NCBI GenBank assembly: GCA_965223545.1
Contig: OZ245006.1
Coordinates: 2,720,001-2,784,000, forward strand
From: Planctomycetota bacterium
GTDB taxonomy: Bacteria; Planctomycetota; UBA1135; UBA2386
DNA: 64,000 nt
Reading direction: 5' to 3'
Part shown: piece after piece, positions 1-64,000 of the stretch
How the letters are laid out: each line of letters starts with the position of its first letter
Position numbering within the stretch: the first letter of the stretch is position 1
Program-made: the position numbers and the translations under genes
The notes under the pieces: generated by a model
What the model was told of the DNA's origin: nothing
Seen by the model: only the letters and a program-made list of their open reading frames with translations
Database searches by the model: none

Positions 1-87
1 GCCCTGCGCGGTGAGCGGAGAGACGAGGAGCGCGGCGGCGAAGAGTGCCTTCCGCGAGACGATGCAGGTGGTGTTCGCGCTGGTCAT
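1..87 (-). CDS. 5' end of a secreted protein (runs off the window)
   Basis: ATG at 87 on the minus strand reads MTSANTTCIVSRKALFAAALLVSPLTAQG, a signal peptide ending in A-Q like others in the window; not in the ORF track. Confidence 0.6.
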   Translation of the reverse strand, partial: MTSANTTCIVSRKALFAAALLVSPLTAQG

Positions 88-190
88 GGGTACCTCGAGG
101 TGGTTCGGGCAGGCGCACCCCGCGACGGCCGGCGCCGAACGCCTGCATCCTATCAGCGCGCGGCCGCCCGGCGTGTCGCCAAGTCGGAGG

Positions 191-3064
191 TCAACCGCGA
201 TGGTCGGGATTGGGCAGCTCGACCGAGTGCACGCCCCCGAGCTCGCTGCCCGCACCCGCGGCATCGATGCGAAGGCGGCTTTCGCCACTCCCACCCAACA
301 CGCGCAGCACGTAGTCCCCGGGGCCTTGGTGCTCGAAGCGCACCCGACCGTCCTCGTCGGTGGGTGCGACGTCGATCGGCTCCGGAGAGCCTTCGATCAC
401 CTTCTCCAGCACGACGATGTAGAGCTCGCCGCGCCCACCGCCGATGCCGCGGACGCGTGCCTCGATCGTGCTGCCTGGACGCATCACGACCCGCACCGGG
501 TCAGGACGCAGCAGGTCCGCCGGCAGACTCAGATCGTGCACCGCGACCGCGAAGCCCTTGGCGATGGCGACGATGCGGCCGGACGACGCCGACACGCCCG
601 ATAGCGAGAAGCTGCCGTCTGCCGCGGCAAACGACTGCTCGCTGGCGACGTGGAGCGGCACGCGATCGAACTCGTCGCCGAGATGGAGGTGGGCACCGGC
701 GATCGGCGCACCCTCTTCGTCGACGACCACCCCGCGCACCGTCGCCCCCGGCTCGAGCAACAAGTCGGGCAGGGGCACGGTCTGCCCCGCGGCGACGTCG
801 ACCTCCACGGTGACCGGCTTGAACCCCTCGCACTGCAAGGTGAGCTCCGAACGACCGGCCGGGAACGGCTCGAGCCGGAGCTCGCCGGCCGCGATCTCGA
901 CCCAGCGCGCGCGCACGTTGCGCTGCCGGTCGCAGACCGGGTCACCCGACGCGGGGTCGAGCGAGCGCAGCCGCACGATGCCCCCGGCCACCGGGGTGCG
1001 GTCCGGCAAACCGGCGACGCGCGCCTGCAGGACGCCCGCGGGCACCAGCGGTAGCTCGATACTCAGCTCGCCGGCGAACCGCGCCGGCACGGCGACCACC
1101 TTGCGCACGTTGAAATCGTGCAGCGGAAGGTTGGAGAACACCTCCAGATCGACCGCGCGCTCGGGCACCTGGATCCGGAAGCTGCCGTTCGCGTCGCTGA
1201 TGTGCGTACCGCCGCGCATGCCGCGCACCAAGATCACCGCACCGCTCACCGGCGCACCGTCCGGATCGCGCACTTCACCGCGCACCTCGCGCACCGCCGG
1301 CAGCACCAGGCGGACCTCCTCGACATCGTGCTCGCTGACCGTCGTCGTCTTCTCGGACGACCACAGCGGGCGGTTGGAGTACGAGACCTTGAGCCGGTAC
1401 TCCCCCGCCGGCAATCCCGCCAGCTCGAAGTTGCCTTGCGGCCCGGTGACCGCCTTCTGCATCGAGTGTATCAGGTTGCCGGTGAACACCACCGCGCCGG
1501 CGACGCCGACGCCGCTCGCCGTTGTGACCCGCCCGCGGATGCGGCCGGGGCGCGCCATGCGCACCGGTGGCAGCTCGAGCTCTTGGCCGGGGGCCGCGCC
1601 GGGAAACGGCACTTCGACCGTGGCGAAGCCCTCGCACTCGAAGACGAAGCGCGCCGTCGACACCAGCCCGGGCAGCAGCAACGCGCGCGGCATGCCGCGC
1701 ACCTCGTACTGACCACCCGCGTCGGTCACGGCCAGCAGCGGCATCGGCGCGCGCAGGCCGGTGTCCGGCCGGCGCCACAGCACCCGCACGCCGGCGATCG
1801 GCGCACCCTCGCCGTCGATCACCATCCCGGCGGTCACCGACGCGGGCTCGACCGCGAGCTCGACTTCGGCGACCTCCTGCTCCGGCACCTCGATGCGAGC
1901 ACGCCGGCTGCCCGACCGCGAGAAGCAGAGCGAGCCTTCCAGCAGCTGCAGCTCCGCCTGTCCCACCGAGACCTTGTCCTCGAAGGCGAACGAACCGTCT
2001 TCCGCGACCGCGGCGTAGACCGGCGCGTCGCCCGCCTGCTCGAGCCGCAGCCGCGCACCAGCACCGAGCGGTGCGCCGGTCAGCGCGCCGGTCAACGCCG
2101 TGCGCCCGTACAGCTCGACGGCGACGTCGGCCGCCTCTTCGCTCACCGAAACCAACCGCTGCCGAGTCGAGAAGTCCGCGTGCGAGAACTCGAACACCAT
2201 GTTGCCCACGTCCAGCCCGTCCAGCACAAACCCACCGTCGGCGGCGGTCGTCGTCTCGAACGGTACGAACAACCGCCCGTTCCACGCGTCCGGGTAGGCT
2301 CGCACGGCGACACCGGCCAGCGGACGACCATCGGTCGCCGCGGTCACCACGCCGCCCATCGACAGCGCCGGCCGCGAGCTGAACCGCAGCTGCTCCAGCC
2401 GATCGGTGCCGACGGTCACCGACTCCGACACCGGTCCGTAGCGCGCGTGCCGCGCGGTCAACCGCAGCGGCCCGGCGCGCACGCCTTCGAACTCGAAGCG
2501 GCCGTTGGTGTCGGTGACGGTGCGCAGCGAGCGCTGGTTGCTGGCCGCGGAGGGCTCGAGCACGACGACGCAGCCGACCATCGGCTCCCACTGCGGGCCG
2601 CGCACCAACCCGCGTACACGAAACCCGTACTCCATGCGCACGACCAGCTCCGGGTCGAGCGGGGCTGCGGTCACCTCCGTCCGCGCCAGCCGATCGCCGG
2701 TGACGACCACGCGAAGATCCGGACCGCGCGCCGTGGCAAAGCGAAACCTGCCGTCCGCTTCGGCGACGACGGTCTCCAACAGCTGGGTCTGCAGTGCCGG
2801 CCATGGCGACAGCACGCGCTGCAGCTCGACCCGCACGAACGGCTCCGGCTCACCACCGGGACCGAGAACCCGACCGGACACCGGGTCGGCGGCGGCCACC
2901 GGCTCGACCGGCACCCGCGGCGGCGGCGCCTCGGCCGCCCCGGCCGGCGGCGGCGGCTCGACCGGCAGCGCGGGCCCGGGTTCGGCGGAGCCGCGCACGA
3001 GCCAGGCCGCGACGGCGAGGGCGACGACCACGACCAACAACCCTGCTACAAGACGTCCCGTCAT
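191..3064 (-). CDS. Membrane-anchored protein with multiple carboxypeptidase-regulatory-like (transthyretin-like beta-sandwich) repeats
   Basis: C-terminal part of ORF 191..4579; true start MTGRLVAGLLVVVVALAVAAWL overlaps the kinase stop (ATGA at 3061-3064); repeated G.V.d..G.P.aGa.V and TD..G.F.l.gl motifs. Confidence 0.85.
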   Translation of the reverse strand: MTGRLVAGLLVVVVALAVAAWLVRGSAEPGPALPVEPPPPAGAAEAPPPRVPVEPVAAADPVSGRVLGPGGEPEPFVRVELQRVLSPWPALQTQLLETVVAEADGRFRFATARGPDLRVVVTGDRLARTEVTAAPLDPELVVRMEYGFRVRGLVRGPQWEPMVGCVVVLEPSAASNQRSLRTVTDTNGRFEFEGVRAGPLRLTARHARYGPVSESVTVGTDRLEQLRFSSRPALSMGGVVTAATDGRPLAGVAVRAYPDAWNGRLFVPFETTTAADGGFVLDGLDVGNMVFEFSHADFSTRQRLVSVSEEAADVAVELYGRTALTGALTGAPLGAGARLRLEQAGDAPVYAAVAEDGSFAFEDKVSVGQAELQLLEGSLCFSRSGSRRARIEVPEQEVAEVELAVEPASVTAGMVIDGEGAPIAGVRVLWRRPDTGLRAPMPLLAVTDAGGQYEVRGMPRALLLPGLVSTARFVFECEGFATVEVPFPGAAPGQELELPPVRMARPGRIRGRVTTASGVGVAGAVVFTGNLIHSMQKAVTGPQGNFELAGLPAGEYRLKVSYSNRPLWSSEKTTTVSEHDVEEVRLVLPAVREVRGEVRDPDGAPVSGAVILVRGMRGGTHISDANGSFRIQVPERAVDLEVFSNLPLHDFNVRKVVAVPARFAGELSIELPLVPAGVLQARVAGLPDRTPVAGGIVRLRSLDPASGDPVCDRQRNVRARWVEIAAGELRLEPFPAGRSELTLQCEGFKPVTVEVDVAAGQTVPLPDLLLEPGATVRGVVVDEEGAPIAGAHLHLGDEFDRVPLHVASEQSFAAADGSFSLSGVSASSGRIVAIAKGFAVAVHDLSLPADLLRPDPVRVVMRPGSTIEARVRGIGGGRGELYIVVLEKVIEGSPEPIDVAPTDEDGRVRFEHQGPGDYVLRVLGGSGESRLRIDAAGAGSELGGVHSVELPNPDHRG

Positions 3065-5661
3065 CGCGATTCCTGGCTGAACTGAGCGAGCAGTGCGCTG
3101 CACTGCTCGCGCTGCGCGCTGTCCCGCGGCGATCGATCGATCTCCGCCCGCAGCACGCGGTCGATCTCGCCGCGGGCCCAATCGGCGTCGTGCGCGTTCT
3201 GCAAGAGCTCCACGCCGCACATCCCGGCCTTGACCCAGTCGGTGCCGGCGCGCACCTCGGCCTCGAAGCGGGCCAGCAGCGGCGCCGGCGCGCCCGGCTG
3301 CAGCCGATACCACGCGTCCGCGCTCTGCGACAACGCCTGCAAGTCCGCGGTGACCAGCGCCACCCGCGCGCGCAGCTCCGCACCGGTCGGGCTGTCGCGC
3401 GGCGGATCGAGCTCGGCCAACCGCGTCGCCAGCGCGTCGACGAACGGCGGCCGCGAGTCCAGCTGCATCAACACGCGCAGCAGGTCGAGCCACCCGCGCA
3501 GCTGCACGTCTTGGCCGGCGCCGCGGGCGACGCGCAGCGTCGCCACCGAGAACGCGTTGCTCTGCACCTCGAACACCGTCCGCCAGCTCTGCAACGGCGA
3601 GCGCGGGTGTACGTCTTGCTGGATCGAGCTCATCCGCTCGCGCAGCGCGGCGGCCTGCTGCACGGCGTCGCCGAACGTCATGTCCTGCGCGAGGCCGGCC
3701 AGCTCGGCCTCGAAGCCACTCCAGTGTCCGGTGGCGGGCGCCGGCAGCTCGTCGGGCAGCATGGCGCTCGACCGGAGGTGCAGCTCGCGGCGCACCACGT
3801 AGCTCATCTCGAAGTGCACCAGGTTGCTGCCCGGCCACGGCTGCAACCCGGCGACCGCGCGCAGCAGCACGCCGGCGACCTCGCGCGCGCGCGGCGGCCC
3901 GCCGGCGACGATCGGCTCGAGATCGGCCATCAGCGGGTCCACGCCAGTGACCGGATCCCAGTCGATGATGGCGATCAGCAGCTTGGGGAAGAACGCCGCG
4001 GACCGCACCAGCTCGGCGGCCGACAGGTCGCGGCGCGCCTGGTCGACGTCGCCCACCGCGCGCATCAGGCCGGCGACCGCGCGCCCCACGTAGAGGCGGT
4101 AGAGCCGCAACCACGTGGCGTCGTCGGGCGCCAGGCCGGCGCGCGCCGCCGCGATCGCCGGGTCGTACAGCTGCATGGCGCGATACGCGCGGCCGGTGCG
4201 CAGCAGCTGGGTCGCCGCCGGCAGCGGGTCCGACTCGTAGGCCTCGCGCAGGGTCGAGGTGACCGTGGCCCCGTGGTCGAGCAGCGCGGCCTGCTGTAGG
4301 TGCACCAGCACTTCGTCCGGTCCGACCGGCGAGACGACCTCGACGCCGACCAACCCGGAGAGCAACCCCGGCGGCCCGGCTGCGGGACCCGGCTGCCGCG
4401 CCGCGGCGCTGACCGCGGCCTGCAGGTGGTTGTCGAACAAGAGCGCGTCGCTGCCGCTGCGCACGCGCTGGTTGGCCAAGACCAGACCGAGTGAGAGCAG
4501 GCCGAGAACGCCCGCCACCGCCACCGTCGCCCACAGGTCCGGCCGCTTCTTCACCAAACGCCAGCAGCGCACCCACCACGGCTGCCGGCGGATGCGCACC
4601 GGCTCGCCTTCGGCGACGCGCCGCAGGTCGCGCGCCAGCTCCTCGCCATCCGCGTAGCGATCGCTCGGGTCCTTCTGCAGCAGCTTGTCGACCACCGCCT
4701 CGAGGTCGCGCGGCGCGCGTGGCACGACTTCGCGCAGGCGCTTGGGCCGCCCGTTGAGCAGGGCGTCGAGCATCGACTCGGTGTTGCCGCCGCGCAGCGG
4801 CAGCTCACCGGCGACCGCTTCGAACAGCGTCACGCCCAGCGAGTACAGATCGCCGGACGGAGCCGGCGCGTCGCCCCGAGCCTGCTCGGGCGGGGCGTAC
4901 GCGAGCGTGCCGAGGAAGGCGCCGCCCGCGGTCAGGCTGTGCGACTGCTCGCCGAGCATCTTCGACAGGCCGAAGTCGACCAGCGCGAGAGCGCCGTCGG
5001 GCCCGACCAGCAGATTGCCGGGCTTGACGTCGCGGTGCAGGATCCGGCGCCGGTGTGCGTGGTCGAGCGCCTCGGCGACGCCGGCGAAGCGCGCCGCCGC
5101 CTCGCGCGGCTCGATCCAGCCATCGCCCCGGCGACGGGCCGCCGCGATGTGCTTGTCCAGGCTGACGCCGTGGACCTTCTCCATCGTGAAGAACAGCACG
5201 CCCGAGGTCTCGCCGAAGTCGTAGATCGGCACGATGTGCGCGTGGTGCAAGGACGCCGTGGCGCGCGCCTCGGAGCGAAAGCGCGCGCGCATCGTCGGGT
5301 CGGCGGCGTAGACCGGTGAGAGGACCTTGAGCGCCACCTCGCGCTCCAGCGACTCCTGGAACGCCTCGTACACGGTGCCCATGCCGCCGCGCCCGAGCAG
5401 GCCGCGAATCCGATAGTCACCGAGACGCTCGGGGATGTCGCTGGTCTCGCCGACCAACGAGTCGATGAAGTCGAGCGCGTTGAGGCGGCCGAGCAAGTCC
5501 TCGGCCTCGCCGGTCCGCTCCCCCGCCAACGTCTCGCGCAGCGCCCGGCGCGGCCCCTTCTTGCGGCGCAGGATCTCGGCCATGCGCTCGTCGGCACTGT
5601 CGGCGCCGCCGGCCTCCCGCCGGGCGCCGTCCTCGTGCTCTTCGATCGACGGGCCGTCCAC
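3061..5661 (-). CDS. Hanks-type Ser/Thr protein kinase with TM helix and helical C-terminal domain
   Basis: LGRGGMGTVY, VALKVL, HRDVKPGNLL, DFGL, GTLAYAPPEQ, DLYSLG motifs; TM segment LWATVAVAGVLGLLSLGLVL. Confidence 0.95.
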   Translation of the reverse strand: MDGPSIEEHEDGARREAGGADSADERMAEILRRKKGPRRALRETLAGERTGEAEDLLGRLNALDFIDSLVGETSDIPERLGDYRIRGLLGRGGMGTVYEAFQESLEREVALKVLSPVYAADPTMRARFRSEARATASLHHAHIVPIYDFGETSGVLFFTMEKVHGVSLDKHIAAARRRGDGWIEPREAAARFAGVAEALDHAHRRRILHRDVKPGNLLVGPDGALALVDFGLSKMLGEQSHSLTAGGAFLGTLAYAPPEQARGDAPAPSGDLYSLGVTLFEAVAGELPLRGGNTESMLDALLNGRPKRLREVVPRAPRDLEAVVDKLLQKDPSDRYADGEELARDLRRVAEGEPVRIRRQPWWVRCWRLVKKRPDLWATVAVAGVLGLLSLGLVLANQRVRSGSDALLFDNHLQAAVSAAARQPGPAAGPPGLLSGLVGVEVVSPVGPDEVLVHLQQAALLDHGATVTSTLREAYESDPLPAATQLLRTGRAYRAMQLYDPAIAAARAGLAPDDATWLRLYRLYVGRAVAGLMRAVGDVDQARRDLSAAELVRSAAFFPKLLIAIIDWDPVTGVDPLMADLEPIVAGGPPRAREVAGVLLRAVAGLQPWPGSNLVHFEMSYVVRRELHLRSSAMLPDELPAPATGHWSGFEAELAGLAQDMTFGDAVQQAAALRERMSSIQQDVHPRSPLQSWRTVFEVQSNAFSVATLRVARGAGQDVQLRGWLDLLRVLMQLDSRPPFVDALATRLAELDPPRDSPTGAELRARVALVTADLQALSQSADAWYRLQPGAPAPLLARFEAEVRAGTDWVKAGMCGVELLQNAHDADWARGEIDRVLRAEIDRSPRDSAQREQCSALLAQFSQESR

Positions 5662-5667
5662 GGGGCG

Positions 5668-6228
5668 CTAGAGGCGGAGCTCGGCGCGCAGCTTCTTCAG
5701 CGCCCGACCGAGCAAAAGGTAGACGGCATTCTCGCTCCGACCGAGGCGACTGGCGACCTCCTTCGCCGGCAGGTGCTCGATGCCCGACAGCAGGATCACG
5801 TCGCGGTAGTCCTCCGGCAGCCGCTCGAGCGCCTCTTCGAACAGCGCGAGCCGGTCGCGGCGATCGGCGGCGGTCACCGGGCCCGATCTACGGTCCATCA
5901 GCGGGATCGAGGTGCGCATCGTGCGCTCGCGACGCGGGTCGCGGGCGGCGACCCCGACTTGGTCACGCAACAGCCGGGCCACCTTGCGCTTGGCTAGGGT
6001 CACCAGCCACGCGCCGACCCGCTGCGGGTCGTCCAGGCTCGTCCACGAATGGATGGCCTCGATCGCGACCTCTTGCAGCACGTCCTCGGGATCCATGCGG
6101 GCGCGCAGGTCGGGCCCCATGCGCAGATAGATCACCGACAGCAAGCGCTCGCGATGGCGCTCGAAGGCGACCTCGGGCGTCAGGCCACGAGTGGGGTCGA
6201 CGACGGAGCTGGAGTCGGGGAGCGTCAT
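5668..6228 (-). CDS. ECF RNA polymerase sigma-70 factor (kinase-associated type)
   Basis: Region 2 DPEDVLQEV..AWLVTLA; region 4 LERLPEDYRDVILL..EVASRLGRSENAV; directly upstream of the kinase. Confidence 0.9.
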   Translation of the reverse strand: MTLPDSSSVVDPTRGLTPEVAFERHRERLLSVIYLRMGPDLRARMDPEDVLQEVAIEAIHSWTSLDDPQRVGAWLVTLAKRKVARLLRDQVGVAARDPRRERTMRTSIPLMDRRSGPVTAADRRDRLALFEEALERLPEDYRDVILLSGIEHLPAKEVASRLGRSENAVYLLLGRALKKLRAELRL

Positions 6229-6326
6229 TGGCGCAGTCGAAGCGTCGATCTTAGCGCTTCGCGGCGGGCTTTCTAAGCGCCCCGCTGGCCGCCACGGCAC
6301 CGGGCGCTGCGGCCGGTGACCGCGCT

Positions 6327-6755
6327 TCAGTCGGCGAGCCGCTGCATACCGTCATCGCCGCCCAGGCGCGGCAGCCCCGGCCGCGTCGGGCACCACGGCG
6401 CCGCCCGGTCCGCGTAGACGTGCGCCTGCGGCTCGCGGTCGAGGGGGTCGGCGAGACTGGGCACGGCGACGTGCACCTCGCCCTCCCAGCGCGGCGAGCG
6501 GTAGAACAAGGTGGAGCCGCACGTGCTGCAAAAGCTGCGCGTGGCTCCCGTGTCGGTCTTGTAGTCGACCAAGCAGGAGCCGCCGCCCTCGAGCCACATC
6601 TGCTCCTCGGGCACCCCCGCCCAGGTGACCAGCGGAGCGCCGTGCGCGCGCTGGCAGTTGCGGCAGTGGCAGTGCGCGACGAATCGCGTCGGCAGCGCCA
6701 CCGAGAACTGAACCCGCCCGCAGTAGCACGCGCCGGAGATCGCGTTTGCCTGCAT
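6327..6755 (-). CDS. GFA/CENP-V family protein
   Basis: GACYCG, CHCRNCQR and RSFCSTCGSTL zinc motifs. Confidence 0.9.
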   Translation of the reverse strand: MQANAISGACYCGRVQFSVALPTRFVAHCHCRNCQRAHGAPLVTWAGVPEEQMWLEGGGSCLVDYKTDTGATRSFCSTCGSTLFYRSPRWEGEVHVAVPSLADPLDREPQAHVYADRAAPWCPTRPGLPRLGGDDGMQRLAD

Positions 6756-6812
6756 GCCGACCAGGCTACCACGCCGCGCGATTCTTCTCCCAAGCGGTAT
6801 TCTGCAGCGCAC

Positions 6813-7664
6813 GTGAACTGTGCGCGATGGATCCTGCTCGGCCTGGTCTGCACGGGCTTCGCCGCCTGCAACTCCGACAAGGTGAGCTGGGAGTTCGTCT
6901 CCAGCCCCTCGGGCGGGAGTGCGGGCGGAAGTGCGGGTGGGAGCGCGGTGACCGGCGGCGCGGTGGTGCGCATCACGCAGCAGAGCGCCGGCACGTACAC
7001 CGCCTCGGCCGGCACGCTGATTGCGTCCGGCCTCCGCGGCGGCACCGCCGTCCGCGTCCACCTGGCGACGGAGTGCGACGCCGCGTGGATCGAAGCGCCA
7101 GCGCACGACGAGGTGCTGAGCCCGTCGCTGCCCGGCGGCGCGGTGCGCCTCACCGATGCCGTGGTCACCGCGCCGGGGCGCGGCGCGGCGGTGTGGGACG
7201 TGCGCCTCGCCGACGCACGGCAGGTGCACGCCAACGCGATCGGCAACGGCCGCCTGGTCGTCGCCGCGCGCGGCAACGTCGTCGCGCTCGAACACGGTGG
7301 CGGCATCGCCGTGTTCGAGATGAGCGGCGCGCAGTGGTTGCCCGCGGGCGCCAGCCTCGACCTGAGCGGCACGCACCTCGCCGTCGCCCGCGCCGGCGGC
7401 ACAGCCCAACCGCTGCCCGGCACACCAACGCCGACCGCGGCGCAGCGCCTGCGCCACAACAGCCAGCGCAACTCGGTGCGCATTCTCGGCCCGCGCGGCG
7501 AGCCCCTCGCCGAGCTGCCGGCGGCCGGAGTGCAGCTGCGCGGCGGCGCCAACGGCGCGTTCTTACTGGGCAGCTTCCCCAGCGGCACCGCCGGCAGCAC
7601 GCGGCCGTTCGCGCTGCTGGCGGCGACCGACAACCGCTACCTGTTGCAGATGGTGCAGCAATGA
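6813..7664 (+). CDS. Hypothetical lipoprotein
   Basis: GTG start, hydrophobic stretch with lipobox-like FAAC, Gly/Ser linker; stop overlaps the next ATG. Confidence 0.6.
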   Translation: MNCARWILLGLVCTGFAACNSDKVSWEFVSSPSGGSAGGSAGGSAVTGGAVVRITQQSAGTYTASAGTLIASGLRGGTAVRVHLATECDAAWIEAPAHDEVLSPSLPGGAVRLTDAVVTAPGRGAAVWDVRLADARQVHANAIGNGRLVVAARGNVVALEHGGGIAVFEMSGAQWLPAGASLDLSGTHLAVARAGGTAQPLPGTPTPTAAQRLRHNSQRNSVRILGPRGEPLAELPAAGVQLRGGANGAFLLGSFPSGTAGSTRPFALLAATDNRYLLQMVQQ

Positions 7665-8494
7665 CCGAGATGGAGCCGAACGCACCCTACGTGCACGGCT
7701 ACGGCGACGCGGAGATGCAGCGCCTGACGCGCATGCAAACGCTGGTCAACGACGCCGAGCTCGCGGTGCTCGACCTGACCGGCGTCCGCACCGTCCTCGA
7801 CGTCGGCGCCGGCCTCGGCCAGATGACCCGCGCCATCGCCCACCGGCTCGGCCCCGGCAGCCGCGTCCTCGGCATCGAGCGCGACCCCCGCCAGCGCGCC
7901 GAGGCAGAGCGCCAGGCAGCGGCCGCGGGCGAAGCCGATCTCGTCGAGCTGCGCGCCGGCGATGCCACGGCTCTGCCCCTGAGCGAGGCGGAGCGCGGCA
8001 GCTTCGACCTGGCGCACGCTCGCTTCGTGCTCGAGCACGTGCCGGATCCGGAGGCTGTCGTGTGCGAGATGGTCTCGGCGGTCAAGCCGGGTGGCAGGCT
8101 GGTGCTGATGGACGACGACCACGAGCTGCTGCGCCTGTGGCCCGAACCCGCCGCGGTGCAGCACGCGTGGGAGGTGTACTGGCGCAGCTACGCGCTGCAC
8201 GGCCACGACCCGCTGGTCGGCCGGCGGCTCGGCGCGCTGCTGACCGCCGCCGGTGCGCGGGTCACGCGCGTCACGACAGTGTTCTACGGCGCGTGCCACG
8301 GCATGCCGCAGTTCGATGCGGTGGTCGACAACCTCGCCGGCGTGCTGCGCGGTGCCGCGGGCGGCCTTGCCGAGACCGGGCAGCTGGAGGCGAGCGCGAT
8401 GGACACCGCGCTGGCCGAGCTGCAGGGTTGGCGCGCCGCGAACGACGCCACTGTCTGGTACTCCCTGCCGCTGGCCGAGGGTGTCCGGCGCTGA
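7661..8494 (+). CDS. Class I SAM-dependent methyltransferase
   Basis: YVHGY N-terminus, VLDVGAGLG motif I, SFDLAHARFVLEHVPDP, VKPGGRLV. Confidence 0.9.
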   Translation: MTEMEPNAPYVHGYGDAEMQRLTRMQTLVNDAELAVLDLTGVRTVLDVGAGLGQMTRAIAHRLGPGSRVLGIERDPRQRAEAERQAAAAGEADLVELRAGDATALPLSEAERGSFDLAHARFVLEHVPDPEAVVCEMVSAVKPGGRLVLMDDDHELLRLWPEPAAVQHAWEVYWRSYALHGHDPLVGRRLGALLTAAGARVTRVTTVFYGACHGMPQFDAVVDNLAGVLRGAAGGLAETGQLEASAMDTALAELQGWRAANDATVWYSLPLAEGVRR

Positions 8495-8531
8495 CGTTCG
8501 ATGCAGTGCTACGGCAAGGCGGGGAGAGCCC

Positions 8532-9899
8532 TCACTTGGCTCCCACCACCGCGTCGATGGCATTCGACGTGACGAACCCGAGCGCAAGCGCGGGGTCCGA
8601 GGCGTAGCCCTGCAGGAACATCGACCGACCGACCAGGCTTGGGAGGTTTGCCAGGGGAAGGCTCCACTGGGTGTTGCCCCGCGCATCCGCGCGCCCTGCG
8701 AATGCGAGATCCACGGAAGCGAGCACCTGGCAGGTGCTCGGCGAGAGGGTCAACGGCAGCGTCGCCCCGAGCCATTGGGTCCGGGACACTCCGGCGGTGA
8801 GCGCGACGAATGTGCCGGGGATCGCGCCGCTCAATTGGAGCGTGGCGGGGAATCCGATCCATGGCAGAGAGGTCGCGGTCAGCGCGGGGACTCCCGACGA
8901 GCCGGGACACGGGGAGCCGTAGGGATTGGTGGTCGCCGGCGCGACGGGGCCGTAAGACCAGAGTTCCAACGCCGAGTAAGGCGTGTAAGGACCGGCCAGG
9001 AAGGTCATTGAACGCCGACGGCGGACATCGTACGCAATAGACGGTCCGAAAGGAGCATAGGCGAAAGGAACCTGCGCAGACCTCAGTCGCCAATCGGTGC
9101 CGCCCCACTCCCACGTGTCAGACGACGTTCGGGAATAGTAATAAAACCCACCAAACAATACCACTACCTCTCTGGCGGCGTCCCAAGTCATTGACGTAAT
9201 CCGAGGAGCTGGCGCATTTGATGGAACTGCCTGAATCCAGACCAAGCCATCGTATAGCCATGTGTCGCCAAGATGGCCACTCGAATGCCCCCCAAAGAGC
9301 ACAATACGTCTCCGCACCGGGTCGTAGGCCATCGCTGCGAATGCTCTTGGGCTCGGAGAAACGGGCGTGACCACTTGGATCCAGTTCACCCCGTCCCATT
9401 CCCAAGTATCGCCAAGGATCACCTGTCGCCCCGGAGATCCCGAACGCCGCATTCCACCAAACATGACGACCCGATCTCGCGCAGAATCGTAGGCCATTGC
9501 CGCCCCCTCCCGAGCAGGTCCTGAGACGGCCAACTGACGCCAAGCCACTCCATCCCACGACCAAGTATCGGCAAGCGTCATGCCTGCAGTTGCCCCTCCA
9601 AACAAAAGGATGTCTCTCGCAGAGCCTCGATAACAGTATGCCTGGTTGACTCGACGTCCAGGAGACAAAGGTGGGCTCTGCTTCATCCAGGCCGAACCCT
9701 GGAAGGTCCACGTCTGATCGGAATTCTGCCCCGCACCGTAGAGAAACAGCTGGTCGACCGCATCGTGGTAGACAAGCTGAGGCGGCCAATACGGCGAAGA
9801 CGAAGTCGGAATGACCGTCCAAGAAGTCGACTGCGCGGGAGCGACGGCACTGAGCAGACCGATCACGAGCAAACGACGACCGGCGGTGAGAGCCCTCAC
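8532..9899 (-). CDS. Secreted Kelch-like beta-propeller protein, paralogue 1, with conserved C-terminal domain
   Basis: Repeats of AMAYD..R.R.VLFGG..DTWEWDG..W; GTG start overlaps paralogue 2 stop (GTGA); signal peptide ends VAPA|Q. Confidence 0.85.
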   Translation of the reverse strand: MRALTAGRRLLVIGLLSAVAPAQSTSWTVIPTSSSPYWPPQLVYHDAVDQLFLYGAGQNSDQTWTFQGSAWMKQSPPLSPGRRVNQAYCYRGSARDILLFGGATAGMTLADTWSWDGVAWRQLAVSGPAREGAAMAYDSARDRVVMFGGMRRSGSPGRQVILGDTWEWDGVNWIQVVTPVSPSPRAFAAMAYDPVRRRIVLFGGHSSGHLGDTWLYDGLVWIQAVPSNAPAPRITSMTWDAAREVVVLFGGFYYYSRTSSDTWEWGGTDWRLRSAQVPFAYAPFGPSIAYDVRRRRSMTFLAGPYTPYSALELWSYGPVAPATTNPYGSPCPGSSGVPALTATSLPWIGFPATLQLSGAIPGTFVALTAGVSRTQWLGATLPLTLSPSTCQVLASVDLAFAGRADARGNTQWSLPLANLPSLVGRSMFLQGYASDPALALGFVTSNAIDAVVGAK

Positions 9900-11271
9900 T
9901 TCGCTCCCACCACCGCGTCGATCGCGTTCGACGTGGCGAACCCGAGCGCGAGCGCGGGGTCCGAGGCGTAGCCCTGCAGGAACATCGACCGACCGACCAG
10001 GCTTGGGAGGTTTGCCAGGGGAAGGCTCCACTGGGTGTTGCCCTGCGCATCCGCGCGCCCCGCGAATGCGAGTTCCACGGAGGCGAGCACCTGGCACGTG
10101 CTCGGCAAGAGAGTCAATGGGAGAGTCGCCCCGAGCCATTGGGTCCGGGACATTCCGGCGGTGAGCGCGACGATGGTGCCGGGGATCGCGCCGCTCAACT
10201 GGAACGTGGCGGGGAATCCGATCCATGGCAGAGAGGTCGCGATCAGCGCGGGGGTTCCTGAGGGGCGAGGGCACGCGGGGCCGTAGGGACTGGTCGTCGC
10301 CGGCGAAAGGGGGCCGTAAGACCAAAGCTCCGCCGACGTGTATGGTGTGTAGGGACCGCCCAAGAAAGTCATCGTCCGCCTACGACGGCTATCGTACGCG
10401 ATCGTGGGTACGAAAGGTTCATAGAGTGGTATTTGCGCGATCTTTAGTCTCCAATCGGTGCCGTCCCACTCCCACGTGTCAGACGACTTTCGAGAATAGT
10501 CATAATACCCGCCAAACAATACCACTACCTCTCTGGCGGCGTCCCAAGTCATCGACGTAATCCGAGGGGCTGGCGCATTTGACGGAGCTGCCTGCGTCCA
10601 CGCCGACCCATCGTATAACCACGTTTCGCCAAGTGGGCGAGTCGAGTAGCCTCCAAAGAGCACGATGCGTCTCCGCACCGGATCAAAAGTCATCGCAGCA
10701 GACATCCTCGGACTTGGAGCGACCGGCGTTGCGATCTGCACCCAGTTCACGCCATTCCATTCCCATGTGTCGCCAAGCAATCCCCCGCCCCCTGACGAGC
10801 CCTGAAGACGTCGACCTCCGAATATGACGACTCGATCGCGCACAGAGTCGTAGGCCATTGCCATGTACTCCCGCGCAGGCCCCCCCACCGCCAACGGGCG
10901 CCAAGCCACCCCATTCCACGACCACGTATCCCCAAGCGTCACGCTCGCTGTGAAGCCGCCGAACAAGAGGATGTCTTTGGCGGCACTCCGGTAACAATAT
11001 GATTGACCGACCCGGCGACCAGGGGACAAAGAGGGGTTCTGATTTGTCCAGGTGGACCCCTGAAGCGTCCAGGTTTCGTCAAAATTCTGACCCGCACCGA
11101 ACATGAAGAGCCGGTCGACCGAATCGTGATACGCGAGCTGGCTCTGCCACACTGGCGAAGTTGGGGACACCAACGTCCAGGAGCTCGATTGCGCGGAAAC
11201 GGTCGAACTCAACAGGCCGACAACGAGCAAACGACGACACCAACCAAGCGAAAGTGCTTCGGGACTGGTGT
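9896..11271 (-). pseudogene. Kelch-like paralogue 2, separated from its start codon by an IS (5' fragment at 12886-12933)
   Basis: Removing the IS and one TSD restores an in-frame 472-codon ORF, MRWLAARAHRWGEDTSPEALSLGWCRRLLVVGLL..., starting at the ATG at 12933. Confidence 0.8.
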
Positions 11272-12885
11272 GGGTGTGGCTCCGGCATTGAGCGGAGCAG
11301 CGTGATCGCACCCGAGATCTGGTGGTCGCAGGCTGGCTCGCCGCAAGTATTTGTGTAGAAGACACTTGTACAAGCATGCGCCCCTCCCTATCGGATACAG
11401 GATGCAACACCAGCGTCCTGGGAGGGGCGCTTCACGAGGGTACGTCCTCGTGAAGGTGCCAGTTGAGCACAAGGGGCTCGCCGAGTCGATGCAGAGCCTG
11501 GTCGACGCAACGGTGGCGGCGGCGGTGTCGAGCCGCGGCGGTCACGCGGTGGACTACGCGGACACGGAGAGGGCGATCGCCAAGCAGACCGCCGCGGTCG
11601 AGCGGGCAGCGCACGCGGAGGTGCTTCGCGCCCTCGACGTCGACGCGCCACGGATCCGGGTCCGAGGCGCTCTCTACGCCAGTTTCCGGCGCACGCCGGG
11701 CACGTACTTCACGATGGCGGGCGAGGTCAAAGTCGAGCGCACCGTCTATCGCCAAGTCGGCGTGCGCAACGGACCGATCCTCGACCCGATCAAGCTGCGA
11801 ACCGGTGCCTACGGCCGCGGTTGGCTTCCTCTCACCGCCCAGTGCATGGCGAACGACATTCAGCGCGGCCCGTCGCGCGATGCGGCGGATGCTGCCCGCC
11901 AGACAGGTCGGTTTCCCTATTCGCGGGCCAGCTTCGAGCGCGTCGCGCACCATGTCGGCGAGCACTGGCTTCGCGAACACGCGGACATCGAGGACATGCT
12001 CACGCAGGAGTTCGACGTGCCAGCGGAAGCCGTCGCCATGAGCGTGGCAGTCGACCGCGTGTCCGTGCCGATGGAAGAGGCCGCGAAGCGTCGGGCGGGC
12101 CGACCGCGCAAGGACGCGCCAAAGCGGCCCGTAGACCGGAACTTCCGGATGGCCTACTGCGCAACGATCACTTTGCACGACGCCGAAGGGGCGAGCCTGC
12201 ACACGCTCCGGTACGGGTGCATGCCGGAAAGCGACGTCGACCTGTGGTTCGCTCAGATCGCCGGCGAGGCGTACAGGCTGTTGCAGAAGAGCCCGGACCT
12301 GCGAGTGAAGCTGCTGTCCGACGGTGCCCACGAGATGTGCAACCTGCTCCACACTCACTTCCCCGCCGCGGTGTTCGGCAACGTCGAGCAAGGCATCGAC
12401 TTCTGGCACGTGGTCGAGAAGCTGGCGCCGGCCGCCGAGGTGATCTTCGGTGCAGACGGCGCCAAGTCGGAGTTGCACCGTTGGCGCGTTCGATTGCGCT
12501 GCGCGAACAGCGCAGCCGAAGAGATCCGCGCCGAACTGCGCGGTTCCGGCCTCGAGGATACTTGGCGGGACTCGAAGCGGCCCGTCCATGAGGCCATCAC
12601 CTATTTCGAAAACCACGCCGAGCGCATGCGGTTCGCCAGATCGCTGCGCCTTGGTCTGCCAATTGGCAGCGGAGCTGTCGAGGCCACCTGCAAGACACTC
12701 GTGGCCGTGCGTATGAAACGCGCCGGATCGCGCTGGAAGTCGACGACCGGCGAACACGTCCTCCGCCTGCGTGCTCTGCCGCTCAGCGACCGTTGGGATC
12801 AAGCGATGCACAAGCTCCACGAAACCCGACGTACCGCCGTGAAGGTGGCCGCATGATCGAGTTGCTCAATAGCGGATCCACACCC
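11272..12885 (+). mobile_element. ISKra4-like (Mutator/IS256-related) insertion sequence, 1614 bp
   Basis: 22 bp TIRs (11272-11293 GGGTGTGGCTCCGGCATTGAGC versus revcomp of 12864-12885, 19/22 match); 8 bp TSD ACTGGTGT at 11264-11271 and 12886-12893. Confidence 0.92.
11402..12856 (+). CDS. ISKra4-family DDE transposase
   Basis: VAVDRV, LSDGAHE, IDFWHVVEKL, GLPIGSGAVEATCK..RMKRAGSRW motifs; start codon uncertain. Confidence 0.9.
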   Translation: MQHQRPGRGASRGYVLVKVPVEHKGLAESMQSLVDATVAAAVSSRGGHAVDYADTERAIAKQTAAVERAAHAEVLRALDVDAPRIRVRGALYASFRRTPGTYFTMAGEVKVERTVYRQVGVRNGPILDPIKLRTGAYGRGWLPLTAQCMANDIQRGPSRDAADAARQTGRFPYSRASFERVAHHVGEHWLREHADIEDMLTQEFDVPAEAVAMSVAVDRVSVPMEEAAKRRAGRPRKDAPKRPVDRNFRMAYCATITLHDAEGASLHTLRYGCMPESDVDLWFAQIAGEAYRLLQKSPDLRVKLLSDGAHEMCNLLHTHFPAAVFGNVEQGIDFWHVVEKLAPAAEVIFGADGAKSELHRWRVRLRCANSAAEEIRAELRGSGLEDTWRDSKRPVHEAITYFENHAERMRFARSLRLGLPIGSGAVEATCKTLVAVRMKRAGSRWKSTTGEHVLRLRALPLSDRWDQAMHKLHETRRTAVKVAA

Positions 12886-12933
12886 ACTGGTGTCCTCCCC
12901 CCAACGGTGGGCCCTTGCGGCAAGCCACCGCAT

Positions 12934-14313
12934 TCACTTCGCTCCCACCACCGCGTCGATCGCGTTCGACGTGACGAACCCGAGCGCGAGCGCGGGGTCC
13001 GCGGCGTAGCCCTGCAGGAACATCGAGCGCCCGACCAGGGCGGGGAGGTTCGCCAGGGGAAGGCTCCACTGGGTGTTGCCCTGCGCATCCGCGCGCCCCG
13101 CGAACGCGAGGTCCACAGACGCGAGCACTTGGCAGGCACTCGGCGAGAGAGTCAACGGCAGAGTCGCACCGAGCCACTGAGTCTGGGACACGCCCGCAGT
13201 CATCGCGACGACTGTGCCGGGCATCGCGCCGCGCAGATCGCACGTGACCGGGAAGCCGACCCAGGGCAGGGAGGTCGCGGTCAGAGCAGGGGATCCCGAC
13301 GAGCCAGAGCACGGCAACCCATAGGGAGTCGCGCTCGCTGGAGAGATGGGGCCGTACGACCAAAGTTCGCCCGGCCCCCAGGTGGGCGTGCTGGGGCCGG
13401 CCAGGAGGGCCCTCGAGCGCCGCCGGCGCCGATCGTAGCTGAGCGAGGGGAGCGCCGGAGTGTGGCCGTTGAGGCCCTGCACGGTCCTCGACTTCCAATC
13501 GGAGCCATCCCATTCCCAGGTATCAGCTACGACCTTGAAGTAGCCATAGAACCCGCCGAACAAGACAACGACCTTGCGCGCGTCGTCCCAAGTCATCGAC
13601 GTGGCCCGAGGAAACGGAGCATTCGACGGAGACGCCTGCGTCCACACCGACCCGTCATACAACCACGTGTCGCCATAGCAGCGATGCAGGTATCCCCCGA
13701 ACAGGACGATGCGCTTCCGCTCCGCGTCATAGGCCATTGCCGCGCCCAGCCTCGGACTGGGAGCCACCGGGGTCACGATCTGGACCCAGCTGACTCCGTC
13801 CCACTCCCACGTATCGCCAAGAAACCCCGGTCCCCCTGGCGACCCCGCGGTCCGCACCCCGCCGAAGACGACGATCCGATCCCGCCCGGAGTCGTAAGCC
13901 ATCGCCATGAACGATCGGGCAGGGCCACCCACCGACAACGGCCGCCACGCCAGGCCGTCCCACGACCAGGTGTCTGCGAGGGTCACGCCCGACGCGCTGC
14001 CGCCGAACAAGACGACTTCCTTCGTGGCACTCCGATAGCAAGCCCCATGCCCCACCCGCATCCCGAGGGCCAAGGGAGCACTCTGCTTGGTCCAAGTAGC
14101 CCCCCGAAAGGTCCAGGTCTCGTCCGCGTTCAAGCCCGCACCATGCATGACCAGTTGGTCGGCAAACTCATGGTACGCGAACTGGGCGGGGGAGATCGGC
14201 GGAGACGACGACGCCAACCTCGTCCAGGAGACGGATTGCGCGGGGACGACGGCACCGACCGCGCCTACGGCGAGCAAGAAACTGCGCGAGTGGTTCGAAC
14301 CTGGCGGGAGCAT
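12934..14313 (-). CDS. Secreted Kelch-like beta-propeller protein, paralogue 3 (first in the operon)
   Basis: Same repeat pattern and C-terminus as paralogues 1 and 2; signal peptide MLPPGSNHSRSFLLAVGAVGAVVPA|Q. Confidence 0.85.
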   Translation of the reverse strand: MLPPGSNHSRSFLLAVGAVGAVVPAQSVSWTRLASSSPPISPAQFAYHEFADQLVMHGAGLNADETWTFRGATWTKQSAPLALGMRVGHGACYRSATKEVVLFGGSASGVTLADTWSWDGLAWRPLSVGGPARSFMAMAYDSGRDRIVVFGGVRTAGSPGGPGFLGDTWEWDGVSWVQIVTPVAPSPRLGAAMAYDAERKRIVLFGGYLHRCYGDTWLYDGSVWTQASPSNAPFPRATSMTWDDARKVVVLFGGFYGYFKVVADTWEWDGSDWKSRTVQGLNGHTPALPSLSYDRRRRRSRALLAGPSTPTWGPGELWSYGPISPASATPYGLPCSGSSGSPALTATSLPWVGFPVTCDLRGAMPGTVVAMTAGVSQTQWLGATLPLTLSPSACQVLASVDLAFAGRADAQGNTQWSLPLANLPALVGRSMFLQGYAADPALALGFVTSNAIDAVVGAK

Positions 14314-14594
14314 GCGGGGGTCACAAGAGCGGGCGAGCTCGGCCGCTTCTGCCCGCGTGCGCCACGATACAGCGAAGCGGGGCCGAGCGCTGTCGACCAT
14401 GGTCTCCCGCGTAACGCAAGCCGAGCACTCGGGTTCGATACCGTCGTCGCGTCGCCGGTCTGGCCGCCTCTCCACCGGCCGACGATGCCCGGCACCGACC
14501 CGCACCGCGGTCAGTGACGCGGCCCCGGTTCGCGACTATCCCCCGGACCGACCGTCGCTCGTCCCCCCGGTCGCCCGCGGAAAGGAGTCCCCGG

Positions 14595-16688
14595 ATGCGC
14601 CCGACCTGCCTGCTCGCCATCCTGCTGTGCTGCGCCCCCCTCGCCGCGCACGGCGGCCAGTTTCCACCGCCACCCTCGCTGCCTCGGGACATCCGGCTGC
14701 CGCCGCCGCCGGCCACCAGTCCGCCAATGCCGAGTGCGCCGTCTCCTTCGGGACCGACCACCCCGCGGCCGACGACGCCGCAGCCGGTGCCACCAGCACC
14801 CACGACGAGGTCACCGGCGCCGCCGACCACCCCGCCGCCGGCTCCGGCGACGACACCCCCGCCGAGTCAGCTCGGCCCGACCACACCGAGACCGCCAGGC
14901 GGCGGCGGGACCGCCGGGCCCGCCCGCCCCACGACCGGCCCGCGCGGCGCACCGCTGCAGGCCGATCCCACCGTCTGGGAGCTGTGGTGGCGCTACAACC
15001 ACCACCGCTTCCTGGACTTGCGCCGCGCGGTGCACGCGCAGCGCACGGCCACCGGCTCGGACGAGTTCTACATGGGTGCGCACCGGCGCCGGCGCGGCCA
15101 CGACAGTCTGCGACCGACCGCGGCGCAGCTGCAGGCCCTTGTGCTGCCGGCACTACGGGACACGCTGCGCTCCGATGTCCGCGACATCGTCTCGGCCAGC
15201 ATCGTCGCCCTCGCCAAGGTCGGCCGCGACCACCGTGACTTCCAGATCCTGCCGCTGATCCGCGCGCAGCTGCGCAGCCGCGACCAGGAGATCCGCGAGA
15301 CGGCCGCCGTCGCGCTGGGCATCGCGCAGTTGCCGGCCGCGGTGGAAGACCTCGTCGCGCTGGCGCGGGACACCGCAAAGGGCCGCGCCCTGTGTGCGCG
15401 CGGCAACGTCGATGACCGCACGCGCGCGTTCGCCTGCTACGGCCTCGGGCTGATGGCCCACGGCGGTGCCGACGGACAGGTGCGTCAGGCGTGTGCCGCG
15501 GCGCTCGGCGAGGTCGTCGAGGAGATCCTGCGCCAGGGCGGCGCCAGCCGCGACCTGCCGGTGGCCGCGATCGGCGCGATGCGTTTGCTGGCGCCGGGCG
15601 AAGGCGCGCGCCGCGACCGCGCCGCCGACACCTGCCTGGCGCAGGCGTGGAAGTTCTACCGCCGCGACCTCGGCCGCGGCTGGCAGCTGGTGCAATCCCA
15701 CGCGTTGACCACGATCGGCGCCCTCCTCGGCCGCGACGGCGACCCGGGCGCGACCTTCAAGGACGCGATCCTCGCCGAGCTGACCGGCGCCCGCGGCCGG
15801 CGGGGCAACGACATCTACCGCGCCGCGGCCTTGGCGCTGGGGCGGATGGCGAAGCCGGCCGAAGAGGACGCGGCACAGGCCAAGTACTCGAAGGGGCTGT
15901 GGACGTACGTGCGCGAAGGCCGCGACGCGCAGGCGCGCTCGTTCTGCTTGATGGCGCTGGGCCAGATCGGCGGGGACGCCAACCGCGACGGACTCCTGCG
16001 CCAGCTGCACGCCGGCAACCGGGTCCTGGTCCAACCCTGGGCCGCGCTGGCGCTGGGCGTGCTCGCGTTCCACACACCGGGGCCGGACGACACGATCGGC
16101 CACGCGCTGCAGCAGCAGCTGGTGCGGGCTTCGAGCCCGGATGCGCAGCGCGCCGTGGCGATCGCCGTGGGTCTGTGCCGCCACCGGCCGGCGGCCGACA
16201 TCGTCACCGAGATGTTGCACCGCTACCGCCAGCGCGACGAGGTCGCGGGATCGCTGTCGACGGCGCTGGCCCTCATGGACCACCGCGACGCCGTGCCGCT
16301 ATTGCAGGCGTTGGTCCACGACTCACTGCGCCGGCCGCTGCTGTTCCGGCAGGCCGCCAGCGCTCTCGGCAAGCTCGGCGACAAGGCGATCACCGACGAG
16401 CTGTTGGCGATGCTGGCCGCGGATGGCGGCCGCAGCGTGGCCCGGCTAGGCGCGGTCGCGAACGCGCTGGGCTACGTCGGCGACCGGCGCACCATCGAAC
16501 CGCTGGTCGCCCTGGCCCGCGACGAGCGCCTGCCCGGCCTGGCACGCGCCTTTGCGGTCGTCGCGCTGGGCAGCGTCGCCGACAAACAAATGCTGCCGTG
16601 GAACGCGCCGCTCGCCGCCGACATCAACTACCGGGCCGCGGTCGGCACGCTGACGAACGGGAGCACGGGGGTGTTGGACGTGTTCTAG
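14595..16688 (+). CDS. Secreted HEAT-repeat protein with Pro/Thr-rich N-terminal linker
   Basis: AAAGGAG upstream of ATG; signal peptide; Pro-rich tract; repeated AA.ALG helices. Confidence 0.85.
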   Translation: MRPTCLLAILLCCAPLAAHGGQFPPPPSLPRDIRLPPPPATSPPMPSAPSPSGPTTPRPTTPQPVPPAPTTRSPAPPTTPPPAPATTPPPSQLGPTTPRPPGGGGTAGPARPTTGPRGAPLQADPTVWELWWRYNHHRFLDLRRAVHAQRTATGSDEFYMGAHRRRRGHDSLRPTAAQLQALVLPALRDTLRSDVRDIVSASIVALAKVGRDHRDFQILPLIRAQLRSRDQEIRETAAVALGIAQLPAAVEDLVALARDTAKGRALCARGNVDDRTRAFACYGLGLMAHGGADGQVRQACAAALGEVVEEILRQGGASRDLPVAAIGAMRLLAPGEGARRDRAADTCLAQAWKFYRRDLGRGWQLVQSHALTTIGALLGRDGDPGATFKDAILAELTGARGRRGNDIYRAAALALGRMAKPAEEDAAQAKYSKGLWTYVREGRDAQARSFCLMALGQIGGDANRDGLLRQLHAGNRVLVQPWAALALGVLAFHTPGPDDTIGHALQQQLVRASSPDAQRAVAIAVGLCRHRPAADIVTEMLHRYRQRDEVAGSLSTALALMDHRDAVPLLQALVHDSLRRPLLFRQAASALGKLGDKAITDELLAMLAADGGRSVARLGAVANALGYVGDRRTIEPLVALARDERLPGLARAFAVVALGSVADKQMLPWNAPLAADINYRAAVGTLTNGSTGVLDVF

Positions 16689-16714
16689 AGGCGCGATCCC
16701 TCTACAACCACGTC

Positions 16715-17173
16715 ATGACCATCCCGACGCCCCGTTCCGCCGTCGCACTGATTGCACTGGCGTTCGCGGTCTGCGCCTGCAACACCACGCAACCCACCGA
16801 CGCCATGCAAGAGCCCACGGAGGAAGGCATCCTCATCCAGTACCTCGAGATCGTCACCCCCGACGTGAATGCGACGTGCGACGCCCTGGAGCAGACGCAC
16901 GGCGTGCGCTTCGGCGAGCCCGACGCCGGGTTCGGCAACGCCCGCAAGGCGGCGCTCGAAGGCGGCGGACAGATCGGAGTCCGCGCGCCCATGCGCGCGG
17001 ACGAACACCCCGTGGTACGACCGTATCGCCTCGTCGAAGACATCGAAGCCGCAGTGCAAGCGGCCGAGGCGGCGGGTGCTCAGGTCGCGATGCCGCCAAC
17101 GCCGATTCCCGGCCACGGCCAGTTCGCCATCTACATCCAGGGCGGCATCGAGCACGGCCTCTGGAAACACTGA
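16715..17173 (+). CDS. VOC/glyoxalase-family protein with lipoprotein-like N-terminus
   Basis: IQYLEIVTPDV..VRPYRLVEDIEAAV..GQFAIYIQGGIEHGLW. Confidence 0.8.
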   Translation: MTIPTPRSAVALIALAFAVCACNTTQPTDAMQEPTEEGILIQYLEIVTPDVNATCDALEQTHGVRFGEPDAGFGNARKAALEGGGQIGVRAPMRADEHPVVRPYRLVEDIEAAVQAAEAAGAQVAMPPTPIPGHGQFAIYIQGGIEHGLWKH

Positions 17174-17182
17174 GCGAGCCGA

Positions 17183-17935
17183 TCAGCCGAAGAAGCGCGC
17201 CTCGATCCACTCCACCAGCACGCGGTCCCACCGCGTGAGTCGCTCGAGCAGCTCGGGACTGTGCTGGTCGAGGCGGCGCTCCGCGGGGCCGCCGGGCGAG
17301 ACGTTGCGGCTCTTCAGCGGCTTGTAGGTCCGGCCGAGACAGCGCGCGATCTCCTGCATGCTGCGCTCGAAGTGGCCGGCGTGGCCGACGAAGTCGAAGT
17401 AGGTCTCGATGTTGTGCTGGGCGCGCTCTACGTCGGCGGCGCCGATCTCGCCCACCGGGACCCCGGGCGCACTGCCCAGGTAGCGCACGATGCCGTTGTC
17501 GATCTCGGCGATGGCCTCGCGCTCGAACAGCTCCGCCAACCCCGCCCCGGCGTGGATCGCCTCGACGTAGCGGCGCTGCGGCTGCACGCAGGACTCCGGG
17601 TCGAGGCTGCGCACGTAGTTGAACCACGACACGACCCGCGCCGCCGGGTCGCGCACGAACGCCAGGCTGCGGCACGACTCGTGCACGCGCCACTCGGGGC
17701 GAAAGACGAAGTGGCCGTAGATCACCGCGAAGCGCTGCAAGCGCTCGAGCGGCATCGCGCCCGCCTCCTGCAGAGTGCACTGCACGGCACCGGGCACTGC
17801 CACCGGCGCCGGGTAGACGAACAGCACCTCGTCGGCGGCGAAGCTGTCGTGCAAGAAGTGGCGCACCGTCGTGCCCGCGGTCTTCGGGATGTGCACGAAG
17901 AGGTACGGCGGCCGGCGGTCGGTCGACCCGCTCAT
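17183..17935 (-). CDS. Sulfotransferase family 2-like protein
   Basis: FVHIPKTAGTT (5'-PSB) and FVRDPAARVVSWFNY (3'-PB) motifs. Confidence 0.85.
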   Translation of the reverse strand: MSGSTDRRPPYLFVHIPKTAGTTVRHFLHDSFAADEVLFVYPAPVAVPGAVQCTLQEAGAMPLERLQRFAVIYGHFVFRPEWRVHESCRSLAFVRDPAARVVSWFNYVRSLDPESCVQPQRRYVEAIHAGAGLAELFEREAIAEIDNGIVRYLGSAPGVPVGEIGAADVERAQHNIETYFDFVGHAGHFERSMQEIARCLGRTYKPLKSRNVSPGGPAERRLDQHSPELLERLTRWDRVLVEWIEARFFG

Positions 17936-17942
17936 CCGCGGC

Positions 17943-19472
17943 TCACGCCCATTCCAGCAGGGCGCCGGCGAGCGCCGGCACCGGTGCGCCGGTCGGCTCC
18001 CCCGCCTGCGGCCCGCCGCCATGCTCCGCCGCGCCGGCGATATCGAGGTGCAAGAACGGGGTCGGCACGGTGGTGCCCAGCTGGTGGCGATCCAAGCCCG
18101 ACGCGCGCTCCAAGAACGCGAACGGGAACTGGTGGCCCCGCGGCGTCGCCGACGACGGCGCGCTGTTGCACTGCACAGTGGGGCCGCCGTCCGCGCGCGG
18201 CGCGATCATCTCGTAGTCCTCGCGCCGGATGCGCGAGTGCTCGAACGGATCGCCGAGCGCGTCGCCGGCGTCGACCAGCCGCTGCGGCCAGCCGGCCGCC
18301 AGCGCGGCGTCGTTGCCCATGACGCTGCCGTAGTGGCCGTAGGCGCGGATGACGTGGCCGGTCAGCGTCGCGACGCTGCACAGCACCGACGGTCCGCCGT
18401 CCTCGAGACCTTCGCGGAACTCGGCCAGCAGGTCGGCCAGGACCATGCGGCCCTCGGCGTCAGTGTTGCCGACGACCACGTGCACGCCCGCCCGGCTGCG
18501 AATCACCTCATCGGAGACGTAGGCGTCCGCGCCGATGCTGTTGCGGACACAGCCCAACAACGCTGTCGCGCGCAAACCGGGCGGCTGCGCCGCGGCCAGC
18601 AGCCGGAAGAACCCGGCGACGCCGGCCGCGCCGCCCTTGTCGCCCGACATGCCGCGCATCGCACCGCCGACCTTGAGGTCGGCGCCGCCGGTGTCGTAGG
18701 TGACTCCCTTGCCGGCAAAGCAAAAGTGGGTGCCCGATCCGCCGTCGTAGTGCAGGCGCACGATGCGCGGGTGATGTCGCGGCACCGCCAAGCTGGCGCG
18801 GGCGACCGCACCGAGCAGCGGGTACTCCCGGCTGATGGCGGCGGCATCGCGCTCCACCGAGACCTGCACCGCCGAGCCGGAGAACTCGGCCTCACAGCGC
18901 GCCGCGAATCCCTCGGGTGCATGAAACTCCGGATCGCCGGCGGTGAGATCGCGCGCCATCCACCGGCCGGCCTCCAGCGCCGCCGCGCGCGCCAACAGCT
19001 CGGGATCGGCGGCGGCGACGCCGATCTCCGCCAGCTCGCTCGCCGAGCCCCACTGCGGGTGCACCCAGGCGACGTCGGCCGCCGCCGCCGCCGCCACGAC
19101 TAGCGCGCGGGCGAACCGCGGCTCGGCACACACGTCGACATACAGCGCCGGCCGCTTGGCGCCGGCGCGCACCGCGCGCCGCACGCCCAGCACCGCGGCT
19201 TCGGCGTAGCGCCGCACGTCGTCGGTGAAGTGGGACAGAGGGCCGGTCGGCGCCAGCACCATGCGGCCGCCCGGGGCGTCGCCGCAGGCCGCCATCGCGG
19301 TCTGGCCGCGGGGCGGCGCGGGCTCGATCGCCAGCCGCGCCTCCAGCGCGCCACGCACTGCCGGCGACAGGGACACCGCTCCCCAGGGCGCCGGCCCCAC
19401 GAGCACCAGGGCGTCGCAACCCGCCGCGTCGTCGAGCGAACGCAGCACCGGAATCGTCGGGCTCGCACTCAT
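17943..19472 (-). CDS. M17 leucyl aminopeptidase family
   Basis: GKGVTYDTGGADLK, MSGDKGGAA, NTDAEGRMVLAD, ATLTG, HLDIAG. Confidence 0.92.
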   Translation of the reverse strand: MSASPTIPVLRSLDDAAGCDALVLVGPAPWGAVSLSPAVRGALEARLAIEPAPPRGQTAMAACGDAPGGRMVLAPTGPLSHFTDDVRRYAEAAVLGVRRAVRAGAKRPALYVDVCAEPRFARALVVAAAAAADVAWVHPQWGSASELAEIGVAAADPELLARAAALEAGRWMARDLTAGDPEFHAPEGFAARCEAEFSGSAVQVSVERDAAAISREYPLLGAVARASLAVPRHHPRIVRLHYDGGSGTHFCFAGKGVTYDTGGADLKVGGAMRGMSGDKGGAAGVAGFFRLLAAAQPPGLRATALLGCVRNSIGADAYVSDEVIRSRAGVHVVVGNTDAEGRMVLADLLAEFREGLEDGGPSVLCSVATLTGHVIRAYGHYGSVMGNDAALAAGWPQRLVDAGDALGDPFEHSRIRREDYEMIAPRADGGPTVQCNSAPSSATPRGHQFPFAFLERASGLDRHQLGTTVPTPFLHLDIAGAAEHGGGPQAGEPTGAPVPALAGALLEWA

Positions 19473-19476
19473 CGCT

Positions 19477-19725
19477 TCACTGCCTCCAACCACCCATACC
19501 GTCGAACGGAGTCCGCCCCGCGCTGCCGCGCATCTTCAACGCGACCAGGACGAACAGGCCACCGAGACTCAAGAACGCCGCCGCGACCATGGCCGCCAAC
19601 AGCTGGGGCCAGATCGCGATGGCGAGGCCCACCGCGAGCAACACCACGCCGGGCACGAACACGGTCAACCACGCGCGCGGCCCGGCGGCGCGGTGTAGCA
19701 CGAACTGTCGCATCGAGGGGTCCAT
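19477..19725 (-). CDS. Small two-TM membrane protein
   Basis: Two hydrophobic segments; stop lies 4 bp upstream of the aminopeptidase start. Confidence 0.6.
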   Translation of the reverse strand: MDPSMRQFVLHRAAGPRAWLTVFVPGVVLLAVGLAIAIWPQLLAAMVAAAFLSLGGLFVLVALKMRGSAGRTPFDGMGGWRQ

Positions 19726-19948
19726 CGGGGCTCTCCGGCCTGCGGTCCTTGGCGCGGGGGGCGTGGGTTTGCGCGGACAACAAGACAGCTTTGCTCCACG
19801 CCCCGCCGCGGTTGCGCGTGACGGTCGAAACCCGGAATATCCGGAACGCTCACCAGCATGGTGCCTGGCCCGGCCGGTGCAAGCGCCTAAAAGCCACGGA
19901 CCGCCGGCAAACCAATCTCGAGGCCCCACCCGGAGACGGCAGAGCGCA

Positions 19949-20485
19949 GTGTTCCACATCACCTTGTTCGGCGGCGGCCAGGGCGAAATGGCGCCCTCCG
20001 GCCTGACCGCTCTGACGCTCTTCGGCGCCACCGAGCTCCGGCGCCCCACCCTCGCCGCCGAGATCCTGCACCTGCGTGCCGAGCGCGAGCAACGCCGCGG
20101 CCTGTGGTCGCGCCTGCTCGGCCAGAACCACAACCTGGCCCTCACCTTCTTCGGCGCCACGGTCCTGGTAGCGCCCACGCTGGTCGAGGAGTACCAGGCG
20201 ATGACCGGCCTGCTGCGCAGCGGCCTGCTGACGCCGGGCGAGTCCCAGGCGCTGATCGATCAGCTCAGCTCGCAGCAGTTCGAGCGCAGCCAATGCCGGA
20301 TGCTCACCGTCTTCGGCACCTGCACGCGGCGGACGCCGAGCGCGGGGCGCGAGCGAAAGGCGTTGGAGGCGGCCGAGAAGGCCGGCACCCTCGGCAACGA
20401 CGTGCGCACCGCCCTCGAAGATCTGATCGCCGCCCCGCCGTCGGCGCGGCTGCGCGGCCTGTCCGCGCTGTGCGCGGTGTCGTAG
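19949..20485 (+). CDS. Hypothetical protein with repeated TLFG/TFFG motifs
   Basis: GC3-biased frame; GTG start after GGAG; repeats TLFGG, TLFGAT, TFFGAT, TVFGT. Confidence 0.65.
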   Translation: MFHITLFGGGQGEMAPSGLTALTLFGATELRRPTLAAEILHLRAEREQRRGLWSRLLGQNHNLALTFFGATVLVAPTLVEEYQAMTGLLRSGLLTPGESQALIDQLSSQQFERSQCRMLTVFGTCTRRTPSAGRERKALEAAEKAGTLGNDVRTALEDLIAAPPSARLRGLSALCAVS

Positions 20486-20551
20486 ACCGGCGCGCATCGG
20501 TCGCGGCAGATCGCTGTTGGCTTTTGCCGGCGAACCCGGCACAACCCTTCC

Positions 20552-22318
20552 ATGATCACGGCCGCGTGGATCGGCGCCGGCGTCGGCGCCGGCTTGCTGG
20601 CGTGGTGGGCGGCGCAGCGTGAGCTGCACGGCCGGCGCCCGTTCGGCACCGGCTGCACGCGCACGTGTCCGGCCTGCGGCGCGGCGATCGGCCGCGGCGG
20701 GATGCTGCGGGTGTCGACATCAGCGGGGGCGCTGCTGACCGCGGCGGCGAGCGGGGCCGCGTTCGCCGCCGCGTGGCCTTGGCTGCCCGGCGCGGCCGAT
20801 CCCGGCGCGGCACGGCTGGTCGCACTGCTGTGCTACGGCTTCCTGCTCACCAACTTGCTCGCCGCCTGCATCGTCGATGCGCGCCAACAGATCCTGCCGG
20901 ACGCCTTCACCTATTCGCTGCTCGGCGTCGGTCCGTTGGGCGCCGCGGCGGTGCCGGCGCTGGGAGGCACGTGGAGCATTCCCGGCGCCACCGGTGTCGG
21001 CGAGACGGTGTTGGCGGCGGTACTGGGCGCAGCGGCGGGCAGCGGCGGCCTGCAGGCGATCCGCTGGCTCGGACGCCACGCGTTCCGCACCGAGGCGATG
21101 GGCTTTGGCGACGTCAAGCTGATGGCCGGCTGCGGCGCGTTCATTGGCTGGCAGGGCGCGCTGCTGGCGATTCTGCTCGCCAGCTTGATCGGCGCCGTCT
21201 GGGGTCTGGGCCGGCGGCTGTTCACCGCGTCGCGCTACCTCGCGTTCGGGCCGTTTCTGGCGCTGGGCGCAGTGCTCGCTCTGCTCGGCGGCGACGCGCT
21301 GCGGCGCGCCGTGCTCGAGTCCCACACGAGTCTGTCGGGCGCCAACCCGCAGCTTCTCCTCGGGATCAGCATCGCGCTCATGCTCGCGCTGGTCTGGCTG
21401 GTCTGGAGCGGGCGGGCCAAGCAGCGCGCACCGCGCGCCCACGGTCACATCGCGGCCGCTGCCGAGGCAATGCGCCGGCTGCAGCTCGACCAGCTGTGGG
21501 ACACCGCCCCCGACACCGGCCGCCACCGCGACCTGGTGCGCTACATGATCGCCGTGCGCATGCTCGATCCGGAGGCGGTGATCGCGGACAGCACGCTCTG
21601 GTCCGGCTCCACACTGCCGTTCGTCTTGGGCGTCACCGATGCCGACGCCGACGAGATCGATCCCGCCCTCGGTTGGCTGCTCGCGCAGCGCGACACCGTG
21701 CACCAGCGGTTGTGCGAGCGGCATGCGACGAACACGGCGCGCGGGCGGTGGACCCGGCTGACGGTCGAGACGCCCGTCGCCCCGTGCCCCTTGGCAATGC
21801 GGGGCCACCCGCCGCGCATCGATCCGCCGCGCAGCCTGCACCTCGCGGTGTTGAGCACCGAGCGCGGCTGTCCGCTGGCCGCGTTCGCGCAGGCCACCGG
21901 TAGCGGCGACCGCGGCGCGCTTGACGAGGCGATGCAGAGCTTGGCGCCAGAGCTGCCATCCCCGCCATTCGAGGACGCCGTGGATGGTGCGCGGCATCCG
22001 CTCGGCGCCGCGTTCGCCGGCCTCGCCACGGTCGAAGCCGAGCTGGAGGCCGAGCGCGACCGGCGCGGCGCGGACCGCGACCGCCTCGCCCAGGCGCACC
22101 TGCTGCTGTGCCTGTTGGCGGAGTACGTCCGCTGGCACTTGGATGCCGCGCTCGACGGGGGGTGGAGTGACGCGCGCACCGACCTCGAGGGGTGGCAGGC
22201 GCACCCGGACGACGCGAGCGCCGATGGCATGCGGCCCGACGGATCGCCGACGGCGCGCCAGCAGCAATCGCTCGCGCAAGTGGCGGCGTTGGAATGCGAA
22301 GAAGCGCCGCGACGCTGA
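20552..22318 (+). CDS. A24 prepilin peptidase fused to a degenerate IS1634-like transposase domain
   Basis: CPAC, IVDARQQILPD, MGFGDVKL, YLAFGPFLALG (A24); C-terminal ~290 aa from 21440 resembles IS1634 transposases. Confidence 0.8.
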   Translation: MITAAWIGAGVGAGLLAWWAAQRELHGRRPFGTGCTRTCPACGAAIGRGGMLRVSTSAGALLTAAASGAAFAAAWPWLPGAADPGAARLVALLCYGFLLTNLLAACIVDARQQILPDAFTYSLLGVGPLGAAAVPALGGTWSIPGATGVGETVLAAVLGAAAGSGGLQAIRWLGRHAFRTEAMGFGDVKLMAGCGAFIGWQGALLAILLASLIGAVWGLGRRLFTASRYLAFGPFLALGAVLALLGGDALRRAVLESHTSLSGANPQLLLGISIALMLALVWLVWSGRAKQRAPRAHGHIAAAAEAMRRLQLDQLWDTAPDTGRHRDLVRYMIAVRMLDPEAVIADSTLWSGSTLPFVLGVTDADADEIDPALGWLLAQRDTVHQRLCERHATNTARGRWTRLTVETPVAPCPLAMRGHPPRIDPPRSLHLAVLSTERGCPLAAFAQATGSGDRGALDEAMQSLAPELPSPPFEDAVDGARHPLGAAFAGLATVEAELEAERDRRGADRDRLAQAHLLLCLLAEYVRWHLDAALDGGWSDARTDLEGWQAHPDDASADGMRPDGSPTARQQQSLAQVAALECEEAPRR

Positions 22319-22322
22319 CCGC

Positions 22323-22706
22323 TCACAGCTCCGCCGGCAAGCGACGGAGCGTTCCATGGGCATCGACCGACGCCAACGTCGTGGTCGCCTCCGCCACCAG
22401 CGCGCCGCCCTCGACGAACAGCTCGTAGCTCAAACACAACGAAGCGCGCTTGCGCTCGACCACGCGCGTGCGGATCTCGACGACGTCGTCGTAGCGCGTC
22501 GGACGGCGGTAGCGCACGTGCAGGTCGACGACCTGCAGCAACAAACCGCTGGCCTCCCAGTCGCGATACGACCGGCCGCGCGCGCGGAGCCACTCGGTGC
22601 GCGCTTCTTCGAGCCACGCCACGTAGGCACCGTGGTGCGCGACCCCCATCTGGTCGGTCTCGCAGTAGCGCACGCGCACTCGATGCACGGCTCCGCTGTC
22701 AGTCAT
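22323..22706 (-). CDS. YbgC/4HBT-family acyl-CoA thioesterase
   Basis: RVRYCETDQMGVAHHGAYVAWLEEARTEWL. Confidence 0.9.
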   Translation of the reverse strand: MTDSGAVHRVRVRYCETDQMGVAHHGAYVAWLEEARTEWLRARGRSYRDWEASGLLLQVVDLHVRYRRPTRYDDVVEIRTRVVERKRASLCLSYELFVEGGALVAEATTTLASVDAHGTLRRLPAEL

Positions 22707-23763
22707 GGCCGGCTCCAGCGCCCGCAGCTCGTTCGGCGGCCCATCGCTCGGCGACGACGAGCGGCGAGACGTCCTCGGCGGCCGCGGCGTCGAGGATCGC
22801 CCCGACGGTGTCGCCGAGCGCGCGCACCCGCGCCTCGTCCGGCGCGGCGCCGTGCAGGTGGAACCACGCGCCCTGCACCAACGCTCCCGCGTTGATGACG
22901 AAGTCCGGCGCCAACAGCACACCGCGCTCGTGCAACCGCTGGGCGATGTCCGCGCCGGCAAGCACGTTGTTCGCCGATCCCGCGATTGCGCGCGCGGGCA
23001 AGGTGCGCGCCAGCGCCTCGGTGAGCACGCCGCCGAGCGCGCACGGGGCAAAGACATCGCACTCGGTGCGCGTGATCTCGTCGACCGACACCGCGACGGC
23101 TCCAGCGGCGGCCAGCGCCGCCGCTCGAGATGGATCGCGGTCCGCCACCCAGACGCGCGCCCCTGCGGCACACAGACGACGGATCAAAGCTCCACCAACC
23201 GCGCCCGCGCCCTGCACCGCCACCCGCGCCCCGTCGAGCGCGCCTTTGCCCAAACGCGCGACTACTGCTTCGATGCCGGCGAACACTCCGAGCGCGGTCG
23301 CCTCCGCCAGATCGCCGGGGCCGCCTTCGCCGGGCAGCGTGACGAACTCGGTGCCGGCCGCCACCGCCAGCAGGTCGCGGTCGGTGGTGCCGACGTCCGG
23401 CCCGGTGTAGTAGCTGCCAGCGAGCCGCGCCACCTCGCGACCGATCAGCCGATAGGCGCCGTCGCGGTCGAGCTGCGCGTGATCGACGAGCACCGTCTTG
23501 CCCCCGCCGCCGGGCACACCGGCGATCGCGCACTTGAGCGTCATCGCCCGCGCCAGGGCCAGCGCGTCCTCGATCGCGCCGCCGAGATCGGGGTAGCTCC
23601 AGCGCCGGATCCCGCCGAACGCGGGCCCGCGGCGGGTGCTGTCGATCGCGATGACCGCGGTGGCACGGGATCGGGGGTCCGTCACGACGTGCAGCCGCTC
23701 GAACGCCGGAAACGCGGCAGAATCGCGGGCGGGGCTCACGGGGCGAGGCGTTTTAATCGCCAC
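22699..23763 (-). CDS. Glu/Leu/Phe/Val dehydrogenase
   Basis: GPAFGGIR, MTLKCA, GGGK, GPDVGT, VAVQGAGAVG, DVFAPCALGG, PDFVINAG. Confidence 0.92.
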   Translation of the reverse strand: MAIKTPRPVSPARDSAAFPAFERLHVVTDPRSRATAVIAIDSTRRGPAFGGIRRWSYPDLGGAIEDALALARAMTLKCAIAGVPGGGGKTVLVDHAQLDRDGAYRLIGREVARLAGSYYTGPDVGTTDRDLLAVAAGTEFVTLPGEGGPGDLAEATALGVFAGIEAVVARLGKGALDGARVAVQGAGAVGGALIRRLCAAGARVWVADRDPSRAAALAAAGAVAVSVDEITRTECDVFAPCALGGVLTEALARTLPARAIAGSANNVLAGADIAQRLHERGVLLAPDFVINAGALVQGAWFHLHGAAPDEARVRALGDTVGAILDAAAAEDVSPLVVAERWAAERAAGAGAGHD

Positions 23764-23835
23764 CGCCGGTTTTTGGGAAGCAGATCACTGCCTTCGCCAT
23801 CCAACCGCCCCCGGAACCCCGACCGCCGCCGACTC

Positions 23836-24807
23836 ATGACGCATCGCCACCTCTCGCTCACCATCGCCCTCGCGTCGGTCGCGCTGGCCGCGTGCGCCTC
23901 GGGCCCCGCCGACCGGGGCGGGATCTACGACCCCGCCCTCGAGGAGACGGTCCGCGCCCAACGGGCGGCGATGGCCGAGGCGGAGGCCAAGCTCGGCGAC
24001 TTCAACATGGTGCTGCTGAACCTCGACAAGTCGATCGACAAGTTCGTCGAGGCCACCGCGCGCAACGACTTCCAGCGCGCGGATCGACTGGCGCACAGCC
24101 TCGAGGACTACCTGCGCAAGACCGTGACCAAGCACATCGACGCGCTGATCGTCACCGCCGACGACCGCACCGAGAACTCCGGGGCCAACCGGGCCCGCGC
24201 GGTCGGCGCGCTCGGCTTCTACGTGCCAGGCGAGGACGGCCCGGCGCGCGACGTGCTCAACCCGCTGCTCAACGCCGCCCGCGACGGCGACGACGCGGTG
24301 ATCACCAACGCGGTCTTCAGCCTGGGCATGCTCGGCGATCCCGACACGCCGATCGACGTGCTCGCCGGCATCCTCGAGGACCAGCAGCGACCGGCGAAGA
24401 TGCGCATCGGCGCGGCGTGGAGTCTGCTGCGCCTGCAGCGGAACCTGCTCGAACCACGCGCCGTCGCCCCGGTGTGGATGCGGCTGTTGACCCAAGCCGA
24501 ACACGATCCCGAGCCCTGGGTGATCATCCAGTCGCTGCGCGGCCTGGGCAAGCTGCGCAACAGCGCGCACGCCGAGATCCCGACCGACTATCTGACGCAT
24601 CCGACCCCGCTGGTCCGCCAGGCGGCGGCAATCGCGCTGGGCTACATGGGCAACAGCGAAGCGAGCGAGCCGCTCATCGCCCGCCTCGGCCCCGAGGAAT
24701 CCAACGCCAACGTGCGGCTGACGATCCGCAAGGCGCTGCAAGCCCTCGCCGGCGGCACCGACCGCGGCTACGACCAAAAAGAGTGGCGCCGCGTATTCGC
24801 GCAGTAA
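23836..24807 (+). CDS. HEAT-repeat lipoprotein
   Basis: Lipobox LAAC; HEAT-like repeats such as VRQAAAIALG. Confidence 0.8.
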   Translation: MTHRHLSLTIALASVALAACASGPADRGGIYDPALEETVRAQRAAMAEAEAKLGDFNMVLLNLDKSIDKFVEATARNDFQRADRLAHSLEDYLRKTVTKHIDALIVTADDRTENSGANRARAVGALGFYVPGEDGPARDVLNPLLNAARDGDDAVITNAVFSLGMLGDPDTPIDVLAGILEDQQRPAKMRIGAAWSLLRLQRNLLEPRAVAPVWMRLLTQAEHDPEPWVIIQSLRGLGKLRNSAHAEIPTDYLTHPTPLVRQAAAIALGYMGNSEASEPLIARLGPEESNANVRLTIRKALQALAGGTDRGYDQKEWRRVFAQ

Positions 24808-24894
24808 TGAACGTACGGAGCCAGGCTCCGATTCATCACCGGCCGCCGCTGCGGCGGCCGGTGATGAATCGGAGCCTGGCTCCGTACGTTCATT
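24806..24894. repeat. Perfect 89 bp palindrome (44 bp arms, 1 nt centre) made of two inverted REP-like units (REPIN-like)
   Basis: 24806-24849 is the exact revcomp of 24851-24894; each arm contains GTACGGAGCCAGGCTCCG. Confidence 0.92.
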
Positions 24895-24998
24895 CGGTGG
24901 CGGGTCGGGGGCGCGCGGGGCGTTGTTTCAGGTAGCCGCACCGGCGCGCGTGGGAGTGATCCGACTCCTGGTGCCGGTGCACAGCCCTGGAGCCCACG

Positions 24999-27743
24999 AT
25001 GTCGAGCTACCCGCAACGCGTTCGCGTCGGCAAGGCCCCCTACGGGGTCGATTATCTGATGCAGTCTCACGTCCTCTTGCGCTTCAACGCGCAGACCAGC
25101 GACCGCGATATCGATCGCATCCTGGCCAGACACAAGCTCGCCGAACGGTCCGCACGCAGCGGGCCGCGCGGGCCGAACCCCCTGCACGCGGCGAAGATGC
25201 GCTGGGTAGAGCTCAGCGGCCAGCAGCTCGAGGGCGACGCCGGCGACGCGGCGGCTGCCTTGCGCGGCCAGATCGCCGAGGTCGAAGCCGCGCATCCGGT
25301 CTACTTCGCCGAGGGGCACGGTCCGGAGTCGGCGGCGGCGCCGGTGGACAATGTTGTGGTCCTCGAGATCGAGGCCCGGCAGCGCGACCGCGCGCTGAAG
25401 CAGCTCGCCAGCGCGGGCCTCAAGCACAACAAGCGCATGTCGGAGCTGCTGGGCGATTTCGACTACTTCGAGACGACCGGTGACGAGGAGCAGCAGTCCG
25501 GCACCGTGTTCGACCACTTGACGCGGGCGGGCCAAGTCCCCGGGGTGGTCTTCGCCGAGGCCGACTGGCTCAAGCTCGAGACCTACTTGTTGGTGCCGAA
25601 CGACACGCAGTGGGCCAACCAGTGGAACATGCAGCGCATCAATCTGGTCAACGCCTGGGACGTGCAGACCGGGGCGGCGGGGACTTGGATCGCGATCATC
25701 GATTCGGGCTTCGACCTCGGCCATCCCGACCTCGCGTTCACCCCCAACGCCGGCGCCACGCTCACGCACTTCAATGCCGACGCGGCCGCCGGCGGCGCTG
25801 CGCCTCCGTACGATGCGAGCTCGGCGGGCGTTTCCCACGGCACGGCAGTGGCGGGCCTCGCCGCCGCGACGCTCAACAACAACACCGGGGTGGCCGGCGT
25901 CGCCGGCGGCTGCACCGTCATGCCGGTGCGGCTCGGCACCGTGCCCACCGCGAGCAAGGTCACGGCCGGCGTCAACTGGGCGGCGGCCAACGGCGCGGCG
26001 GTGGCCAGCATGAGCCTGAGCACGACGCCGACCGCCGCGGCCGCCGCGGCGATGGCCAACGCCTGGACCGCCGGTCTGGTGCTGTGCGCCGCGACCGGCA
26101 ACGGTGGCGGCGACGCGGTCTCGCCCCCCGTCAGCTTTCCAGCCAACCACGCCAACGTCATCGCGGTCGGCGCCTCGGACCAGAACGACCAGCGCAAGCG
26201 CCCGGCGAGCGCCGACGGTGAGTGCTGGGGCAGCCAATTCGGCGCCGAGGTCGATGTCCTCGCACCGGGCGTCCTGTGTTGGAGCACGGACGAGCAGGGC
26301 GCCAACGGCTACAACAACAGCGGCGGCGCCGGCACGACCTGGGCGTGCGTCGCCTACGCCAGCACGGGGGACGCGGCAGGCGACTACATTTCTCTCTTTG
26401 ACGGCACCTCGGCGGCGACGCCGCATGTCGCCGGTCTCGCCGGGCTCCTGCGCTCGCAGTACCCGGCACTCACCAACCAGGAGGTCCGCGACATCATCGA
26501 ACGGACCTGCGCCAAGGTGAGCCCGGCACTGTACGCCTACGCCAACACCCCCGGCCGGCCGAACGGCACCTGGCACCAAGAGGTCGGCCACGGCCGCATC
26601 GACTGCGACGCGGCGCTGCGCTACTGCGACGTGATGATCTCGGACCACAACCTCGACGACGGCAGTGTGCCCTCGTCGGAGCTGGTCGGCGGCGCGTGGA
26701 CCCCGAGAGCGTTCTGGCGCTACCAGCCGTACGTCACCCAGGCCAGCAACCCCGGCGCCCTGCCCACCGACCACGAGCCGGCCAAGGCCGGTCAGGACAA
26801 CTACGTCCACGCCTACGTCACCAACAACGGGCCGGCGACGGCGACCAACATCCAGCTCACCTGGCACATCATGGACTACCCGGGAACCGAGCTGATCTGG
26901 CCGACCGATTGGAACGCGGGCAACCAGATCGCATCCGCGTCGATCGGCAGCTTGGCAGCCGGCGCGTCGGTGGCGGTCGAGGCGCTATGGCCGCAGGCGT
27001 TGGTCGACATCGCCTCGGCCTACGCCCACCCGTGCATGGTCGTGCAAGCGACGTGCGCGGCGGACGTCGGCGGTGATCTCAGCCCCAAGGTGTACGACTA
27101 CAACAACATCGCCCAGCACAACATCTCCTTCGCCGGCTTCTCTGCCGCCGGCGCCGGGACTGCTGGCGACGCGGACCAGCGCACGTTCACGCTGCCCTTC
27201 GCCGTCGGCCACGCGTCGGTGCGCCGCCCGCGACGCGCCACCCTCGATTTCGACCTGCGCCGCCTCGGCGCCGCCGAGGTGTTCGTCGACCTCGATCCGG
27301 CCGACGACCTGCCGTACGTCGAGCGCATCCGCGAAGTCGTGCACAAGCAACCGACCCAAGGCGCCAAGGGGTGCGGCCTGACGCTGCGCAGCGACGCCCG
27401 CGTCCTGATCGACTGCTGCGGCTGTCGCGCCGAGATCCTGGTCAAGGCCGGAACCCGCGCGCGCATGCTGTGTGGCGACCCCGGTGGCAAGCCCGACCTC
27501 GGCAACCTGACCCTGCGCAACGCGGTCCGCGTCCAACGCGGGGGACGCCCTCAGCTTCTGCTGCGCGGCCCGGTGGCCAGCGTCGAGCTCGATCTGCAAG
27601 CTGGCGAAGTCCTGCCGATGGCGATGACCGTGGTCGCGCCGGCGGACTCGGTGGCTGGCGAGGTGTTCGAGGCCGACGTCACGCAGTCGACCGATGGGGC
27701 CGCCGACGGCGGAGTGAGCCTGCGCGTCGAAGCCACCGCGTGA
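24999..27743 (+). CDS. S8 subtilisin-like serine peptidase with C-terminal beta-sandwich extensions
   Basis: IAIIDSG (Asp), SHGTAVAG (His), AATGN, FDGTSAATPHVAG (Ser). Confidence 0.95.
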   Translation: MSSYPQRVRVGKAPYGVDYLMQSHVLLRFNAQTSDRDIDRILARHKLAERSARSGPRGPNPLHAAKMRWVELSGQQLEGDAGDAAAALRGQIAEVEAAHPVYFAEGHGPESAAAPVDNVVVLEIEARQRDRALKQLASAGLKHNKRMSELLGDFDYFETTGDEEQQSGTVFDHLTRAGQVPGVVFAEADWLKLETYLLVPNDTQWANQWNMQRINLVNAWDVQTGAAGTWIAIIDSGFDLGHPDLAFTPNAGATLTHFNADAAAGGAAPPYDASSAGVSHGTAVAGLAAATLNNNTGVAGVAGGCTVMPVRLGTVPTASKVTAGVNWAAANGAAVASMSLSTTPTAAAAAAMANAWTAGLVLCAATGNGGGDAVSPPVSFPANHANVIAVGASDQNDQRKRPASADGECWGSQFGAEVDVLAPGVLCWSTDEQGANGYNNSGGAGTTWACVAYASTGDAAGDYISLFDGTSAATPHVAGLAGLLRSQYPALTNQEVRDIIERTCAKVSPALYAYANTPGRPNGTWHQEVGHGRIDCDAALRYCDVMISDHNLDDGSVPSSELVGGAWTPRAFWRYQPYVTQASNPGALPTDHEPAKAGQDNYVHAYVTNNGPATATNIQLTWHIMDYPGTELIWPTDWNAGNQIASASIGSLAAGASVAVEALWPQALVDIASAYAHPCMVVQATCAADVGGDLSPKVYDYNNIAQHNISFAGFSAAGAGTAGDADQRTFTLPFAVGHASVRRPRRATLDFDLRRLGAAEVFVDLDPADDLPYVERIREVVHKQPTQGAKGCGLTLRSDARVLIDCCGCRAEILVKAGTRARMLCGDPGGKPDLGNLTLRNAVRVQRGGRPQLLLRGPVASVELDLQAGEVLPMAMTVVAPADSVAGEVFEADVTQSTDGAADGGVSLRVEATA

Positions 27744-27806
27744 AACGCGGGTCGGCCCGCGGGCAGCCACTTGCCGGTGGCGACCAACGCGGCTACGACC
27801 GGATGA

Positions 27807-30410
27807 ATGTCAACCGGTGCCCGCTCGGTCGCCCAGCGCCGCTGGTGCGCCGCGGCTCTCGCCGCCGTCGTCACCACCGGCCTCGCGGGACGGACCACCG
27901 CCGCATGCCAAGCTCCGGCCGAAGCGCCAGCGCCCGCGGCGGCCGACGCTGCGGTCGAGCAGCTGCTCGACCACCACCACGGCCCGATCCGCGGCCGGTT
28001 GTCGCACTGCGTGTTGCAGCTGCGCCCTCTCGAAGAAGGCGAGGACCGCGCGCTTCGCGTCGCTCTGCAGCCGGACCGCATGCGCGTCGATCACGACGAT
28101 CGGCGCGTCGACCTGTGGATCGAGGGCACTGGCTGGAGCTGCGCGCCCGACCGCGGCGTCGAGCGGTTGCGCGGTGCGCCGCTGGCAGCGCTGGAGACGC
28201 TGCGGGAGCACGTCCGGGCGCTGCTTCTACAACCGCTCTACGACGCGCGCTCGGTGCAACCGGCGGCCGACGGCCGGCTGCGGTTGGCGCTCTCCGGCGA
28301 TGAAATCTGGTGGTTGACGCGCAGCGCGACCGGCGGCGTCGAAGAGCTGCGCGGACCAAACGGCGCGGTCGTGTTTCGCGCGCTGCTGGAGACCGGAGTC
28401 ACGCGGTTGCCGAAGGTCGCCAAACTCGGCGCGCTGGGCGAGCACGCCGTGGAGTTCGAGGGCTACGACCTGAGCTTCGACCCCTCCGTGTTCCACGATC
28501 CGTACCAGTCCGTCGACGACGAAACCGCGCCGCCGCGCTCGCGCACCGCGCAGCTGACGGGTGGCGAGGAGCTGCCGCGCCGAGCGGAGCTCCAGCACGT
28601 GGATGCGCGATCGTTCTTGGTGCTGGACGACCCCGGTGGGTGGCCGGCGCGCATCGAGGCGGTCATGGCCGCGGGAGGCACCCTGTACGACCGGGGGCAG
28701 GCACCCCGGGGACTGCCCACGTACGTCGCGCTCGGCAGTGGCCACCGGCAGCTGTGGGTCCCGTTCGGACCGGATCCAGCCCGCGGCCACGCCCCGTTTG
28801 CCGCCGCGCAAGACGAGCGCATCCGACACGCTCCGGCACAATCGTGCCTGGTGATCGGAACCGCGCCGGGCCCCTGGGACGACGTGGTCGGCGCCGCCCA
28901 CGCGAAGCTGAGAGAGACCGCCGAACGGCGCGGCATGCGCACCACCGGCCCGTTGCGCGTCATCCCCTGGACCGGGGTCGAAGTGCCCAGCGCCGCTGAT
29001 CGACAACGCATGCAGTTTCGGCTGGAGCTGCCGGTCCGAGCCAATGACGCCCGCCACGCGCCTGACAGCGCAGTCCAGGCCTCGGCGGCGGTCGGCTTCA
29101 GCGTTTCGCTGTGGGTCCGCGCAGCGCCGGAGCAAGCCGGCTTCACTCCGCTGTTCAGCAGCAAGCCGTGGTCGGTAGAGGTGATCGACGACTTCACCTC
29201 CAACCACAACACCGGTCGCGCGCCGCGCGCAGGGTTGGCGGCCGGCTGGTGCATCGCGCTGCAGCCCGATGGCTCATGGCTGTGGAACGTCGGGGACGGC
29301 GAGACACGCCTCGACTACTTGCCGACGGTGGGCACCCAGCCGGTCGCCGACGGCGAGTGGCACCACCTCGCCGCGGTGGTCGATCGCCAGGCCGGCACGG
29401 TGCGCTTGTTCCACGACGGCCGTACCGTCGCGGTCTACGACTTGGGGGCGCTGCGATCGCTGCCGGCGGGCGCCGCCGTCGCCGTCGATTCCGGTGAAGT
29501 CGAGATCGAATCCGCCTCGATCGCGGCCGGCGTCTTGCTGCGACCTGAAGACGTCCTCCAGGCGGCCGCCTCCCGCCGGCCGGCGCCACCGCCCGCCGCG
29601 ACCCTCGACGACGGCGCGCTCCGCGTCCTGGCGTGGAACATCTGGCACGGGGGCCGGCGCGACGGCGAAGAGATCGGCGTTCGCCGCGTGGTCGACGTGA
29701 TCCGCGCCAGCGGCGCCGACGTGGTCGCCATGCAGGAGACCTACGGGTCGGGTCCGCGCATCGCCGACGCACTCGGTTGGACGCTCTATCTCCGCTCGAG
29801 CAACATCAGCGTGCTGAGCCGCTTTCCGATCATCGACACGCACGCCATCTTCGAGCCCTTCCACAGCGGTGGTGTCACGCTCGACCTGGGTGCCGGCCGG
29901 CGCGCCACGGTGTTCTCGATCTGGCTGCGCCACCTGCCCGACTACGACGCTGCCATCGACGATGGCGCGGACGCAGCACAGCTGATCCTGGCCGAGGCCC
30001 CCACTCGACTGCGCGAGATCAACGCGATCCTCAGCGCGCTGCTGCCCCACGTGCGCGCGGCAAAGCGCGTCCCCCTGGTGGTCGCCGGTGACTTCAACAG
30101 CCCCTCGCACCTGGACTGGACCGAAGCGGCGCGCGACCACAACCGCGGGCTGGTCGTGCGGTGGCCGGTCAGCCGCGCGATGGCGAACCTCGGGTTCGTC
30201 GACGCGTTCCGCCGGGCACGGCCCGATCCAGTCGCCGAACCCGGCCGCACCTGGTCGCCGCGCTTCACCGACGCGCGCCAGGATCGGATCGACTACGTCT
30301 ACGTACTCGGTGACAACGTCACGATCGCCGATGCCCGCATGCTCGACCAGCACGCCGAGCGGTGGCCCAGCGACCACGCCGCGGTGTTGGCCACTCTGCG
30401 GCTGCGCTGA
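27807..30410 (+). CDS. Multidomain exported protein: unknown N-terminus + LamG-like domain + endonuclease/exonuclease/phosphatase (EEP) domain
   Basis: DGEWHHLAAVVDR (LamG); WNIWHGG, MQETYG, GDFNSPSH, DRIDYV, WPSDHAAV (EEP). Confidence 0.85.
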   Translation: MSTGARSVAQRRWCAAALAAVVTTGLAGRTTAACQAPAEAPAPAAADAAVEQLLDHHHGPIRGRLSHCVLQLRPLEEGEDRALRVALQPDRMRVDHDDRRVDLWIEGTGWSCAPDRGVERLRGAPLAALETLREHVRALLLQPLYDARSVQPAADGRLRLALSGDEIWWLTRSATGGVEELRGPNGAVVFRALLETGVTRLPKVAKLGALGEHAVEFEGYDLSFDPSVFHDPYQSVDDETAPPRSRTAQLTGGEELPRRAELQHVDARSFLVLDDPGGWPARIEAVMAAGGTLYDRGQAPRGLPTYVALGSGHRQLWVPFGPDPARGHAPFAAAQDERIRHAPAQSCLVIGTAPGPWDDVVGAAHAKLRETAERRGMRTTGPLRVIPWTGVEVPSAADRQRMQFRLELPVRANDARHAPDSAVQASAAVGFSVSLWVRAAPEQAGFTPLFSSKPWSVEVIDDFTSNHNTGRAPRAGLAAGWCIALQPDGSWLWNVGDGETRLDYLPTVGTQPVADGEWHHLAAVVDRQAGTVRLFHDGRTVAVYDLGALRSLPAGAAVAVDSGEVEIESASIAAGVLLRPEDVLQAAASRRPAPPPAATLDDGALRVLAWNIWHGGRRDGEEIGVRRVVDVIRASGADVVAMQETYGSGPRIADALGWTLYLRSSNISVLSRFPIIDTHAIFEPFHSGGVTLDLGAGRRATVFSIWLRHLPDYDAAIDDGADAAQLILAEAPTRLREINAILSALLPHVRAAKRVPLVVAGDFNSPSHLDWTEAARDHNRGLVVRWPVSRAMANLGFVDAFRRARPDPVAEPGRTWSPRFTDARQDRIDYVYVLGDNVTIADARMLDQHAERWPSDHAAVLATLRLR

Positions 30411-30415
30411 CGCAT

Positions 30416-32164
30416 TCAGCCCGCCACCGGCATCGCCGGTCCGAGCTGGCGCTCGATCGCCGACATCAGCACCTTGAGCCGGACCGGCTTGGTGACGAAC
30501 TCGTCACACCCCGCGGTCAGCGCACGCTCTCGGTTCTCCGCCGACGTGTTGGCGGTGACGGCGATGATCGGGCCGCGGTAGCCCTGCCGCCGGATCTCCT
30601 CGGTGGCGCCGCAGCCGTCGAGCTCCGGCATCTGGATGTCCATCAGGATGGCGCAGTAGGGGCGTCCGGCGGCAAACGAGTCCAGCACGCGCTGGACCGC
30701 CACCCGGCCGTTCTCGGCGATGTCTACCTCGAAGCCGGCCTTGCGCATGATCAGCGAGATCAGCTTCTGGTTGTCGGGCCCGTCTTCTGCCAGCAGCATG
30801 CGCACGTTCGCATCCAGCGCGTCGGCCGAGCCACCCGGATCCGGCACGGCGCACTCCACCGACGCCGGAGACTGTTGCGGCGCGTCGCGCTTGCGGCGCG
30901 CGGCGACCGCCTCTGCCAGCGATTCCACGAGCGCACCGCCGGCCGGGCCGGCATCGATGGTCGCGGTGAAGACGCTGCCGACTCCCGGCTGACTCGACAC
31001 CGTCAAGTCGCCGCCGAGCAGCCGGGTGAACCGACGTGCGATGGTCAGGCCGAGGCCGGTGCCGCCGAACGCGCGGGTCATCGATCCGTCACCCTGGCGG
31101 AACGGCTCGAAGATCGAGGACAGCGCCTCCTCGCTCATGCCGACCCCGGTATCCGCGACCGCGATGCGCAGCCGCGGCGCCGCGGTTTCCAGGCCCGGGC
31201 AGCTGACGATCACCCGCACTTCACCGGTCTCGGTGAACTTGATCGCGTTGCCGACCAGGTTGAGCAGGATCTGCAACAGCCGCGCCGGATCGGTGCGCAC
31301 GACACTCGTCACCGGGGTCGTGCTCTCCAGCAAGAACCGCAACCCCTTTTCCTCGGCGCGCGGCCGCAGAATCGCCTCGACGTCGGCCAGAATCTCGACC
31401 GCGGAGCAGTCGACGCTCTCGATCTCGGTGCCGCCGCTCTCCATCTTGGAGAGGTCGAGAACATCGCTGATCAGCGCGAGCAGGTGCTTGCCGTTGCGCC
31501 GGATCGCCTCGACGCACTGCCGCTGCTGGCCACCCGTAGCGCCCTCGGCGAGCAGGTCGGCGTTGCCGATGATCGCGTTCATCGGCGTGCGCATCTCATG
31601 ACTCATGTTGGCGACGAAGTTGGACGTCGCCTGGTGGCTCGCCTCCTCGGTCTGCAGTGCGTGCCGCATCGCCCGGCGCCAGCGTCGGGCGCAGAGCGCC
31701 ATTCCGCCGAGCACACTCCACAACGCCAACAAGCCGGCGGCGAGCCACCACGGCATGGAGGACTCGACAGCCGCCGCGTCCGCCCCTGCCGAGGCGCGAT
31801 TTCGAACGGCCAGCAAGACGAACCCATCGGCCTCATCGCCCCGCGCTTCCGGATCCTCCGGCTCGCTGAACGGAACGACATCGAGAGAATCCACGGCCAC
31901 CACCGGGGCCGCGTGGTACTCGATCCCATCCTCGAAGTGCGCCCCGCGCAGGGCCCGGGACAAAGCCTCCGGCGACACTTCGAGCCCGCCGACCAAGACC
32001 TGCTGCGGCTGCTCGTCCTCGTCGTACAACACCGCGGCGGCGAGTTCGCCAAGCGGCGGCGCCGTCGGCTCGGCGGCGAGTCGCGCCCGGTCGGAGACGG
32101 TACGGACCACCCCCATGCTGAGCGCCGCGGTGATCGCGACGGCTGCCGCGATCCAGACCGCCAT
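30416..32164 (-). CDS. Membrane hybrid sensor histidine kinase / response regulator
   Basis: Two TMs; ANMSHEMRTPMNAI, NLVGNAIKFT, DTGVGM, GGTGLGL; receiver LLAEDGPDN..ILMDIQMPELDG..KP. Confidence 0.95.
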   Translation of the reverse strand: MAVWIAAAVAITAALSMGVVRTVSDRARLAAEPTAPPLGELAAAVLYDEDEQPQQVLVGGLEVSPEALSRALRGAHFEDGIEYHAAPVVAVDSLDVVPFSEPEDPEARGDEADGFVLLAVRNRASAGADAAAVESSMPWWLAAGLLALWSVLGGMALCARRWRRAMRHALQTEEASHQATSNFVANMSHEMRTPMNAIIGNADLLAEGATGGQQRQCVEAIRRNGKHLLALISDVLDLSKMESGGTEIESVDCSAVEILADVEAILRPRAEEKGLRFLLESTTPVTSVVRTDPARLLQILLNLVGNAIKFTETGEVRVIVSCPGLETAAPRLRIAVADTGVGMSEEALSSIFEPFRQGDGSMTRAFGGTGLGLTIARRFTRLLGGDLTVSSQPGVGSVFTATIDAGPAGGALVESLAEAVAARRKRDAPQQSPASVECAVPDPGGSADALDANVRMLLAEDGPDNQKLISLIMRKAGFEVDIAENGRVAVQRVLDSFAAGRPYCAILMDIQMPELDGCGATEEIRRQGYRGPIIAVTANTSAENRERALTAGCDEFVTKPVRLKVLMSAIERQLGPAMPVAG

Positions 32165-32366
32165 CCCACGTCCGCCGGAATCGATCACCTGCCGATTGCA
32201 TCGGCCACTCCGGGCCAGCCGCTGTAGATCACCCAGCTCCTTCGGCCACGGCGCGACCGTCCCGTTGTGGGACGTCATCTGCGGAATCCGTTGACGCGTT
32301 CCGATACAGGTCTTGCCGCGCGGCTGACGCCGCTGGCAACACTCGGGAGAAGAGAGAGCCGATCGA

Positions 32367-33977
32367 ATGATGGTTTGCACGTCGCCAACTCGCCATGCCT
32401 CGGGCAGGAGGTGCACCCACCGCCTGCCCGGCAAGCCGGTCTTCGCACTGGGCGCCGCCCTGTTGCTGGGTTCTGCCGCACTCAACGCGCAGAATCCTCC
32501 TCAGATCAAGGGCATCACCAGCTCGGCGGCCGGCGTCAACCTGGCGCCTCATACCTACTACTCCCCCAGCTGGGTGTTCGTCGACGTGTTCAAGCACGCC
32601 GCGCCCTGGTGGGCCCAATCGACGACCAGCTCGACGTGGAGTACCGGCCTGCCACTCGACCAGGATGCCGACGGCTGGATCCGGTCGTTGAGTCCCGGCC
32701 AGGCCGCCGGCACCCTGATCTACCAGAACACCGGCGGGCGCTACCCGGGCGGACGCTACATCGCGACCTACGACGGCGACGGCGAGCTGCAGTTCGGCTT
32801 CGACGCGCGCATCGCGAGCAGTCAACCGGGGCGGATCGAGATCGACGTGTCGCCGAGCGACAACGGCATCTACGTCAAGCTCGTGCGCACCAATCCGGCG
32901 AACTACTTGCGCAACCTGCGCATCACCGAAGCCCGCTTCGAGAACCACGGCAGCGCGTTTCATCCGCGCTTCCTGAACACCAGCAAGGTGTTCAGCGTGC
33001 AGCGCTTCATGGACTGGCAGCGCACCAACGACTCGCCGATCCGCAGCTGGGGCCAGCGCACGACGGGGACCTCTCATACGCAGGCCGGCGACGCCGGCGT
33101 CGCGCTCGAGTACATGATCGATCTGTGCAACGAGCTGGGGGTCGACGGCTGGTTCTGCGTGCCGCACTTGGCCGACGACTTCTACGTGCAGCAGTTCGCG
33201 TCGCTGCTGCGCGACCGCCTCGATCCCGGCCTGCGCGCCTACATCGAGTACTCGAACGAGGTCTGGAACAGCCAGTTCGTGCAGTGCGGCTACGCCCAAC
33301 AAGAAGGCCTGCGGCGCAACCTGTCCGGCGACCCCGTGCTGGCCGGCATGCGCTTCTACGCGCAGCGCTCGAGCGAGATCCACACCATCTGCACACGCGT
33401 GTTCGCCGGCAGCAGCCGGCTGGTGCGCGTGCTGGCCTCGCAGAACGCCAACCCGTGGATCGGCGAGCAGATCATGGACTGGAACAACGCCGCGCAAACC
33501 GCCGACGCGCTTGCCGTCGCCCCGTACTTCGGTGGCTTCCTCGGCAATCCATCGACGACGTGGACCGTGACCGGCAAGACCGTTCCCGAAGTCTTGGTCG
33601 ACGCTTACCTGGACGTCACCGACGTGATGGGGCGCGCGCAGGAAAACGCCGACAACGCGGCTGCGCGCGGCCTCTCGCTGATCGCGTACGAGGGCGGCCA
33701 GCACCTCGTCGGCTTCGGCGGTGCGCAGAACGACCCGGTGCTGACGCAGCTGTTCGTCGCCGCCAACCGGCACCCCCACATGGGGCTGCTGCAGCGCTAC
33801 TTCTACGACAAGTGGCGCCAAGCCGGCGGCGGCCTGATGGTTGCCTACAACTCGACGTCGCCCTACACGAAATGGGGCTCCTGGGGACTGACCGAAGCCA
33901 TGGACCAGGACCCGCTGCGCGCGCCCAAGATGTGGGCGGTGCTGGACTACATCTTCTGGAACCCCAAATGGTGGTAG
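32367..33977 (+). CDS. Secreted putative glycoside hydrolase (TIM-barrel, clan GH-A-like)
   Basis: Signal peptide ending ALNA|Q; RFMDW, YIEYSNEVWN and IAYEGGQHL motifs; start uncertain. Confidence 0.7.
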   Translation: MMVCTSPTRHASGRRCTHRLPGKPVFALGAALLLGSAALNAQNPPQIKGITSSAAGVNLAPHTYYSPSWVFVDVFKHAAPWWAQSTTSSTWSTGLPLDQDADGWIRSLSPGQAAGTLIYQNTGGRYPGGRYIATYDGDGELQFGFDARIASSQPGRIEIDVSPSDNGIYVKLVRTNPANYLRNLRITEARFENHGSAFHPRFLNTSKVFSVQRFMDWQRTNDSPIRSWGQRTTGTSHTQAGDAGVALEYMIDLCNELGVDGWFCVPHLADDFYVQQFASLLRDRLDPGLRAYIEYSNEVWNSQFVQCGYAQQEGLRRNLSGDPVLAGMRFYAQRSSEIHTICTRVFAGSSRLVRVLASQNANPWIGEQIMDWNNAAQTADALAVAPYFGGFLGNPSTTWTVTGKTVPEVLVDAYLDVTDVMGRAQENADNAAARGLSLIAYEGGQHLVGFGGAQNDPVLTQLFVAANRHPHMGLLQRYFYDKWRQAGGGLMVAYNSTSPYTKWGSWGLTEAMDQDPLRAPKMWAVLDYIFWNPKWW

Positions 33978-34056
33978 CCTTTTCAGGCATCCCGTGCCCA
34001 CGGGGTAAATTCGGCGCCACCCGCTGCGTTGTTCTGCCCATCCCCCCGCAAGAGCC

Positions 34057-35082
34057 ATGGCACTCAGCAAGCTCGCTCCGATCCGCTACACCGGCCACCG
34101 CGCCCTGGCCGCGTTGAGCTACGCGCGGGAACGCCGGCTGCGATCCGGCGCCCGCGCATTTCGCGGCCCGACGGCCACCACACCACTGCAGCGCAAGGCC
34201 CTGGCCGAGCTGCAGGAGCACGGTATCACCCGCATCGAGGGCTTGGTCCCGGACGCCATCCTCGAGAGTCTGCGGAGCGGCATCCGCGAGATGGTCGAAA
34301 ACGTCGATGCGCGCGCCGATCGAGTGTCGGCGATGGCGCCGGACGGCTCCTTCGATCCGATGCGCCACCGCGACATCCAGTTCGACGAGCAGACCGGCGC
34401 CGCCTGCTACGACCCGGACTTCCGCATCTACACCAGCAACGATCCGTTCCAGCTGCGGCCGGAGCTGTGGAAGCTCGCGCTCGGCGACGACCTGGTCCGC
34501 ATCGCCAACTCGTACTTCGGCCGGCAGGCGTACGTCGCGCGCGGACTGGCAGTCCGCCACCTGCCATCCCCACCGCGTGACGTCTACCAGTGGCGTTGGC
34601 ACCACGACTCGTGGGGCCGCAAGCTCAACGTCCACATCCTGCTCACCGACATCGGCGACGACGGTCAGTTCTTGGCCTACAAGATGGGCACCCACAAGCT
34701 GTATCACGGCTACCGGAGCTTTCGCACGCCGGAGATCGAAGACGACGAGTACGAACGGCGCTACGCCAGCCTGCCGACGTTCAAGACCACCGGCAAAGCC
34801 GGCGACTTGATGCTGCTGGACGGCAACGGCATCCACCGCGCGACCAGTGGCGAGACGCTGCGCGACGCCTACCTGCTGATGTACTACCCGGACCGCACGT
34901 TCTCGTTCGGGCACGCCTTCCCGCCGGAGGTCCAGCGGGAGTTCACCGACGAGCAGCGGGTCGCGGCGCGCGAGATCATCCGCACGCGGCGGATCAAGCA
35001 AGAGCGCGGCGAGCACAACATCCTGCCCTTGCTCGGCGCCAACTGGTGGAAGACGCTGCCGCACGTGCGCGCCTGGATGTAG
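34057..35082 (+). CDS. PhyH-like Fe(II)/2-oxoglutarate dioxygenase
   Basis: WHHD (HxD) and GKAGDLMLLDGNGIHRA distal His. Confidence 0.75.
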   Translation: MALSKLAPIRYTGHRALAALSYARERRLRSGARAFRGPTATTPLQRKALAELQEHGITRIEGLVPDAILESLRSGIREMVENVDARADRVSAMAPDGSFDPMRHRDIQFDEQTGAACYDPDFRIYTSNDPFQLRPELWKLALGDDLVRIANSYFGRQAYVARGLAVRHLPSPPRDVYQWRWHHDSWGRKLNVHILLTDIGDDGQFLAYKMGTHKLYHGYRSFRTPEIEDDEYERRYASLPTFKTTGKAGDLMLLDGNGIHRATSGETLRDAYLLMYYPDRTFSFGHAFPPEVQREFTDEQRVAAREIIRTRRIKQERGEHNILPLLGANWWKTLPHVRAWM

Positions 35083-35226
35083 GTGCGCGCCGGCGCGGCT
35101 CGGACCGGCGCGGAAAATTGGAAGTCGTGGTCAACCGCCGCACGGCGACCGACTAGTCGTATAGGAGCGGGCCGCACGCGTCCCCGCCGGCCGGCCGACC
35201 TTGCAGGGCTTGACGCCCCAACCTCC

Positions 35227-35802
35227 ATGCGCTCACTCGTGATTGCCGCCGCCATCGGCGGGGTGCTTCTCGTCTGCCTCTGGACGCCGGCGAGCGCCGC
35301 CCCCCCGGCGGCGCCGCAGCACATCGCCGAGCAAGAGCCCGACAGCCCACCGGCCGGTCCCGCGCCCGCCCTGCGCCCGGAGCAGCCCAAGGAGCCCGAG
35401 ACGGACCTGCCGCCGGAGTTCTTCGCCGCGCTGCCTCCGCATTCGAGGATCGGCCTGCGGTTGCCGGCCGGCCTCACCAGCGGTCTGCGCTGCCCGGACG
35501 GCAGCTTCCTCCCCCTCCTCAACGGCGTGCCCGAGGCGGCACCGATCCAGCGCTTGGCTCGCTACGGGCCGCTGCCGCCGGTGGTTGCCAAGCGCACCGA
35601 CGCCGGCGGCGACGAGTGGTACGAGCACGCGGACGGCTCGCTGACCACCACGCGGTGGGTCGAAGTGACCGCACTCGGCGTCACGACGCGCGACGTCGAG
35701 ACCACCCACTGCACGCCCAACGACCAAACCGCGGCGGTGAGCCTGGCTCCGGCCCCGCGTCCGACCGCCCCGGCGAAGGAGCCGGATCCCCTTCCGCGCT
35801 GA
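35227..35802 (+). CDS. Hypothetical exported Pro-rich protein
   Basis: Hydrophobic N-terminus; globular core CPDGSFLPLLNGV..EWYEHADGSLTTT. Confidence 0.65.
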   Translation: MRSLVIAAAIGGVLLVCLWTPASAAPPAAPQHIAEQEPDSPPAGPAPALRPEQPKEPETDLPPEFFAALPPHSRIGLRLPAGLTSGLRCPDGSFLPLLNGVPEAAPIQRLARYGPLPPVVAKRTDAGGDEWYEHADGSLTTTRWVEVTALGVTTRDVETTHCTPNDQTAAVSLAPAPRPTAPAKEPDPLPR

Positions 35803-35863
35803 CGGTCGATCGTCACCGCAACCGCCCCCGCCCCATTCAGTCTCTCCTCTACTCCGAACTGTC

Positions 35864-37033
35864 ATGCAACAGCTCCTCGGCCTCGCCGCGTTGGCTTCGC
35901 TGGCGGCACCGCTCGCCGCGCAAGGCTTCAGCAACGCCGTCATCCGCAACAACGAGCCCTACTTCGTCACCGCGACCGCCACCAGTGCGGCCACCGGCCA
36001 AAACTACAACTGGGACCCGGTCAACCCGGGCGAGTACTCGCGGGGCACGCTCGCCGCACCCGTCGGCGTGCCGGCCAACACGTGGAGCTGGCGCATTCTT
36101 CCCCGCGAGATCAACTACCGATCCGGCAACCGGCAGGTCTCGGGCTTCGTCCACGACCTGCGCCTGTCGGCCGAGACCGCGACCAGCTGGACCGGGGTCT
36201 ACGAGCCGGAGGTGCAGCTGATGGCGACCGTCCCACGCCCGTCGGTCGCAGGCGCCCTCAACCCTGACTGGAACAAGGTGCTGGTGAGCATCGGCGAGAA
36301 CCCGGTCCCTCCGCTGGGCACGCAACAAGTGACGGTGACCCGCGCGCTCGCCAACCCGATCAACGTCCCCAGCGATCCCAGCAACCCGCAGGGCAGTGAT
36401 CACCTGGCCCTGGCGCTGAAGTTCCGCGGCGGGGAGAGCAAGTGGATCAACGGCGCCCAGGGCTTCGTCGGCTCCTGGATGGACGGCCCGACGCCGTCGA
36501 CGACAACCGGCTTCTACTACCCGACCAGCCGAGTGACCGCGCACAGCACCGATCCCCGCTTCGTGCTGTGGGCCACCTACATGGAGGCCGAGCCGACGAT
36601 CAACGTCTACTCGGACTGGGGTCAACGCCGCTTTCCGCCGCAACCGACCCCGCTGTTGGGACACTCGATCGGGACCTACTACTCCGACATCGCCACCGCC
36701 TCGGGCAACCTCGGCCTCAGCGTGCGCGCCGCCAACTACCCCGGCGGCTTCGCCGCCGTGTTGTTCAACTTCGGGCCCTGGATCCCGGTCGCGTTCCCGC
36801 TGTTCGGCCAGACCGTCGAGCTCAATGTGGCCGACCCCAACCTCGGCCTCTTCGGCGGCATCCCCGGCGTCGGCCTACTCCAGCTCGATCCCAACGGAGC
36901 CGCAGACGGCTTCTCGATCCCGATCCCGGCCAACGCCGCCTTCACCGGCACCTCGATGGGCTTCGAAGCCCTGGTCTTCGACCCCCTCCTCACCATCCAA
37001 GCCAGCACCGGCAGCGCCTTCGTACAAAACTGA
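35864..37033 (+). CDS. Secreted beta-rich protein with conserved C-terminal domain
   Basis: Signal peptide ending PLAA|Q; C-terminus FSIPIPANAAFTGTSMGFEALVFDP. Confidence 0.8.
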   Translation: MQQLLGLAALASLAAPLAAQGFSNAVIRNNEPYFVTATATSAATGQNYNWDPVNPGEYSRGTLAAPVGVPANTWSWRILPREINYRSGNRQVSGFVHDLRLSAETATSWTGVYEPEVQLMATVPRPSVAGALNPDWNKVLVSIGENPVPPLGTQQVTVTRALANPINVPSDPSNPQGSDHLALALKFRGGESKWINGAQGFVGSWMDGPTPSTTTGFYYPTSRVTAHSTDPRFVLWATYMEAEPTINVYSDWGQRRFPPQPTPLLGHSIGTYYSDIATASGNLGLSVRAANYPGGFAAVLFNFGPWIPVAFPLFGQTVELNVADPNLGLFGGIPGVGLLQLDPNGAADGFSIPIPANAAFTGTSMGFEALVFDPLLTIQASTGSAFVQN

Positions 37034-37047
37034 AGGTACGGAGCCAG

Positions 37048-37297
37048 TCCTGCCCCGGCAGATTTGTCGGCCCTTCAGGGCAGGAAACTAGCCGCTGAGG
37101 AAGGGGGAGGGGAACGTGTGAGGGGCCCGGCAGCTACGCCCCCAATAGCCACTGGAGCACGTTTGCCCCAGAGCCAGTCTGGGTCCGAGTTGGCCATCCT
37201 TCACTGGTGAGGGGCACGTCGCCGTGCCCACTCCCGCAGGTCAGATTCGTTTGATCGCCGCCTCGGGCCGGGCCCACCACAACAATGAGGATGAAGT
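37048..37297 (+). ncRNA. Candidate IS110 bridge RNA (left non-coding end)
   Basis: 250 nt upstream of the recombinase with hairpins 37048-37085, 37167-37183 and 37212-37229; location expected for IS110-group bridge RNAs; boundaries unknown. Confidence 0.6.
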
Positions 37298-38680
37298 ATG
37301 GCTGGGAAGAGCAGAACGAGGAAGGGCAAGAAGCCCGCAGCGGAAGTATTGCCAGTCGTGAAGCCCAACGCCGCCGGAATCGACATCGGCAGCCGCGAGC
37401 ACTGGGTGTGCGCAGCAGCACCCGACGGCAGTCGTCCGATCAAGCGATTCGGAACGACGACGCCCCAGCTAGAGGCGCTCGCGGACTGGCTGGAGGAGCT
37501 CGGAGTGCGATCCGTCGCGATGGAGAGCACCTATGTCTACTGGATTCCCGTCTACGAGCTACTCGAGTCGAGAGGCTTCGAGGTCATCCTCGCGAATGCC
37601 CGCGAGGTGAAGAACGTGCCGGGCCGCTCCAAGTCCGATGCCAGCGATTGCAGTTGGCTGCAGAAGCTACACACCTATGGCCTCATTCGCGCTTCGTTCC
37701 GGCCTCCGAAGGACATCTGTGCGTTGCGGACCCTGCAACGCCATGCCGCGTCTTTGATCGCGCAGCGCACGCGCCACACGCAGTTGATGCAGCGGTCACT
37801 GGATCAGATGAACGTGGCGATCCATCGCGCGGTAACGGACATCACCGGCAAGACCGGCCTCGCGATCATCCGCGCGATTCTCGCTGGTGAACGCGACCCT
37901 CGAGCGCTCGCCAGACTGCGTGATCCGCGCTGCAAGATCTCCGAGAAGGAGCTCGCGGATCACTTGCAAGGGACCTGGATCGAGGAGCACATCTTCACTC
38001 TCGCTTCGGGCTTGCGGATGCTCGAGCACACCGACCACGAGATCGAGTCGGTCGAGAAGCGATTGATGGCGATGATCGAGGACCTGCAACCGGAGGAAGC
38101 CAAGACGGCCGACGTCCCCGAGCATCCAGACCCCCGCAAGGAGAGGAGCATCCGAACGAAGGGCGGCCGGGAGCTTCGCGATGCCCTCTGCCGGCTCGTC
38201 GGGTGTGATCTCACGCGAATCGACGGTATCAGCCCGAGCACGGCCATGATCGTGCTCACCGAGGTCGGCTACGACCTCGAAGCTTTCCCGACCGAGAAGC
38301 ACTTCGTCTCCTGGCTACGCCTGTGCCCACGTCAAGCCGTCTCGGGTGGAAAGCGCATCAAGAAGCACCGCAACAACATCGCGGTCAGCAGGATCGCCAC
38401 GGTCCTCCGGATGGCCGCCCTGTCCCTCCAACGTACTCAGACAGCTCTCGGCGCACACTTCCGCAAGATCGCCCGCGCGAAGGACGGCAACGTCGCCATC
38501 TTTGCCATCGCCCGCAAACTGGCCCTGCTCATCTACCGCATGCTGAAGTTCGGCCAGGACTACGTAGACGAAGGCGCCAAGGCCTACGAGGAGCGCTTCA
38601 CCCAGCGACGCATCGTCGGACTCCGACAGAACGCTAAATCCCTCGGGTACAAGCTCATACCGATCGCCGAGGCTGGGTGA
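37298..38680 (+). CDS. IS110-family DEDD recombinase/transposase
   Basis: GIDIG, MESTYVYW, KSDASDC (DEDD RuvC-like); IDGISP HhH; C-terminal AVSGGK serine motif. Confidence 0.95.
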   Translation: MAGKSRTRKGKKPAAEVLPVVKPNAAGIDIGSREHWVCAAAPDGSRPIKRFGTTTPQLEALADWLEELGVRSVAMESTYVYWIPVYELLESRGFEVILANAREVKNVPGRSKSDASDCSWLQKLHTYGLIRASFRPPKDICALRTLQRHAASLIAQRTRHTQLMQRSLDQMNVAIHRAVTDITGKTGLAIIRAILAGERDPRALARLRDPRCKISEKELADHLQGTWIEEHIFTLASGLRMLEHTDHEIESVEKRLMAMIEDLQPEEAKTADVPEHPDPRKERSIRTKGGRELRDALCRLVGCDLTRIDGISPSTAMIVLTEVGYDLEAFPTEKHFVSWLRLCPRQAVSGGKRIKKHRNNIAVSRIATVLRMAALSLQRTQTALGAHFRKIARAKDGNVAIFAIARKLALLIYRMLKFGQDYVDEGAKAYEERFTQRRIVGLRQNAKSLGYKLIPIAEAG

Positions 38681-38703
38681 GTTTCAGGTCAGGCTCCGTA
38701 CCG

Positions 38704-39672
38704 TCAGCGACCGCCGTCTGTCTCGGTGGGCGGCGCCTCCGAGGTCGCGCGGAGCGCGGCCCCGACGAACGCGAGCGAACGCGGCAGCTGCCGCTGCAGA
38801 CTGCCGCTGCCCCAGGAGTGCCCGCCTCCGTCGACCAGCACGAACTCGTGCGCGACACCTCGTTCGGTCAACACCTCGGCGAGTTCCTGATTGGCGGGGG
38901 TGAAGCCGTAGCGATCGGCGGTGCCGGCGTCGAAGTACATGCGCAGCGGCGCCAGCGCCTCGGACGCGAGATCGCGAGCCAGCGCCAGCGGCATCTCGGC
39001 GGCCCACTTCGCCGGCTCGATCGGATCGCCGAAGACCTCGTCCAACCCGCTGCTCTGGATCAAGCGCTGCACCATGCGCCCGCGGCGTCCCTCGAGCGCG
39101 GAGGGATCCGCCGGCATGATGGCAGACGAATGCGCGGCGACGATGCCGAATACCCCGGGATGCCGCATGGCGATCTTGAGCGCGCCAAAGCCCCCCATGC
39201 TCACCCCCATGATCGCGCGCCGGCGCGCCGCGGGATCGACCGCGTAATGCTCCGCCAAGAACCGCGGCAAGGCCTCGACGACGAGCTTCTCCTGGTCGCC
39301 GTCGGGGCCACCGTCGATGTAGAGCGGCCGACGGCCGACGCCGAGTGAAACGAAGATGACCGCGGGGATCGCGTCGTCCGCGCGCGCCGCGTCGAGCGCC
39401 AGCCCGCCGCCCTCGGCGTGGAACTTCCGATGGCTCTCGTTGCGGCCGTGCAGCCAGACGACCCAGGGGTAGCGCGTGCCCTCGGCCGCAGCCTCGGCAT
39501 AGTCGACCGGCAGGTAGACCAGGGCCCGCGCGGTGCCGCCCTCGGGAATGGGCAGCTCGACCTCTTGCAAGGTGAAGTGCGTCAGCTCGGGACCGCTCGC
39601 CCCGTCGCCGCGCTGACCGACGAGACTGGCTGCAAGACCGGCGACGACCGCCGCGAAACCGAACATCCGCAT
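38704..39672 (-). CDS. Secreted alpha/beta-hydrolase esterase
   Basis: YPWVVWLHG, GVSMGG nucleophile elbow, FDAGTAD, GGGHSW. Confidence 0.9.
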   Translation of the reverse strand: MRMFGFAAVVAGLAASLVGQRGDGASGPELTHFTLQEVELPIPEGGTARALVYLPVDYAEAAAEGTRYPWVVWLHGRNESHRKFHAEGGGLALDAARADDAIPAVIFVSLGVGRRPLYIDGGPDGDQEKLVVEALPRFLAEHYAVDPAARRRAIMGVSMGGFGALKIAMRHPGVFGIVAAHSSAIMPADPSALEGRRGRMVQRLIQSSGLDEVFGDPIEPAKWAAEMPLALARDLASEALAPLRMYFDAGTADRYGFTPANQELAEVLTERGVAHEFVLVDGGGHSWGSGSLQRQLPRSLAFVGAALRATSEAPPTETDGGR

Positions 39673-39755
39673 GGTGGTGAGTGTTCCTCAGAAGAGTGGG
39701 GAGACCGAGGCCAGCATATCGGCGGCGGCCCGCGCGAGCGCGATTGCGCTGACGC

Positions 39756-42700
39756 GTGAGCCGCAGCCGTGCCGCGCTATGCTCATGCGCTCGCGTGGCT
39801 CCGACATCCAACAAGCCTCGACCGCGATGGCGGCGTGCCACGATCGGCGCGCTGTTGATCGCGCTCAACACCGTCCTCGCCACCTACCTTCTGCGCCGGC
39901 CGCTGTTCGAGTCCTGGCTCCGCACGGCGCTCGAGCAGCGCCTCGGTCAAGCCCTCGACGCGGAGGTTCAGCTGGGCGCGATCGAGGGCAGCTGGGTCTT
40001 CGACGTCCACCTCCGGGACCTACAGATCCGCAACGGCGGCGGCGTGCTCGCGTCCCTCGAAGACGGACACCTGTCCGCCCGCTGTGCGCCGGTCGAGCTC
40101 GCCACCGGCGCGCTGGCCGGCCTCCGCTCCGTCGAGCTGCGGGCTGCCTCCGCGGAAATCCGCCCGGGAGCCGGACCGGACGCTCCGCCGTCGCAGCCGG
40201 ACGTGGAGCCAATCCCCGACCTCTCCTGGCTCGACGAGATCGCGCCGCACGGCATCCGCGCCGCCGTCGACCGTCTCACGCTGCGCACCGGGGACGACGT
40301 GCACGAGACCGCGGCGCTGCTCGAGCTGCAGCCCAAGCCGGCGGCGGAACGCGGGCGGACGCTGCGGCTGCAGCTGGGCGCCGACCGCCTGGAGCTGGCG
40401 CTGGGCGCCGGAGTCCGCGCGGGACACGGCGAGCTGCGCGTCGCCGATGTCGGCCGGCTGCTGCCGTCGCTCGGCCTACAGACCGGACTCCGCGGCGGTC
40501 AGCTGCGCGCCACCGTCGAGCTCGGGCTCGATCCCGCGCACATCGGCGGCGAGCTGCAACTGCGCGACGCATCCCACCGAGAACGCCGCCTCCAGCGCAC
40601 GTCGATCACCTTCTCCGCCAGCGCGGATCGCATCCGCGTGCCGGACGCCACGGTGGATCTCCCCGGCCTGCGCTTGCGCGCCACCGGCGTCGAGTTGCCC
40701 GCCGACGATGGCGCCGTGGTCTGGCGAACGGCCGCCGGAACCGCATCCGTGACGGTCGACGACCTCTCCGCCTACACCGACCTGCTACCGGCCCCCTTGC
40801 ACGAGTTCCTGCCGCTGCGCGGCGGTGCCGAGCTCCGGCTCACCGCGGGCACGCTGGACATCGACCAGTGCGTGCTGCACGGCCGCGACGCGCGCCTCGC
40901 CATCCGGCGCGGCACGATCGTGCTCGCCGCGGACGCGCGCCAGTCGAGTGGGGAGTTGGCGGTACGGCTCGCGTTCGACGCACCGCGCACCATCCCGATC
41001 GGCGCCGACCGGGGTTGCACCGCCCAGGGTCTCATCGAAGGCACACTGCGCGGCTCGCTCGACGCACCCCGCATCGACGCCGACGTGAACCTGGCACAGC
41101 TCGCGGTGGCGGGGTACGCGCTCGAGGGAGTGCGCGGACGACTGCGCCACGAGGGGTCGCGCACGTCGGCGACAGGCGTCGAGATCGACGCGGTGCGCGC
41201 AGCGGGCGCCACCGGTGATGGCTCACGGCTGCGCGGCGACCTCGCCTTCGAGCTGATGGCGGACGGCTGGCGCATCGAGACCAGCGAGCTCCGCGGCGTG
41301 CTGACGCCGGCCATCCTGGAGGGAGAGCTGCGCGAAGAGTGGGCCCATCGGCTGGCTGCGGCCCCGTTCGCCGTGCGCGGCTGGTTTCGACAACGGCACG
41401 ACGAATGGCCAGAGCTCGACGCCGCCCTGGCTCTGCCCAATCTGCACATCGCCCCCCATCCACCGATCGCGCTGGAAACGGCGGCGATCATCGACGCGCG
41501 CGGAACCTTGCAGCTGCGCGCGCTGCGCGCGCGCGGCGGCGTGCATCTCGACGCGCGGGGCACCGTCCCTCTGGCCAGCGACGGCTTGGTGGACGTGCAC
41601 GCCGCCGCGCACGATCTCGACCTGTCGTCGGCGCTCGCCGCCGCCGGCCTGACCGTAGCGTTGGAGGGCCGGTGCGACGCCAGCGTGCGGCTGCGCGGGC
41701 CGAGGACCGCCCCGACGTTACAGGCCACGGTACACGGCATCCTGCAACCACCCTCGGACACGGCGTTGGCGGCACCGGTCCCCAACGGCCCCGTCGACGT
41801 GGAGCTGCTCGTCGACGGCGTGCCCGGCGTCGGCTTCGACGAGAACGGCCTGCGGCTCGGCACCCCGCAATGCGCGGCGATCGTGCGCGCTACCGGAGGC
41901 GACGGCGCTGGCGCTGCGCTCTGCGATGCCCGCCTCGATCTGCGCGGCGACCGCACGTCGGTCGCGCTGACCAGTCTGCGCGTCGGCCCCGGTGCCGCGA
42001 CCGGTGCCGCCACGGCCTCCGGCCCTTGGACCGCCCTGCTGCAGCCGGAGGGGCTCGCGCCCGAGACCCCGCTCACCGCCAACCTCGCGCTGAGCGAGCT
42101 CGACCTCGGCGCCCTGCAACACCAAGCCTGGTGGCCGGCGCACACCGCAGGGCTGACCGTCAGCGGAATCGCCACCGGTGAGGTGATGGTGGCGGGCTCG
42201 GTGGGCACCCCGCGCAGCACCTTTGCCATCGCCATCGAAAACGGTGAGGTGCGGCAGGAGGACCTGCCGCCGCTGCAGAGCTTCACGGCGCAGCTGCGCG
42301 GCACACCGACCGAGCTCGAAGTCCGCGATGGCCGAGCGACCTGGGCCGGCGGCGGCCTGCAGTTCGGGGGTGCGCTGCGCACGACGGACGCCAGTCCGCT
42401 GTGGTCCTGGTCGCCGGCCGCCATCGCGATCGACGGCCGTGCATCGTGGACCGAGGGCGACGTCGCCGCGCTGCCCGCGTTCTTCGACGGCGCGTGGACG
42501 GCGGCGGGCACCGCCACCGTCGAGGCGACGATCACTGGTACGGCCGCGGCGCCGGCGGTCGCCGGGCGCGCCCAGATCCGCGACGGCCACCTGGCGGAAG
42601 GTGCCTCGATCCTGCTGGATGACATGCAGGCGCGGATCGTCGCCCATCCCGACCACATCGTTCTCGAGCAGCTGACCGCTTCGTCCGACGGCGGCGCGCT

Positions 42701-44009
42701 GCGCGGCAGGGCGCGGATCGAGGGCGGCACCGATGCGCTGCTCGGCGGCGGCGACGCTTGGACCCGGTCCACCGTGGACGGCATCCTGAACCTCGAAGAA
42801 GTGCCGCTCGCCACTCTCTTGCGCGGCGCGCAGGGCGTCAGCCAAGCCGACGGCACGGTCACCGGCAAAGCCACGTTCGCCGGTCCCCTGGCGTCGCCGC
42901 GCGCCACCGCGCGCGTGCACCTGCGGGACGGAGTGCTCAAGCTCGCGCAGCTGCCCCGCCTGGACGGCCTCAATGGCACGGTGGAGCTGGAGGAGGACCG
43001 CGCGACGCTGGCCGACGGCCGCGGGCGCGCGGGGGCTGGCGAGTTCCAGCTGACGGCGCGCGCCGCGACGACCGACGGCGCCACGCTGTGGAACACGCAG
43101 GAGCCCCTCGAGCTCGAGGCGAAGCTCACCGGCGAAGACGTGCTCCTGTACCGGGCGCGCGGCGTCAAGGTCCGCGCCAACGCGGCGCTCGAGCTCAAAG
43201 GCCACCTTGAGCAGATGGCGCTGAGCGGCACCGTCGGGATCACCGATGCGGCGCTGGTGCGGCGCATCCCGTTGCTCCCAGACCTGACCGCCCGCGGCGG
43301 CGGAATCGAGGCGAGCAGCGGTTTGCGGCTGCCGGGCATCGGCGCGGTCGGTGAGCGCATCGCCGTCGACGTCGCGGTGCAAACCCTGGAGCCGTTCGAC
43401 GCCGACACCAACGTCCTGCGCGCGCAGCTCGACGCCGCCCTGCGCCTGCGCGGCACTGCGGCCCAGCCGCATCTCGAGGGCACCATCTCCGCGCAACGCG
43501 GCACGCTGGCGTTTCCCGGCACCAAGCTGCGGCTCGACAGCCTGGTGCTCAGCTTCGATGCGGACCGGCCCCAGCTGCCCGGCATCTTGCTGCACGCCAA
43601 CGGCCGACGCCACGGCATCCACGTGCAGATGACGGTCGAGGGCCCCTACGACGAACCCGAAGTCGTGCTGACGTCGGCCCCCGCCGTGCCCCCGCAAGAG
43701 CTGGTCGTGCTGCTGACGACCGGCGCCCTGCCGTCGACGCTGCGCAACCTCGGGCCGCAGGGGCAAGCCACGCTGCTCGGGTCGTTCTTGGCGGAGGAGA
43801 TCTTCTACACCTACTTCGGCAGCGACAGCACCGAGGACACCCAACGGCTGCTGGACCGGTTCCACATCGAGTCGGGGCGAGAGGTGAGCTCACGTGGCGA
43901 GGAGAGCCTGCTGTTCGAGTTCGACCTCGACGAACGACTGGCGCTGCAAGCCGAGCGCGACGTCTACGAGGACTTCAACATGGGTGTGGTCTACCGCATC
44001 CGATTCTGA
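39756..44009 (+). CDS. tamB: Translocation and assembly module TamB (AsmA-like)
   Basis: N-terminal TM, long beta-taco repeats (L.G....P...G), C-terminus VVYRIRF, upstream of an Omp85 gene. Confidence 0.85.
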   Translation: MSRSRAALCSCARVAPTSNKPRPRWRRATIGALLIALNTVLATYLLRRPLFESWLRTALEQRLGQALDAEVQLGAIEGSWVFDVHLRDLQIRNGGGVLASLEDGHLSARCAPVELATGALAGLRSVELRAASAEIRPGAGPDAPPSQPDVEPIPDLSWLDEIAPHGIRAAVDRLTLRTGDDVHETAALLELQPKPAAERGRTLRLQLGADRLELALGAGVRAGHGELRVADVGRLLPSLGLQTGLRGGQLRATVELGLDPAHIGGELQLRDASHRERRLQRTSITFSASADRIRVPDATVDLPGLRLRATGVELPADDGAVVWRTAAGTASVTVDDLSAYTDLLPAPLHEFLPLRGGAELRLTAGTLDIDQCVLHGRDARLAIRRGTIVLAADARQSSGELAVRLAFDAPRTIPIGADRGCTAQGLIEGTLRGSLDAPRIDADVNLAQLAVAGYALEGVRGRLRHEGSRTSATGVEIDAVRAAGATGDGSRLRGDLAFELMADGWRIETSELRGVLTPAILEGELREEWAHRLAAAPFAVRGWFRQRHDEWPELDAALALPNLHIAPHPPIALETAAIIDARGTLQLRALRARGGVHLDARGTVPLASDGLVDVHAAAHDLDLSSALAAAGLTVALEGRCDASVRLRGPRTAPTLQATVHGILQPPSDTALAAPVPNGPVDVELLVDGVPGVGFDENGLRLGTPQCAAIVRATGGDGAGAALCDARLDLRGDRTSVALTSLRVGPGAATGAATASGPWTALLQPEGLAPETPLTANLALSELDLGALQHQAWWPAHTAGLTVSGIATGEVMVAGSVGTPRSTFAIAIENGEVRQEDLPPLQSFTAQLRGTPTELEVRDGRATWAGGGLQFGGALRTTDASPLWSWSPAAIAIDGRASWTEGDVAALPAFFDGAWTAAGTATVEATITGTAAAPAVAGRAQIRDGHLAEGASILLDDMQARIVAHPDHIVLEQLTASSDGGALRGRARIEGGTDALLGGGDAWTRSTVDGILNLEEVPLATLLRGAQGVSQADGTVTGKATFAGPLASPRATARVHLRDGVLKLAQLPRLDGLNGTVELEEDRATLADGRGRAGAGEFQLTARAATTDGATLWNTQEPLELEAKLTGEDVLLYRARGVKVRANAALELKGHLEQMALSGTVGITDAALVRRIPLLPDLTARGGGIEASSGLRLPGIGAVGERIAVDVAVQTLEPFDADTNVLRAQLDAALRLRGTAAQPHLEGTISAQRGTLAFPGTKLRLDSLVLSFDADRPQLPGILLHANGRRHGIHVQMTVEGPYDEPEVVLTSAPAVPPQELVVLLTTGALPSTLRNLGPQGQATLLGSFLAEEIFYTYFGSDSTEDTQRLLDRFHIESGREVSSRGEESLLFEFDLDERLALQAERDVYEDFNMGVVYRIRF

Positions 44010-44015
44010 TCCTCC

Positions 44016-46097
44016 GTGGCACCACCAGCGCGAGCACCTTCTCCCGCAAGGGCGACTGCAGCACTGCTGGCGCTCTGCATGGGCGGCTGCAGCCTGTGGA
44101 ACCCGACGTACCAAGCCGACCGGGACCAGGCCGACGCCGCAGGCACCGCCATCGTGGAACTCACGGTGGGGGGCAACGAGGGCATCGGCGTTCCGCGCCT
44201 GCGCCGGGAGATCGAGGACTACCTGATCGACGTGTCGCGCGATCCACAACGCGAGGGTGCCGTGTTCGACGCGGCCGAGGATCTGCGCGAGCTGTATCGG
44301 GCATCCGGCTACCCCGAGGCGCGCGTCGACTACGCGCTGACTCAGGTCGGGGATGGCGATCCACCCCGAGTGCGCGTCGCCTTCTCCATCGAGGAAGGTC
44401 CGCTGGTCGTGATCGACGAACCCACGATCAGCGGCAACCAGCACTTCGACGACGAGACGCTGCGCCGGCTCTGGTCCCGCCAACAATCCGGTCTGCTCGG
44501 CCTCGGCGACGCCATCTTCGTCGCCGCGGAGTTCGACACCCTGGCGGCGGACATCCAGGCTCTGTACCAGGAGAACGGCTTTCTGCTCGCCGCGGCGACC
44601 GCCGCGACCGACCACGCGACCGGGACCTCGCGCGCGTCGGCACACCTGACGATCGACGAGGGCCCGCGGTTCGAGTTCGCGACCGTCGAGCTGGATCCCC
44701 CGTTGCGCGCCGCCCTGGAAGGCGTGGCGCCCCGACCGCCGACCGGCTGGTTCTCGGCGACCCGGCTGCAGGACTACAGCCTCGCGCTCCGCGCGACGCT
44801 CCGCCGCCGCGGCCACCCCAAGCCGGCGATGCGGGTGGCGTCGACGATCGACGCCGAGCGCCGCCAAGTCCGGGTCGCCATCACCGGCGAGCCCGGCCGC
44901 CGGGCGGCGATCGGCGAGATCGAGATCGAGGGCAACGAAAAGACCAGCGAAGCGCTGATCCGCAACCGCCTCGCGCTGTCGGTCGGCGACCGGTACGACG
45001 GCGACCGCGAAGACGCCGGCCTGCGCCGCCTGTATCTGACCGGCCTGTTCACCAAGGTGCGCATTCGCCACGACTGGCTCGACGGGGACCGCATCCGGGT
45101 GACGGTCGAAGTGGAAGAGGACCGCTCGCGCGCCCTCGAGGCGATGGTCGGTTACGGCAGCTACGAGCGCCTGCGCGCCGGCCTGCGCTACGACGAGAAG
45201 AACCTGCTGGGCTCCGGCCTGCAGCTGACCATGCTCGGCCGCATCAGCCAACGCGGCTATCGCACCGGCATTTCGCTGACCAATCCCTACCTGTTCGGCA
45301 CCGAGACCGCGTTGACGGTCGGCAGCGAGTTCTTCGAGCGGCAGGAACCATCGTTTCGCGACCGCGCGGTGGGCAGCACGGTGTCGCTGTCGCGCAGGCT
45401 GCTGTCGCGCACGACTGGTCGGATCGGCTACTCGTTCCGCGACCATGCCGATGCCCTGGCGCAGGTCGTCGACCCCGGCAGCCGGTTCGTCGACTACGTC
45501 GAGGGCAGGGTGTTCGCCGAGCTCAAGAACGACCACCGCGACAACATCCTCTTCCCGAAATCGGGCCACGAGCAGTTCGTGCTGTTCGAGGTGATGGACG
45601 ACACCCTCGGCGCCGACGTCTCGTTCCAGCGGCTGCGCCTGGGCGCGACCGCGCACCTGCCGCTCTCGGAGAACCTGAGGCTGGTGCTGCGCACCGAGCA
45701 GGGCTGGCTGTGGCCCGGCGACACCTCCGCCGAGATCCCGCTGCAGGAGCGCTTCTTCAATGGCGGCGAGAGCACGGTTCGGTCGTTCCGCGAGTCACGT
45801 CTCGGACCGACCGACGCGCTCGGCGCGCCGATCGGCGGCGAGTTCCGCAACATCCTCAGCTGCGAGCTGCGCGCCCCCGTGTGGAAGACCCTCGAGGGCT
45901 CGCTGTTCGTCGACGCCGGCAACGTCGGCCGCAGTGTGGACGACTACGGCTTCGACGACTTGCGTTACGCGGTCGGTGCCGGCCTGCGCCTGGTGCTTCC
46001 CATCGGTCCGCTGCGCCTCGACCTGGCCCACAACCCCGACCGCGAGCTCGGCGAGAAGGAGTGGGTGACGCACTTCAGCGTCGGCTACCCGTTTTAG
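44016..46097 (+). CDS. tamA: TamA/BamA-family Omp85 outer membrane protein with POTRA domains
   Basis: Lipobox-like GGC; POTRA motifs (I.GN..T...IR); ERFFNGGESTVRSF, IGPLRLD, terminal HFSVGYPF. Confidence 0.88.
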   Translation: MAPPARAPSPARATAALLALCMGGCSLWNPTYQADRDQADAAGTAIVELTVGGNEGIGVPRLRREIEDYLIDVSRDPQREGAVFDAAEDLRELYRASGYPEARVDYALTQVGDGDPPRVRVAFSIEEGPLVVIDEPTISGNQHFDDETLRRLWSRQQSGLLGLGDAIFVAAEFDTLAADIQALYQENGFLLAAATAATDHATGTSRASAHLTIDEGPRFEFATVELDPPLRAALEGVAPRPPTGWFSATRLQDYSLALRATLRRRGHPKPAMRVASTIDAERRQVRVAITGEPGRRAAIGEIEIEGNEKTSEALIRNRLALSVGDRYDGDREDAGLRRLYLTGLFTKVRIRHDWLDGDRIRVTVEVEEDRSRALEAMVGYGSYERLRAGLRYDEKNLLGSGLQLTMLGRISQRGYRTGISLTNPYLFGTETALTVGSEFFERQEPSFRDRAVGSTVSLSRRLLSRTTGRIGYSFRDHADALAQVVDPGSRFVDYVEGRVFAELKNDHRDNILFPKSGHEQFVLFEVMDDTLGADVSFQRLRLGATAHLPLSENLRLVLRTEQGWLWPGDTSAEIPLQERFFNGGESTVRSFRESRLGPTDALGAPIGGEFRNILSCELRAPVWKTLEGSLFVDAGNVGRSVDDYGFDDLRYAVGAGLRLVLPIGPLRLDLAHNPDRELGEKEWVTHFSVGYPF

Positions 46098-47050
46098 CGG
46101 GCCACCGGCGGAACGCGCACGCGTTCCGTGGTATCACCGATCGTCACAGCGAATGGGAACCCGCGGTTCGACGACGCCGCCCCCCACCGGCCGTTCACGT
46201 CGAGGGCGATGAAGCTGGCGCTCAGGTCGTAGCCCTTGGGGTCGCGCCGCGCCATGTCGTGCAACACCGCTTCGCACGCCTGCTGCGGTGGCGCACCGGC
46301 GCGCATGCGCTCGACGACGGCATAGGACGCACAGTGCCGCATGATGTTCTCTCCCAAACCGGTGGCCCCAGCGGCGCCGACCTCGTTGTCGACGTAGAGC
46401 CCGGCGCCGAGAATCGGCGAGTCGCCGACACGGCCGGGGAGCTTGCCGCCCGCTCCGCTGGTCGAGCAGCCGCCGGCCACGTCTCCGTTCGGGCCCAGGC
46501 CCAGCAGAGTGACGGTGTCGTGACCGGTCAGCGGTGCCGGTGGCTGTGGTTGCCGTTCTCGCCACGCCTGTTTCAGCGCGGCGTGCCCCGAGACATCGAC
46601 CGACTCCAGGCCGTGCTCCAGGGCGAACCACCGCGCGCCCTCACCCACCAGCATCACGTGCTTGCTGTGCTCCATCACGCGGCGCGCCGCGGTGATCGGG
46701 TGCACGATGCCCTCTAGGCCCGCGACGCTACCGGCGCGATGGCCGGGTCCGTACATGATGCAGGCGTCGAGCTGGGTGTAGCCGGCGGCGTTCGGTCGGC
46801 CGGCCAAGCCGACGCTGCCGTCGGGACCGCGGCTCTCGACGTCGCGAATGCCCTGCTCGACGGCATCCAACAGCGACGCGCCGCCACGCATCGCGGCCGC
46901 CGCGGTCTCGGTCGCGAACCTGCCAAAGGGCCATGTGGCGACGAACAACGGCGGTCGCGAGCCGGGCCGGGCGCCGGCGACACAGCCGGCCGCGGCGGTC
47001 ACCGGGACGGCGCCCGCGGCAGCGGACAAGAACGTGCGTCTGTCGATCAT
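46094..47050 (-). CDS. Tat-exported glycosylasparaginase (Ntn hydrolase, asparaginase-2 family)
   Basis: Tat signal DRRTFL; LDACIM, GHDTV cleavage site, GRVGDSPILGAG, ATGLGE. Confidence 0.9.
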   Translation of the reverse strand: MIDRRTFLSAAAGAVPVTAAAGCVAGARPGSRPPLFVATWPFGRFATETAAAAMRGGASLLDAVEQGIRDVESRGPDGSVGLAGRPNAAGYTQLDACIMYGPGHRAGSVAGLEGIVHPITAARRVMEHSKHVMLVGEGARWFALEHGLESVDVSGHAALKQAWRERQPQPPAPLTGHDTVTLLGLGPNGDVAGGCSTSGAGGKLPGRVGDSPILGAGLYVDNEVGAAGATGLGENIMRHCASYAVVERMRAGAPPQQACEAVLHDMARRDPKGYDLSASFIALDVNGRWGAASSNRGFPFAVTIGDTTERVRVPPVAR

Positions 47051-47097
47051 GCTTCTCGCCGAGCATAGCTGCGCCGCCGTACCAGTCACCGTGGCTG

Positions 47098-47517
47098 TCA
47101 CGCACAGCTGTCGCAGACCCCGACCACGCGGATCTCGACATCCCGCTCGCGCAGCGCCCGCGGCGCGACGCGCGCCCCCCGCAGGGCCAGCTCGACTCCC
47201 TCCAGGCACGCGATCGTGCCGCACTCGTCGCAGACGAAGTGCGGATGGGCCGCCTCCCGCTCGAGCACCGCTTCGAAGCGCCAGACGTGGTCGCCGACGT
47301 CGAAACGGCGCGCCAGCCCGACCCGCGCGAGATCGAGCAAGTTGCGATACACGGTGGTCCGGTTCCACGGCCCGCGGGCCAGCGTGGCCGCCATCTCGCC
47401 GTGGCTGACGGGCCCTTCGCTGCGGCGCAGCGCGTCGAGCACCGCGACCCTCGAAGGCGTGGCGCGAAGACCGGCGCCGCGCAGAGCGGCACGCGTGGCG
47501 GGCGCGGACGGGGACAT
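47098..47517 (-). CDS. Fur-family transcriptional regulator
   Basis: GLRATPSRVAVL, TVYRNL, HPHFVCDECG, C-terminal CDSC. Confidence 0.9.
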   Translation of the reverse strand: MSPSAPATRAALRGAGLRATPSRVAVLDALRRSEGPVSHGEMAATLARGPWNRTTVYRNLLDLARVGLARRFDVGDHVWRFEAVLEREAAHPHFVCDECGTIACLEGVELALRGARVAPRALRERDVEIRVVGVCDSCA

Positions 47518-47603
47518 CGCCCGCAGTGTAAGCGCAAACTGCCGATCGCGCCGGGGCGGCGGCGACCGCGATCCGGCGAGCGCGGCCTGCTAACATCCCC
47601 CGC

Positions 47604-49478
47604 ATGGGGCCGCTCTGCCACGACACCGACGCCTTCTTGCCGATGTCCCGCGCCGAGATCGAGGCCCGGGGATGGGACGAGGTCGACGTGGTGTTCGTCA
47701 CCGGCGATGCCTACATCGATCATCCCTCGTTCGCGATGGCGATCCTCGGCCGCACCCTGGAAGCCCACGGCTTCCGCGTCGCGATCCTCGCCCAGCCCGA
47801 CTGGCGCAGCGCAGCACCGTGGCGAGAGCTCGGCCGACCGCGGCTCTTCTACGCCGTCAGCGCCGGCAACATGGACTCGATGATCAACCACTACACCGCC
47901 AACAAGAAGCGGCGCAACGAGGACGCCTATTCGCCCGGCGGTGCGATCGGACGACGGCCTGACCGCGCCACCAACGTGTACGCGCAGCGTTGTCGCGAGG
48001 CATTCGCCGGAGTGCCGGTCATCGCCGGCGGCGTCGAGGCGTCACTGCGGCGGATCGCCCACTACGACTATTGGAGCGATGCGGTGCGGCCCAGCGTGCT
48101 GGTCACGGCCAAGCCCGATTTGCTCGGCTTCGGCATGGGCGAGCGCACCATCGTGGCCATCGCCCAACGGCTACAGGCCGGCGCGCCGGTGCAGGACCTG
48201 CGCGACCTGCGCGGGGTCGCCTATCTGCTCGGACGCACGGAGACCGTGCCACAGCACCGCTTCCACCCCGATGGCGATGTGGACGACGTCGAACTGCCCG
48301 CCTTGGAGCGCGTGCGCACCGACCCACGCGCGTTCGCCGAGATGACGGCGAAGCTGCACCACGAGACCAATCCGCTCAACGGCCGCCGCCTACTGCAGCT
48401 GCACGGCGACCGCACCGTGGTGATCAATCCGCCCGATCTACCGCTCACTGAGGCCGAGCTCGACGCCGCCTACGACCTCGCCTACACGCGGCGGCCGCAC
48501 CCTTCCTACCGAGAACGCATTCCCGCGCACACGATGATCGCCGACTCGGTGACCATCATGCGCGGCTGCTTCGGCGGCTGCACCTTCTGCTCGATCACGA
48601 TGCATCAGGGGCGCGCCATCCAGAGCCGCAGCGAGGGGTCCATCCTGCGCGAGCTGCACGGCATGGCGCGCGATCCCGACTTCAAGGGCACGGTCAGCGA
48701 TCTCGGCGGACCGACCGCCAACATGTACCGGATGCGCTGCACGCGGCCCGAGATCGAGCAGCGCTGCCGTCGGCTGTCGTGCGTGCACCCAACCGTGTGC
48801 AAGCTGCTGGACACCAGCCACGAGCCAACCATTCAGCTGATGCGCAAGGCGCGCGCGGTGCCCGGCATCCGGCGCGTGCACATCGCCTCGGGCATCCGCA
48901 TGGATCTCGCGCGGCGCTCCGATGGCTATCTCGACGAGCTGGTCCGCCACCACGTCGGCGGCCACCTCAAGGTCGCTCCCGAGCACGTCAGCGATCGCGT
49001 CCTCGCCAAGATGAAGAAGCCCGCACAGCACACGTTCGAGGAGTTTGCCGACCGGTTCGAAGCGGCGTCGGCGCGTGCCGGCAAGGAGCAGTACTTGGTG
49101 CCGTACTTCATCGCCAGCCACCCCGGCAGCGAAGTCGAGGACATGATCCAGCTGGCGGAGTTCTTGGCCCAACGGGGATACAAGCCACGGCAGGTGCAGG
49201 ACTTCATTCCCGCACCGATGGACATCGCGACCTGCATGTACCACACCGGGCTGGATCCCCTGACCATGCAGCCGGTGTCGACCGCGCGGCGGCTGCGCGA
49301 CCGCCGCGTGCAGCGCGCGCTGATGCAGTTCTTCCGTCCCGAGAACTACTTCGTGGTCAAGCAGGCGCTGCGCGAGGCGGGCCGCACCGACTTGATCGGC
49401 AATGGCCGCCGTTGCCTGATCCCCGCGAATCCGCCGAAGGCGGCGCGCAGCGCGAAGGACCGCGCATCGATGGACTAG
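47604..49478 (+). CDS. ygiQ: YgiQ-family (UPF0313) radical SAM protein
   Basis: [50 protein letters not shown]. Confidence 0.93.
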
Positions 49479-49723
49479 CTCGGCTCTGCGTCTAGCGCAA
49501 CTACCGCTGCGGCTGGGGCGGTTGCCCGCAGCAAGGCCGTGATCCCTCCAAGGATCCCGATCAGAGCGAGAACCCACGCCCCCGTCGCACCGATGCCGAT
49601 CTCGAGACCGTACCGGAAGACGGCCCACGGCACGCCGATGGCGACGCCGGAACCGCAGACCATCGCCGCGATCGTCAGTCCGGTCCTACGACGATGCGGG
49701 GCCACTTCCATGGATGTCGACAT
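49475..49723 (-). CDS. Small two-TM membrane protein
   Basis: AGGAG upstream of ATG; two hydrophobic segments. Confidence 0.55.
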
Positions 49724-50032
49724 GTCAGGTCTCCTATCGAGCAGGGCCATGCGCGCCCGCGTAGCCAGTATTCCCGGGTCGCCAGTACTCGCAGTCAAGG
49801 CGGGTCATCCGCTGACCGCGCGTGTCGCTTGAATCTGCCCGAAGTACTGTCGATCCCGCCGTCGTCCACGAGCGCCTGTCGCTGCCCAACAGTCGCTGAG
49901 GAACCCCTTTGGCTGCGACGCCGAAGCTCTTCCGTGGCCCCGTCAGCGGCCACCGAGCCCATCGCTTGGGTAGGCGATCGACGGCCGCCACGGGGCCTGG
50001 GCGAACGTCGGAGCGGTCGCTACTCTGGGCGC

Positions 50033-51313
50033 ATGCGAGCGCTCCCAAGGATTCTCATTGCGGGTCTGGCCGTTCCGTTTTGTGCACCGAACCCCGCGGC
50101 TCAGGCGCACGCGGGGCACTACTTTGTTTCGCTCCGGCCCAACCGCATCGGAGTCGTGCACCCTCGGATCCCGGGGCCGGGGGCCTTCGTTCAGCAACTG
50201 CCGCCGGCCTTGAACGGCGTGACATCGTTTCCCTTCTCGCTCGCTGTGCGTGAATCCGACGGGATGTTGTTGGTCGGCACGCGAGCTGTCTCAGGGACGC
50301 AGGTGCGCCTCCATTGGCTTCATCTGCAATCGCTCTCGGTCGTCGAGGCAACATCTGCTGCTCTTGGAGTGGCCAGTCCGACCTTCTTCGGCGCCCGAGT
50401 GACGGACCTCGCAATGCTCCCCGACGGGCGCGCGTTGGCCATGGTCCAGGGCATCCAGGGGTCTCCTCTGGCTATCGTGGATGACGCCGGGACGAGCGTG
50501 AAGGTTCCGCTCGAGAATGCATCGTTTTTCCAAACCAACGGGAACGAGTACGTGGTGACGGACCAGACGGGTTCCATTGCGTTCTTCACCCGCTCGAGCG
50601 ACCTCTACAGCATCCCGCTTCCGGGCGGTGGCACCGCGACGCGAGTCTACCGGTCGACGGGATCGTTGTCGTCACTCGCCAGAGGCCGCAACAACGATCT
50701 CGTCTTTGCGCATACCGGAACGATGTACTCTCTCGACCTGCAGACAGGCATCGCGACCGCGGCTCGACCTGTGCCGGCCTCGTTGTTCTGCCGCGAACGC
50801 GCGACAGATGAGGTCGCGGTCCTGCAGGTCAGCCCGTTCGGTGGCACGTCGACCGTTTCGCACGTCTCCCCGAATGGATCGGTGACGCCACTTACGACAT
50901 TCAATGCCTATGGTGAGGGCATCGCGTGCGCTCCGGCTCCGTCCCTCTATGGATCCGGGACCGGGGGGTACTCGACGTACGGATGGCAGGTCGATCCCAC
51001 GCCGGGAGGTCTGCCGCGCTTGGGCAACGCCCAGTTCGGCGTCCAGAGCCTCGCATCAAGCGGGGGGACAGCGGGTGTCGTCTTTGCCAGTGGCACTCCG
51101 ACTCGGGCGACGGTTGTCGGGTTCGAGCTACTGCTCGGGTTCCCGCAGGTGTTCTTGGGTGCATTGCCGGCGGCCGGACCGTTGCCTCTGCCGATCCCCA
51201 ACGCCATGCCCCTGCTAGGGCAGATTCTGCATCTGCAGAGCTACCACCTGGACGCCGGAGCACCGCAAGGGATCGGAGCGTCGACGGGGCTGCGGGTCAC
51301 GGTGCTTCGCTGA
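50033..51313 (+). CDS. Secreted beta-propeller-like protein with conserved C-terminal domain
   Basis: Signal peptide; C-terminus YGSG..GLPRLGN..LPLPIPNAMPLLGQILHLQSYHLD..ASTGLRVTV; codon usage looks less GC-biased. Confidence 0.75.
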   Translation: MRALPRILIAGLAVPFCAPNPAAQAHAGHYFVSLRPNRIGVVHPRIPGPGAFVQQLPPALNGVTSFPFSLAVRESDGMLLVGTRAVSGTQVRLHWLHLQSLSVVEATSAALGVASPTFFGARVTDLAMLPDGRALAMVQGIQGSPLAIVDDAGTSVKVPLENASFFQTNGNEYVVTDQTGSIAFFTRSSDLYSIPLPGGGTATRVYRSTGSLSSLARGRNNDLVFAHTGTMYSLDLQTGIATAARPVPASLFCRERATDEVAVLQVSPFGGTSTVSHVSPNGSVTPLTTFNAYGEGIACAPAPSLYGSGTGGYSTYGWQVDPTPGGLPRLGNAQFGVQSLASSGGTAGVVFASGTPTRATVVGFELLLGFPQVFLGALPAAGPLPLPIPNAMPLLGQILHLQSYHLDAGAPQGIGASTGLRVTVLR

Positions 51314-51471
51314 CTCTCATGAAGCGCTCGAGGGCAGCCTGATCTCGGGCTTCTCCAGAGACAAGGTGACCCTCGCGGCAACGTGATGCCCTCGCCGCCT
51401 CGGCTCGCGCAGCGGCGGACGGCGCCCCAATGGAGTAACTCGACCCCGAGTCGGAGATACACTCGGGCGTC

Positions 51472-52854
51472 ATGCGAATCAGGGGAACCGCCGTCGCCCG
51501 GTCCTGCCAGTCCCGGCTTGGGCAGATGGCGGCACTCTCGCTGCTCTGGGCCGCAGTCGCCGGCGCCGCAACCGGCCAACCGGCCAACCCCCCGCCACTC
51601 CTGTCCGCCGAGGGCGAAGCCGACGGCAACGCCCTCGGTGCCGCGCTCGCGATCGCGGGCGACGTCGACCGCGATGGCACGCCGGACATCATCACCGGAT
51701 CGCCGCGGGATGATGGCGTGGTGACGGATTCGGGCAGCGCCTGGCTGTACTCGGGCGCCAGTGGCGGCGTCCTGCAGCTGCTGCGGGGCGCCAGCAGCGG
51801 TGACCAGTTCGGCTTCGCGGTCGCCGCCGCCGGCGACGTCGACGCCGACGGCTATGCCGACGTCATCGTCGGCGCGCCGCACGAGGCCAACCGCGACGAC
51901 CGGCACGAGCATCTGCGGGCCGGCTGCGCACACGTGATCTCGGGTCGTGACGGCAAGCGGCTGTGGGCGCTGCGCGGCCCCTCGGAGGGCGCCGCCCTCG
52001 GCTGGTCGGTGCAGGGCGTCGGTGACGTCGACCGCGACGGCCACGCCGACGTCGCCGCCGGAGCACCGTTCTACTTCGTCAAAGATGCGCCCGACATCGG
52101 CCTGGTCCGCATCTACTCCGGCAAGACCGGCGAGGTCTTGCACGAGCTGCTCGGCGTGCGCGGGGGTGACCGGTTCGGCTGGTCGCTGGCATCGGTCGCC
52201 GACCGCACCGGGGACCGCGTGCCCGAGCTGCTGATCGGCGCCGAAGGCAGCTCCAACGACCAGGGACAGGCCGGCGCGGCGTACGTGTTCGATCCACGCC
52301 GTGGCCGGCGCATCCGCGAATTGCGCAGCGGCCAGACGAACGACTACCACGGCACGTCGGTGGCCAACGCCGGCGACATCGACGACGACGGCAAGGAGGA
52401 CTGGTTGGTCGGCGCGTGGAACGGCCGCGACCCCGACGCGCGGGCCACCGGCATGGCGATGGTCTTCTCCGGCCGCAGCGGCAAGCCGCTGCACCGCGTG
52501 TTCGGCGACGCGGAGCACGACCGGTTCGGCGCCTCGGTCACCGGCTTGGGCGACATCGACGGCGACGGCCACGCCGACTTCGCGGTCGGCGCACCGCAGG
52601 AGCAGGAGGCGGGCCGCGGCTACGTCCGAATCTTCTCGGGAGCGAAAGCGCTGCCGCTCTCCACGCTGCACGGCGAGGCGATCGGCGACCTGTTCGGCGA
52701 TGCCATCGCCGCCACCGGCCCCTCCGGCGAGAGCCCGCGCGGACTGCTCGTCGGCAGCCCGGGGCGCCGCGGCCGCGGCGGATGGATGGTCTATCCAGTG
52801 GGCGCCACCGCGACCGACACAGACGAAGCTGGCCGAGGCCATCCGTCGCGTTGA
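51472..52854 (+). CDS. FG-GAP / integrin-alpha repeat protein
   Basis: Repeats of FG.aV...GDvD.DG.aD..vGAP; start may be the ATG at 51526. Confidence 0.9.
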   Translation: MRIRGTAVARSCQSRLGQMAALSLLWAAVAGAATGQPANPPPLLSAEGEADGNALGAALAIAGDVDRDGTPDIITGSPRDDGVVTDSGSAWLYSGASGGVLQLLRGASSGDQFGFAVAAAGDVDADGYADVIVGAPHEANRDDRHEHLRAGCAHVISGRDGKRLWALRGPSEGAALGWSVQGVGDVDRDGHADVAAGAPFYFVKDAPDIGLVRIYSGKTGEVLHELLGVRGGDRFGWSLASVADRTGDRVPELLIGAEGSSNDQGQAGAAYVFDPRRGRRIRELRSGQTNDYHGTSVANAGDIDDDGKEDWLVGAWNGRDPDARATGMAMVFSGRSGKPLHRVFGDAEHDRFGASVTGLGDIDGDGHADFAVGAPQEQEAGRGYVRIFSGAKALPLSTLHGEAIGDLFGDAIAATGPSGESPRGLLVGSPGRRGRGGWMVYPVGATATDTDEAGRGHPSR

Positions 52855-52873
52855 AGCGCGAAGGTCGGCTCGG

Positions 52874-54229
52874 TCAGAACGTATTGCCGAACGCGATGGT
52901 CAGCAGGCGGTCCTCCTCGGAGAAGCCGAGGTCGACCCGGAACAGCGCTTCGCGGGCGAAGCCAATCCGGAAGCCCGCGCCGTAGCTGTCCAAGAATCGC
53001 CCCGATCCCAGCGCATCCAGATCGTCGGCCAGCGTGCCGAAGTCGTAGAACAGCGCCGCGCCGATGCGCTCGATGCGGATCGTGTCCGTGATGCGGATCC
53101 CGTACGGCACGATCGCGAAGCGGTACTCGACGGTGCCGTGCACCGCAACGCGATCGGTGAAGCGCCGCTGGATGTAGCCGCGCAGCGTATCCTCGCCGCC
53201 GAGCGTCGGCAGGCTGTAGTAGGGCAGCTCACCGGCGGCAGCGGTGACGAACCCGCCGACGGCGAGCACGTCGGTCGGCGGGTTCTGCTGCTCGGCGGAA
53301 CCCCCGTCGTGCAGCAGCGGGGGCAGCCGGACCGCGCCGTTGGCGTCGAGCGAGAACAACGCGCCGGCATCCAAGCCGGTCTGCAGGGGAGCGACCGCCA
53401 CCGACGCGCCGATGCGAAACCCCTCGTACGGGTTGGCGAGGCTGTCGCGCGCATCGAACGCCGCGCCCGCGCTCAGCCACAGCTGATCGACTCCGTCGGC
53501 CTCGACGAACTGCGCGCGAAAGACGTCGTCGGTGCTCGGCACCGCCTCGACGCGGCCCCGCTGCAAGCCGTGGTGCTGCACCTCGGCGCCGAACGACAGC
53601 ATCGTGTCATCCCCGGCCTCGGGCACGCTGAACCGAGTGCCGACGCCGACCAAGCCGAACTCCTCGGTGTAGGAGCTCTCGGCACTCTCCGGAGTGCGGC
53701 TGCCGAGGCCGAAGAACCGCCGCGTCAGCGTGCGCGAGTAGTGCGCGCTGACCGCGACCGTGCTGCGCTCGTCGCGGATGATGCCGCCGGCGGGAATCGA
53801 CCGGTGGTTGAGCCATCGGCGCCAGTGCATCGACAGCTGCTGCTGCCCCTCCTCCGAGTAGCTGACGACCGCGTTGAGCAGCTCGCGCCACTGACGGTTG
53901 CGGAAGTCCACGTCGGTGACGGCGACGCCCCCGCCGAAGCCGATGTCCTCTTCGCGAAACAGGATCGGCGTGATGAAGCTGCTGACCAGGAAGCGGTCGA
54001 ACATGTCGCCCGGCTTGATCCGGCCGCCCGGCGTGTAGCGCCACCGCTCGGGGTTGGGCAGGTCGTCCGGCAGCTGCGGGCGGACGACCGTGGTGCCGTC
54101 CGCGGCCATGTTCTGGTTGGGGTCGTAGCCGGCCGCTTGGCCGTGCACGACTCCCACCAGGCACACGGACACGAGGACGTGCGCACCCGGGCGCGGAGAC
54201 TGGCGTTGGCGACGACGCATGGGCGCCAT
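52874..54229 (-). CDS. Omp85/BamA-TamA-like beta-barrel protein lacking POTRA domains
   Basis: FDARDSLANPYEG, LGGEDTLRGY, FYDFG, terminal IAFGNTF. Confidence 0.8.
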   Translation of the reverse strand: MAPMRRRQRQSPRPGAHVLVSVCLVGVVHGQAAGYDPNQNMAADGTTVVRPQLPDDLPNPERWRYTPGGRIKPGDMFDRFLVSSFITPILFREEDIGFGGGVAVTDVDFRNRQWRELLNAVVSYSEEGQQQLSMHWRRWLNHRSIPAGGIIRDERSTVAVSAHYSRTLTRRFFGLGSRTPESAESSYTEEFGLVGVGTRFSVPEAGDDTMLSFGAEVQHHGLQRGRVEAVPSTDDVFRAQFVEADGVDQLWLSAGAAFDARDSLANPYEGFRIGASVAVAPLQTGLDAGALFSLDANGAVRLPPLLHDGGSAEQQNPPTDVLAVGGFVTAAAGELPYYSLPTLGGEDTLRGYIQRRFTDRVAVHGTVEYRFAIVPYGIRITDTIRIERIGAALFYDFGTLADDLDALGSGRFLDSYGAGFRIGFAREALFRVDLGFSEEDRLLTIAFGNTF

Positions 54230-54289
54230 TCTGCCGCGCGTGCGCACCAGTGCACGCGCGGGTTCAAGCGCCGCTGGCCGCGCCCTACC

Positions 54290-55525
54290 TCAGAACTCGG
54301 GCCAGGTGACGACGTTGCTGATCGTCAGCTGGCCGGTGGTGCCGTCGAGGCAGGCACCGGCGAACAGCAGTACGCCTGGCGGGAAGCCCGGCGGCAGCGA
54401 GACGTTGGGGGCGCTGAAGCCGACCTTGCCGCTGCTGGGCACCGGTCCGACCACGAGCGTCAACGTCGCCGGCGCCAGCAGGAAGATCCCGCCCGCGTTG
54501 CCGGGACCCGGCTCACACTGCAGCATCGCCTCGAGGGAGAACGGCTGCCCACGCGGCGGACACCGCGGCAACACCGTCAGCTGGCCCGGCAGTGTGTCGA
54601 CGGTGTCGACGCCGGTGGTCCAGATGCCACCTGGCGGGAACGTGCACGCCGTGGTCGTGGCGAGCGCCTTGGTGACGATGTGCACCTGCTCCGGCACCGC
54701 GGTGTGCGTCGTCGTGAAGAACACGTCGTCGTCAGGGTCGTACTCCAGCGAGTGGTAGAAGTTCCCCGGGGGGCTCGAGCTCGCCGCGGGCCCCGAGGGC
54801 AGGGTGAACAGCCCGACGCCGCCGGTGCCGCCATCGACGGTGAATCCGAGACTCGCCGGGGCTCCCGGGCAGTAGTCGACACCCGACACCGGACCGGTCC
54901 CAGCAGCACCTCTGACGTTGGTCACCAGCACTGGCGGCGCATAGGTGCAGTCGGGACGCACGGCCATGCGGTAGATGTCGCCGTTGTTCTGACCGAAGAA
55001 GATGTTGCCGGTCGGATCGGTGCAGACCGAGGTCACCGGCATCGTCGGGGAACTCGCCGCCCCGACCAGGGTCGCCGCCGCACCCCGCTGTCCACGGGGG
55101 AAACGGTACACTCCACCGTCGCTCGCCACGAGCGGGTCGCCGTTGCGGTCGAAGGCGATGCCGTTGATGGTCGAGCTCGCGGCCATCTGTCCCCAGTTGA
55201 GGGAGACGAGGACGTTGCCGGCACCGTCGATGAGAAGCCGGCTGAGCTGGCCCGCGCTGGCGCGGTGCCCGCCGATCCAAACGTTTTCGTTGACGGGATC
55301 GATCTGCACCGCCTTGACGTCCGGGCTGCCGGTCATCGCGGCGAGGCCGTTGACCACCTGGCAATTGCCACTGACCGGATCGACGATCATCAGACCGTCT
55401 GGCGCGGTCGACGTCGCGCTGGTCAGGTAGAAGGAGGCGACGTGGCGACCGTAGGGGATCTGCGCCGAGAGGGGCGCTGTGGCCATGGCGCTCGCGAGAA
55501 GGAGCGCACAGCGGAGGGTGTACAT
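54290..55525 (-). CDS. Secreted beta-propeller-like protein with C-terminal domain
   Basis: Signal peptide ending PLSA|Q; propeller-like repeats (IAFDRNG, CTDPTG); ends LDGTTGQLTISNVVTW. Confidence 0.75.
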   Translation of the reverse strand: MYTLRCALLLASAMATAPLSAQIPYGRHVASFYLTSATSTAPDGLMIVDPVSGNCQVVNGLAAMTGSPDVKAVQIDPVNENVWIGGHRASAGQLSRLLIDGAGNVLVSLNWGQMAASSTINGIAFDRNGDPLVASDGGVYRFPRGQRGAAATLVGAASSPTMPVTSVCTDPTGNIFFGQNNGDIYRMAVRPDCTYAPPVLVTNVRGAAGTGPVSGVDYCPGAPASLGFTVDGGTGGVGLFTLPSGPAASSSPPGNFYHSLEYDPDDDVFFTTTHTAVPEQVHIVTKALATTTACTFPPGGIWTTGVDTVDTLPGQLTVLPRCPPRGQPFSLEAMLQCEPGPGNAGGIFLLAPATLTLVVGPVPSSGKVGFSAPNVSLPPGFPPGVLLFAGACLDGTTGQLTISNVVTWPEF

Positions 55526-55559
55526 CGCGGTAGGCTACCACGGCTTGGCGCCACTCGGA

Positions 55560-57866
55560 ATGCGTACCGGAACGCCACACCCTACTCTGACGCTCGACCG
55601 CATCCTGCGCGCCGCGGCCCGCATGGCCATCGTCGCGCTGACGCTGGTGCCGATCCTCTGCGGCGGCGAGCTCGGACTGCCGGCCCTGTACTTTCCGGCG
55701 GTGACCGCCAAGCACGTGGGGTGGTTGGCGCTTCTGGCCATGGCATCGGGCTGCTGTCTCGCGCTGACGCGATGGCGGGGCGCGGCACTCGGTTCGCCGC
55801 TGGGATGGCTGGCGGTCGTCGGCGTCGCGCTGGCCGCTGTAGCCGCGGCCCTCGGCGCGGATGCCACGCAGTCGTGGACCGGATCGTTCGAACGCCTCGA
55901 CGGCGTGCTGCTGACCGCGAGCGGCGCCGCGTATTTTCTCGTCGCCCGGGCGGTGATGGACGCGACCTGGTGGCGCCGGTGGCTCTGGGCCTCGGTCGCG
56001 GTTGCCTGCGTGCTCGCCGCAGTCGCACTGCTGCAGAGCGCGCAGGTCCTGCTCGGTGTCGCGCTGCCCGCATGGATCGCCGACCCGTCGGTCCCCCCGC
56101 CAACCGAGGCGCGCTTCTTTCGCGCCACCGGCCGTTTCGGCTCCGGGGTGTTCGCCGCGTCGTACTGGGCCTTGCACTCGGCCATGCTGATGACGGCGGG
56201 CGCCCGACAGACCGGCCGGCGTCGATTGGCGTTGCTCGCGCTGGCGGCGCTGACGGGGGCCGCCGTCCTCGCCAGCCAAACCCGCATCACCGCCGCGGCG
56301 CTGTGCGCAGTCGCCGGCTGGCTCGGCATCCGCACGGCGCGCGCGGGCACGCTCTCGCCGCGCGGGCGCCGCCTGCTGATCGCGACCATGGCGGCCGCGG
56401 CCTTCGCGATCGCGATCCCCCTGGTGGCACTGGCCATCGACCCGGTGCGCTTCGAGCAGTGGCCCGGCCTGAGCCGCGCGGTCTCCGCGATCCACGAGCT
56501 CGGCCGCCGCGGCCTGCTGTTCGGCGTCGCGTTGCAGGGCTTGGCAGACGCGCCGTGGACGGGGGTCGGCCCCGCCAACTTCGAGCTGGTCTGGGACCGG
56601 CACTTCGAGCCGCGCCTGTGGACCACGGCGGAACGGTTCGACCACCCGCACAACGCGGCGCTGGCGTGGGCGGCGGCCGCCGGCTTGCCGGGCTTGGTCT
56701 GGGTCGCGCTGTTCGCGGCGGCGCTCTGGCGCGCAGTACGGCGGCATCCCGATCCGGTCCCCCGCGCCGCGCTGACCGCGGCCTTGCTCGTCTACGCGGC
56801 GCACGCCGCGCTGCAGCCGACCGCCCTCTGGGACCACATCGCGCTGTGGTCGATCGCGGCGTTCGTCGACCGCCGCGGGCGTCCACCCGATCCCGCAGTC
56901 CACGCTTCTCGACCCGCCGCGGGCTCGGCGCGGCTGGCGCTGGCGGTCGCCATCGCCGCCGGGCTCGGCGCGATTCCACTGGCGCTGGCCCGCGACGCGC
57001 AGCGGCTCGGCGCGCTGGCGCAGCTCCGGGCGGCGCCCGCCATCGCGGAGAGCGCGCCCCGGCACGCGGACGCGCATTGGCAGCAAGCGGCGGGGACGCG
57101 CACCGCGCGCGAGGCCTTCCACGAGATCGGCGTGCTGGCGCTGCGCGCGGCGAGCGATCTGGAGATCGCCGACACCACCGCACTGCCGCTGGCACAGCTG
57201 GTCCAGCGCGCCGCCGACGCGCTGCACGCGGAGCGCCCGGCGCGCGTGCACGAGCTACTGCTCGCAGCCAATGTCGCCATCCAAACCGCGGCACGCGTGC
57301 GCCGCGACCGCGAGCGCTCGCAGTCGCACCTCGAGCGCGCCCGCGCTCTGCTGGAGCGTGCTCTCGAACGCTCGCCCCGGCGCGCCTCGCTGCACGAGGC
57401 GATGGCGTTGGTCCACCTCGGCACCCCCGGCGAGCGCAGACAGGCGATGGCGGCGGCGCGCACGGCGCACGAAGTCGCGGCGGGCAACCACCGCAGCGCG
57501 CTGCACGCGATCGCGATCGCGCTCGGGCTGCGGCGGTTCGAGCTCGCGCAGGAGCTCGCCGCGCCGCTGTATCCCGTCGACGGTGCGCTGCACCGGTGGC
57601 CGAGCGACCGCCTGCTGCAGGCGAGCCGCACCGCGGAACGCCCGCTGTTCTGGCTGCCTCGGCTGCGGCCGCGCGTCGACGCGCTGCGCGGCCTGGTCGA
57701 CCGAGGGGCGGTCGCGCCCGAGGAAGCACGACGGCGCGTCGTCGGCATGGCGGAGCTCCTGGTCGCCGGCGGCCGGCGGGAAGACGCGGTGCGCGCCGTC
57801 CGCGCGTTCGTCACCTGGGATCCCGACTTCGCGACCGAGGCCGAGCGCCGCATCGCGACGTGGTGA
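55560..57866 (+). CDS. O-antigen ligase-like (Wzy_C) membrane protein with TPR-like C-terminus
   Basis: Many TMs; SQTR, PWTGVGPANF, FDHPHN..GLPG motifs; helical C-terminal repeats. Confidence 0.8.
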   Translation: MRTGTPHPTLTLDRILRAAARMAIVALTLVPILCGGELGLPALYFPAVTAKHVGWLALLAMASGCCLALTRWRGAALGSPLGWLAVVGVALAAVAAALGADATQSWTGSFERLDGVLLTASGAAYFLVARAVMDATWWRRWLWASVAVACVLAAVALLQSAQVLLGVALPAWIADPSVPPPTEARFFRATGRFGSGVFAASYWALHSAMLMTAGARQTGRRRLALLALAALTGAAVLASQTRITAAALCAVAGWLGIRTARAGTLSPRGRRLLIATMAAAAFAIAIPLVALAIDPVRFEQWPGLSRAVSAIHELGRRGLLFGVALQGLADAPWTGVGPANFELVWDRHFEPRLWTTAERFDHPHNAALAWAAAAGLPGLVWVALFAAALWRAVRRHPDPVPRAALTAALLVYAAHAALQPTALWDHIALWSIAAFVDRRGRPPDPAVHASRPAAGSARLALAVAIAAGLGAIPLALARDAQRLGALAQLRAAPAIAESAPRHADAHWQQAAGTRTAREAFHEIGVLALRAASDLEIADTTALPLAQLVQRAADALHAERPARVHELLLAANVAIQTAARVRRDRERSQSHLERARALLERALERSPRRASLHEAMALVHLGTPGERRQAMAAARTAHEVAAGNHRSALHAIAIALGLRRFELAQELAAPLYPVDGALHRWPSDRLLQASRTAERPLFWLPRLRPRVDALRGLVDRGAVAPEEARRRVVGMAELLVAGGRREDAVRAVRAFVTWDPDFATEAERRIATW

Positions 57867-57990
57867 GTCGCTGCGATGCAGCTGCTCTCACATCGAGACT
57901 GCTCGCCTCTCGGGGCCAGCCGGCGCCGCCTTGGGCCGATGAACGGGATGCCGCGGGTTTCCGCGGGCACGACACAGCGGGGGGAGATCC

Positions 57991-58794
57991 ATGAAGCAAA
58001 CGTCAGTCTTGAGCGTCCTCGTCGCGGGCGCTCTGTCGCTGCCGGGCTACGCGCCGGCGCAGAACACCGCTCGCGGTGTGGTCACCACTGTGTCCAGCGA
58101 TGGATCGGAAGTGGATTTTCGACGGCAAGTGGTGCGCGGCAAGAACACGGTGTTCGAGTTCTACGCCGATTGGTGAGGCGCTTGCCGCACCACGGGGCCT
58201 CAGTTGGAGGCCGCCATCAAACAGTCCGAGGACACCGTCCTGCGTCGCATCAACATCGTGAGCTGGGACAGCCCGGTCGCCAAGCAACACTCGATCCGCT
58301 CGATTCCACACTTCGTGATGTTCGACACTCGCGGCCGCAAGGTTGCCGAGGGAAAGGACGTTCTCAAGCGAGTGCAGCAATCCGCGACCGTGGCTTCATC
58401 GCGTGACGCGCGCACCAAGGGCCGCACTGAACGGGTGAGAAAGCGCGGGGGCAGCTCGGTGCGGACGGTGGTCCGCAACGGCGACCGAATCCGGCTGACG
58501 ACCGTGTTGGCTCGCGGTCAATACACCGTTTTCGAGTTCTATGCCGACTGGTGTCACGCGTGCGAAGAGTTGGCGCCGAAGTTGGAGACGATGGCCAACG
58601 AGACCGACGGCGTCGCACTCCGCCGGATCAACATCAAGGACTGGGAGAGCCCCGTCGCGAAGCAGTACGAGATCAAGTCGCTCCCACACCTGATCATGTT
58701 CGACAAGAAGGGCAAGCAGGTCGCCGAGGGCCGCGATCAAGTCGTGCGGCGGATGGTCGACCTGCAGCGGGCAGCCGCGACCCCGGGTCGCTGA
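57991..58794 (+). CDS. Secreted tandem thioredoxin selenoprotein (Sec at TGA 58174-58176, residue 62)
   Basis: ORFs 57991..58176 and 58204..58794 are in one frame; domain 1 VFEFYADW-TGA-GAC aligns with domain 2 VFEFYADW-C-HAC. Confidence 0.88.
58194..58215 (+). promoter_or_regulatory. Candidate bacterial SECIS element
   Basis: Stem GGCCTC (58196-58201) / GAGGCC (58207-58212), loop AGTTG with G at position 2, loop starting 26 nt after the UGA. Confidence 0.65.
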
Positions 58795-58813
58795 TCGGCT
58801 TGCGCGTTCTCGG

Positions 58814-59179
58814 CTACGACGCTTCCAGGATCTCGATGTCGTAGCCGTCGGGATCGCGCACGAAAACGTAGTTGGAGGCGACCTCGGGCTTGCTGCGCCG
58901 GTACCACCACCCGCGCGCCTCGACGTCCGCGATCACCGGCCCCAGATCGTCGACGTGGAAGGCGAGGTGACCGAACTGCGTGCCGGGCTCGTAGTCGCGC
59001 CCGTCGTGATTGTGGGTCAGCTCCAGGTGGTAGCCCCCGCTCTCGTCGGTGAGGAAGACCAGGGTCGCCTCGTCACCGATGGTCTTGCGGCGCACTTCGC
59101 GGAGCCCCAGGAACCCGGTGTAGAATTCCAGGGCCTTCTGCAGATCCCGGACCCGGATCATGGTGTGAGCCAGTCGCAT
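58814..59179 (-). CDS. gloA: Lactoylglutathione lyase (glyoxalase I) / VOC family
   Basis: HTMIRVRDL, LELTHNH, FGHLAF, FVRDPDGYDIEI. Confidence 0.85.
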   Translation of the reverse strand: MRLAHTMIRVRDLQKALEFYTGFLGLREVRRKTIGDEATLVFLTDESGGYHLELTHNHDGRDYEPGTQFGHLAFHVDDLGPVIADVEARGWWYRRSKPEVASNYVFVRDPDGYDIEILEAS

Positions 59180-59333
59180 GCGGCAGAGCATATGCCATTC
59201 GCGATCCGAACCCGCGCCGCCATCGGCCGAAGCAGGGCCCCGGGGGGCCCCGCCGCTTTGCAAACCGGCGCCGACCGGCGATACTTGAAGTGGCCCTCCC
59301 CGCGGAGCCTGCCCACACACCTGAAGACTCCAA

Positions 59334-60938
59334 ATGTTGCTGCGCTACCTTTCGCCGGCCGCCCTCGTGTTGCTCGGGACCGGCTCGGCCATGGCCCAAG
59401 ACCACGCCACGGCGGCCATCAACGACCCGCGGTCGCACGGCGTCGTCGGTGACACCAAGCTCTCGCTCAACGAGGTCATCCTCCTCAACAAGCGGGTGCT
59501 GCTGCAGAGCTCGCTGTCGGCAGCCGAGCAGGGGCAGATCAACGGCTTCGGCGGCGACGTCGCCATCGCCAACATCGACGCCACCATCGTTCCGCGCATC
59601 ACGCTGGAGCGCAACCTGGACACGATCGACGACACCGCGCACGGGCTCAACCTGGTGGGCGTCGGCGGCCAACCGATCATCGATCTGGCCGGCACGCGCG
59701 GCATCGTCATCAACTCGAACTTCGCCGACGTGCGCAACGTCGTGCTCGAGAACGCCGCGATCGCCATCGACATCACGCAGGGCAATGCGATCTACGGCTC
59801 GGTCGTCGACAGCGTCACCTTCCGCAACATCTCGAACACCGCGGTCCGCGTCGCGACGCCGACCGACGGCGACACGACCCAGCTGACGATCGAGCGCAGC
59901 CTGTTCGACGGGGTACCCAACGGGTTCGAGTGGTTCGACACCGGCACCAATCGCCGCGGCAGCCTGACGGTGCAGGGTTCGACCTTCCGCAACTGCAACT
60001 ACGGCGTGCGCGTCCATCTCGGCCCCGGCGGCGTGCTCACCTCCGCGATGCACCGGCTGCGGTTGCAGCAGTGCACGCACGGGATCGCATTCGAGCGGCC
60101 GACCGCCACCGACACGCGCAGCGTCGTCCTCACCAGCCTGCACGCGCTGATCACCGGGGCGCAGTCGGCGTTTTCGTTCCAAGGCCACACCGGCAGCAAC
60201 GACCATCTGGATTTTCACATGGCGGAGTTCGCCGGCAGCAAGCACGCGCTGCGGGTGTGGCCCGCCGGCGCCGGCACCACCGGACTGCTCGAGGACAGCC
60301 GCATCGACGGCCCGGCCGAGACCCTCGGGCTCGGCAACTTCACCCTGAGCAACCTGCGGGCGCGCGGCGCCAGCTGGACGTTTGGCGGCACCGTGCCACA
60401 GGTCGTCTCGACGACGATCTTCGACGGCATGATCGTGGGCACGAGCGAGGGCCAACCCCTGACGTTGAACGGATGCCGCTTCGTCGGCGGCGGCATCGCG
60501 GGCACCGCGGCCGCGCCGGTGTCGGTCAACAACACCTACCTGGGCAGCGCGACGGTGGGCAGCTACGTCTCGGCGAACGGCAGCCTGCCCGCCCCACAAC
60601 TCGGCTCCTGCGATGCCTCGCCCCTCGAGCCACGGATCAACACCACCGCGGCGCTGACCACCGACCTGCCCCCCAACCTGTTCGGACAGTGGTTCTTCGG
60701 GCTCGCCGAAACACTGCCACTGCTGGGCCCGCAACCGATCCACCTCTACTTTTGGCTGTCGTTGCACGTACCCTTGCCGGCGATCGTTGCCGGCAACTCG
60801 CAACTGCCGCTGCAGATCCCCAACAATCCGAACCTGATCGGCAGAAGCTGGATCGCTCAGCTCGCGGTGTTTCCCGGGCCGGGCGTGTCCGCGCCACCAC
60901 TCAACCTCCCGCCCGGGCGCTGGATCGTCGTGCGCTGA
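59334..60938 (+). CDS. Secreted right-handed beta-helix protein with conserved C-terminal domain
   Basis: Signal peptide ending SAMA|Q; LSLNEVI motif, parallel beta-helix repeats (TFRN); ends LPLQIPNNPNLIGRSWIAQ. Confidence 0.8.
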   Translation: MLLRYLSPAALVLLGTGSAMAQDHATAAINDPRSHGVVGDTKLSLNEVILLNKRVLLQSSLSAAEQGQINGFGGDVAIANIDATIVPRITLERNLDTIDDTAHGLNLVGVGGQPIIDLAGTRGIVINSNFADVRNVVLENAAIAIDITQGNAIYGSVVDSVTFRNISNTAVRVATPTDGDTTQLTIERSLFDGVPNGFEWFDTGTNRRGSLTVQGSTFRNCNYGVRVHLGPGGVLTSAMHRLRLQQCTHGIAFERPTATDTRSVVLTSLHALITGAQSAFSFQGHTGSNDHLDFHMAEFAGSKHALRVWPAGAGTTGLLEDSRIDGPAETLGLGNFTLSNLRARGASWTFGGTVPQVVSTTIFDGMIVGTSEGQPLTLNGCRFVGGGIAGTAAAPVSVNNTYLGSATVGSYVSANGSLPAPQLGSCDASPLEPRINTTAALTTDLPPNLFGQWFFGLAETLPLLGPQPIHLYFWLSLHVPLPAIVAGNSQLPLQIPNNPNLIGRSWIAQLAVFPGPGVSAPPLNLPPGRWIVVR

Positions 60939-61002
60939 CCGCGGTGGAGCGCTGGCGGCCCTCGCATCTGCCGGCGCCCCCTCGATCACGAAGGACGGTC
61001 CC

Positions 61003-62469
61003 TTGCCTCGAGTACATCGCCAAGTCTCTCTTGCCTCCTCGCCGAGCGCCGCGCTGCGCGGGGCCGACGCCGCGCTGGTGATCGCGCCGGCCGCGCGGTT
61101 GACTCCGCGTCGCTGGCCGAAGGTCTTCGGCACCTCGCTCGACGAATGGGTCACGCGCCTCGGCAAGGAGGCTTCGCCGGGCGATCTCGGCGGCACGGCG
61201 ACCACCCTGACCGACACCACGCCGCAACGGCTCACCGTGGGGTCGTTGCCGGACCGCGGTTCGCGCTACAACAGCGCGGCAAGGGCGGAGGCGATCCGGC
61301 GCGTCACCGCTTCGGCGCGCACCGCGCGGGGCACCACGGCGGTGGTGCTCTTGCTCGACGACGCCGAACACCTGACGGCGGCGGCCAACGCAGTCGGCCG
61401 CGCGTTCCCCCTGTTCAGCGCCAAGACCGGCAACCGGCCCGCGGCGAAGCTCAAGATCGCGGCGGTGACCCCCGACGGCAAGGCGGTGCGGCCGACGGCG
61501 CACGCGCGCGAAGTCCTCGAGCACGCGCGGCAGGCGGCCCGGCTGGTCGACAGCCCACCGACCGACATGAACCCGGCAGCGCTGGCGCGTGAAGCGCGGG
61601 CGATGCTGCGCGGCGTCGAGCACGTGCGGTGGACGGAGATCCGCGGCAACAAGTTGCTCGACCGCGGCCTCGGCGGAATCCACGCCGTCGGGCGCACCGC
61701 TCGCAGCGAACCCCGCCTGTTGATCGCCAGCTACGCGCCGCCACGGGCCAAGGGCGCGGCGATCGCCCTGGTCGGCAAGGGCATCTCTTACGACACCGGT
61801 GGCCTGCACCTGAAGGGACGCGGCGCCATGGAGGGCATGAAGGGCGACATGGGGGGCGCGGCGGCCGTGCTCGGCGCCTTCCGCGTCATCGCCGCAACCG
61901 GCGTGCGCCGGCGCGTCCACATGCTGCTCTGTCTCGCCGAGAACGCGATCGGCGCCGCGGCCTACAAGCCCGACGACATCTTGACCATGCACTCCGGCAA
62001 GACGGTCGAGATCAACAACACCGATGCCGAGGGACGCGTGGTGCTGGCCGACGGAGTCTCGTGGGCGGTGCGCAAGCTGGGCGCCGAGATCATCCTCGAC
62101 GCCGCGACCTTGACCGGCGCCCAGATGGTCAGCACTGGCAGCCTGCACGCCGCCGTGATCAGCAACGACGCCGACCTCGAAGCCGCGATGGTCGCAGCGG
62201 GCCACCGCAGCGGTGACTTGGTGCACCCGATGATGTTCGCGCCCGAGCTCTACAAGCAGGAGTTCCGCAGCCCGGTCGCCGACATGCGCAACTCCGTCAA
62301 GAACCGCTCCAACGCACAGGTCAGCTGCGCGGCGCAGTTCATCTACTGGCACATCGAGGACACCGACGCGCGCTGGGCCCACGTCGACCTCGCCGGCCCA
62401 GCACAGCGCGCCGATCGCGGTACCGGCTATGGGGTCGCCCTGCTCGCCGATGCCGTCGCTCGGCTGTAG
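61003..62469 (+). CDS. M17 leucyl aminopeptidase family (NPEPL1-like)
   Basis: GKGISYDTGG, MKGDMGGAA, NNTDAEGRVVLADG, ATLTGAQ, ADMRNSVKNRSNAQVSCA. Confidence 0.92.
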   Translation: MPRVHRQVSLASSPSAALRGADAALVIAPAARLTPRRWPKVFGTSLDEWVTRLGKEASPGDLGGTATTLTDTTPQRLTVGSLPDRGSRYNSAARAEAIRRVTASARTARGTTAVVLLLDDAEHLTAAANAVGRAFPLFSAKTGNRPAAKLKIAAVTPDGKAVRPTAHAREVLEHARQAARLVDSPPTDMNPAALAREARAMLRGVEHVRWTEIRGNKLLDRGLGGIHAVGRTARSEPRLLIASYAPPRAKGAAIALVGKGISYDTGGLHLKGRGAMEGMKGDMGGAAAVLGAFRVIAATGVRRRVHMLLCLAENAIGAAAYKPDDILTMHSGKTVEINNTDAEGRVVLADGVSWAVRKLGAEIILDAATLTGAQMVSTGSLHAAVISNDADLEAAMVAAGHRSGDLVHPMMFAPELYKQEFRSPVADMRNSVKNRSNAQVSCAAQFIYWHIEDTDARWAHVDLAGPAQRADRGTGYGVALLADAVARL

Positions 62470-62474
62470 CGAGA

Positions 62475-62493
62475 GCACGGAGCCGGGCTCGAT
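62475..62493. repeat. Degenerate copy of the REP-like unit between convergent genes
   Basis: GCACGGAGCCGGGCTCGAT versus GTACGGAGCCAGGCTCCGAT. Confidence 0.5.
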
Positions 62494-62505
62494 CTTTTGG
62501 CTTCG

Positions 62506-63395
62506 TCAGCGCCGCTCGCGACGCTGGCGGCGCCGCTCGCCCCAGCAGCACGCGACTTCACAGCAGGCGTCTGCGCCACATGAGTCGGTCACGCAGCCCA
62601 CGTCGCAATCACCGGCTTCTGCCCAGCGCGTGCGAGCTGCGCATTGGCGTAGCCCGACGCCTCCTCCCGCCCCGCGCCGGCAGCGTCGAGCGCATTGAAG
62701 CGCCCGCGACGCCGGTCCGCATGCAAGTCCTCGATCGCGTCGAGGACATAGACGAAGCGGGCCAGCGCAGCCCCGCCGCGGCGGAGTTGCGCGCGAAGAT
62801 CGTTCCGATCACTGAGCTCGGCGGCGGCGGCGAACACCGCGCCCCCGAGTGCCGCGCTCGGTGCCGCTGCCCGCGTCAGACACGCGGCACGATCGACGGC
62901 CCGCGGCCGAGCGCGCAGCTGGCGCTCGACCCGGCGCTGCCGATCCGGCAAGGCGGCGAGAAAGCGGCGCACCTCCGCGAAGCGCGGCTTCGCCAGCCGA
63001 CCTCGTCCTCGAGCCAACGAACCGCGCAGCCCCCACAGCGCCACGTGGCGAGAGAGACGCCGCGTCCAGCCCTCGTCCTCGAGATCGTCGCGCAGCTTTG
63101 CTTCCACCGCCCCGAGGTTGGCGAGCGCCAACAACTCGGCGGCCGCGGCGGACAACGGCTGCACGCGGACACGCCGCAGCGGCACAGCCACGCACGGACG
63201 TGCCACGGGCGATGCCGGGTCAGCGAGTGCCGACAGCAGCAGGGCGAGCACCGTCTGGTCGTAGTTGACGGTGACGGCCGCCGTGCGCCCCGCCGCCGCA
63301 CGCAGCGCGTGGCAGGCGGCGCAAAAATGGGCGGAGTAGACCTCGCGTTGGCGGACATCCGCACAATCCCGCGCCAGTCGAAGTGCCCCGAACAT
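62506..63395 (-). pseudogene. DUF5685-like protein; in-frame stop at 62589, Cys-rich tail in a shifted frame ending at 62506
   Basis: MFG..YSAHFCAACHAL..NYDQTVLALL and KLRDDLED, YVLDAIEDL..D...GRFNAL motifs; tail AEAGDCDVGC..CCEVACCWGERRRQRRERR. Confidence 0.65.
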
Positions 63396-63456
63396 CGTCC
63401 CCCTCAGCCTACGGGCACGCCGCGCCGCGCACCACGATCGGCCGCACTCGCCCGCC

Positions 63457-64000
63457 CTACTGCGCTGCCGCGGCGCGCAGCTCGCGGGCACGGGACAAGT
63501 CGGGGCGCCGCGCCAGCACGCGATCCAGCAGGCGCACCGCCCGCGTCTTGTGACCGCGGCGCAGCTCGACCTCGGCGACGACGAGATCGGCCAGCGGCTC
63601 CGGTCCGCGCCGCTGCCAGCGCAGCCCCACTTCGTGCGCCAAGTCCAGGGCCTCGAGGCGCAGCGCCGCCTGCGCGGTCCACAGCAGCACCGACTCACGC
63701 AGCTCGTTCTGTTGCACGACTTGCTTCATCGCGGCCAGTGCCTCGCTCCGGTAGCGCTCTCGTTGGTTCGTGCGCGCCGCCGCGCCTTCCCACCGCAAGA
63801 GACGGGCCGACATCAGGTAGAGCGGCGCGGCGCGGGAGACCGACAGCATGCTCGGCAACTCCACCGACGCGGCGAAGTCCGCGCCCGCATCCGCCAGCGC
63901 GGCCTCTCGCTCCGGCCCGGCGCGCACCGCTGCCAACGCAAACCGGTACAGCCCGCGCAGAAACTGCCGGAAGCCATCCGGCTGGATCTCGAGCGAGTCG
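63457..64000 (-). CDS. 3' end of a TPR-like protein (starts beyond the window)
   Basis: Open frame with helical repeats ending AVRLLDRVLARRPDLSRARELR. Confidence 0.6.
   Translation of the reverse strand, partial: DSLEIQPDGFRQFLRGLYRFALAAVRAGPEREAALADAGADFAASVELPSMLSVSRAAPLYLMSARLLRWEGAAARTNQRERYRSEALAAMKQVVQQNELRESVLLWTAQAALRLEALDLAHEVGLRWQRRGPEPLADLVVAEVELRRGHKTRAVRLLDRVLARRPDLSRARELRAAAAQ

Follow-up and report, generated by a model that had tools for sequence, protein, structure and literature searches.

The insertion described here, in a 64,000-nt stretch of DNA from a Planctomycetota bacterium (hereafter the window), is very probably an IS110-group bridge-recombinase element of the AG-core clade with recombinases of about 450 aa, to which ISPpu9 belongs. 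It has recently expanded in its host genome (G000). By comparing sequences we established its ends, its AG core, its REP-like target and the covariation of its predicted guides with DNA (Table 1). A first-pass annotation had called an IS110 element here, and its IS110 ORF was confirmed: the product scores 247.9 bits against NF033542 (cut-off 140) and has, as in the IS110 family, a DEDD RuvC domain and a Tnp20 domain with the SG serine, residues D29, E76, D114, D117 and S349 being placed by alignment to IS621. At least 7,790 homologues were retrieved at E ≤ 1e-60; phage and plasmid collections held relatives of less than 60% identity only, none named ISPpu9 among the matches listed.

Table 1. 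Features of the element and of its target repeat (positions in the window)
Feature	Position	Strand	Remarks
Left half of REP-like palindrome	37030..37047	+	Ends in left target GAGCC plus core AG (37046-47)
IS110 element	37048..38692	+	1645 bp, one AG core counted
Left end ("A-box"-like)	37046..37088	+	43 bp, core to GAAAC
Predicted bridge RNA core	37124..37274	+	Outer stem enclosing target-binding arm and donor-binding arm
Inferred top-strand (right-target) guide	37147..37153	+	AGC + bulged CA + CU; complementary to GCT + AG core
Bottom-strand (left-target) guide	37171..37177	+	GAGCCAG; 115/140 nt match left flank
Left-donor guide	37237..37244	+	CAGGTCAG; identical to true right end plus core
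DEDD recombinase	37298..38680	+	460 aa; PF01548 and PF02371 over cut-off
Right end ("B-box"-like)	38677..38692	+	16 bp, GTGAGTTTCAGGTCAG
Right half of REP	38693..38707	+	GCTCCGTACCGTCAG; overlaps stop codon of convergent esterase ORF
Unoccupied inverted REP doublet	24806..24894	.	44-bp arms; each unit GGAGCC-A-GGCTCC

Ends, core and genomic copies

We retrieved 23 full copies of the element from contig C1 of the host genome, at least 99.2% identical and representing six sequence variants, and compared the flanks of all of them. The palindrome is split at the AG core in 22 of the 23, with repeat sequence on either side of each, so the annotated targeting of REPs by an IS110 was supported; the 23rd is a duplication product that has kept its REP half on the left. 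The left flank of all 23 copies ends in GAGCCAG and GCTCC starts the right flank of 22. GTCAG is present beyond 38687 in 23/23 copies. It is also retained where the right end borders on non-REP DNA, namely in the copy at C1:4826231 and in a fragment near C1:988223, and for these reasons we set the last base before the core at 38690, with the core AG at 38691-92 (CAG at 38690-92), 10-12 nt after the recombinase stop. Among the relatives compared, AG is present without exception (left flanks, 32/32; right ends, 36/36), the right end reads GTT[TA]C-N5-AG regardless of the target and the left end follows the consensus AG-YNNNGCCNCCG...GAAAC. The left end of the element holds an 8-bp inverted repeat (37048-55/37078-85). 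As in the IS110 family, terminal inverted repeats are absent and a short core is common to both ends; the layout is that of the IS110 group, with 250 bp upstream of the ORF and 10 bp plus the core downstream, and the element has no long sub-terminal inverted repeat, only an asymmetric 5-bp GTTTC/GAAAC pair.

The element had been annotated as 37048-38687, with a 3-nt CAG core and a right end 7 nt after the stop, inserted in the 6-nt AGGTCA loop of a REP-like hairpin. The 11-bp arms GGTACGGAGCC and GGCTCCGTACC are indeed bracketed by two convergent stop codons, at 37031-33 and at 38704-06, the first of which ends the upstream ORF and falls within the left REP half, and the arm does recur in the 24806-24894 palindrome (GTACGGAGCC, four times in the window vs 0.09 expected). 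Deleting 37048-38687 also yields the sequence as written, a tidy hairpin with CAG at both junctions, but this is not the pre-insertion site: three sites in the genome have the AGGTCA-loop form, against 94 free GAGCCAGGCTC sites, and the true empty centre, which the element splits, is GGAGCC-A-GGCTCC with a 1-nt loop. The AG at 38686-87, a second AG internal to the right end, had been mistaken for the end, which was thereby set 5 nt short. The GTCAG kept at the two non-REP junctions, the sequence of the donor guide and the right ends of relatives with other targets speak against the AGGTCA-loop version as well; we accord it next to no probability, and as the main pathway it is already refuted, although occasional excision in the wrong register, leaving scars, may follow this scheme. 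The three AGGTCA-loop sites are probably such excision scars; use of the wrong AG accounts for these three five-base scars and for a 173-bp duplication. The circle junction proposed earlier, GAGTTT-CAG-TCCTGC, was wrong; GTC belongs to the element before the AG core, and the predicted junction becomes TTTCAGGTC-AG-TCCTG. We searched the assembly with three patterns for the old and corrected junctions, yielding 0 matches; contigs from 4 of the 24 listed runs, which drop rare forms, contained no joints of either the circle or the empty allele.

The target repeat and a Y1 gene flanked by it

Free GGAGCC-A-GGCTCC occurs in 85 copies in the genome, with 0.33 expected under a 5th-order Markov model. 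We counted 154 REP centres (6-7 in shuffles), 118 of them outside proxy ORFs and 36 inside, with 39 neighbours less than 150 bp apart; a proxy stop lay no more than 60 nt away from 108 of the 154, compared with 9% for random positions. Like REPs, the repeat is therefore abundant, palindromic, mostly extragenic and often arranged in inverted doublets. Its tag is GTAC, conserved at 97-100%, and not GT(A/G)G or CGTC, so that it works like a REP without being a member of the GTAG/CGTC family.

Inverted copies of the repeat flank a RAYT-like Y1-HTH gene (C1:3914532) whose product reaches 63.5 bits against NF047646, below the cut-off of 80. This gene resembles the TIRYT / TnpA-REP subclass 2.1 (PMC3733652, PMC6006769) in being a Y1 HuH gene with a Y---NP motif and a C-terminal HTH, and in its flanking inverted repeats, which constitute a genomic family as well; it differs in that the repeats are GTAC-tagged hairpins present in more than 100 copies. 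PMC6006769 reports that REP-like sequences were not found near subclass 2.1 genes, and neither paper mentions "GTAC" in its main text. For 12 of the 14 Y1 matches in the genome, no REP arm was found within about 2.5 kb. A single REP arm was seen at +2.6 kb for the L002 Y1 gene only.

The repeats could instead be debris of the element (footprints or MITEs) and not a host REP family driven by a RAYT, and two observations fit this: the exact repeat is nearly private to the host genome (122 matches, vs no more than 8 per genome in 90 others of the family), and scars exist. We judge it very improbable, given that repeat and element have only the 7-nt target in common, that inverted copies flank the Y1-HTH gene and variant GTAC repeats its paralogue, and that inverted flanking repeats, many of them GTAC-tagged, occur at most of 30 family homologue loci, the majority of these loci coming from genomes with no match to the IS protein.

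An independent acquisition of REP targeting, as annotated, seems plausible from sequence comparison, because only the target of the window's element, of 29 target pairs in the group sharing at least 50% identity, can form a centred hairpin of 7 bp (the runner-up reaches 5 and most reach 1-3).

Predicted bridge RNA and its guides

In the alignment of the predicted bridge RNA, 95% of cells are paired and two-sided changes occur in 13 of 30 pairs, a level reached in 0 of 500 shuffles; RNAalifold concurs on most helices. Computationally, the element thus has the structured RNA with target and donor guides of the IS110 family. This alignment-based structure took the place of a fold computed from the left end alone, which was not better than shuffles (z -1.0) and had both guides hidden within stems. 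An Rfam scan of 36900-38900 returned one chance match and none at the gathering score, and a scan of 36950-37350 for sigma-70 promoters and terminators returned no match.

To compare guides with DNA across relatives, we located left flanks without using the guide and took boundaries from guide-independent motifs. Matches of the left-target guide far exceeded those in permutations (mean 48.8, max 73, against the observed count in Table 1); 10 of 28 pairs were imperfect, 4 or 5 of them badly, probably reflecting mis-located ends. The left-donor guide matched at 62/65 nt (permutation mean 32.7, max 48), with 11 of 13 pairs perfect. Position 37178 is likely the handshake base, with 25/33 covarying at the target arm vs 14.7 expected. 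For the right-target guide, whose bulge and core pairing we infer, position RT+3 was complementary in 21/32 (8.7 expected, P=0.0005), a P value that, like the others, overstates significance because the relatives are not independent. Positions +2 and +4 were marginal and +1 fell short of significance; with matches at 0-1 positions in several relatives, this guide is weak. In a column scan the sole right-target signal (z 5.6; 2.9 for the runner-up) lay upstream (5') of the left-target guide, and there was none 3' of it, where IS621 has this guide, nor were there signals in other registers at offsets -2 to +3. The bottom-strand guide thus does not precede the top-strand guide as in IS621 and ISEc21; this order has been described from few members, and we did not treat its reversal as excluding the IS110 group. 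Neither a right-donor guide nor a donor-arm handshake showed convincing covariation among relatives. A right-donor match at RD+7 (z 5.2) was discarded, the column being nearly invariant (28 observed vs 23.5 expected).

On these predictions, the left-end RNA would bind the DEDD/Ser recombinase, and recombination between the two AG cores would give a circle with the junction predicted above. The donor arm would pair with the right end over 7-8 nt. The target arm would make two contacts, one of 7 nt to the GAGCC-AG bottom strand and one of about 3 nt, together with the core, to the AG-GCT top strand, and strand exchange at AG would then leave the element at the middle of the GTAC-tagged palindrome of the host. 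The repeat being mostly extragenic and near stop codons, such insertions are tolerated.

Such a guide may alone be too short, with the recombinase reading the REP hairpin too, as reported for ISPpu10 (10.64898/2026.03.19.712850). The genome has 1,936 GAGCCAG sites and 126 GAGCCAGGCT sites, and among the latter 22 of 110 REP-like ones are occupied vs 0 of 16 others; moreover, relatives tolerate very loose right targets, yet 22 of 23 are exact in the host genome. However, the expectation for the 16 is about 3 occupied sites, so the deficit is small, selection against insertions in genes would explain it equally, and the targets of most relatives are not hairpins. We regard a contribution of the hairpin as possible but rather doubtful.

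Further support for targeting by the guides comes from a sister element in a genome of another genus (G032; 78% aa identity), with guides GTGCCAG and UGU. The changed guides match that host's own REP variant: GTGCCAGGCAC has 118 sites in G032 and 3 in G000, whose REP pattern in turn has 0 matches in G032.

Comparison with known elements and significance

The closest characterised element is ISPpu9 of Pseudomonas putida KT2440, so the kind is already known, and ISPpu9 is the right comparator, not IS621 as cited in the annotation. According to its description (PMC12288879), ISPpu9 uses AG as its recombination site, gives rise to circles and targets REPs, and its 43-bp A box contains an inverted repeat. 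Shared with our element, on that account, are membership of the IS110 group, a long upstream non-coding region, AG at both ends, the 43-bp left box with its inverted repeat and 16-bp right box, a REP and REP-doublet target, and slippage to other AGs when ends are misread; the long transposase completes the features of the clade. The proteins share the motifs ES.[GY]VYWIP, KSD..D and GERDP, and the kinship rests on these motifs, read by eye in a supplement listing, and on the shared anatomy. The host phylum differs, as does the REP type, here GTAC-tagged with insertion at the palindrome centre. ISAzo22 and ISCARN20 (ISfinder names) belong by motifs to the same long-transposase clade and adjoin ISPpu9 in the identity matrix (PMC11208160, PMC11187229); our literature search found no paper naming them.

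IS621 and ISCro4 (PMC11208160, PMC11208158) share the DEDD plus Ser site, a two-loop RNA in the left end, a 2-nt core and a handshake base, and IS621 also targets REPs. They differ in length (328-341 aa vs 460 aa, with weak similarity, E 2e-10) and core (CT vs AG); in IS621 the bottom-strand guide comes first, here second, and the right-donor guide of IS621 had no counterpart in our covariation scan. Viewed from the other strand, the element has a CT core and loops arranged as in IS621, and the clade therefore resembles an IS621-type machine with RNA and gene reversed relative to the recombination site. With the IS1111 group (ISEc11, ISPa11; PMC11187229) the element shares a top-strand guide 5' of the bottom-strand guide and, with ISPa11, a REP target. 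IS1111 elements, however, have a downstream RNA, proteins of 330-350 aa and long sub-terminal inverted repeats (7-17 bp), none of which is found here, the RNA being upstream.

Since REP-targeting IS110s are already known (IS621, ISPpu9, ISPpu10, ISPa11 and others; PMC1525189), the headline finding is ordinary. Less expected are the apparent IS1111-type guide order (top-strand guide 5') in an upstream RNA and the lack of a detectable right-donor guide, from which it would follow that the donor is read by RNA on one arm and by protein or structure on the other. We tentatively propose, with a little under even confidence, that the AG-core clade (ISPpu9/ISAzo22-like) is a third bridge-RNA architecture, in which an upstream RNA carries strand-flipped guides of IS1111 type, the bottom-strand target guide being long and the top-strand one vestigial, and lacks a right-donor guide, with this one-armed donor reading, and that one branch in the host family repeatedly adapts both target guides to a GTAC-tagged REP family spread by an HTH-tailed Y1 transposase of a type thought to lack REPs.

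The analysis provides a guide map at base resolution for the ISPpu9-type clade, directly testable in existing ISPpu9 assays. If true, this map would give bridge-editing tools an AG-core scaffold and a natural example of donor recognition through one arm. A further by-product is a family of GTAC-tagged repeats linked to a Y1 gene with an HTH tail. The two genomes together illustrate natural re-programming, the two target guides having changed along with the host REP.

Element copies, ends and core

The IS110 element of the window is real, REP-targeting and recently expanded, and belongs with the ISPpu9 kind. Its ORF scores above cut-off for both Pfam domains of IS110 and for the NCBIfam model of the family, is enclosed by convergent stop codons and lies between two palindrome halves, whose arm recurs from 24806 as the first-pass annotation had noted. 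The genome (8.1 Mb, two contigs) carries 23 full copies at ≥99.2% identity plus one internally deleted fragment, and read depth is about 725 on the element versus 30-34 on its flanks (run X4, possibly the source sample). A second variant (six copies) shows 10 differences, one of them a 1-nt insertion in the hairpin of the left end; its guides are identical despite these changes.

The flank comparison across all copies that the first-pass annotation had proposed found the same ends and the same REP, confirming insertion into a REP-like palindrome, but at other ends than it had set. The left flank reads GAGCCAG in 23/23 copies; beyond the earlier right end (38687), now seen to be 5 nt short, GTCAG continues in 23/23, followed by the REP half GCTCC in 22/23. 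GTCAG is also kept at two right ends that adjoin non-REP DNA, one of them in the 173-bp duplication described below. The free repeat GGAGCC-A-GGCTCC occurs 85 times in the genome (0.33 expected), against three occurrences of the AGGTCA-loop form once taken as the empty site. Because all copies keep GTCAG, even at non-REP junctions, and the free repeat mostly lacks the AGGTCA loop, comparison of the copies sets the element at 37048-38692, with AG rather than CAG as its core.

The three odd AGGTCA-loop sites hold exactly the last five bases of the element. Such REPs are probably scars of mis-registered excision by recombination at the inner AG; mutants of ISPpu9 are reported in PMC12288879 to slip to other AGs. 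In one locus (L198), the element and 173 bp of flank are duplicated in tandem via the right end and an upstream genomic AG, a natural left-donor-only event.

Features in the window and on G000:C1, the contig of the window's own genome that carries IS copies (L-handles, fetched loci)
Feature	Location	Observation
Recurring palindrome arm	window 24806-24894	same arm as at the element
389-aa secreted-looking protein	window 35864-37033 (+)	no hit in Pfam; its Atlas neighbours belong to unnamed clusters, mainly from Planctomycetota
REP left half	window 37030-37047	
IS110 element, from copy ends	window 37048-38692	
Predicted bridge RNA core	window 37124-37274	
Predicted right-target guide	window 37147-37153	
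Predicted left-target guide	window 37171-37177	
Predicted left-donor guide	window 37237-37244	
IS110 ORF	window 37298-38680	460 aa
Inner AG	window 38686-87	
REP right half	window 38693-38707	
Second-variant copies	G000:C1:517070, 1718279, 2160819, 3391627, 3917190, 7727686	
IS fragment	G000:C1:988112-988240	ORF start joined to right end; adjoins non-REP DNA
REP doublet (L199)	G000:C1:1714943-1718279	both units occupied by same-orientation IS copies, one per main variant
HTH-tailed Y1 gene (L197)	G000:C1:1729786-1730915	
RAYT-like Y1-HTH gene (L196)	G000:C1:3912823-3917190	IS->gene<-IS layout, an IS110 in each flanking REP
Tandem duplication (L198)	G000:C1:4826231-4829693	
REPs with last right-end bases at centre	G000:C1:6469830, 6715175, 7558360; L238:985-1010	

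The REP repeat and Y1-HTH genes

After in-silico removal of IS copies and allowing ≤2 mismatches, we counted 154 REP centres in G000 (6-7 in two shuffles) with the consensus TGAAcGTACGGAGCC-A-GGCTCCgtttCATCAC; 39 neighbours were <150 bp apart. A proxy stop codon lay ≤60 nt away for 108/154 centres, versus 9% of random positions, and 36/154 fell inside proxy ORFs. Exact copies of the repeat are almost confined to G000: among the 90 family genomes, 7 contain them, with 1-8 matches each.

The gene at C1:3914532 encodes a Y1 protein of 333 aa whose C-terminal region is HTH-like, and it is flanked by inverted REP copies, both split by IS110. Its paralogue (45%) is flanked by variant GTAC repeats. 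Homologues were found in 20/90 family genomes; upstream-downstream inverted alignment exceeded the best of 30 shuffles in 28/30 homologue loci, a few only slightly, and GTAC was visible in about half of the 30. HTH-tailed Y1 genes of the host family (L197; L201-L229) have inverted-repeat flanks, many GTAC-tagged; subclass 2.1 Y1 genes are reported without REP-like flanks in PMC6006769. Twelve further Y1_Tnp matches on the contig (L003-L010 and four more), of near-equal score, do not adjoin these REPs and are probably a separate multi-copy element. Related REP/Y1 and REP-targeting IS literature includes PMC6006769, PMC5581495, PMC3733652 and PMC1525189.

Predicted bridge RNA guides

From 75 genome and 80 metagenome loci, we retained 50 rows (window included) at ≥50% identity covering the N-terminus, 48 with an RNA-profile match; boundaries were set by end motifs independent of the guides. 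Positions 37171-77 matched the left flank at 115/140 variable nt (28 distinct pairs, 18 perfect; permutation mean 48.8, max 73), and 37238-44 matched the right end at 62/65 nt (13 pairs, 11 perfect; permutation mean 32.7). The proposed RNA structure (36 sequences) paired 95% of cells (slid controls 32-56%), with two-sided changes in 13/30 pairs (0/500 shuffles as high); kinship of the relatives inflates these guide and structure figures. Seven relatives (L109, L096, L115, L093, L094, L014, L108) lie beside the end of a further copy or beside a donor-like site. Tandem or donor-directed insertion therefore seems frequent in the AG-core clade.

One clear signal for the right target emerged from an unbiased column scan; it lies on the 5' side of the left-target guide and reaches z 5.6, with the runner-up at 2.9. 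The position-by-position test used 32 distinct pairs from 43 loci, after removal of 5 that were donor-like, 4 that lack the motif, and others that were short or duplicated. Complementarity was strongest at +3, with 21 pairs against 8.7 expected (P 0.0005). It was marginal at +2 (13 pairs) and +4 (11 pairs), with P about 0.04, and did not reach significance at +1 (9 pairs); none of five other registers yielded a signal. Directly after the left-target guide comes a base that is identical to the donor's first base in 25/33 (14.7 expected). A handshake base would behave in this way if the site were read by the machine on the other strand, where AG is CT. The scan of relatives found neither a covarying right-donor guide nor a covarying donor-arm handshake.

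Relation to ISPpu9 and guide re-programming

ISPpu9 is the closest characterised element, sharing the REP target, AG core and 43-bp and 16-bp boxes with the window's IS; it forms circles, right-box bases adjoining AG are essential, and its guides are not mapped in the sections consulted (PMC12288879). IS1111 elements are described with the top-strand guide first and IS110 elements with the opposite order (PMC11187229). The literature searched, mostly outside subscription papers, patents and preprint supplements, held no description of flipped AG-core guides; since bridge RNAs are predicted for 85.7% of ISfinder IS110s (PMC11208160), a model for this clade may already exist in that paper's tables or figures. 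Half-match recombination is treated in 10.64898/2026.08.31.748434, and related work in PMC11208158, 10.64898/2026.03.19.712850, 10.64898/2026.08.14.744561, 10.1101/2025.10.25.684509, 10.1101/2025.05.14.653916 and PMC13626964.

A sister IS, 78% identical, in G032, a family genome of another genus, has the guides GTGCCAG and UGU. G032 has 118 GTGCCAGGCAC sites (control 4) and 0 matches to the G000 repeat pattern; its repeat also flanks its own Y1 gene. Of five right-end motifs there, three continue into the REP half, one of these in scar-like form, and two do not. Because targets of more distant relatives are non-palindromic, REP targeting in this branch probably arose separately from that of ISPpu9. 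The guide map and the tracking of REPs by guides are the parts worth experiment.

Follow-up and report, generated by a model that had tools for sequence, protein, structure and literature searches.

A tandem thioredoxin gene with an in-frame TGA

The gene described here lies on the plus strand of the window, by which we mean the whole stretch of 64,000 nucleotides of DNA that was analysed, and consists of one frame of 267 codons in which TGA occurs once internally, at codon 62 (Table 1). The first-pass annotation had described a signal peptide followed by two homologous thioredoxin domains in this frame, with the TGA exactly on the nucleophilic cysteine of domain 1, and this description holds. 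Pfam PF00085 matches the protein twice (E 5.7e-28; 97.4 bits against a cut-off of 23.5 bits) and the two domains are identical at 44 of 89 residues in an ungapped comparison (about 49%). The active site of domain 1 reads VFEFYADW-TGA-GAC, that of domain 2 VFEFYADW-C-HAC with TGT (58552-58554) as the codon of its first cysteine, and codon 62 aligns with Cys188 as well as with the U/C column of the homologues. U62, C65 and P106 in domain 1 and C188, C191 and P232 in domain 2 fall into invariant columns, the cis-Pro being assigned by its position in the alignment and not by geometry. At 24 of 41 identical residues domain 2 has kept the same codon as domain 1. The N-terminus has, as judged from its sequence only, the features of a likely signal peptide, with Lys2, a hydrophobic stretch at residues 6-16 (mean hydropathy 2.33) and A-P-A followed by Q.

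Table 1. Coordinates of the gene, its parts and associated features (window positions unless a genome contig is given)
Feature	Position	Strand	Remarks
Upstream flanking gene, O-antigen-ligase-like membrane protein	55479-57866	+	
Likely ribosome-binding site, purine-rich GGGGGAG	57980..57986	+	4 nt before the ATG; from sequence
Whole gene	57991..58794	+	267 codons with TGA 62 as predicted Sec; ATG at 57991, terminator TGA at 58792-58794
Likely signal peptide, residues 1-23	57991..58059	+	likely cleavage A-P-A/Q; hydropathy peak 6-16; low model pLDDT
Thioredoxin domain 1, about residues 31-130	58081..58380	+	W-U-G-A-C; Pro106 at cis-Pro position; block pLDDT 94-98
In-frame TGA, predicted Sec62, attacking residue	58174..58176	+	frame and homologue alignment
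Cys65, likely resolving cysteine of UxxC	58183..58185	+	invariant in 40/40 rows of alignment A3
SECIS-like hairpin	58196..58212	+	6-bp stem GGCCUC/GAGGCC, loop AGUUG, loop start 25 nt past the UGA
Basic linker	58381..58458	+	8 Arg/Lys against 2 Asp/Glu in residues 131-157; modelled as low-confidence helix
Thioredoxin domain 2, about residues 157-263	58459..58779	+	W-C-H-A-C; profile, alignment, model
Active site Cys188-His-Ala-Cys191	58552..58563	+	no SECIS-like stem downstream
AGTTG in the register of the domain-1 SECIS loop, no stem	58580..58584	+	possible relic (weak)
Downstream flanking gene, convergent, glyoxalase family	58817-59179	-	
DsbD (L209) of the source genome	G000:C1:4306330-4308483	-	TGA at C1:4306602, UxxC of the C-terminal thioredoxin-like domain

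An AlphaFold2 model, computed with Cys at position 62 from an input alignment that covered mainly domain 1, contains two thioredoxin domains with an identical order of elements and block pLDDT values mostly above 90. The N-terminus is modelled with low confidence, the linker has a pLDDT of 58-66, and at a pTM of 0.53 the orientation of the two domains to each other is not fixed. At the DNA level, a contig from a second assembly (run X3; 1694 nt, depth 414) spans positions 57700-58853 without a differing letter and thus repeats the TGA at 58174-58176, where a check of the reads had been proposed; X3 is a further sample of one and the same study and is therefore not fully independent. Seven other runs (X5-X11) yielded short pieces only, none of them spanning codon 62. 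As anticipated in the first-pass annotation, gene callers split the gene: the sole version in the protein collection is P0002, a product of 196 amino acids that begins at TTG 58204.

The surroundings of the gene give no clue to its substrate, as neither flanking gene has a match at 45 homologue loci; the other frames shared across these loci occur between pairs of loci and in one cluster of 18 loci. A search for a promoter and a terminator at the gene found no sigma-70-like promoter and no plus-strand terminator. Elsewhere in the window, a large radical-SAM-like open reading frame with a CxxxCxxC motif (47604-49478, plus strand) resembles YgiQ.

The in-frame TGA and its downstream hairpin

The source genome (G000; 8.1 Mb, 91% complete) has the Sec machinery that had been named as a check: selA (E 8e-139), selB (1.5e-94), selD (5.4e-103) and a tRNA-Sec(UCA) (74 bits) were all found above their cut-offs, and selD carries an in-frame TGA of its own. 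RF2 is present as well, so TGA is a normal stop elsewhere in this genome. A genome-wide reassignment of TGA to Trp or Gly was considered and rejected, since RF2 is present, the sole UCA tRNA among 64 calls is tRNA-Sec, and the gene itself ends in a TGA with no hairpin behind it.

Strong homologues were found in 12 of 40 related genomes (10 of 24 of the family and 2 of 16 of the order); each is a single-domain protein with a hydrophobic N-terminus, and TGA stands at the same place of UxxC in every one of the 12. A profile built from these homologues matched 28 of 400 genomes in a sample of the phylum at E<=1e-22; the best loci of the 28 comprise 20 TGA forms and 8 Cys forms, second matches in G103 and G130 lying outside this count. 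Altogether, homologous domains with TGA at the position of the attacking cysteine occur in 32 other genomes from at least 13 families and in metagenome loci, others having Cys there, so that the TGA is not peculiar to this strain. The attacking-residue column of the homologue alignment is invariant as U or C. SelA was found in all 20 TGA-form genomes of the phylum sample and SelB in 19, the one genome with no SelB match being G249 (90% complete); seven of the eight Cys-form genomes have SelA too, and the single genome without SelA has a Cys form. Since SelA is common in the phylum (288 of 401 genomes, and all 40 relatives sampled from the order), since related genomes are not independent and since most Cys-form genomes possess it also, this co-occurrence is only modest to moderate evidence for Sec.

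The hairpin downstream of the TGA fits the published bacterial SECIS model (PMC13188914, section 5) with its 5-nt loop AGUUG, 6 base pairs, a spacing of 25 nt and a folding energy of -14.5 kcal/mol. A loose form of the published rule is, however, passed by 199 of 600 random TGAs of this 70% GC genome, and by itself the hairpin shows no exceptional stability (z -0.42 over 60 nt and -1.47 over 46 nt), so that its support as a SECIS element comes from conservation. In 13 aligned sequences RNAalifold finds this helix only, with 87.9% of cells pairing as against 36-64% in slid-register controls; four of seven pairs have changed on both sides, and none of 500 shuffles reaches this covariation score. 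The inner four pairs are intact in a fixed register in 25 of 33 TGA forms, among them 15 of the 20 that were left out of the definition of the helix, but in only 1 of 19 Cys forms. Similarly, the loop G is present in 33/33 TGA forms versus 6/19 Cys forms, and a Pro codon is CCT in 27/32 versus 3/14, although CCT makes up just 3.5% of the Pro codons in this genome. A Leu codon is TTG in 26 of 28 TGA forms, TTG accounting for 14% of the genome's Leu codons. A search of genome contigs with patterns that used Cys gave 54 loci, all of them therefore Cys forms; the 9 at >=50 bits served as Cys controls and the other 45 were left out of that count. A single copy of the exact family motif is present in the source genome, 21 nt past TGA 62. 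No such hairpin was found in domain 2 after the Cys codons or at the terminal TGA. Domain 2 has retained the AGTTG pentamer, the sole case among 19 Cys-form domains, which may be a relic of a SECIS loop or may be due to chance.

Taken together, the sequence data make it very likely that TGA 62 is read as Sec. Might the TGA all the same be a true stop or an assembly error, the gene being broken or split and its 3' part persisting as a Cys thioredoxin? The presence of RF2 and the gene's own TGA terminator would agree with this, and read-through is deduced from sequence. Yet coding homology is intact on both sides of the TGA, the X3 contig is identical, and in the 32 other genomes the TGA always stands at the attacking-Cys position and is accompanied by a covarying hairpin. 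By this conservation the explanation appears effectively refuted, its remaining probability being close to nil. It is also very unlikely that an internal start at TTG 58204 or GTG 58459 adds a cytoplasmic Cys-only product under selenium shortage. Gene callers do choose TTG 58204, and a G-run lies 8-12 nt upstream of GTG 58459; TTG 58204, however, falls within the SECIS loop, midway through domain 1, and G-runs are common at 70% GC. The reading of TGA 62 as Sec accords with the proposal of the first-pass annotation that this is an exported oxidoreductase holding a Sec and a Cys version of the same domain, which the Sec machinery, the conserved TGA and the conserved hairpin, on which that annotation is silent, now support. 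Lack of Sec machinery, a cysteine codon in the reads and a TGA confined to this strain had been named as findings that would speak against it; all three were looked for and none was found, and the sequence-level reading is thus supported.

Tandem relatives and the selenoproteins of the source genome

Domain duplication recurs in this subfamily, in which single-domain proteins are nevertheless the rule. Of 40 homologue loci from related genomes 39 are single-domain and one (G104) has two separate Cys genes; absent from all of them, the tandem layout of the present gene is a local variant. Among 62 subfamily-like proteins (>=70 bits) 13 are multi-domain, two of these coming from the present window. 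P0003 and P0004 start just beyond the first active site and have a C-terminal CxxS domain. The first domain of P0096 is of the Ser type and its record ends at EFYADW, whereas in P0005 a CGIC domain follows a truncated start and the record again stops at EFYADW. The ends of these four records would fit Sec codons; like P0002, the records of P0003-P0005 and P0096 start or stop where Sec is expected, and gene callers thus apparently divide members of this subfamily. The seven other multi-domain proteins are made up of repeats that have Cys throughout, belong to a related type and carry an insertion. The combination of a UxxC with an intact CxxC is thus verified at the DNA level only in the present gene, P0005 being a likely second case, and other tandem members often appear to pair Sec with degenerate domains.

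A search of metagenomes for EFYADW-TGA-xx-Cys gave 80 loci (L125-L204) with one tandem among them, L158 (contig Ga0310121_10215234, 330-1160, minus strand). Following a signal-peptide-like start, L158 has the domain order opposite to that of the present gene, the first domain lacking a Cys at the active site, and UPPC together with the conserved hairpin standing in the second. Most of the 80 loci belong to other thioredoxin subfamilies, many with export signals, and include recurring TPR-like fusions as well as fusions of thioredoxin to CcdA/DsbD membrane domains (L146, L163 and L204).

In a tree of 75 rows and 98 columns, obtained by a quick search only, domains 1 and 2 both fall into a basal polytomy outside a clade of 27 members that contains all 12 close-relative homologues. 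The latter are therefore regarded as homologues from the same subfamily, orthology not being established, and neither a sister relation of domains 1 and 2 nor a U-to-C direction is established by this tree. In BLAST comparisons among 207 sequences the best match of domain 2 is domain 1 (110 bits; next 104), and that of domain 1 is P0110 (112 bits), with domain 2 close (110). Domain 2 falls into generic thioredoxin clusters only in the ESM Atlas, and a cluster look-up of 10 homologues returned generic names or none.

A codon-model scan of the source genome for in-frame TGAs gave 169 candidates, and 20 were chosen by eye from the 36 listed (L205-L224). The scan sets a lower bound, since its coding filter missed both SelD and the present gene, two known positives. 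A Pfam match was found for 18 of the 20 further candidates, in 17 of them spanning or adjoining the TGA, and the families represented include TlpA/ResA-like proteins, peroxiredoxin, AhpD-like and deiodinase-like proteins, VPGUxxT, DUF3179, HMA and DsbD; about 16 start with a signal-peptide-like stretch as assessed by eye. Conservation in relatives was checked for one of the 20, DsbD. A further member of the set, L212 (G000:C1:492590-493981, plus strand), encodes an FG-GAP repeat protein in which the TGA immediately precedes a Cys codon and a SECIS-like hairpin is present; FG-GAP is not a redox family, and the protein apparently belongs to none of the listed selenoprotein families. L222 (G000:C1:6151397-6152641, plus strand) and L223 (G000:C1:2579810-2580757, minus strand) are likely exported candidates with a Cys beside the TGA (GCTU and FCU, respectively) and match nothing in Pfam or NCBIfam at the thresholds applied; possibly they represent undescribed selenoprotein families. 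Two in-frame TGA candidates on the minus strand (C1:1761854 and C1:1762082), 228 nt apart and each with a CGUGC-loop hairpin, may belong to one protein with two Sec residues.

DUF1501, a domain typical of Planctomycetota, has 15 matches in the source genome, and the COX1 family has four, some of which may be NO reductases. Planctomycete selenoproteins have been reported in small numbers, with six in one genome (PMC4807772), and aerobic bacteria are stated rarely to retain selenoproteins (PMC13188914). The joint presence of heme-copper oxidase (COX1-family) genes and of 20 further candidate selenoproteins including DsbD bears on this rarity.

The source genome contains one DsbD_TM match, which lies within a full DsbD with N-terminal, membrane and thioredoxin-like domains and an in-frame TGA (Table 1). 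The TGA at the DsbD UxxC recurs in 26 of 33 relatives with a match, a count that was checked at the codon level in 10. Five genomes with a Sec thioredoxin (G007, G016, G023, G028 and G036) have a DsbD domain without TGA, and Sec-DsbD is therefore not an obligatory partner of the Sec thioredoxin. Neither DsbB nor VKOR was found in a search of this assembly, from which they could be missing as it is 91% complete. A peroxiredoxin with a signal-peptide-like N-terminus (L210) is encoded as well. The genome thus combines an export signal on the present protein, as read from its sequence, with a DsbD-type donor.

Proposed function and comparison with known systems

In thioredoxin chemistry the N-terminal active-site residue attacks and the second cysteine resolves, and an exported thioredoxin requires a membrane source or sink of electrons. 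DsbD hands electrons from the cytoplasm to periplasmic oxidoreductases (PMC3322552). Likely export, a sole DsbD match with a predicted Sec site and the failure to find DsbB or VKOR favour a reductive role in the envelope, and we propose that the protein is probably an envelope disulfide reductase that is made by Sec read-through and recharged by DsbD. SelB bound to the AGUUG hairpin would very likely be what inserts Sec62, and the chain would in all probability be exported and cleaved near Ala23. Where Sec insertion fails, translation would stop after residue 61, ahead of both active sites; domain 2 would hence depend on Sec insertion too and, as failure leaves a stub of 61 residues, could not serve as a selenium-free backup unless an internal start were used. 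Sec62 would attack a substrate disulfide or an oxidised thiol and Cys65 would resolve the intermediate to a selenenylsulfide, with Cys188 and Cys191 running the same chemistry as a dithiol. The genome's DsbD would probably supply cytoplasmic electrons, to be spent on targets in the envelope, for instance on mis-oxidised proteins or on the exported peroxiredoxin. The two domains would work mostly in parallel, with the Sec site as the main catalyst and domain 2 as a binding site or a slower second site. Parallel sites are favoured over an obligatory relay because single-domain Sec forms are the norm and partner domains elsewhere are often degenerate; the lack of confident inter-domain packing in the model was counted on the same side.

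But could the same exported selenoprotein use its two catalytic domains to form or shuffle disulfides of secreted proteins, in the manner of protein disulfide isomerase (PDI)? The arrangement, a signal peptide and then two active thioredoxin domains, does resemble the a/a' layout of PDI, the best structural matches are ER oxidoreductases of several domains (ERp72 a0a, 3idv; QSOX1; PDI), and the organism, for which searches gave neither DsbB nor VKOR, may have to form disulfides in some other way. These matches, however, result from adding up both domains (TM-score about 0.3, rmsd 12-16 A), the protein has no separate non-catalytic b-type domain and belongs to a mostly single-domain subfamily, and an oxidase needs an oxidant partner, of which none was found; we thus regard such a role as doubtful. 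Less probable still is a relay in which DsbD would reduce the CxxC of domain 2, which in turn would reduce the selenenylsulfide of domain 1 for Sec to attack the substrate. It would account for the retention of CxxC and the cis-Pro position in domain 2 despite much divergence, the 26-residue flexible linker could permit the necessary contact, and P0005, to judge by where its record ends, likely also joins a CxxC to a Sec domain. Single-domain Sec forms in 32 genomes stand against it, as do the partner domains of L158 and P0096, which lack the active-site Cys, the CxxS domains of P0003 and P0004, and a model that gives no confident domain orientation. The favoured reading thus remains that of an envelope reductase recharged by DsbD with two largely parallel sites. 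Extended to the organism as a whole, it leads to a speculative picture, which we hold to be rather improbable in its entirety: in an O2-respiring, probably planctomycete lineage, envelope reduction might be selenium-based from end to end, with Sec-DsbD, Sec thioredoxins, a Sec peroxiredoxin and about 20 candidate selenoproteins, most of them exported, and the present protein might be an in-chain Sec/Cys hybrid whose domains divide the work following a duplication, one copy having lost Sec and the SECIS stem.

How does this protein compare with known systems? The UxxC thioredoxin is given as an experimentally verified family, one of the 119 prokaryotic selenoprotein families of PMC13188914 (Table 1), a table that names no tandem UxxC plus CxxC thioredoxin, and Trx selenoproteins also appear in earlier surveys (PMC1794560, PMC9312934). 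Our literature search returned no account of the exported subfamily or of a bacterial UxxC plus CxxC tandem thioredoxin; BSepDB sequences and supplements lay outside its scope and may hold single-domain members. Nothing particular to this type of protein came from PMC13326102 or PMC12013277. With the bacterial Sec thioredoxin (PF00085, UxxC) the protein shares the fold, W-U-x-x-C, the cis-Pro position and an in-frame UGA with an adjacent hairpin in the coding region, whereas its likely signal peptide sets it apart, as does its second catalytic domain, which has Cys only. By TIGR01068, the model of the canonical cytoplasmic thioredoxin, domain 1 alone reaches 49.3 against 96.8 bits and each domain stays far below; 100.6 bits are attained only as the sum of two domains, so that neither scores as a single-domain cytoplasmic thioredoxin. 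The use of Sec for the attacking Cys is common to other Trx-fold families (Prx-like/TlpA UGC, the PF13098 thiol:disulfide interchange family, VPGUxxT, SaoT, HUIPC, TsoA-Y and GOS_C), several of which occur elsewhere in the source genome. Neither the full protein nor any of 40 subfamily domains passes the cut-off of an NCBIfam selenoprotein model, the sole match being to TsoB with 38 of 805 bits.

Like members of the PDI family (ERp72, PDI, TXNDC5) this is a likely secretory-pathway protein with repeated catalytic thioredoxin domains, and the algal PDI-like selenoproteins (PDI_a-e, PMC7539508), members of which can carry Sec, are its nearest analogue. Different from these, it is bacterial, has two catalytic domains only and a bacterial-type SECIS in the coding region, and is 11-25% identical to its structure matches; the PDI profiles remain below their cut-offs (TIGR01126 65 of 107.2 bits, TIGR01130 51.4 of 344 bits) and the model contains no b domain. 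With the envelope reductases fed by DsbD/ScsB (DsbC, DsbG, CcmG/TlpA; described in PMC3322552) it has in common that it is a likely exported Trx-fold acceptor from a DsbD-type donor, whereas it uses, by prediction, Sec, has a DsbD partnership that is predicted, and scores far below the cut-offs of the TlpA, ResA and DsbE models. By its sequence, then, the protein belongs to the Trx-fold UxxC class and is neither a canonical cytoplasmic thioredoxin nor, by profile, a PDI. What appears to be new is an exported, mostly single-domain subfamily that no NCBIfam selenoprotein model represents, together with its rare tandem variant of a Sec and a Cys domain. With a Sec and a Cys site on one scaffold, in one chain and in one compartment, this variant offers a natural control for the question of selenium versus sulfur.
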